A stretch of DNA of 35,892 nt from Sphacelaria rigidula (lineage: Eukaryota). A program made the translations under genes and the position numbers. Positions 1 to 35,892 of the stretch are shown here, in pieces. Position 1 is the first letter of the stretch. Every line of letters begins with the position of its first letter. The notes beneath the pieces were generated by a model. That model was not told where the DNA came from and searched no databases. It saw nothing but the letters and a program-made list of their open reading frames with translations. The DNA lies in the NCBI GenBank assembly GCA_964200075.2, contig CAXNAA020000021.1, forward strand, positions 1 through 35,892, written 5' to 3'.

Positions 1-54
1 GCGGAGAGGGAGGGGGGGGGACGGGGGGCGGGGGGGGGGGGGAGGAGGGGGGAG

Positions 55-88
<34 letters not shown>

Positions 89-90
89 GG
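1..90. repeat. Poly-G low-complexity tract
   Basis: Almost pure G run at the start of the window; similar tracts occur at 34551-34573 and 34724-34763. Confidence 0.95.
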
Positions 91-91
91 C

Positions 92-370
92 GTTCTCATT
101 TGTTTCGAGCATCCAAGTAATCCCCCTAACTGCTGCAAGCTGCACTGTTCCCAACTCCTTCGCCGAAAGGGGGGGGCGTACTCATTTGTTTCGAGCATCC
201 AAGTAATTCCCCTAGCTGATGTCATCTGTACCGTTCCCAACCCCTTTACCAACTTCACTGCATCCAAGTATTCTCTGAGCTGTTGCAATCTGTACTGTTC
301 CCAACGTGTTCACTAATTTTATTGCATCCATCTTTTACCTGCTGCTATTTGCACCGCTTCCGCATCAAGG
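92..370. repeat. Degenerate tandem repeat, period about 65-87 bp
   Basis: CTCATTTGTTTCGAGCATCCAAGTAAT recurs at about 95 and 181; GCATCCA...CTG(C/T)AC(T/C)GTTCCCAAC recurs at about 109, 196 and 260, and more weakly at 325. Confidence 0.7.
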
Positions 371-649
371 TATTATTTTAGCTGCTGCCAGCTGCACTGT
401 ATCAATTCCTTCAGCAACTGCACCCCTTGCTTTGCCAAGTCTGATACCAATATCGGGTCATCAAAGAATACCTTAAGTAGAGAGGGTGATGACGTACATC
501 CTGGTGGGACTCCTTGCAAAATATCAAAATATTTCGATATTTCCCTGTTTAGCATCATCGCACTTTTGGCACATTTCTGTCGTCTTCATCGTCCACACCT
601 TTCCTTTGATCACAATTCCTCATATATTTTCCCACAACCCATTGCTATA

Positions 650-1378
650 CTGCGTCATGAGCCTTTCGCACCTGTATCACAACCATGGGAAGAGTTGGAG
701 ATGGACCTGCTGAGAATAGACACTGCATCGCTTACGAATAACAAGTACATTCTGTTGATCGTAGACCGAGCCTCCAAGTTTCCCTTCGTCTTTCCACTCC
801 GAACGAAGCAGGCTGAAAGAGTAGCTCGCATCCTTGCTAAACTCTGCTTGACCTTCGGCGTCCCCCGCAAAATTCCGTAGTGACGGAGGAAAAGAATTTA
901 GAGCTGAGGTGGTGACACACTTGTGCAGGTGGCTGAAAGCAGACATTGCTTTTGGGCCCTCTGATCACCCCAGAGACCAAGGAGCAGCCGAGAGGCTGGG
1001 GGGATGGCTACCAGACATGCCGGCAGAGCTGTGTGGGTCGTGGCCCCAGAGATGGGACGAGTACGTCTCCGAAATAGCGTTTCTTCTTTGGAACTAGACG
1101 CTTTCCACGCACTTTGGCACCTGTACAACCCCGCAGTTGCACCCAATCCGCCCCCGCACTCCATGAAGCGCCCCGCTCCCCTGTCGTGCAGTGACGCCTT
1201 GAAGCTTTTCCGAATAGATGTTACTTCCTGGAAAGACTTTAGAGGTCTCAAGGTCAAGGGTCAGGTGTATGACTACGGGAGTCGCTTTTGGCGAGTACGA
1301 TACGAAGACGGAGACTGGGAGGAGCTATCCCGCCAGGAACTAGACCGTTTAACGCGGGAAAAAGGACCCCTACTTTGA
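650..1378 (+). pseudogene. Ty3/Gypsy integrase core remnant followed by a C-terminal Tudor-like domain (end of pol)
   Basis: PWEELEMDLL...KYILLIVDRASKF...FGVPRKI, then a frameshift, then SDGGKEF...HPRDQGAAERL...WDEYVS gives the D,D(35)E rve motifs. After an internal deletion near 1070 comes KDFRGLKVKGQVYDYGSRFWRVRYEDGDWEELSRQEL and a stop at 1378. Confidence 0.85.
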
Positions 1379-1438
1379 ACTTGAGTGGGAATGTCTAGGA
1401 ATAGTCGGTATATGAAATGGTACAGGATATCATTGCGC

Positions 1439-1640
1439 AGGGAAGGGGGTTGTAAAATAAGCAAGAAGAAATGTTGGTACCGTACTCTTCAGTGTGAATT
1501 ACGAGTGTGCCTGTTTTTGTTTCTTCTTTTTCTTTGTCGTTCCTTGGCCTTGTCTGGTTCCCATTTTGTAACATGCAAATACAGTTACGAGCCAAGGCGC
1601 GTGGGCTCTATTCTTCGTAGCATAAACATCAGTACTTACA
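1439..1640 (+). mobile_element. Polypurine tract plus 3' LTR (1451-1640) of the integrase-Tudor element
   Basis: AGGGAAGGGGGT is directly followed by TGTAAAAT (1451) and the segment ends AGTACTTACA (1640), giving TGTAA...TTACA termini about 70 bp after the pol stop. No second LTR is present in the window. Confidence 0.65.
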
Positions 1641-2062
1641 GGCAAGCACTTCCCAAAAGCTGCACTCCTGTAACTGTTGATGAGTTCGTGGAAAGGTTGA
1701 TTTTAGCGAATCCAACGTAAGTTGGATGTGGTTAAAGCCCCGCACTACCCTGGAATTCAGTGTAACTGATCCAGGGTGTCGACGCGCGATGAAGCTAATT
1801 AGCTAATCGTTCTCCAGTCTAACTGAGATCCCGGGAAAACGACAGCGATCGCACTTGTCTGCGGTTTCTGTCGATTGGAAAGGGCGCTAGAGATTTTTTT
1901 CCTTTCCTAACGGATAGGGTTTCCCCCGTCTAACGGGGTTTACCTATCTATTAGATACCGAGTTTTCCCCTGCAACATTAGCTGCAGGTTTTTCTCGTTT
2001 CCTTATTTTCAGGTGTTGATGCACAAGCTTCGTTTCCCACATTCCTTTCGCTTAGCCTTATT

Positions 2063-2282
2063 AAAAGGCTGGGGGGATGTTCCGGATGTATCGGTCATGA
2101 TCCAGTCGAGTAGATTCCATGTGTCATACTCTTGCGTGGTCTAGCCCGACAGGTCATGTGCCATTCTGAGTCTGTTTGATTTCGACTGTGCCCCCCTACT
2201 CGGCCACAGTCTTTTGGGAACTCATCTCAACGCACACGTAGCAGCTATCAGCCGGTTGCCAATAATACAAGAAGCATCAACA
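2063..2282 (+). mobile_element. Probable PPT plus 3' LTR (2078-2282) of another LTR element
   Basis: AAAAGGCTGGGGGGA is followed by TGTTCC (2078); AATAAT lies near the end and the terminus is TCAACA (2282), giving TGTT...AACA. No partner LTR is seen. Confidence 0.45.
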
Positions 2283-5095
2283 CTATCTCGGACTGCTATT
2301 TCTGAGGAGCCTCCGGCCTTCACACAATGTAAGCCTGACCTTCATGCAGCACATGCTGTGCTGCAGCCTGCGTGGTTCATGGCATTCCACCTGACCACTG
2401 GTGCGCTGGTTGACTCGCACTTGACAATATCGAACTCAATGGTTTCGATACTAGAGACTGTGTTCGGGTCTGCTAGCCCTGGTGCCCACTGAACTGGCAT
2501 CTACCATTCCCAGCTAGAGTATCGTACCATGACATGAGCACTGACACACTCCAGAGCATAAAGTCGTGAGTACGAGTTCCACTGCTGTACCTTCTTGACC
2601 GTTTTTTTCTGCCAGGTACCATGCCCATGCTGTAGGGGGTATATTGTTCGTGCGCTGCAAAGGCTGTACAGCATATTAACAGCGATGAATTCTACACGGA
2701 GTGACGGGACCCTGTGAAGCGCCGTGTGTGGCACAACATAATACCCTACAGTCAAATCCCCGCGAGAGACCCTGCACAATTTTCCTGTTACCCTGTGAAG
2801 CGTCCTGTGGGGCGCAAAAAAAAACACTACAGCCAGATCCCCGCGAGTAACACTGCACAGTTTCCCTGAACCCTGTAGGCGTACCCCTCAGGGTGCTATT
2901 TGTCCACGTGTGCTCTATCGCGATTTCCATCCTCTCGAGGGTAAAGTGATCCTCCCGAGGATAAAAACACTCTCTGGAGGGTATTTCATACTCAGCTCCG
3001 GTCATAAAACGAATCCTCTGCAGGGCATCTGATGCTTCAGTGACTTCTGAGGTCTGAATCCCTCCAGAGTACCGAAAATATGGTGCTCTGTAGCACGTGG
3101 TTTCCGTGAACGTCCCTTAGAGAGAAATATGAACAGCAGAGGGAAATATAAGCATCATTCCTCTGGAGGAGGGACCGCCTATGGCCTCTAAGGCATTTGC
3201 TGCGACTCCGGAGGACATAGACGTGCAGTATCCTCCAGCTTGTAAATTTTCATTTGTGCACTTGCGTTCTAACTGCTTCCAGGGCACCTTTGGGACCCCA
3301 GCAATATTATGGTATGGGCCATCACGCCAGATATATCTACATCACCCGCCGTTCACATTGACCTTCCTGTGTAACCCCGGCTGGTGCGCCCACATACTGC
3401 ATACCGAAAGGTGTAGATCGGCGCCCGAAATAGATGGGACGACAACACACAACCTAACCTATCGTTCACAGCTTGAATTGCAAACCCGGCAACACTTATA
3501 TTCCCAGCTACAATACCACCACAAAAACCCTGCAGCAAAGGGCGCGAGCCGGGCACCGGGATATGGATACACACCGCAGTAGTTGGGTATGTTGTATGTC
3601 TTGTCGGTGGAAATTAAAACTCGAGCATCTTCTTTCCTGGTCGCGGAGTGGCGCGGTGCCGGAACCATGCGGGGTAGGGTGCGGGCAATAACCGGCGGCT
3701 TGTAATGCATACACACCCACCATGGACAGTAGTGCAGGCAGACAAAGCTGCGCACACTGTTCAAATCCTTTTAACGTCGCACTGTAAGCAGAAACATACA
3801 TATAGTCCTTCGCTGTCTGTGCTGTTCTTTGCCCGCTTCCCCTTCGCGTCCTACTGACTGCAGCGGTGAGCATGCTGCGAAACGGGCGTCGTGATGCATA
3901 CTCAGTGGCTGATGGTATATGACACCCCCATGCAGCCAAAGTTACAGGCATCCACTTTGTTTAGCCATGCGTGGCGCATATGTCCCGCTAACCCTGCATT
4001 ATATTGCACCGTACGTATATAAGCACGATATGGTACTGTCCTGCACGGTACTGTAGAGTTCAGTACAGCACCAAACCGTGCTTATTGTTGTGATGGTCAT
4101 ATCGCCGTCAACGTACAGAATGAACCGCGGTCATATTTTTTCGCGTGTTCATTCGAACAAATGGTAGACCCGGGACCACGGGGTTTAAAAACCTGTGTAG
4201 ATACATCTCAGAGGTTCGTGCATGTTTTACACCATCACCACTAGCTTACTTCAGGTGATGGCGGGCAAAGTGAGGATTTACTTCGGATAGTTTCTGGTGT
4301 ACAAATTATATCTGCGAGTGTATATGGGAAATGAATCCTTTTTGCCCGATTCCGATGATTCGGAATTAGGATTTATACCGAATAGCAGAGGCAGCAAAGA
4401 TTCCAGATCTTTCCATAGCACTTGTGCCTTCAAAAACGATCCAGGGGATTCAAATATTGACACAGACCTTGGAGAGCCCCAACATTGAAAATCCTCCAGA
4501 GAGAGGATTACGAATACCCAAGATCCTCTAGGGGGGATTTCAAAACGGACGGAACCGAGGATGACGTTTGAAAATTCCTCTACAAGGTAGCCGAATGGCT
4601 GTGTGTGCACCAAAGGTATCGTTTGTCGCTCCGCATGTCAAGAAGGTCTCCACAAGTTTTTGATCACTCTCACACACACACACCAACTGGCCTGAGGCAG
4701 GCTCTTGTGCTCGTGTCGGCTAAAATCAACGGTGAAAAACACCTCCCAAGTTCAAAGTGGATCATCTGTTATTTTTGCCGCGCAGCGCACCGTCCTTGTT
4801 GGCATGTGTGTGACCGTGAACAGTAGTAGCGGTGACTGGAACATTCCCCTGCTTTTCAATGACATATTCGTCAGCGCACAGAGGCACGTCCTGTCCAAAA
4901 AAAGAGGCAAAGGGAGATAGATCTTTTGGCATTGGTGAGCTCGGCAGGCAAGGACAGACGAGATCTCTCCGCAGGGCGATGTTCTGGCCCACGAAAAATT
5001 AGGTACATATGCTGGTGACATCGATGATGCCAGGCTCTCGAGCGGTTGATGATCGCCGAGTTAGGACACACAAAGGACACGGGCGAGGAGCTTCC

Positions 5096-5306
5096 TGTAA
5101 CGCGTGAGAGGACGACGTGCTTAAAGGACCGAATCAGAATTGAAACACCCCTATGGTTAGGGTTAGGGTTAGTGTTGGGGTTAGGGTTAGGATCAGGGGC
5201 GTGGTCCCTACAGGGACCGGCCCGATTGGTTTTGAAAAGAGTCGATCCTGAGGTGTTTTGGACTACGATGCGGTCCTCCAAGCACGCGGTCCTCTCACGC
5301 ATTACA
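5096..5306. mobile_element. MITE with 40-bp TIRs, 5-bp TSD and internal TTAGGG repeats
   Basis: Left end TGTAACGCGTGAGAGGACGACGTGCTTAAAGGACCGAATC matches the reverse complement of the right end, TGTAATGCGTGAGAGGACCGCGTGCTTGGAGGACCGCATC, at 34/40. CTTCC flanks both sides (5091-5095, 5307-5311). GGTTAG repeats lie at 5155-5191. Confidence 0.85.
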
Positions 5307-6111
5307 CTTCCTCTCTGCCGTTGCTTCTCTCTCTGGGGATACCGTCACCGACACACGTGTACACCGCTGTTGTTCGGTGCACCTGGCTACAGCTGCCTAA
5401 CTGCTGCGGACATTTGGCGGGGAAGATGGCTTCGCTCGGTCGTAAGTATTTCGCGTCATCCCTGCAAAAAATAAATGCTACTTCAATCTCATTTTTGAGA
5501 TGAACCTCATTTTTCAGGATCCGCTGTTATTTTTCGGGTTCTTGGGGCAGTTTTGAGGAGAAATGAACACTGCTCTTCGGTCGTATCTCAAGTGTTCAGC
5601 TGTTTTTTTTCGATATGTGATTTGAAACTCAGCACGGAAAACTACAGAGGTATGCTAAACAAAAATACATATATAGGCCTTCATTTTGTTATTGGGAGAG
5701 GTTCGGGCGTTGTCGGAAAAATATGGTCGTTACCATACCCAAACGCCGTAAATCGGGGGAACAAATGAATAAGCACCAACGCGATCCACTTTGCTTTGCT
5801 CAATATGCCCCAGCCACGACCCACACAAAGTTTCAACACACAAACACCAAACGTGGGCCGGTAAGTGGCCCATTTGTCGGCCAATATTCAGAGTTTAGTG
5901 ATACCACGGTAGGGATGCACAATTTTTTCCTGAGGTTAGAATCGTTAGGAGCCCTTCACCTCATGCAAAGCATGACCTATGAAAATATGTGAAAGTACCA
6001 CAGGGTTGCTACTCCAATGTGCTGGGGATATCCCGAATAAATATGCAAACGGGGATGCCCTGACCCATATTTTTGTGCATTTACAATCGTTAGGAGCCCC
6101 TGAACTAGACA

Positions 6112-6508
6112 CAACTGTCATCATGCCCATCATAATGGCCCATTCACAAAGTAGAAACTCTTGGCATCGAAATCAGAAGACCTCGCTGACGCTCCCACGG
6201 TATCAGCATTCCCTGGTTGTGCTGAGTGTAAATTCGAATGCTAGGCGGATACACGCCGTTGCCTTGGGTGCAGTTAATCATTTTTGCCAGCTTCAGCTGT
6301 AAGAAGACGATGTGAACGATTCGTAGTCTACAACGCACAAGCAGTACCACACCTGGCTACATTGCCATTCCGTTAGAGGTGATGACTTCTTGCACCGCCG
6401 TTATGGGTGGCGTGTTGGGAAATCATCACGATGTGGCCATGTCTGTTGTTGGAAAGTGCTGCGTACTGTTGTACTGTACAACTGTACAACTGACGGTATG
6501 GTATTGCT
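6112..6508. repeat. Host dispersed repeat, segment 1 (continues at 11225-11928 and 16691-16775)
   Basis: Colinear with 26514-26915 and 26958-27430, for example the shared TTCGTAGTCTACA(A/G)CGCACAAGCAGTAC and TTGGGTGCAGTT. Confidence 0.9.
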
Positions 6509-6772
6509 TGTAGCCAAATGATACCAAGCCGTAGGTTTCAGTATAATCGCATGCATGATTGGAGCAGTGACAGGGGACAGGGGACAGGGGTCCTGGATTG
6601 ATGACCCTTATCTGTGTGGCCCCTTGCTGTTTAGCTCTTGATATGGCCTGTTGAGGATCACTCCGTGATAATAACATGTGAGAACAAAGGACTTATCGAG
6701 CACGAGGCCAGTGATACTGGAGGAGTCCCTCGTTGATAGTCCTCTTGTGCAGATCGTCTGGCAGACGCTATA
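6509..6772 (+). repeat. 5' LTR of element 1
   Basis: TGTAGCCAAATG...GCAGACGCTATA; about 90% identical by eye to 10967-11224 (about 20 substitutions and one small indel). Confidence 0.95.
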
Positions 6773-6969
6773 ATATCTAGATATTTTCCGGCTTTCTGTG
6801 AGAGGAGTTTGAGTGAGAAGAGAGTGGGCCACAGTCGGAGAGCCAGTGTAACCCGGAGACACGAAGACACCAACAACTTGAAGCGCACAGCGGTGGGGGA
6901 CGCTCCGTGAGCTCGAGGACGCAAAAGTCAGGCAAGAGGCTGTACGTGAAGTGTTTGAACCATTAGGAT

Positions 6970-8205
6970 ATGGCTCAAGCGACGGCAGCGCCGCTGGTGT
7001 TTGGTGAGCCACTAGAACCGTCTGAGTATGGCGAAGTGTGGACAGAGGAGGCATCACGCATTTTTCTCGCAGCATATCTTGAATATCTACAGCGGTTGAG
7101 TCTCGCTAATGGGCAAGGAATTATACGGCATGAGCGAGTAAGCATAGGACAACTCATTCCTATCTACATTCACCGCTGCTTCGAAGACATGTTCGAGGGC
7201 GGTCTGGCTATGACCCACGATGAATTGCTTGATGCCGTGAACCAGCTTGCCGGGTACACCACAACCGTCGGAAAGCATGACACTGCTCGGGCTGCAGCAG
7301 GCCTGCGTAGAGAACTCACGATGAAGCAAAGCGGGGGAAAATCCGTGAAGGATCGTGCTATAATGGTCAGTTCAGATATGGAACGGTGTTTTGTAGAAAA
7401 CCTCATGGTTCCAGCCATGTACCGTGCGGAGGACAGGAGTTGGTTGCCAGGCCCGGCCGAGTCGGTCTCCATAGCTTTGGTGGACGAGATTTCGCCTTCT
7501 GAATTCAAGGCGTTTGTTCAAAGTGTACTAACGTTTGTTGACGGCTGGAAAAAAACCCTGACAATGGTGTTCACAAAAATATTTCAAGCTGCCGGGCAGT
7601 GGAAATTTATTGAGGCATATAGCCGGCACGATTCTGCAACAAGTGCAGGTGGTATGCGCCGCGAACAGCAACAGAAACAGAAACAGCAGCCGTCTTCGCG
7701 AAAGTCGTCCACTTGCGCGTGTTACAACTGCGGCACACCAGCTATGATCGAAGACTGCCCCAAGCCCCGCGCTCAAGGCGCTGCACAGGGTAATGTGCGT
7801 TATTCTTCGGGATCCCGGGGCGGTCGTCAAGGTGGACGGGGCCGTGCCAATCAGGGACGCGGGCGCGGTGGCCGCGGCAGCAAGCAATCAGCAGCGGATG
7901 GTGGTTCCTCCGCTGCTGATTGTTCCACTACAGGTGGTCACTCTGGATCTTATGATTCGTCCGTAGCCGGGGGGACTGTGCACGTGGGAAGTGCAGATAC
8001 TTCGGTGGGGAGTGCTGGAGCGAACAGCTCGCAACCCCTCGGCCAGGCAGGATCCGTGCCTGGTGCGTTTCCTACTACTGCGATGGCTGCAACAGCGCCG
8101 TCTACAAATTCGGCGACTTGGTTTGGTTGGACCGATGGTTTGCAGCTATCGATGCCAACTGCTGGAGGGCAGCACTGGCGTCAGGTGACTCTTGGTACAG
8201 AATAG
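6970..8205 (+). CDS. gag: Gag-like ORF of element 1 (411 aa; degenerate CCHC knuckle, RGG-rich region)
   Basis: ATG about 200 bp after the 5' LTR. The knuckle CYNCGTPA-MIEDCP reads C*NCGDIGHMIKDCP in element 2. The terminal TAG corresponds to CAG in element 2, so it is probably a nonsense mutation in a single gag-pol frame. Confidence 0.8.
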   Translation: MAQATAAPLVFGEPLEPSEYGEVWTEEASRIFLAAYLEYLQRLSLANGQGIIRHERVSIGQLIPIYIHRCFEDMFEGGLAMTHDELLDAVNQLAGYTTTVGKHDTARAAAGLRRELTMKQSGGKSVKDRAIMVSSDMERCFVENLMVPAMYRAEDRSWLPGPAESVSIALVDEISPSEFKAFVQSVLTFVDGWKKTLTMVFTKIFQAAGQWKFIEAYSRHDSATSAGGMRREQQQKQKQQPSSRKSSTCACYNCGTPAMIEDCPKPRAQGAAQGNVRYSSGSRGGRQGGRGRANQGRGRGGRGSKQSAADGGSSAADCSTTGGHSGSYDSSVAGGTVHVGSADTSVGSAGANSSQPLGQAGSVPGAFPTTAMAATAPSTNSATWFGWTDGLQLSMPTAGGQHWRQVTLGTE

Positions 8206-10888
8206 AATTCTTCGGCAGGCGTATTACCCGTCGATCGCAAGGCTGAGTGCTTTCGCACAGATCTTTCTTTGTTAGGTTCCGTACGTTCTTTCATGGCCCG
8301 CGTTATTCTGGATTGTGGGTCCACGCTCACGTCGATCGGTGTGGGGTTGCTAGAGCAAATATCTTCGCAGTTTGGGGGCGCCCAACTTCAGATTCCGTTC
8401 GAAACCGGACCGCAAACGGCGCAGATCGCCACGGGTGCTCTCGTGACGGTTACACACAAAACGGTGCCAATTACGGTTAGCGTGCGTACGCCGTGGGGGG
8501 CTGTGCAGTTGCAGCCCATTGCGTTCGCGATCATACCCGGTAGGGAAAACGTGGTTCTATTTGGGATGGCGACAATCAAGGAGCTTGGGATTGATCTATA
8601 TCCGTTGACGTTGAAGAAGTTACGTCCGCGTGCTGTGTCGGTGCAAACCGGCGTGGAAAACCCCAGGTACCTTGCTACAAGGCGTGTGATCGTATCCATA
8701 CGGCCATTGCAGAGCGCTAATGAGGAGTAGGCTCCAGCGGATGAAGCGGTGGAGCGCTTCGTCGATCGGGAGCCCGACATGTTTATAAACCCAGCGGAGG
8801 AAAGAGGTGCCCAAGAACGTGCGCTAGAGGATAGGGTGTAGCAGACCGAACAGAAGGGCCTGAGCGCCGATGGCGCACTTTGTCTGCGCGATAATTTGGC
8901 TCGTCGCGTAGATATATTTCGTCGTTCGCTGCGTGGTGATCCGCCAGTGCGCGTGGAGTCAATGAAGCAGGCTGTGAAGGCCAAGCCTCGCCGCTGCGAT
9001 CCCGTGAGGACCGTGTGGCTTGCTTCATTCATCGCAGTTTTGGTGGCATTTGGTTTGTTGGTTGGGAAGATTCAGGCTGTCTGAGCGAGTCCGGCGATGG
9101 CGGTGCCGAAGAGGGACACATTCCGTTTGGTCAGCGACTAGCAGGCGGTGAACGCGCAAATGGGATTGTCTCCGGGGGTGATGCCAAGCCAAGGAGACAT
9201 GCTGGCGTCGCTGGGAGCTAAACAACCATGTCGGTATGTCATTGAACACACTCCTGAAAAGCGCAATTGTTGGGGAGATTTTTTTTCTCGCCGGGTGAAG
9301 GCTCCTACCGTGCCTCTTCGTTCTGCTGCCGTGTACTGCCGGTGTGATGCCGATGATTCGCTGCCCTCGTTAGATGTCATTCGTACCGCGCAGCGCGAAA
9401 CAGTCGGCGACGGTGTTCAATCTTTTCCTACGACCTTCGGTCAAGCTGCTTTGACTGACGATGGTTTGTTTCGCGTGCGTGTTGGCAATAGTGATGGTTT
9501 GTGGATTCCGTCGGAGGATATGGCTTTACACACTCGCTTAATGGTGTGCGCTCACATGCGGTCGACTGGACACCGTGGTGTGGCGCCGACTCTGTTTCGT
9601 TTGAAAGAATACTGTGTGTGGTCTCACATGGATTCCCACGTTCGCGATTTCGTTCGCCAGTTTTTGCATTGTTTAGACACTCGTGCTGGTGATATTGTAC
9701 CTCGTCCGTATGGCGATACTGTGCAAGGTACTGCGCCAGGTGAAGTTTTCCACTTTGATTTTCTGTACGTCGGAAGTAGCAGACCTAACGGTGCCAATGG
9801 TTTGCCTGAGGAGGATGGTTTTCGGTACGTTTTGATAATCATGAATGATTTGTCCAATTTCGTTTACTTGGAGCCAACCGAGGCTTGCACCGCCGAGGTT
9901 ACGGCTAAGCACTTGCTCCATTGGCGCAAGACTTTGGGGGTGCCACGTGTTTGGGATAGTGATACCACCACGCACTTCACAAATCGAGTGATCCTCGTGC
10001 AACACCAATTTTCTATTGCGTATACCCCTTGGTCGAATGGTGCTGGTGAACGCATGGTGAAAAAGGTTATTCGTGCGTTGCGGTCTATTTAGTCGGAACA
10101 GAGACGGCCGGTGTCTTAATGGGTTGATGTTTTGCCAGCCGCTCAGTGGGCGTTGAATACTTGATTTCGTGAACGCTACTGTAACACTCCGTGTTGTGTA
10201 ATATTTGGGCGTGCGCCGAGTACAGCGTTTTCCGCTCTGGCTTCTGTCACTGCCGGCGAGAGGAACGTCGATGTCATGGATGCCGATTCGTTGCGTGACA
10301 AGGTTAGAGGCGTGGTTGACGAGCAAGTGCGCTTTTGTAACGAAGTGCAAGCTGCTGTCGCGGTGCCTCGCAAAACCAATCGCAAGCTTGCTCAGGGCCA
10401 GGCTGTCTTGTCCATGTTTGCAGTTGGCGATTTCGTCTTGTATGTCCGTGTTCGTAGGCAGGGTGTGACACCAAAGTTGATGTGCACATGCACAGGTCCG
10501 TAGCGGATGGTCGGAGCCGATCACGCTCACGCGTATTCGGTGCAGAACATTGTTTCTGGCGTCGTGCACTCGGCCCATGTCGCTCGTTCACGTTTCTATG
10601 CTGACTCGCAGTTGCACATCACTGCGGAACTAAAAGATGTATTTCAGCATTCGTATGCTCAAGGTGATTGTCGGATGAATGCTATGGTGCACGTAGTTGA
10701 AGATGACGATGGGTGATGTCATTGTTTTCGTCGATTGATAAGGGTTTGGTGCTGAGGAACGTACGTGGGAGTCTCTTCGCAATATTCATTCTTCTGCGCC
10801 TGAATTTATTTTGAAGAAACTGCGTGAAATGCGGTTGACGCGGGCGCTGACCAGGAAATTAGCGTCGGAGTACGGTATTTATTTGTGA
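8206..10888 (+). pseudogene. pol: pol remnant of element 1: aspartic protease, RT N-terminal stub, RNase H C-terminal end, integrase, chromodomain
   Basis: Protease VILDCGSTLTSI and VLFGM; RT ASPAMAVPK..FRLVSD*QAVN; RH end YVIEHTPEKRNCWGDFFSR; IN HMRSTGHRG, FHFDFLYV, WDSDTTTHF, YTPWSNGAGERM; chromodomain VFVD**GFGAEERTWESL. Several stops and frameshifts. Confidence 0.9.
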
Positions 10889-10966
10889 TCTGGCGTATGC
10901 GATTTCGCCTCGGTTTTTGTTGGTTGTCAAGCTCGTTCGTTCGTCTTGAACTCGCTTTGAGGGTGC

Positions 10967-11224
10967 TGTAGCCAAATGATACCAAGCCGTGGGTTTCAGT
11001 ATAATCACATGCATGATCGGAGCAGTAGCAGGGGAAAGGGAATCCTGGATTGATAACCCTCATCTGTGTGGCCCCTTGCTGTGCAGCTCTTGATGTCGTC
11101 TGTTGAGGATCACTCCGTGATAATAACAAGTGAGAATAAAGGACTTGTCGAGCACGAGGCCAGTGATACTGGAGGATTCCCTCATTGATAGTCCTCTTGT
11201 GCAGATCGTCTGGCAGAGGCTATA
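10967..11224 (+). repeat. 3' LTR of element 1
   Basis: Direct repeat of 6509-6772, preceded by a short G-rich tract TTGAGGGTGC. Confidence 0.95.
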
Positions 11225-11928
11225 TGCTGTAGTTCACCCCACTGCAATGTGTTGCTGTAGTTCACCGCACCGCGATGTGTTGCTGTAGTTCACCGTACCG
11301 CAATGTATTGCTGTAGGGTTCTGCATTGCACTCTCTGTACTGCACTGGCTGTACTCTACACTGCACAGCACTACAGTACTACGGTGCCCTGTGGTGCGTC
11401 GTGGTAAATTGAAGTACTGCAGGTGCAATGAAGCGTAGTTCTTTTATTTTGTTTCCTAACACTATCAACCCTTCCCCTTCCTCGGGATGAGTCCGTGGTC
11501 TCAAGGGATCAACCCATTTCTCCTCCGGTACGTGCCTTTCATTTTGATCTCGCGGATTGGATCAGCACTCCTGCACCGCGTCAACTCACGTCACACTAAC
11601 CCAGTCGACTACTTTTGGTTCACTCACGTTCTCACGCTTCGTACCGTGGAAATCATGGATTACGAAGAAAACCCAAGGCATCGGGAATCGAATCCCTGTT
11701 TGCTCCACCCTAATGGCGACAATCGGACCATTACACCACCGGGGCGCAGTAGTAGAGTACGGTACGTACGGTGCCGCCAGGTATGATACTCTCAATGATG
11801 TGCTGACTTGTGCATTTTTGGACTGCACCCTGGTCGATCGCACACTTGGCGGCACAACCTGCGACCAATCACTGCGATAAAACGAACTCCACATCATGAC
11901 AAGTCACATCAGCTTCCGCTATGAACTC
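11225..11928. repeat. Host dispersed repeat, segment 2 (contains a SINE)
   Basis: Colinear with 27435-27778: GCTGTAGTTCACCGTACCGC, GCTGTAGGGTTCTGCATTGCACTCT, GGCGGCACAACCTGCG(A/G)CCAATCACTGCG. Confidence 0.9.
11440..11747 (-). mobile_element. tRNA-derived SINE, about 310 bp
   Basis: The minus strand starts GCGCCCCGGTGGTGTAATGG (A box), has GGGATTCGATTCCC (B box, 11683-11696) and ends in an A-rich tail AAACAAAATAAAAGAA. It is absent from the paralogous site near 27590. GTAG(T) is duplicated at the flanks. Confidence 0.85.
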
Positions 11929-12176
11929 TGTAGCATCTGCCAGACGATCTGCACAAGAGGACTATCCACGAGGGAAATCCTCCAGTAGCACTGGCCTCGT
12001 GCTCAACAAGTCCTTTCTTTTCACTTGTTATATTAACGGAGTAAACAGCTGCGGCCCGTACCGTCAGGTATAGGCTACACAGCAAGGGTCATCATCCACA
12101 GGATGCCCTCGTCCCCTGGTCATCATCCAGGACCCTACATTCTACATTTACTACGCCTTGGTATATTTTGGCTCCA
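11929..12176 (-). repeat. 3' LTR of element 2
   Basis: Direct repeat of 16445-16690. The adjacent GCACCCCCAAAGCGAGTTCAAGAC is the reverse complement of the element 1 PPT region. Confidence 0.95.
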
Positions 12177-12255
12177 GCACCCCCAAAGCGAGTTCAAGAC
12201 AAACGAGCGAGCTTGACAACCAACAAAAAGCCAAGGCGAATTCGCATGCTCCAAA

Positions 12256-12870
12256 TCACGAAGAAATGCCATACTCCGACGCTGATTCACTTGTCAGTGC
12301 CCGAGTCAACCTCAGTTTACGCAATTCCTGCGCAACAAATTCAGGCGCACAAAAGTTATCTTCCAAAGAGATTGCCACATAATGTCTTCAGCACCGAACC
12401 CATCTCAATCGACCAAAACAATAACGTTACCATTGCGTCAGAACCATACGACCAATGGGTATACGCAACATCAACTTGGTGTTGCATCTCCAGCGCGTCG
12501 CTCTGCTGCGCGATTCTTGTACTTGGTTCTTCAAGTACGTGGCAGTATCACTAACCCACACACGCCGCACCCCCAAAGTCTTGCGCCATTGCAACAAATA
12601 CTCAGCCGTGGCCTCGGCACTGCAAGCCTCGGTTGGTTCCAACCAAACGAAATTCGACAAATCATCCGGGAAAACAAACGTACAGCAAATCAGCAGGCCT
12701 TTAGTACCGTCACGTTTGCTGCTTCCGACGTATAAAAATCAAGTCGAACAACCTCGCCTGGCGCAATACCTTGAACGGTATGGCCGAAAATGTGCCACGG
12801 GCAAGGATCAGTTTTCACACGTGCATAGTTTCTTTGATCCTCGAACACACGAAAACTCGTGTGATCTCTG
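12256..12870 (-). pseudogene. Integrase core fragment plus chromodomain remnant (copy close to element 1)
   Basis: FGHTVQGIAPGEVVRLDF; SNFVWLEPTEACSAEATAEYLLQWRKTLGVRRVWVSDTATY; then VIVLVD*DGFGAED and the same pol C-terminus (SEYGI). Confidence 0.85.
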
Positions 12871-13369
12871 CTCACCGACAACGAGCCTACGCATGTCGTA
12901 GTTTCAGCTCATTTTCACGTCATCAGCAGCAGTCACCGTCTCCTACAGTCAGTACGAACTCGATTTCACTAATCATTCTGCAGTAGTTTGTTAACTGCCT
13001 CACCCTGGCGGTCATCAGACACCATGAATATCAGTAGCATTCGAGCGAAACTTCCACGTATGCATGCCAAGATCCCACTCAGCATACGAAAATTCGTACA
13101 TGCATTCCCATTCCACTCAACATACGAAAAATCGTACATGCATACCAACATTTTACTCAGGACCTGCAATGCAACCCGTGTTGCACAAACCATGCATCAT
13201 GCATGCTATTCAGAGCAGCACAACACACGCATACCGAATTCCACGCGTACACCGGCATTATCCAGGGAACGCAACACGAGCACACCCGCTCTATTGCCAT
13301 GCTTCATGAGCGAACAGCAACATAAATATGACCCAAAAGCACCCCATACCAACATTTAATCGACAGAAA

Positions 13370-14280
13370 ACGATTCGGAAATACCAGTCACCATGTGTGT
13401 CCTCATGCTCAACAATCACCCTCACAAGTACTTGCTCCTCAACAATATTCAATCCGGAGCTCACCACTATATCACTCATCTCAGGCAGTCCCCGCTTTGT
13501 AGGCTTCCAGTCCGCTCCTGCGAAGAAGCAGCACTGGAACCACTACCTTTTGCACACCATAGAGCAACAATTCCTCTCGTACGGTAGCTCCTAGCAGCCG
13601 CATCTAGCACCCCCATGGTACATATCAGAATTCCACCAAATAGCATATGCTTACTGCCAAACCAATGCGACAAATACTCTGCCTCCACAGAAGCTTGCGC
13701 TGTTTCAGTCGCTTTTTTAGGCGAAACAAGAGGTGGAACGGGAACAACGATACAGTCCCGCATAGCAACAGCTCTCGAGGGCACCACATCATCCTCATTA
13801 ATCATCTGATCTGACATGATATGAGAAATATCACGAATCATTCGCGTACATTTACGATGAGACAACGGAGAACTGACCATCCGAAATCTACGATCCACCA
13901 GTGCCTCATTAAACGCTCTCACCGCACAATTCTCCACATGCCATCCCGTATCGCCTACCCATACCTCCGGCGACCCTTTCGCTTTTGCTTTGAACCATGT
14001 CGGAAAATGCTCCACCTTCTTCGCCTCCACACTAGACTCCGCGGGCTCCAACCACACGAAGTTGCTCACATTGTCTTTGATCACCAAATTATCTTGGATC
14101 GGATCTCCGTCGTCCAACCCACCATTTTCCAGCTGACCCCTCGCTCCATCGCTGGGGAAATTGACTTTTATCACCCTCCGGGCGAGTACCATGCACCTTA
14201 TCCCCACCATGCACCATATCCTCGTGGGGAAGGAGAATGTGCGCCCCCACCTTGGATTTGCTCACCCGTCGCGAGCAGAA
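13370..14280 (-). pseudogene. Second, strongly diverged integrase remnant inside element 2
   Basis: VIKVNF..GGLDDGDPIQDNLVIKDNVSNFVWLEPAES...SPEVWVGDTGWHVEN...SSPLSHRKCTRMIRDI aligns motif by motif with the element 1 sequence FHFDF..NGLPEEDGFRYVLIIMNDLSNFVYLEP...VPRVWDSDTTTHFTN...YTPWSNGAGERMVKKV. Confidence 0.8.
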
Positions 14281-14284
14281 ATTT

Positions 14285-16274
14285 TCGGGCATTTCCATCG
14301 CCGCTTTCTCCAAGTTAGTTTGACTGCAAACTGTTGTAAAGTAACCCAAACGCCACCAAAACTGCAATGCACGAAGCTAGCCACCCGGCCTCCACCGGAT
14401 CGTTGCAATGGGGCTGGGCGTTCGCAGCCGTCGCCTGTGACTGGGGCTGCACCTTCATAGGCTGTATGGCTCCCCTCTCAGGAGCTTCCTCTTCTTTTTC
14501 ACCTGTATCCTTTTTGCTGTCACTTTGAAACGACCACACAGGGACGATCCCCCCCCTAGCCGAAATATAGTTTGAACTACCCACTCCAGTTTGCACCGGC
14601 ACAGCCCGCAGACGTAATTCTCCAACGCCAGTGGATACAAATCAATTATCAGCTCCTTGATTGTCGCCATCCCAAATAGAACCAGGTTTTCCCTACGGGG
14701 CATGATCTTGAACGTAATTGGCTGCAAGCGCACCGCCCACTACGGCGTACGAACGCTAACAGAAATTGGCACTGTTTTGTACGTAACCGTCACGGGAGCA
14801 CCCGTGGCGATCTGCGCCGTTTGCGGTCCGTTTTGAAACGGAATTTGAAGCTGAGCGCCGCCAAACGGCGAAGACATTTGCTCAAGCATCCCCACACCAA
14901 TCGACGTGAGAGCGGACCCAGGATTCAGAATAACGCTTGCCATAAATGAACATACAGAACTAGGCAAGACTGAATCTGCGCGTAAGCATTCACCCTTGCG
15001 ATCAACAGGTACCACGCTTGCCGAAGAACCCTGTTCTGTCCCAATAGTCACCTGACGCCAGGGCTGCCCTCCAGCACTTGGCATTGATAGCTGCGAATCG
15101 TCGGTCCAACCAGACCATGTCGCCGAATATGAAGACGGCGCTGTAACCGCCGTCGCAGCTGTAGGGAATGCACCAGATACGGATCCTGCCTGACCGATGG
15201 GTTACGTGTTATTCGCTCCAGCACTCCCCACCGAAGTATTGCCGTTTCCCACGTACACTGTCCGCCCCGCTACGGACGAACCAGAAACTCCAGAGTCACC
15301 ACCTGATGACGTAGTGGAAGAAACAGCAGCGGAGGAACCACCATCCGCCGCCGATTGCTTGCTGCCACGGCTGCCGTGGCCGGGTCCCTGATTGGCACGG
15401 CCCTGTCCACCGTGACGACCGTTCCGAGATCCTGATAAATTTCGTGCATTGCCCTGTGCAGCGCCTTGAGCGCAAGGCTTGGGGCAGTCCTTGATCATAT
15501 GTCCGATGTCGCCGCAGTTTTAACACGGGCGAGTGGACGACTCTCGCGAAGACGGCAGCTGTTTCTGTTGCTGTTGCTGTTTGCGGCGCATACCACCTGC
15601 ACTTGTTGCAGAGTCGCGCCGGCCATGTGCTTCAATGAACTTCCACTGGCCGGCGGCCTCAAATAGATTTTTGAACACCATTGTCGGGTTCGTTTTCCAG
15701 CCGTCAACATACGTTAGTACATTTTTGACATATGCCTTGAAGTCCGGGGGCGAAATCCCATCCACCAAAGCTATGGACACCGACTCGGCCGGGCCACGCA
15801 ACCAACCCCTGTCCTCCGCACGGTACATTGCTTGCACCATCAAATTTTTAGCAAGAAGCCGTTCCATGTCTGAGCTAACCGTCATAGCACGATCATTCAC
15901 GGACTTTCCATCGCTCTGCTTCATGTGAGTACCCTACGTAGGTCTGCTGCAGCCCGCGCTGTGTCATGCTTTCCACCGGTTGTCGTATACCCGGCATGCT
16001 ACTTCACAGCATCAAGCAATTCTTCGAAGGTCATAGCCCGACCGTCCTTGTACATGTCTTCGAAGCAGCGGTGCATGTAGACAGGGATGAGTTGACCTAT
16101 ACTCACCCTCTCATGCCGTATGATTCCCTCTGCATTAGTTAGACCCCACCTCTGTATGTATTCAACGTATCTTGCAAAAAACACGCGAGATGCCTCCTCG
16201 GTCCATACTTCACCATACTTTGGCGGCTGTAATGCCTAAGGCAACACCAGCGGCGCTGCCGCCGCTTGAGCCAT
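14285..16274 (-). pseudogene. gag, protease and RT stub of element 2 (frameshifts and stops)
   Basis: ATG at 16274 (MAQAAAAPL); IIRHERVSIGQLIP; AESVSIALVDGISP; GHMIKDCPKP; VILNPGSALTSIGVG; NLVLFGMATIKEL; WLASCIAVLVAFGLL. Confidence 0.9.
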
Positions 16275-16444
16275 GCCGTTCAAACTTCAAACACTTCACA
16301 GAGATACTGTTGCCTGGCACGTGTCCTCCAGCTCACGGAGCGTTCTCCTGTCTTCGGGCTACTGACTCTATGAGCTGCTACCCCTTCGTTTCTCCTCAGC
16401 CAAGACTCTTCTAAAAGAGTACCGGAAGAACAATATCCAGATAT

Positions 16445-16690
16445 TATAGCCTCTGCCAGACGATCCGGACAAGAGGACTATCAAGAAAGGACTCCTCCAG
16501 TAGCACTGGCCTCGTGCTCAACAAGTCCCTCCTTCTCACTTGTTGTATTCACGGAGTAAACAGCTGCGGCCCGCACCGTCAGGCATGGACTACACAGCTA
16601 GGATCATCATCCACAGGATGCTCTCGTCCCCTGGTCATCATCCAGGACTCTACATGCTACATTACTACGCCTTGGTATATTTTGGCTACA
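16445..16690 (-). repeat. 5' LTR of element 2
   Basis: Minus strand reads TGTAGCCAAAATATACCAAG...GCAGAGGCTATA. The 3' ~110 bp is shared with the element 1 LTR; the middle is divergent. Confidence 0.95.
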
Positions 16691-16775
16691 ACTCTATAGC
16701 GTCCACTCCGACGTTTCAACGCTCCCCCTCTGCACTCTGACTTTATGATGGGAATAAATATCTTCCGAAACTCTA
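16691..16775. repeat. Host dispersed repeat, segment 3
   Basis: TAGCGTCCACTC...CTCTGCACTCTGACTTTATGAT...CCGAAACTCT matches 27781-27860. Confidence 0.85.
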
Positions 16776-16860
16776 AAAAAAATTTCCACCACACACAAGG
16801 TTTTTTTTTATGAGATGAGTACAATAATCAGTTTTCAGGTATCAGTAAAAATGCTTTTCA

Positions 16861-19136
16861 GCTACTTCTCGTGTATATGAAAAACCACTTATTGAAAAGT
16901 GCATTTCTGGCCCTTTTCCGTCGTTTTCCCCCCGAAACGAGGGCTAGACGGATTTCGACACCTTGAAATGACCTCCTCTACTCGCTGAGACGGTCCCAGA
17001 GCGCCTTCGCGTTTCCCGTAGGTCACGGTTTCGTTTTTGGCCAAACTTGCATTTTAATTAACAAACGGTCAAATTATCAAAAGAGATTGCCCTGTGTTTT
17101 GGGCGCTTCCAATTTTGGTGTTTGGGACGTTGTCGTCTCGGGTGACGGCGGTGAACCCGGAGTGGTCTCGGCTGGGCCCTCTACTCTAAAATGAAGGTCT
17201 GCCCGTACCTTATTTTGTATTTACACGTGGTATTTATCTCCTTACGGTAGGTAGTGGAGGGACTGGTGGACTCGTTTCAGTACCAATACGCCCAGGTATC
17301 ATCATGTAAATGCTTTGTTTTGTGTCTCGTTCGAACCATGTGTTGCATGCTAATAATATATACTACCTGTACTGCAGTATGGCTGCGTCTTTGCAGCCCT
17401 TGACGAAAACTACGCTCCCCGTGTCTCGCACACAGTTCATGATACCCAGAGCATGTCGGTGGCGTTAATTTCATGCATATCCATTTTTGAACTGTGACGG
17501 TATCCAGAACTAGTTCGTACAGCACGGAGCATGCGGCAGTACCAGATCGAAAACCTGGTACGCCGCACCTCCGAGTGCAACAACGATAGACTCGCTGGCA
17601 TCACTTTTGCGTGCTTTCGAATAAAGCGTCATGAAATATGAGGAGCAATATCGTGACGGGCTGCCACAGGAGAGTACAACGAAGTAGCGCACAAGCGCGC
17701 TGGCACGGTGTCGGCAACACGAAAACGCTAACGCGCGTGCTGCTCGAAAATGACGCGCTCCGCCCGTGTAATTGAATTCAGTGCTTTTTATTGAATTCAA
17801 TGCAGAGGTTACCGTGTGTACCAACCGCGGCGTGACGCCTGCGGCGGTACTACCTGCTCACTGCACAGCGGCAGGATGCAAGGTGACAAAGCACACCGCA
17901 GAGCGTCTCACCCTTAGTCTATCCCTGTCCTGCATTGATTTCGCGTTGTCCCATGCAGGTCGCCACATCATGAGAGCAGCCGTTGTATCGCGACCAACGT
18001 GTACGCAGGATATAAACCTCCTTGCCACGCGCTCTATTGCCACGTCACATTTTGTAACGTTTTCCGTGTTGCAGCTACAGCGTGCGTTTGCCCCAGGTGG
18101 CGCACGCAAGAGTGAAAGGCCGCCTCCACCGCTGCAATGGCTGCCTGTATCTTGGGCGAAGCTGTATGGTAACACAGCCGCGGCTGGTGCGCCCACATAT
18201 ACCGAAAGGCGGAGACCGGCGTCCAGCATTGAAGGGACGACAACACACACAGCACACTCGACGTTGGGCAGTACACTTTCCACATTGTGTTCGTACTGTC
18301 TGTAGGATATTTTTGTCCACTGTTGGGTACATTTTCCATATATAATGCAGAGGCAACATCTGGGCGAACCGGAGGTGAGGCAATCGCCGAAATATTCACC
18401 TGCAAGCTCTGCTCCAGTGCACTGTAAGTTGATATCGCTAGAAGGACACCACCAAACCACCTTGCCGGCCACCAGAATGTCATAGACTGTCAGGGCGTAG
18501 GATCCGCTTGCATTGCTAATCTCTGTACGGGGATGTTGCCCCCTTGTCACGTACGTTTTGGAGCATGATACTCGATGTAGATCATCTTTGTACATGGGCA
18601 CCAAACGCTGGGGGTTCCTACTCAAGAGTTCGATTTGGAGGCTGGTACAAGTTGGGCAGCGGCAACTGCTGTTTGTTCAGGTCCCCCTTGGAGCAGGATG
18701 TGTTTCGTGTCTGTTTGACTAAGCTATCCCCCCCAAAACGAAATCGATAGGGGTTTTAAAGTGGAAACTCTAGCAAAAAACTATCGCAAGAATCCGATCG
18801 CAAGAATCCTGACGCAAAAATGTAGTCGCAAAAAACCAGTGAGTCGAATGTTAACCCGCAGCAGAAACCAACTTTACTTCGTGAAATTGGGAAAAAAACA
18901 GTTTTCCCCCTGTTTTTTTTATAACTTCACCCTTTGTTGTTGAAAATGCAAGTTTGGCCAAAACCGAAACAGAGATCGATGGGGAACGCAAAGGTGCTCT
19001 AGAATCGTTCCAGCGAGTAGAGCAAGTCATTCCAAGGTGTCAACATCCGCGTAGCCCTCTTTTCGGGGGGAAACCGATGGAGAAGGGCTAAAATTCCCTT
19101 TCAACAACCTTTATTCTTTGATACATGAGAAGTAGC
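16861..19136. repeat. Diverged inverted repeat pair of about 195 bp (16861-17055 and 18943-19136)
   Basis: GTTTCGTTTTTGGCCAAACTTGCATTTT pairs with AAAATGCAAGTTTGGCCAAAACCGAAAC; CTCTACTCGCTG with CAGCGAGTAGAG; GCTACTTCTC with GAGAAGTAGC. Confidence 0.8.
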
Positions 19137-20234
19137 CTTAGAAAATAAACTCTTGTGTGCAGTGATACATTTTTTTTTATTATGTCCCATTCGTTGTCCA
19201 TACCAAATTTCTGGGTCCAACTCTGAAAATTGGCCGACAAAGGCCTGCGAGCTATAGATTCGCTTCTAGGCTGGCCCACCTCGCACGGTACGACATGTGA
19301 ACACACCGCGCGTCGAAGCACTTTCTCGCCAAGCACTTGTTGCCCGCTATCGTTTTGAGCGAACGTCGGACGAATATCGGAGCGAGAGGCAATAAAGAGG
19401 CGTTGGCAGAGTGTTGATCCTTCATGCGAAGATAGAATGAATTCATGTACTCAAAATTGAGTTCCCTTTCTCCCTCCCGAAAAAAAGTACCAAAACAAAC
19501 ATCCTCAACCCCGAAACTGATACCGGCCGAAATGTGAAAAACGTACTTCGAAAGGCCGATTTTTAAGATCCCCTGTCACAGCAATACCCCTTGCGTCTAC
19601 TAGTTTCATGCGAATGCACCAAACTTAGTTCTGCACGAGGAACTCTACCCTTGAACTCAATATTGTGCGTACTGGTTTGGGCACTTCACCGCAGCGAACA
19701 CTAAGTTACACAAGTTGCTCACTACCCATAAAACGCCGCAGTTGCCACGGCAAAGTCTGCTTCTCGGTTGAGAGCTGAACATGGGGAGGCGCGGTCATTC
19801 CCGACCGATTGACTCACTCGCCGGCATTTCGAAGACGAGGTGCTAGTGATCACTATGAGGACGCATGTATTGCCCTTCGCCATCCTACATGCCTTTGGCC
19901 ATCTGCGTGATCCGCACCTGAAATATAAGCATGGACTTGCAACAAAAAACGCCAACATGTATACACAGATGGACAGCCTCTCGTTTTCATACCCAACCAG
20001 CATGTACCATATACAACACAGCTATATCTGTATTCTTGCCCGAAATTCAGCCACGTGACGCCACACCCCAATTGCTCTCAACCATCTCTTCAAAGAGACC
20101 AGGTCGGACATGGGAAGACATGAATCGTTGCATCAGCTGATTGAATCAGCGGCCTGAACATCAACCGATGCAGTCAGGCAGACCACGCAGCACTCTCAAT
20201 TGACTCTCTTCCCCCAAAGCGAAGTTTACGGCGT

Positions 20235-20648
20235 GACGGTCCCTGTCACGTCCTGGATCGGCTGGATGAACACCCTGCCAAACCTCAAATCTTGCAGCGA
20301 AGCAGGCCATGCCACCTCATCGGTCTGTCGGTTGAAGTTGTCCCCGAAGACCAACTTCTACAGCAAGACAGGCCACTCCACAAACTTGATCGACTGGTTG
20401 AAGTTGTTCCCGAACGCCAACTTCTGCAGCGAGGCAGGCCATGTCACACCCTCGATCGGCTGGTTGAAGGAATTCTCAAACAGCAACTGCTGCAGCGAGG
20501 TAGACCATACCACACCCTCGATCGGCTGGTTGAAGTCGCCAACAAACGTCAACTGCTGCAGCAAGACAGGCCACACCACACCCTCGATCGGCTGGTTGAA
20601 ATGGTATCCCAACATCAACCGCTGCAGCGAGGCGGGCCATGCCACACG
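20235..20648 (-). pseudogene. In-frame continuation of the FNIP array beyond premature stops
   Basis: Six more units follow in the same frame after the TAG at 20649-20651 (normally E). A second TAG lies at 20358-20360 (normally Q). The pattern decays after about 20240. Confidence 0.8.
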
Positions 20649-22153
20649 CTAAATCGGTTGGTTAAACGACCCCCAGCACGTCAACTGCTGCAGCGAGGCT
20701 GGCCATGTCACACGCCCAATCGGCTGGTTAAATGACCCCCGGAATGACAACTGCTGCAGCAAGACAGGCCACGCCACACGCTCAATCGGCTGGTTGAAGT
20801 TGCCAACAAACGTCAACTGCTGCAGCGAGGCAGGCCATACCACCAGCTCGATCGGCTGATTAAATGACCCCCGGAATGACAACTGCTGCAGCGAGGCAGG
20901 CCATACCACAAGCTCGATCGGCTGGTCGAACGTGTTCCCAAACGTCAACTCCTGCAGCGAGGCAGGCCATGTCACACGTCCAATCGGCTGGTTAAATGAC
21001 CCCCCCACTGACAACTCCTGCAGCAAGACAGGCCATGCCACACGCTCGATCGGCTGGTTGAAGTCGCCAACAAACATCAACTGCTGCAGCGAGGCAGGCC
21101 ACGCCACACGATCAATCGGCCGGTTGAAGTTGCCAACAAACGTCAACTGCTGCAGCGAGGCAGGCCATGTCACACGCTTGATCGGCTGGTTGAAGTCGCC
21201 AACAAACGTCAACTGCTGCAGCGAGGCAGGCCATACCACCAGCTCGATCGGCTGGTCGAACTTGTTCCCAAACGTCAACTCCTGCAGCGAGGCAGGCCAT
21301 GTCACACGTCCAATCGGCTGGTTAAATGACCCCCCGAATGACAACTCCTGCAGAAAGACAGGCCATGCCACACGCTCGATCGGCTGGTTGAAGTCGCCAA
21401 CAAACATCAACTGCTGCAGCGAGGCAGGCCACGCCACACGCTCAATCGGCTGGTTGAAGTTGCCAACAAACGTCAACTGCTGCAGCGAGGCAGGCCATAC
21501 CACCAGCTCGATCGGCTGGTCGAACTTGTTCCCAAACGTCAACTCCTGCAGCGAGGCAGGCCATGCCACACGCTCGACCGGCTGGTCGAATCTCCTCCTA
21601 AACACTACCTGCTTCAGCGAGGCAGGCCATGTCACACCCTCAATTGGCTGATTGAAGTCCGACCCAAATGCCAATTGCTGCAACGAGGCAGGCCAGGCCA
21701 CATTCTTGATCGATTGGTCGAATTTGCTCCGTCCAGACGAGCTACCCCCAAACGAGATACGTCTAAGCCGCGTCGGCCATATCACATCATCAAGATCGGC
21801 GTTGAAATCGCTGTCAAATTCCATAAATTCAACATTCGCCAAAACGTTGGTCTCCCGAGACATGCGCTCGATATCGGCACACGCCGTCCATACAACCCCG
21901 CGTGCTCGCAGCGACGGCACTTCAGTCTTATCGACACCGCTATCCATCGGAATCGATAACTGCTCGGCAGGAGCCGCCCACAGCCTTCGCGGTGTGTGTC
22001 TATCAACTGTCACGCATAATGTGCTGACGCCGCGGCAAGCTATGCAAAACTTCAGCGACGCCAGCTGTAAGTTCATCGTGGACAGGTACAACCCTCGCTC
22101 CGATGAAGCCATGTTGAGCGCGATGGTGAATGCATCCAGGCACAAGTTGCTAC
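20649..22153 (-). CDS. FNIP-repeat (22-aa LRR-like) protein, large coding exon
   Basis: Tandem WPASLQxLxFxxxFNQPIExVx units of 66 bp. A polypyrimidine tract and CAG acceptor lie at 22175-22154 directly upstream. The frame ends at a TAG within repeat 17. Confidence 0.85.
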
Positions 22154-22280
22154 CTGTATCAAGAGGGTAGGAAAGACAATCAACTGCATTTCACGTGAAT
22201 ACTGCCCAGCATAATACTCTGGCTCGGGTCAATATCTATCACGAATGGAATTGCTGAACATTGAGAGGATCGAACAATAT

Positions 22281-24204
22281 CCCAAGGTTGTGTTTTGTAG
22301 GGTACGGGTACGTTTGGTAGGGTGTGCGACTTACAGAACTCACAGAACTGCGGGGTACCGACCGGTATGGAAGTCTCGAAGATCCCTCAGAACCTGTGAA
22401 GTACCGTATTGATGCTATACAGAAACCCTTACTCAGGTAAATACTTCGCACAGATCGTGCAGAACTATCAGTGACTGGTACGGGAGGATTACAGCACATA
22501 CACAGCTGTCGGATAAGGAGACGAAAAGCTAACAGAACTCACAAAGCCTGTTGGTACGATAAAGACGAGAGTCAATTCCTGCTGTACATAAAACCCGTAC
22601 GCTACAGGAGATACCTTTGACTATAGGCTGGTTCAGGGTGAACGAACACATTGTACTCCCCAGCGATTTCTCCCCCTGGTTTCGAGTTGGACTCTGATTT
22701 TGTGCACATGGGTGCTCTGGGATATCGAGAAACTCTAAGTGAACGGGTTTTGTCTTCAATGACTTCGCCAAATATTCCGGTGCTAGGAGGTTTTGAGAGA
22801 ATAAAACGGAAAAGCCATTCTGACAGAGCTTCTGAATATCTCAGAGCACTCGTGTGAAGCATTTCAGAGTTCAACTCGGAAACCATGCGTATGTGTGGTG
22901 AAGTATACACCTGTACGTAGAATCCTTCAATCATTTTGTTACACTATGCTACCGATGTTTGTTCTCGTGCGCTTGGGCATCTCATCGACCATTTGGGATC
23001 AGCTCTTTGGGTTACGTGATCAAATTTTGTACAATCGTTCCTCGGACTACCTCTCGGCACGAGTGATTTCTTCATTTCGAGGCAATCTGTATCGGCTTCT
23101 TAGGGTATTCATATTGCGACCCCCGAAAGCTGGTGAAGAACGGGCAAACTTTCAAATATTCAACCATTTGATTTCCCCTTGTAGCACTCATACCTACCAA
23201 ACCGCCAAGTTTGGGGATGATCGTAGCGTTCCTACGACATCTACAACGAGGAACGTCAAGAGTCTCTCTGGGGTCTTTGATGCATAGTATTAGTGGGCAT
23301 CCGATGACGCCAAAACTCCACATCATCGATATACCACATTTTGGGGGTATAAAATCGATCCCATACGAATCGTTTCAAATCGGTTTCTTGCGTTAGATTC
23401 CCTGGCTCATTGCGGTTACTAAGATTAGATTCGTTGTCAGATTAGATACAATTCGTGCCCGGAATTTGAATTGCAATTCCGGAATAATTCGAAGATCCCT
23501 GATCCACCGAAACATGTGTCATCACCAGCGCCACAGCGAAGCGCGCAAAAAAACAATCTAGCCATGCTATCTATACTCATGGATGCCACTATGATACTAA
23601 CCATGTTTGTATCGGATCAGCTCCGCGTTCTGTGTTCAATGAGGGATAGATATTGGGCATTCACGTTGAACCGACCTGTATTCCGAAACCGTGCTTCGAT
23701 ACATGATGGCTTTGGCGCATAGTTGGGTTCGAATCTGACCTGGTTCTTCCATTTCAACCCCGGGATCCCCTGAGGACGGTTGACGAGATATAAAACACCG
23801 AGGCTGTTGTCTGCAGAGTCTGAGCACGTTCCGTGAGGTATGAGATTTCCAACACAACTAACGGAGCTGTGATATGAAATGTTTACGGCATATGCATAAT
23901 CCGTCCGACTAGTATGGAGGTTGTACAGCAACCCTTACCCACCGTCAGGATTTTTCACGAGGGAAACTTTTGTACGCATTTCCCAGAACTGTCGGATACC
24001 GGTACGGATTACTCACAGAACTCAAAGAACTGTCAAGTACAGGTACAACATGCTCGAAGATCCCCAAGAGTTCCAAGAACTCCAAGAACTGGCGGATACC
24101 GGCGCGAGAGGCTCACACGACTCACAAAACTGTCGTGCGCGGATAATACCCGAGTGAATACCCCGGATATACAAAACGCTCGTGCCGTACCGCATACCAC
24201 CTGG
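22281..24204. mobile_element. Putative TIR-type non-autonomous element with CAGAACT-rich arms
   Basis: CAATAT flanks both ends (22275-22280, 24205-24210). The termini are loosely inverted (CCCAAGGTTG..GGTACGG versus CCGTACC..CCACCTGG). Many (C/A)AGAACT, CTCGAAGATCCC and CTGTCGGATA motifs are shared between 22330-22560 and 23910-24170. Confidence 0.45.
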
Positions 24205-25904
24205 CAATATTCAATAAAATCTAGCCAGTCAGGGCGAAGGTTACACCTCCCACTTGGGGATGGCAGTAAACACATATTCGCGGCCATACAGTGGAGACAC
24301 AGAGATGACGACATGTGGAATTCTCTGGATGAGGTTGCTCCCGATGCGTCGGATCCTGGATTCCTGCTAGCGCAGAACTCAACACGCTGTTAGCCTTGGC
24401 AACACGCCTGACCCGTTCTGAAACTCTGATCGATCTGCTGTCTTCAGTTCCACCGTTTGGGGGAAAATTCAGAGCCAAATCACCCGGTTGGTCTGTGTGT
24501 GTGATAGGCGGAATATACACTCGTGACACCGCACGACCCTACAGCTTTGAAGAAAAACATCTCGGGCCCTCATTCTCGCTGAGGGTGAACAGCGTGGCAC
24601 ATGAGCTACGAATCCGTTGACAGACATGAGCTGAGTCTTGCTCAATTTATATGCTGTTCCGGACAAGACTTGATACAGAAAATCTAGCATTCTTCACAAC
24701 CCGCCACTGCCCAGGTGCACTTGAAAGATGGAGAACGTGGTGTTGTCATGCCGCATCCATTATTCATGCTTCTTGCAAACATTTGCATCTGAGAAGTGAT
24801 CAGGAAAGATTGAGCCTTTTCCCGTCAAAGCCCATACTATCAACCCTTTGGCCAACACTTTTCCACCGGTGATAGTCAACTCATTGCTTGCACCGGTGCA
24901 TCCAAACGAGCGTTTCGCCTTGCCAGGAGCCCTTCGCCCACTACTTCTCTTCACCATGACATGTTTTTAACTGGTGCATGTTAGGAGAGGGAAGGAAGAG
25001 TTACACAAAAATATCCCTCCATCTTATGTCGTTGGTGCGATACGGGTGTAAAGACAGTTTCACGGTTGTTATCGCCCATTTTCCGAACCACACAAGCCAT
25101 TTTATGGTCATTTGGCTATTGCGCTTTACAGAGATGGAACATGGCAAACCTCGAACAGTACGATTGTGCGCGAAACGACCGCGGTTGTTTGAATCGATCT
25201 GAACCATAGCAGTAGCGAGCTGTGTACCCATACGGCCGCTGACGAATGCTACCTCCACCTTCCCCCTACACTCGCCGAAAACACCACCGCGCTTCGCGCT
25301 TGGTGATTGAGTGCGGTGGACATGGTCCGGCGAAAACCCGGCGTGCTCCGCCCCGGCTTTGTAGGGATGCGAGGTCAATGGTCATATGACTATGGCATGC
25401 ATAATCATGACTACACCCCCCCCTCCCCCTCCCCTCACAGATGGAAACAGGGGGGCTACGCCACACCTGGGGTTCAAAACAATTTTGCATTGACACTACG
25501 AGCTGGGCCGGCAGTAAATCTCACATTCTCTCGCCGCACTACAACTTCTCAAGTTTCCCAAATCAGCGCGACTTGAGCATATCGCTGTGAACTGCACACT
25601 AACCTGTAACGCACGGCACCGCCGCTGCTTGATTGGCGAAGTTTTGGCGATGATGCTACTGAACTGCGTTTAGTATAAGGTACATCTCTTCCCGTCTCGT
25701 GACGAAGTGTCTGGAGATGCTTCGTTTCACAAAATGCGGTGAAATTACGATAGAGACCCGTTGCACCGCGTAGGCACACGCACACCCGACATGCCCAGGT
25801 AAGAGCACACTTGTAGCGCTGCAAGATGGCATCAAGCTCGTCATAGGCTCCGTAATGGGACAGAACCTCCGAACCAACTGTCGTATATCACCGCACGAAA
25901 GAGA

Positions 25905-26093
25905 AGTACTACTTGAAACTGCGCTATACCCCCCCAAAAGCGAGACCGTCACCAAAATATCGAGACCCTTTGCAACCCAGAAGTACGAGAGAGTATGCAC
26001 GATTAGTGTGCACACATTTGTTTCGTCGTGTCAGGATTCGAACTCGTGACCTGTGTAATTTGAGGCTGTTGTATCAGTTCGACCACCGGGGTC
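25905..26093 (-). mobile_element. tRNA-derived SINE (second family)
   Basis: Minus strand GACCCCGGTGGTCGAACTG (A-box-like) and GAGTTCGAATCC (B box, 26034-26045). The 3' part GGGGGGT..CAGTTTCAAGT resembles the retroposon tail at 27065-27129. The 3' boundary is approximate. Confidence 0.65.
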
Positions 26094-26513
26094 ACACAGA
26101 GAGCGCGACGCGAAGCCCAATTCGACGAAGTTTTGGCTGAACCTTTACAAGGATGTGGTTGACGCGAGCGCCGTTATGTCCCGGAGCGTTTTCATTGTTT
26201 TTGCTAATTTTTAGGAAGTTATAGAATTTTTCCTGTATTCGAGAGTTTCGGAAAACGTTTTTTCAAATCTTAGAGTCAGAGTGGAAGGAAAAAAAGCCGG
26301 TAACGGTGCACTTTCCGCGATCAAGTTTCTTTCAGAGCGACATGTTTCAGAGTCAGAGGGCCGTTTGCACCACTTCCCTCTGAAAACCGTTGTTCCTCTT
26401 CAGAGCTCATAGCGGGATGAAGAAGAACCACGCCCACCTGCACCGCCATGGTCACGTCCAGTCCAAAGTCAACACACCCTAACCAGCGAAGTGGGACGTT
26501 CATCATCCATCAA

Positions 26514-27860
26514 AACTGCCATACTCATCACAATGGGCCATTCACAAGTAGAAAGGCTTGGCATGGCAATCAGAAGACCTCCCTGACGCCGCCATGGTAT
26601 CGGCATTCACTTGGTTGTGTTGCGTGGATATCCCAGTGCTCGACGGGCACACGTTGACTTGGGTGCAGTTCCTTACTCTTGCCACCCTCAGCTGGAAGAA
26701 GACGGTGGGGACGGTTCGTAGTCTACAGCGCACAAGCAGTACTACCCCTGGCTGTATTCCCATGCCGTAGGAGATCATGAGGGTCTTGCACCACCTCGAT
26801 GGGTGGCATGCGGAGAAATCATGGCAATGTGGCCGAGGTCTGCTGTTTGAAAGTGCTGCGTACCGTACTGTCTGTACAAAAGTTGTTTGTACAACTGACT
26901 CTCCGCACGGTATGGCTGTACAGCATAATAGTTAGGATTAGAGTGGACGGAGACTCGTAACTGTCATCCTCATCACAATGAACCAGTCACGAAGTAGGAA
27001 CGCTTTGCATCGCAACTAGAAGACCTCCCTGACGCTGCCACGGTATCAGCATCCGCTTGGTTGTTCAGGTTGCTTGATTGATTGTCGCACTTGAACTGAC
27101 CCCCCAGGGGTCCAGCCGTGGTCTCATGAGGTTGTGCTAAGTGAAAATTCAAATGCTCGGCGGATACAGGCCGTTGCCTTGGGTGCAGTTCCTCATTTTT
27201 GCCAGCCTCAGCTGTAAGAAGATGGTGTGAACGATTCGTAGTCTACAACGCACAAGCAGTACTACACCTGGCTGCATTGCCATTTCGTTAGAGGTCATGA
27301 CTTCTTGCATCACACTTATGGGTGGCATGTTGGGAAATCATCACGATGCGTCCTTGCCTGTTGCTTGAAAGTACTGCCTACTACTACTGTGCTGTTGTGG
27401 TGCTGTATTACTGCACAACTGACTGTACGGCATCGCTGTAGTTCACCGTACCGCGATGTACTGCTGTAGGGTTCTGCATTGCACTCTCTATACTGCACTG
27501 GCTGTACTCTACACTGCACAACCCCTACGGCACTACAGTACCCTGTGTTGCACCGTGGTGGATTGCAGTACTACAGGTGCAATGATACGTGGTGTACGGC
27601 ACGTACGGTGCCGCAGGGTATGGTACAGCAAATGCTGTCTTGACTGGTGCATTTTCGGACTGCACCAGACTGGACGCTGGGCGATCGCACATTTAGGTGG
27701 CGGCACAACCTGCGGCCAATCACTGCGGGAAAAAAAAGTCCACATCAAGCCACGTCACATCAGCTTCCGCGATGAACATTTTAGCGTCCACTCTGAAGTT
27801 TCGGCGCTTCTACTCTGCACCCTGACTTCATGATCAGAAACAAAATCTGCCGAAACTCTC
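26514..27860. repeat. Two tandem copies of the host repeat (partial 26514-26915; long 26958-27860)
   Basis: Both align to 6112-6508. The second runs on through the sites occupied by the LTR elements and the SINE in the left copy. Confidence 0.9.
27065..27129 (-). mobile_element. 5'-truncated non-LTR retroposon 3' end (65 bp)
   Basis: Absent from the other two host copies; TSD GGTTGT (27059-27064, 27130-27135); minus-strand tail CAATCAATCAAGCAAC. Confidence 0.75.
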
Positions 27861-29599
27861 TATTTGCTGAAACTTCAACTCGCTCTAACTTCCTGGGTTT
27901 CTTTCCCCCTCTGCACATTACCTACAAGGTTGCGCGGATTGATAAAAATGTCGTGTAACATTTTCAGCACCCATCTCTTCGAATCGTCAATCGCATCTCC
28001 ACTCTTCGTCCAAAAATCACTGATGGCCGGCCCAGCTCGTCAACAGAAAACCTCGTTTCATCAGCATGTGGATTACGATACATGTAGGGGATCGTCCCAG
28101 ATAACTCCTCACAGGCTTTGAGCCACACGTCAAGTGTGTGAAGCCGGTATATATGTTGTACGTCTTTGCCGAGCAGGTTTGAGTTTTCGTGGGTAAATGT
28201 TCTCGTGTTTCGCACCTAGCGCACGCTGGCAGCCGCCACTGCTGCGATATACACCACGACGAACACCCTCTCCCCCTACCTGTGCTCATGCAACTGTTTT
28301 GGAACCTCCAGGTAGGGGTGGTACACCTTGAGCCTGTGTTGATCTAGCACGGGTGTCGGTTCATCCTAACTGTATATTGTGTTCTTGCTACCTGTACCGT
28401 ATGTGCGCTCAAACCCTTTCATCGGCGGCTCAATGCAACAGTATGCAACAGCCAGCGTGTCTCCACTCTTTACTCAACACAGTCTCTTGCCGGGGTAACG
28501 TTAGCATACCCCGGGTGTGTTTGATCTTGAGCGCGTGGCGCGTTGTTTCAACTGTTTGAAGTGCGAATCGCTCACGAAACATGTACCAAGTAGTAGAAAG
28601 CAATAAAACGACGTATCCCGGCCTTTTCCAAATGGAAATATCACGCTAGCCAGTCAGAAACAGGGGATTCATCCGGTCGGTCGTAGATGAACACAGAAGC
28701 GCAGAATACCATCTGAGCACCCTTGTTCCGTAGGTTCTTGTGAGCAACAATTGCCTCTTCACCCACAACAGCGCACGGAGCAATAGTTTGTTGAATCATT
28801 CCCAGGGACTTTTCAGTTGAATATGATGCCGATTCCAGATGCGGACATCCAAGCGGTAAAAGGCTTGCAAAAGGTGTGGCGTGTGAAGGTTTACAATCAT
28901 GAGAGATGGTGCCCATCTTTTGTGCAGAGAGACTCAGAGGATGTCGATCCACGGCGTGCCGTGATCGAGATTGCCCTGCTCGTGCCACCGCGCTTCTATC
29001 GTTTGAACACATCCTGCTCCAAAACCGAAATGTGCTTCCCGCATTTCCATTTGTGGTTTCGCGAGTTCAGAACCCTACCCGTTGATCGGAGAGTCTACGG
29101 GTTTGTGGCATGTGTATGCTTTCAAGATTGAAGGCACAGAAGCAGTTCGGCAAGTTTCACTTTTTTCAATCTGCGTGCCTCTGCGTGCTGCCGTGTTCAC
29201 GACGAGGCTGCAGCTCTCCTTGGTGCACGGAAGTGCAGAAGACAGTGATGCGCGGGCTTTTGTGAAACGAGTGCGCCCTGCCTGTGCAACCACATGTTGT
29301 TATCGTTTGAACCATCCTTGCGTAAAACCGAATGTGCTCCCTGCACTAGGCCGACTGTAATGCCCTCAACCAAGTAGATACCACTTGGTAGAATGACTAA
29401 TGGATGGTTTTACTCGATTTCAGTGTGAATAGTGCCATGCGAATCTCAAGAGGAGCCTACAATTGCAGGTGCTTAAGCGTGTGCAAAAATGCATGCGTAT
29501 CTTTATCGGCGTCGATGAAGGGTAGTTGAGGTCTACAAACCCCACACTTTGCCTACGGAAAACTTTGCAACACGCTCGTCCCAGCATTGTCGTGTACCT

Positions 29600-29635
29600 T
29601 GGTTGGGGTAGGTTTAGGGTTAGGGTCCGGGTTAG
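29600..29635 (+). repeat. Short degenerate interstitial TTAGGG tract
   Basis: GGTTGGGGTAGGTTTAGGGTTAGGGTCCGGGTTAG. Confidence 0.7.
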
Positions 29636-32600
29636 CTCCACGGTACGTCAAAATGTTTCTTTGAAGAGTTATCATACCAAGTTCAAACAGCCGGTGTGTC
29701 GGAAAGTCGTGGCGTTCTGTCTTTGTCATCCGTTGACTTGGCATCATCTTCACTCGAGTAATAATCGTGAGACGCAGGGTGTTCACCACGGCGGTCAAAG
29801 AGTTACAGGCACTTACTTGAACATGCAACATAGAGGTTTGGAGGTGTACGTAGCCCGCACAGTTTCTGGAGCCCCACGCGATTGTGCCCGAGCGTTGTAC
29901 AATGCAGTACAGTTCACAACAGGCTTGTTATTTCCCTCACTTTCCCCTGTGTACCTTCCCTCCGTTCATGAGTATCAGCAAGAGTAACATTGTCGAAGTG
30001 CATAACATATCGACACACGGATGTAGCGAGACAACGTTACTCCGACTCAGACCTCTCGCTCAAAGGTTTCTCCTAGCTCCTCTCGTCTGTGTTTTTTTTC
30101 TCTTGGCTTTATTGAGGCCGGCGGGTTGGTTGCAAGCCTCCTGCGGAGTGTCGACTTTGCCTGACCAACGTTCCTCGGCGACGTGCACGATTCGTGCAAA
30201 TATTGCTACGTTGTGTGCTCCATATCCTCATGCAGGAGCCCATGACCTCGTCACGGCACGTCATGCGCTCACATCACAAGCCGGATAATGACTGAAAATT
30301 GATGTTTTGAGGGTACACTCTGAAATGATTTGAAAAAAGAGGTTATGGGCCCCTCTCTGTCAGCGGTAAGAAGACGTCTACACCCTCCGTATAGAGAGAG
30401 GCGTAGCCTCAAGTCACAAAGGTCACATCAAAACGATGCAGTCTAAACCTTTATGACTTGTCTACGTCTAGAAAAAATATCGTCGCGCAGTCCGGACACT
30501 TTTCGGAGGCTAACACCCCCCCCGGTTCGCCCCCCAAACTGTACTTTTTTTCATTATCCTCTCTGTAATGTACCACCGCTGCTGCATGATGAAGCGAGGG
30601 AAATCAGTAGTCCCTCTGTTACGTAAGTACCGCACGTCGTTTTTGACTGTATCTCATGTTCCTAAGCAGTTCACTGGCCGTTGATGGGATTCATAGGGAG
30701 AAGATGTTGTGGAGATGAAGTGCCAACCTTGAACGTTTCATCATGAGAAGCGCCTATGGTCCAATCGAGTTTCCAGATTTTTCATCGATGCCACGAGCAA
30801 AGATGTGCAAGGGTGTGTAGTGGGGTCTACCCCGTGCCCCGGGTTCTTATGCAGTCGTACTTTTCGGTACTCAAAATAGTGGGTGTGGTATTGATATCGT
30901 ATCCAACTCAAGGAAACATTCGAGTAGAGTATTGAGGTCACACCCAACCCTACGCAAACTTTGAGCGGACTATTGAGGCCATACCCGAGTGATACTCCAC
31001 ACTCGGCAACTCCGAGAGTACTTACTCGACCATGGGTGGGGTAGAGCAACGAGATAATGCTCGGCGCTACCCAAACCTTCGGCAGAGTAAGTACAGGGGT
31101 GGTTAGAAGTATACAACTATTATACCAGACACGTCGGTCGTAACTTACATACCTACCCGTGGTTCCGAAGACCCGTATTGGTGCATCTGCTGACCCTTCA
31201 CACAGTATCAACGCTATGTTCGTTGTATGGCATTTTTGAGTTCTCAGAGCTTCACGCTCTAGGCATCACAAACCACCGACACTACTGGGCAGTGCCGTCA
31301 GTACACCGTAGGAATGGAGAGGACAAGACAGTAGTTCGATGCGTAAAACCTCTCCGCACTAGTGTGTAAACAGCGCAATAAACTGCCAGTTGACAACGTC
31401 GAAGGGAATCTCATTGTCGAGTTTCTTTTTTGTTGAGTTTACAAGCCACGTGTCGACACCACACGCTATATACCTGAGCCACTGTATAGACAGCGCAGTC
31501 AAGTGTGTTTTAGCAGGGGACAGGATAGGACGAAAGTACAACAAATACGTGAGACTGATGTTTCAAGTTACACTGTTTACTCTCGTACAGACGACGTGCT
31601 GCAGTGTCCTGTACCACAGTACTCACTGCACTTCAGTAGCAGTTTTCGGTACGGTGTGACCTGTGCTGTCGCCCATCTTTACTCCGTATCAATCCACCTA
31701 CTCAAATCCACGCAAGAAGGCGATGGGCGATCTGTGCTGAAAACGGAAATCTGACAACAATCCAGAGTTATCATTTGTGGGGCGGTGAAAATACACATTT
31801 CCCTCCGCTGGTGATCATCATTCACCGTCACAAGTCAAGTCAGTCGATGGAGTGACGTCACACCAGTTGTCAGGTTCGCTGGGATTACTAATCCACGGGT
31901 GAGAGCTTTCATTCAATCCGCTCCTCGACTGGCTCGGCGAAGTATTCCCAGGATACATCTGTCAATAAATGGATAAGGGTTCTCGATGAGACGAGATATC
32001 ACCCTTAGTAAAGTTCTGGACATTCAATCTGGCGAAAATGTTGCTCCTCTTGTAGTCGGTCAACCCTGCAACGGTGATGAAACGGCTGGTACATGGCCTA
32101 TCCGCACCTCACGCTTCTTGGTGCGACGCGCAGAGGTCGTGTTGGGATGGTTCAACCACGCAGAGAACAAGCGTGATCGGGTACGATCCAGTACGGCAAA
32201 GACGTCACGCGGTCTACTCATGAAACGGGATAAGTGCTACCCAATCAGAACTGCAGAGTTAGCCCTTCGTCTCCATTTGTAGCGTGGACAGAAGGTCACA
32301 TGGATAGCGCCCCGTCAAAGTGACCTTCCTTAGTGTCCGAGATTCCAGCAGACGTTTGGCGACTTCTGGCAGCGAAATAGCACCCCTTGGTCCGACGAAT
32401 GAAGACCAAAGACGTGCAAGATCGCACAAGCCTTCTACATCCACAAACGTGCTTGCATCGTTTCGCGCACTCCGGCGAGTCGGAGAGGCGTATATGAATT
32501 TGCGCGTATTTTTGCTATAAAAGTCAAAGTTGAATTGTAAACGGGGGTGCCGGAACCTTGGAACGTAGTGGGGGCGCCTCATTCCAAGGCGGTATGATGT

Positions 32601-34550
32601 GCGTTACCGTTTTTTCACATGAATCACGATGCCAGAGGGTCGTGACACGCACTGTTTGTCCGATCGGGGCAGGTTTCAATAAATTGGAGGAAACGTTTCG
32701 CTGTTCATGCACCCGTTCCGACATGACAAGAGCAGCACAGTCTCGTCACCGTGTATGCAGGGGACTTCAACACCCCTCCCCAAGTCTGGTGCTCGCGGAT
32801 CATGAGTCACATCAAAAGGTCACACAGCTCAGGATCTGACAACAACTGCTATGCAGCAGAAATCGCACCACATAGTACGATACCCGAAGTCGACGAAGCA
32901 ATAGACGAATGGAACTCCGTCATAGTTCTTCGCCGATACGGCATGAACCGACATCTTCCATCCTTTGATCGTCTGCTATATTGTCGCATGCACTGCACTG
33001 TCAATCAACTCACGCCATATGGATACAAGCACACGAGGTGCGATTTAACCTCGGACAGACTACTTTGAAGAGCCACCTTCAATTCCCCCCTCTTCGGAAC
33101 AATGCTGGGATTTTCAGATAAGTCGAGCGGTACCGGCAGCACGTGTAGGCATTGGCAGGGAAAACCCATGTAATACCGCTGCTAGGGGAAGTTATCGGTT
33201 GCCACCGAGGGCAGGTCTTACCTGCGTCTTTTTCGACACATCGGCGTGCGCACGCACAAAGCTTATGTAAAACAATCGTTCTTCAGTAAAAAAAAGGTTT
33301 TGGTTGTCGATGATCTAGCACAATGTATTGCAAATATCTCCCATCCGAGGGATACTTGCAGGTAACGACTTGTGCGAATGTTCGGCCCCGCAAGTGGTTC
33401 ACCACCGACTAGTTGCACATGTTCCTCCTCCAGTACTTGCTTACAGCCGTACCCCAACCTAACCCCTCGGGTAGTGATCTGCTGTTTACAGGTAAGTAGG
33501 TACCTGAACCTCTCGTTCAGTTCTCGCGTACAGACAACTAGTTGCGTACGCTAGATGCTCACGTAATTTACCCAGGAGCAGGTTGGACTACTCGAAGGTG
33601 AACTTTGATCTGAGCCGACGAGTTATGGAATCCTACCTCTCTCCTGCACCGATTGTTGGCCACGAAAAAACCCGTTGGCACGGTTACGCGGAGGCCCTCT
33701 CACCTCCTGTCGTGTCAGTCCTGCCGTCACCCTCGTCACCGACCGCCCGTTTAGATCCGCTAGCAGCATCCATCATGACGCGAGGGATGACCGCACTCGC
33801 TGTCTCACCCGGGAGGTATGTGATGCAAAGAATCTGATGTACTCCTCGTAGGTGGACGCTCCGTTGCGATGCTTTCACCGTCGCATAGACCTTACAGCAG
33901 ACGGCGAACAGGGTGGGTCGTCCCGGCGAGGTCAGCACAACACGGAATGATGAATATTCACAGCCTTTACCGCCTGACATGCTGAACTGGTGAAGAGTTG
34001 GAATACGGGTGACGCCAGTTCACGGCAACCTTGTCATGAACGAAACAAATTACGACCACGGAAGGCGCAAGTTGCGAGCAGGAGTGTACGTTACCAATTA
34101 CTGGTAGTCGGTGGTCAGTTACAAAACCCGCGCTGAGGTCAAGTCTGCCAGGAAATGACTTTGTGGCCTTTTAGGGGATTATGTTTCCAAACGTATGTGT
34201 ATTCGTTGCATCGTCATTTGATTATATGCATGCCGTACCCACGCAAACCGCCTACTAAATACGCCTCGCCGCCCAGCTGTTCGGCGTCAGCCTTGCAGGT
34301 GATGATATCTTCATACATGCAATACCTACTGTTGGTGAGAACGCCGCCATTACCCCGTCCGAGATTCGACTGTCGATACCTTCCTACCATTGTGGTACCG
34401 CATAGTATTGGGTTAGCCATCCTACACCGCATCGACTTGCGTAAACTTTCCTTGTTACTCACGTCATTCACGGTGTCACCAGTAAAATGGTACCGTACGG
34501 TTCATACCATGATCCCAATGTGATGGTCACCTACCCACGTGATGTGTGTA

Positions 34551-34732
34551 GGGGGGGGGGGGGGGGGGGGGGGCCCCTTGAAGCAGATTACGGGCGCGAA
34601 AGCTAGCACCACACGGCGTTTTTTAATCCCAATCCCCAATCGCTTCTGGGNNNNNNNNNNTAGTGTTCACAACATTATGTTTCTGCTTAATGCATATCGT
34701 GTTCTCGTTATCGTCGCCGTCCTGGGGGGGGT

Positions 34733-34764
<32 letters not shown>

Positions 34765-34844
34765 AGTCCGCTTGAAGCAGATTACGGTCGCGATAGCTAG
34801 CACCACACGGCGTTGTTTAATCCACATCTCCAATCGCTTCTGGG
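34551..34844. other. Scaffold gap (N 34651-34660) with duplicated poly-G plus 74-bp flank
   Basis: CTTGAAGCAGATTACGG...CGCTTCTGGG occurs at 34577-34650 and 34771-34844, each preceded by poly-G. Confidence 0.85.
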
Positions 34845-35535
34845 CAACACTATAACGCCACACCGGCAACCGGAACCGAGCCTTCTGGTGACTTGTGGAT
34901 AGGAAGAACGCTGTTTCAGCCAAACATGTTTTGAGTAGAGCGTCAAGAGAGTATCACCAGTTGGTCGGAAACAACGGCTGTGACTTGGTTTTGGTGTGAA
35001 CACCGATATTCAGATTTTGAATGAGCAAACACTCCTTGGTACTTCTAGCTCGTCCAGGGCGTGTTTTTGTCCGAAATCAGCGTCCCAGGCGCCGATTTAA
35101 GGTCTGCCAATGCACACATCACCTAGAATACCCTCTGCACTCCCTGTGTACTGCCGCATCTCCCCCGATTTGGGGGAGATGCGGGCGTCTAACGATCTGA
35201 GCAGAAAGGTTACAGACCAAAAGTCAACGTTCGGAGAATCGGAGAATTGATATGATTTCCTCGAAGCTAGCCGAAAACCATTGCCAAACGGACTGGGGTC
35301 CGAAAGATCAATCCACGCGAGAACATCGCCCGTAAACGGGCTGAAATCAACATATTTGTACAAATACGGGTTGGTTGCTATTCAAGATGGTCTCAGTAGT
35401 CTGCCATTAGTTTGACCGTGCGGGCAAATGCTTCGGATTGTATCAGAGCATCGCTGTCTAGGGTGCAACAGCGAACGCAGGGATGCTATGTTCATGTGAA
35501 CAGGTACACTGGGTGAACATGCACACGTACGGATA

Positions 35536-35611
35536 TAATTATGCGGATGTGCGGATACTGGTAGTCGAGTGTGTAATTATGCGGATGTGCGGGTACTGGT
35601 AGTCGAGTGTG
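35536..35611. repeat. 38-bp tandem duplication
   Basis: TAATTATGCGGATGTGCGG(A/G)TACTGGTAGTCGAGTGTG occurs twice with one mismatch. Confidence 0.95.
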
Positions 35612-35635
35612 TGTGACTACAGTATCCCACTCATG

Positions 35636-35719
35636 ACAGCTGCCGACTCACCCCAGTTCAACGATGATACCTAGCGCTCGCTCTGCAACACCGTTGAACT
35701 GGGGTGAGTCGGCAGTTGT
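35636..35719. ncRNA. Pre-miRNA-like hairpin (candidate)
   Basis: Perfect 24-bp inverted repeat (35640-35663 and 35692-35715), extendable by a G:U plus 3 bp outside and 2 bp inside, with a loop of about 22 nt. The hairpin is certain; the RNA function is inferred. Confidence 0.4.
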
Positions 35720-35892
35720 TTTCTCTTGCTTGATCTTTTCCCTGTCGCACAGTTCACCAAATGCCCCCTCCGAAAATTCACCCCCGTCATCGCTACGAAC
35801 TATCTCAACTTTTCTCGGAGAGGCCCATGCAATGTATTTCGTGAAGTATCTCTCTGCCTCATCCTTCTTACGGAGGAAATACAGCTTTGTGT

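Follow-up and report, generated by a model that had tools for sequence, protein, structure and literature searches.

Positions 681–1714 of the forward strand very likely hold a dead Ty3/Gypsy fragment of a brown-algal lineage whose pol ends in integrase (HHCC finger, DD35E core and SH3-like GPY/F domain) followed by a chromo-like fold, a linker and a PTM/DIR17 Tudor domain, a tail that we propose as a chromatin tether in intact elements. The fragment lies near the left end of the window, which here means the whole 35,892-nt stretch of Sphacelaria rigidula DNA that was analysed. Within the fragment, 681–1378 (+) is the decayed 3′ end of pol; it retains the DD35E core of the integrase, the last helix of a further domain, the linker and the terminal Tudor domain. 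The features, each with the evidence used to place it, are:

449–680, no strand assigned: unrelated high-copy repeat adjoining the truncated element (contigs diverge at 680/681; peak of summed depth)
681–1070, +: remnant of the integrase catalytic core (DD35E), in two frames, with TAG at 878–880 (tblastn, Pfam, contigs)
1070–1071, +: junction of a ~705-nt internal deletion (contig alignment, gap relative to P0006)
1067–1132, +: last helix of the chromo-like domain, LRNSV...LYNP (P0006 alignment, AF2 model)
1133–1186, +: linker rich in proline and basic residues (low pLDDT and no secondary structure; variable alignment columns)
1187–1360, +: terminal Tudor module, with four predicted strands lying between a short helix and a C-terminal helix (AF2 model)
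1376–1378, +: TGA stop of pol (sequence)
1439–1449, +: tract of 11 purines, candidate PPT, one base before TG (sequence)
1451–1714, +: candidate 3′ LTR, ending at 1640 (TTACA) or at ~1714 (TG start, contigs)

The translation of 650–1378 (+) is spread over three frames. Frame A stops at the TAG at 878–880, and its 650–877 portion matched the Pfam rve family (E = 8.6e-5, 23.2 bits), scoring under the 32.6-bit cut-off because it is only a fragment; the related protein P0006 scored above it (38.8 bits). Frame B (852–1094) supplies the two later residues of the catalytic triad, D and E, and gave no Pfam match by itself, and frame C (965–1375) ends in the terminal Tudor peptide. The translation across 681–1070 shows the catalytic D, D and E, the second D being separated from the E by 35 residues. 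When P0006 was used as a tblastn query, window positions 680–862 aligned with its residues 96–156 (70% identity), 864–1070 with residues 157–225 (71%) and 1067–1357 with residues 461–558 (52%), and residues 226–460 found no counterpart in the window. The rve match, the 70–71% identity to P0006 and the DD35E spacing together bear out the original prediction of an integrase core. The longer relative P0153 matched the window with its residues 1419–1548 and 1784–1881, in the same broken pattern as P0006, and the search with P0153 detected neither reverse transcriptase (RT) nor RNase H in any part of the window. The 5′ half of the element is missing.

Public sequencing runs contain related copies; the best run has 0.43 of the sampled words, and none reaches half. 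None of these runs is listed as RNA, and four that are guessed to be RNA may be DNA. Contigs of four runs were aligned to window positions 1–2600. In a 2697-nt contig (run X6, record 28), positions 956–1344 aligned with window 681–1070 and positions 2050–2697 with window 1070–1714, so that the contig carries 705 nt extra exactly at window 1070. The size of this gap agrees with the absence of P0006 residues 226–460 from the window. Lost in this way were the core's final part, the SH3 (GPY/F) domain and the greater part of the chromo-like domain. Each of the 4 runs had one contig without the base at 873, and the extra base is private to the window copy. The core and the Tudor part had been described as lying in different frames across a deletion; the three frames, the extra base at 873 and the 705 nt missing at 1070 agree with that description. 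The window copy is dead and can do nothing.

On the left, the remnant is shorter than first described. Runs X1, X2 and X4 each gave contig alignments with a loose end at 680/681, and the long X6 contig likewise aligns from 681 onwards. Contigs matching rightward from 681 carried other sequence to the left (X2, X4), and those matching leftward to 680 carried other sequence to the right (X1, X2, X4). From these ends and the change of flank we place the start of the remnant, and of integrase homology, at 681, not at 650 as had been claimed. Translated by eye, a loose end before 681 gave the expected integrase residues, with 6 of 9 agreeing with P0006.

On the right, a stop codon, a purine tract and a TGTAA motif follow the Tudor domain as predicted (1376–1378, 1439–1449 and beginning at 1451, respectively), the purine tract and TG lying ~60 nt after the TGA. 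The TG at 1451 is a plausible start of the LTR. The proposed extent of 1451–1640 is not confirmed: the window has no second copy of 1451–1640, or of 1379–1700, the 5-base inverted repeat that marks 1640 is near chance level, and the related X6 contig stays aligned past 1640 to 1714, where the contig stops. Three further signs point to a change near 1714, where a very abundant repeat begins: an alignment with a loose end at 1709, the joint 1613→1723, and summed depth that rises within the 1654–1740 bin. If the X6 contig derives from a paralogue, the element extends to ~1714; if it represents the same locus in another strain, nothing follows from it about the end.

The fusion of integrase and Tudor domain, broken in the window, is intact in relatives. 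The last 103 residues (window 1067–1375) served as the query for protein collections. A word-based search of longer proteins returned 3 matches among 157 candidates, and exhaustive phmmer returned 148 proteins at E ≤ 1e-3, of which 33 also passed E ≤ 1e-10 and 0 passed E ≤ 1e-30. Twenty of the longer matches were scanned against Pfam. Three of them, P0006 (558 aa), P0029 (669 aa) and P0099 (1017 aa), with E-values of 4e-22, 6e-11 and 2e-5 against the window tail, each carry Integrase_H2C2, rve and the terminal Tudor domain in one protein. The 90%-identity cluster of P0006 contains eight proteins of Ectocarpus sp. CCAP 1310/34, among them P0153, which reads through 1881 aa in one frame: RVT_1 (723–882), RNase H (954–1082), H2C2 (1349–1404), rve (1423–1515) and Tudor (1837–1878), ending three residues after the Tudor domain. 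P0153 thus has the Ty3/Gypsy pol order of RT, RNase H and integrase, of which the window keeps integrase parts only. Cladosiphon okamuranus and Nemacystus decipiens are the sources of further named relatives.

Sorting of 150 proteins (P0001–P0150) by phmmer gave four classes: helix, linker and Tudor (74/150); the Tudor part only, mostly in short fragments (50/150); cellular-type proteins with several Tudors (19/150); and the first part of the query only (7/150). For 71 of the 74 helix–linker–Tudor proteins, no more than 50 residues lie between the end of the match and the C-terminus. Together, the in-frame full-length relatives and the tail shared by 74 of the 150 proteins demonstrate that the integrase–Tudor fusion is real and conserved in a sizeable family; the original prediction had reached the fusion across a deletion, and in P0006, P0029, P0099 and P0153 both domains share one ORF. 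A reading in which the Tudor stretch belongs to a host gene beside or within a decayed element, or to a chimeric gene model, and not to pol, could appeal to most relatives being short fragments on short contigs and to P0070, which looks chimeric. It is scarcely credible given the C-terminal helix–linker–Tudor arrangement in so many proteins, the uninterrupted 1881-aa gag-pol that ends with Tudor, the related contig in which core, missing segment and Tudor are colinear, and the purine tract and TG that follow the stop in the window. P0070 itself, a 974-aa gene model from Cladosiphon okamuranus, contains a Copia-type RVT_2 followed by the Tudor tail without the preceding helix, and probably reflects nested transposon fragments joined into one gene model rather than a Copia–Tudor fusion.

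The terminal domain had been predicted to be a PTM/DIR17-like Tudor barrel. Window 1196–1375 matched PF21743 (PTM_DIR17_Tudor) over profile positions 6–46 of 48 with E = 7e-9 and 35.8 bits, above the cut-off of 27.2, and the same family was above the cut-off in P0001 and P0002 (36.3 and 38.9 bits). Among 43 relatives 35 matched PF21743 at E ≤ 10; the long relatives scored 19.5–21.4 bits, under the cut-off. Very strong PF21743 matches were found in multi-Tudor cellular proteins of the phmmer set (P0024, P0026, P0027 and P0135), which indicates that the domain of the element is homologous to cellular Tudors. The family retains aromatic and acidic positions of the Tudor domain, the aromatic ones in the strands being strongly conserved: in P0002 numbering, 198 is aromatic in 34/43 members, 200 in 40/43 and 209 in 42/42, W205 is present in 38/43 and W214 in 34/41, and D211 is present in 36/41 and E215 and E216 in 37/41 each. 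No second copy of the Tudor tail occurs in the window.

An AF2 model of 1067–1375, built with 59 relatives, had a mean pLDDT of 81.6 and showed the helix of the chromo-like domain, then a disordered linker, and beyond this four strands enclosed by a short leading helix and a closing helix, with the Tudor part forming a small SH3-like beta barrel. Foldseek with the modelled window Tudor returned nothing at E ≤ 1e-3. Its top rows were SH3-like barrels, PWWP domains and Tudors, one of them Arabidopsis RDM15 (32% identity over 37 columns with the window Tudor). VIA placed Tudor rows level with those of KOW, SH3 and PWWP. The predicted fold is thus compatible with Tudor, and fold searches do not separate Tudor from other SH3-like barrels; the structural check upheld the barrel and not its Tudor specificity. 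Since the fold search was not decisive, the assignment of the terminal domain to the PTM/DIR17 Tudor family rests on sequence. That the domain is instead an ordinary SH3-like integrase C-terminal domain (GPY/F), with an accidental Tudor score, is highly improbable: both are small SH3-like barrels that fold searches of the window model leave unseparated, but the relatives have a separate integrase SH3 domain upstream, and the segment passes the PF21743 threshold and so does not score as an ordinary integrase C-terminal domain. We therefore retain the PTM/DIR17 Tudor assignment.

Over the Tudor-coding stretch 1219–1392, summed contig depth, which is not copy number and was used only for locating changes, was several times that of the neighbouring core in 4 of 4 runs; more copies or families sharing the Tudor part at 85% likeness may account for this.

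The modules lost in the deletion are revealed by P0001–P0003 and longer relatives. The AF2 model obtained for P0002 with 42 relatives had a mean pLDDT of 80.5 and three compact parts; its alignment to 48,161 PDB representatives yielded 50 listed rows. The model predicts three small barrels behind the core in the relatives: the integrase SH3, a chromo-like fold and the Tudor domain. For the second module, an Atlas feature search gave best named clusters that were all Chromo (0.89, 0.89 and 0.88, under the 0.9 line), which hints at a chromo-like fold. Pfam Chromo was matched by 0 of 43 family members at E ≤ 10, and a family profile (A1) found no chromodomain among PDB sequences, its only match there being an N-acetyltransferase (E = 2.2). 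In a register set by eye, most members have G or A at the position of the chromodomain cage tryptophan, and methyl-lysine may therefore not be the ligand of this domain. Given the lack of Pfam Chromo and profile matches in these searches and the G or A at the cage position, we call the module chromo-like.

The peptide LRNSV...LYNP had been read as possibly the final helix of another domain, itself partly deleted, and its alignment to the relatives confirms this. We also considered it as a trailing motif of the integrase core, and rejected that; the alignment of P0001–P0006 places it ~235 residues downstream, as the helix that closes a separate domain. The original prediction had further placed the Tudor domain where chromoviruses carry their chromodomain. 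In the modelled relatives the chromo-like fold occupies that place, and the Tudor domain is an extra module behind it. Binding tests would accordingly need to treat the chromo-like and Tudor cassette as a unit, not the Tudor domain alone.

Whole-model Foldseek comparison of the three-module tail gave as its best matches arrays of small reader barrels: the SETDB1 triple Tudor and SAWADEE domains (7uve_A, E = 2.8e-4; SHH1 SAWADEE, E = 0.026). The resemblance is confined to a beads-on-a-string pattern (TM 0.18, rmsd >20 Å), and, unlike those arrays, the three barrels of the window lineage are of different kinds. In chromoviruses and other chromodomain Gypsy elements (MAGGY, Tf1; oomycete Chronos), too, pol closes with a Royal-family reader behind the integrase SH3. 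The window lineage resembles them in the predicted chromo-like fold of its middle module, but Pfam Chromo matches none of the 43 members of the window family and a second reader, the Tudor domain, stands behind. Cellular PTM/DIR17-like multi-Tudor proteins, with named examples from the diatom Corethron pennatum and from Ginkgo, share the PF21743 family, and their repeats are 38–44% identical to the window domain (P0024, P0026, P0027). These proteins have 2–8 tandem Tudors and no transposon domains, whereas the element has a single Tudor on an integrase.

A lineage of this kind has been reported before. Passages of PMC12477816 (Genome Biol, Sept 2025) describe four Gypsy lineages in Ectocarpus, three of them with C-terminal chromodomains and unrelated to chromoviruses or Chronos. 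The same passages describe Gypsy-10_Ec32, which has a C-terminal Tudor domain and is called the first TE reported with one, and a homologue of it in Tribonema minus. The kind of lineage suggested by the original prediction is therefore already in print as Gypsy-10_Ec32. Full-text literature searches returned no report of a Tudor domain on a transposon besides PMC12477816. The likeness of the window to Gypsy-10_Ec32, as described in those passages, lies in a Gypsy pol ending in an integrase-fused Tudor domain in brown algae (relatives of the window copy are from Ectocarpus, Cladosiphon and Nemacystus); the closest named relatives of the window are proteins of Ectocarpus sp. CCAP 1310/34. In contrast to Gypsy-10_Ec32, the window holds a dead fragment of another family, judged by its amino-acid identity to Ectocarpus proteins of ~70% in the core and 52–53% in the tail. 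Judged against those passages, the window copy is a further diverged, dead member of the published Tudor lineage and adds little to the fusion itself. The three-barrel architecture of integrase SH3, chromo-like fold and Tudor seems to be the modest addition here; the passages of PMC12477816 on the Tudor lineage make no mention of a chromo-like domain, and its figure and supplements may show one.

What the tail would do in intact elements can be proposed by analogy. Transposons choose their landing site most clearly where the integrase carries a reader domain, and a Tudor domain in this role would extend the range of such readers past chromo and PHD domains. The tail of an intact element would tether the complex of integrase and cDNA to nucleosomes, or to a chromatin protein, bearing a methyl mark, and tethering would bias the landing sites of new copies, in parallel to the chromodomains of chromoviruses. 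Targeting of integration by the Tudor tail is thus an analogy drawn from those elements. It is improbable, though far from negligible, that the tail is functional without picking sites, by binding a methylated non-histone partner (for example a methyl-arginine protein of RNA granules or of a small-RNA pathway) or by recruiting or blocking silencing after integration. Against such roles, the Tudor domain sits at the C-terminus of the integrase, the position of tethering reader fusions, and, to our knowledge, tethering is the role of all reader fusions characterised so far in LTR elements. Moreover, the secondary Pfam matches of the cellular homologues are to LBR_tudor, Tudor_3 and Tudor_5, of the histone or DNA-damage type. 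We accordingly favour tethering as the working proposal.

The chromatin of likely hosts bears on which mark such a tether might read. In the passages of PMC7784034 on Ectocarpus, H3K27me3 is absent, H3K9me2/3 were only weakly visible on immunoblots and yielded no ChIP profile that could be used, and transposons or repeats carry 94.6% of H4K20me3 peaks. Passages of PMC12477816 describe H3K9me1/2/3 as absent and H3K79me2 as linked to TEs. With repeats marked by H4K20me3 and H3K79me2 in the likely hosts, tethering by the Tudor domain is worth testing. A more specific scenario, which we consider unlikely on balance, is that the cassette of a chromo-like fold without the usual cage and a PTM/DIR17 Tudor evolved because brown algae are without workable H3K9me/H3K27me3 heterochromatin, the Tudor domain reading H4K20me3 or H3K79me2 and new copies being steered into repeat islands. 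If true, the safe-haven strategy of chromoviruses would have been rebuilt on a different histone code.

Several other sequences were observed in the window. To the left of the Tudor-bearing fragment, an RT-like motif noted by eye at 376–585 (−) had no Pfam match at E ≤ 0.1 and was discarded. To its right, summed contig depth, informative for locating changes and not as copy number, was very high in 4 of 4 runs at 1710–1927 and 2263–2523, ~10 to 100 times, varying with the run, that over the integrase remnant, which points to abundant short repeats. The suggestion that 1654–1927 is a tRNA-derived SINE was unsupported, as ARAGORN finds no tRNA in the window. Poly-G runs (1–82, 34551–34573 and 34724–34766), an 86-nt tandem repeat at 83–420 and a 10-N gap at 34651–34660 are possibly spots that were difficult to assemble.

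A second, different Gypsy-like element, without a Tudor tail, occupies 6509–11224 (+). Its LTRs of ~260 nt (6509–6772 and 10967–11224) are 91–92% alike and enclose a gag-like ORF (6967–8205), a weak aspartyl-protease match (8206–8730) and integrase H2C2 and rve (9142–10092); at the expected place of RT and RNase H there are only ~400 nt, in which P0153 finds no RT. Head to head with it lies an inverted, diverged copy of this second family at 11967–16663 (−), whose arms are 81–86% complementary to 6970–8618 and which has its own repeat pair (11967–12148 and 16482–16663, 90% alike). Further along, at 20145–22190 (−), an open frame of 513 aa is made up of about twenty 66-nt tandem units and matches the Pfam FNIP repeat in 12 stretches (E = 3.3e-69).
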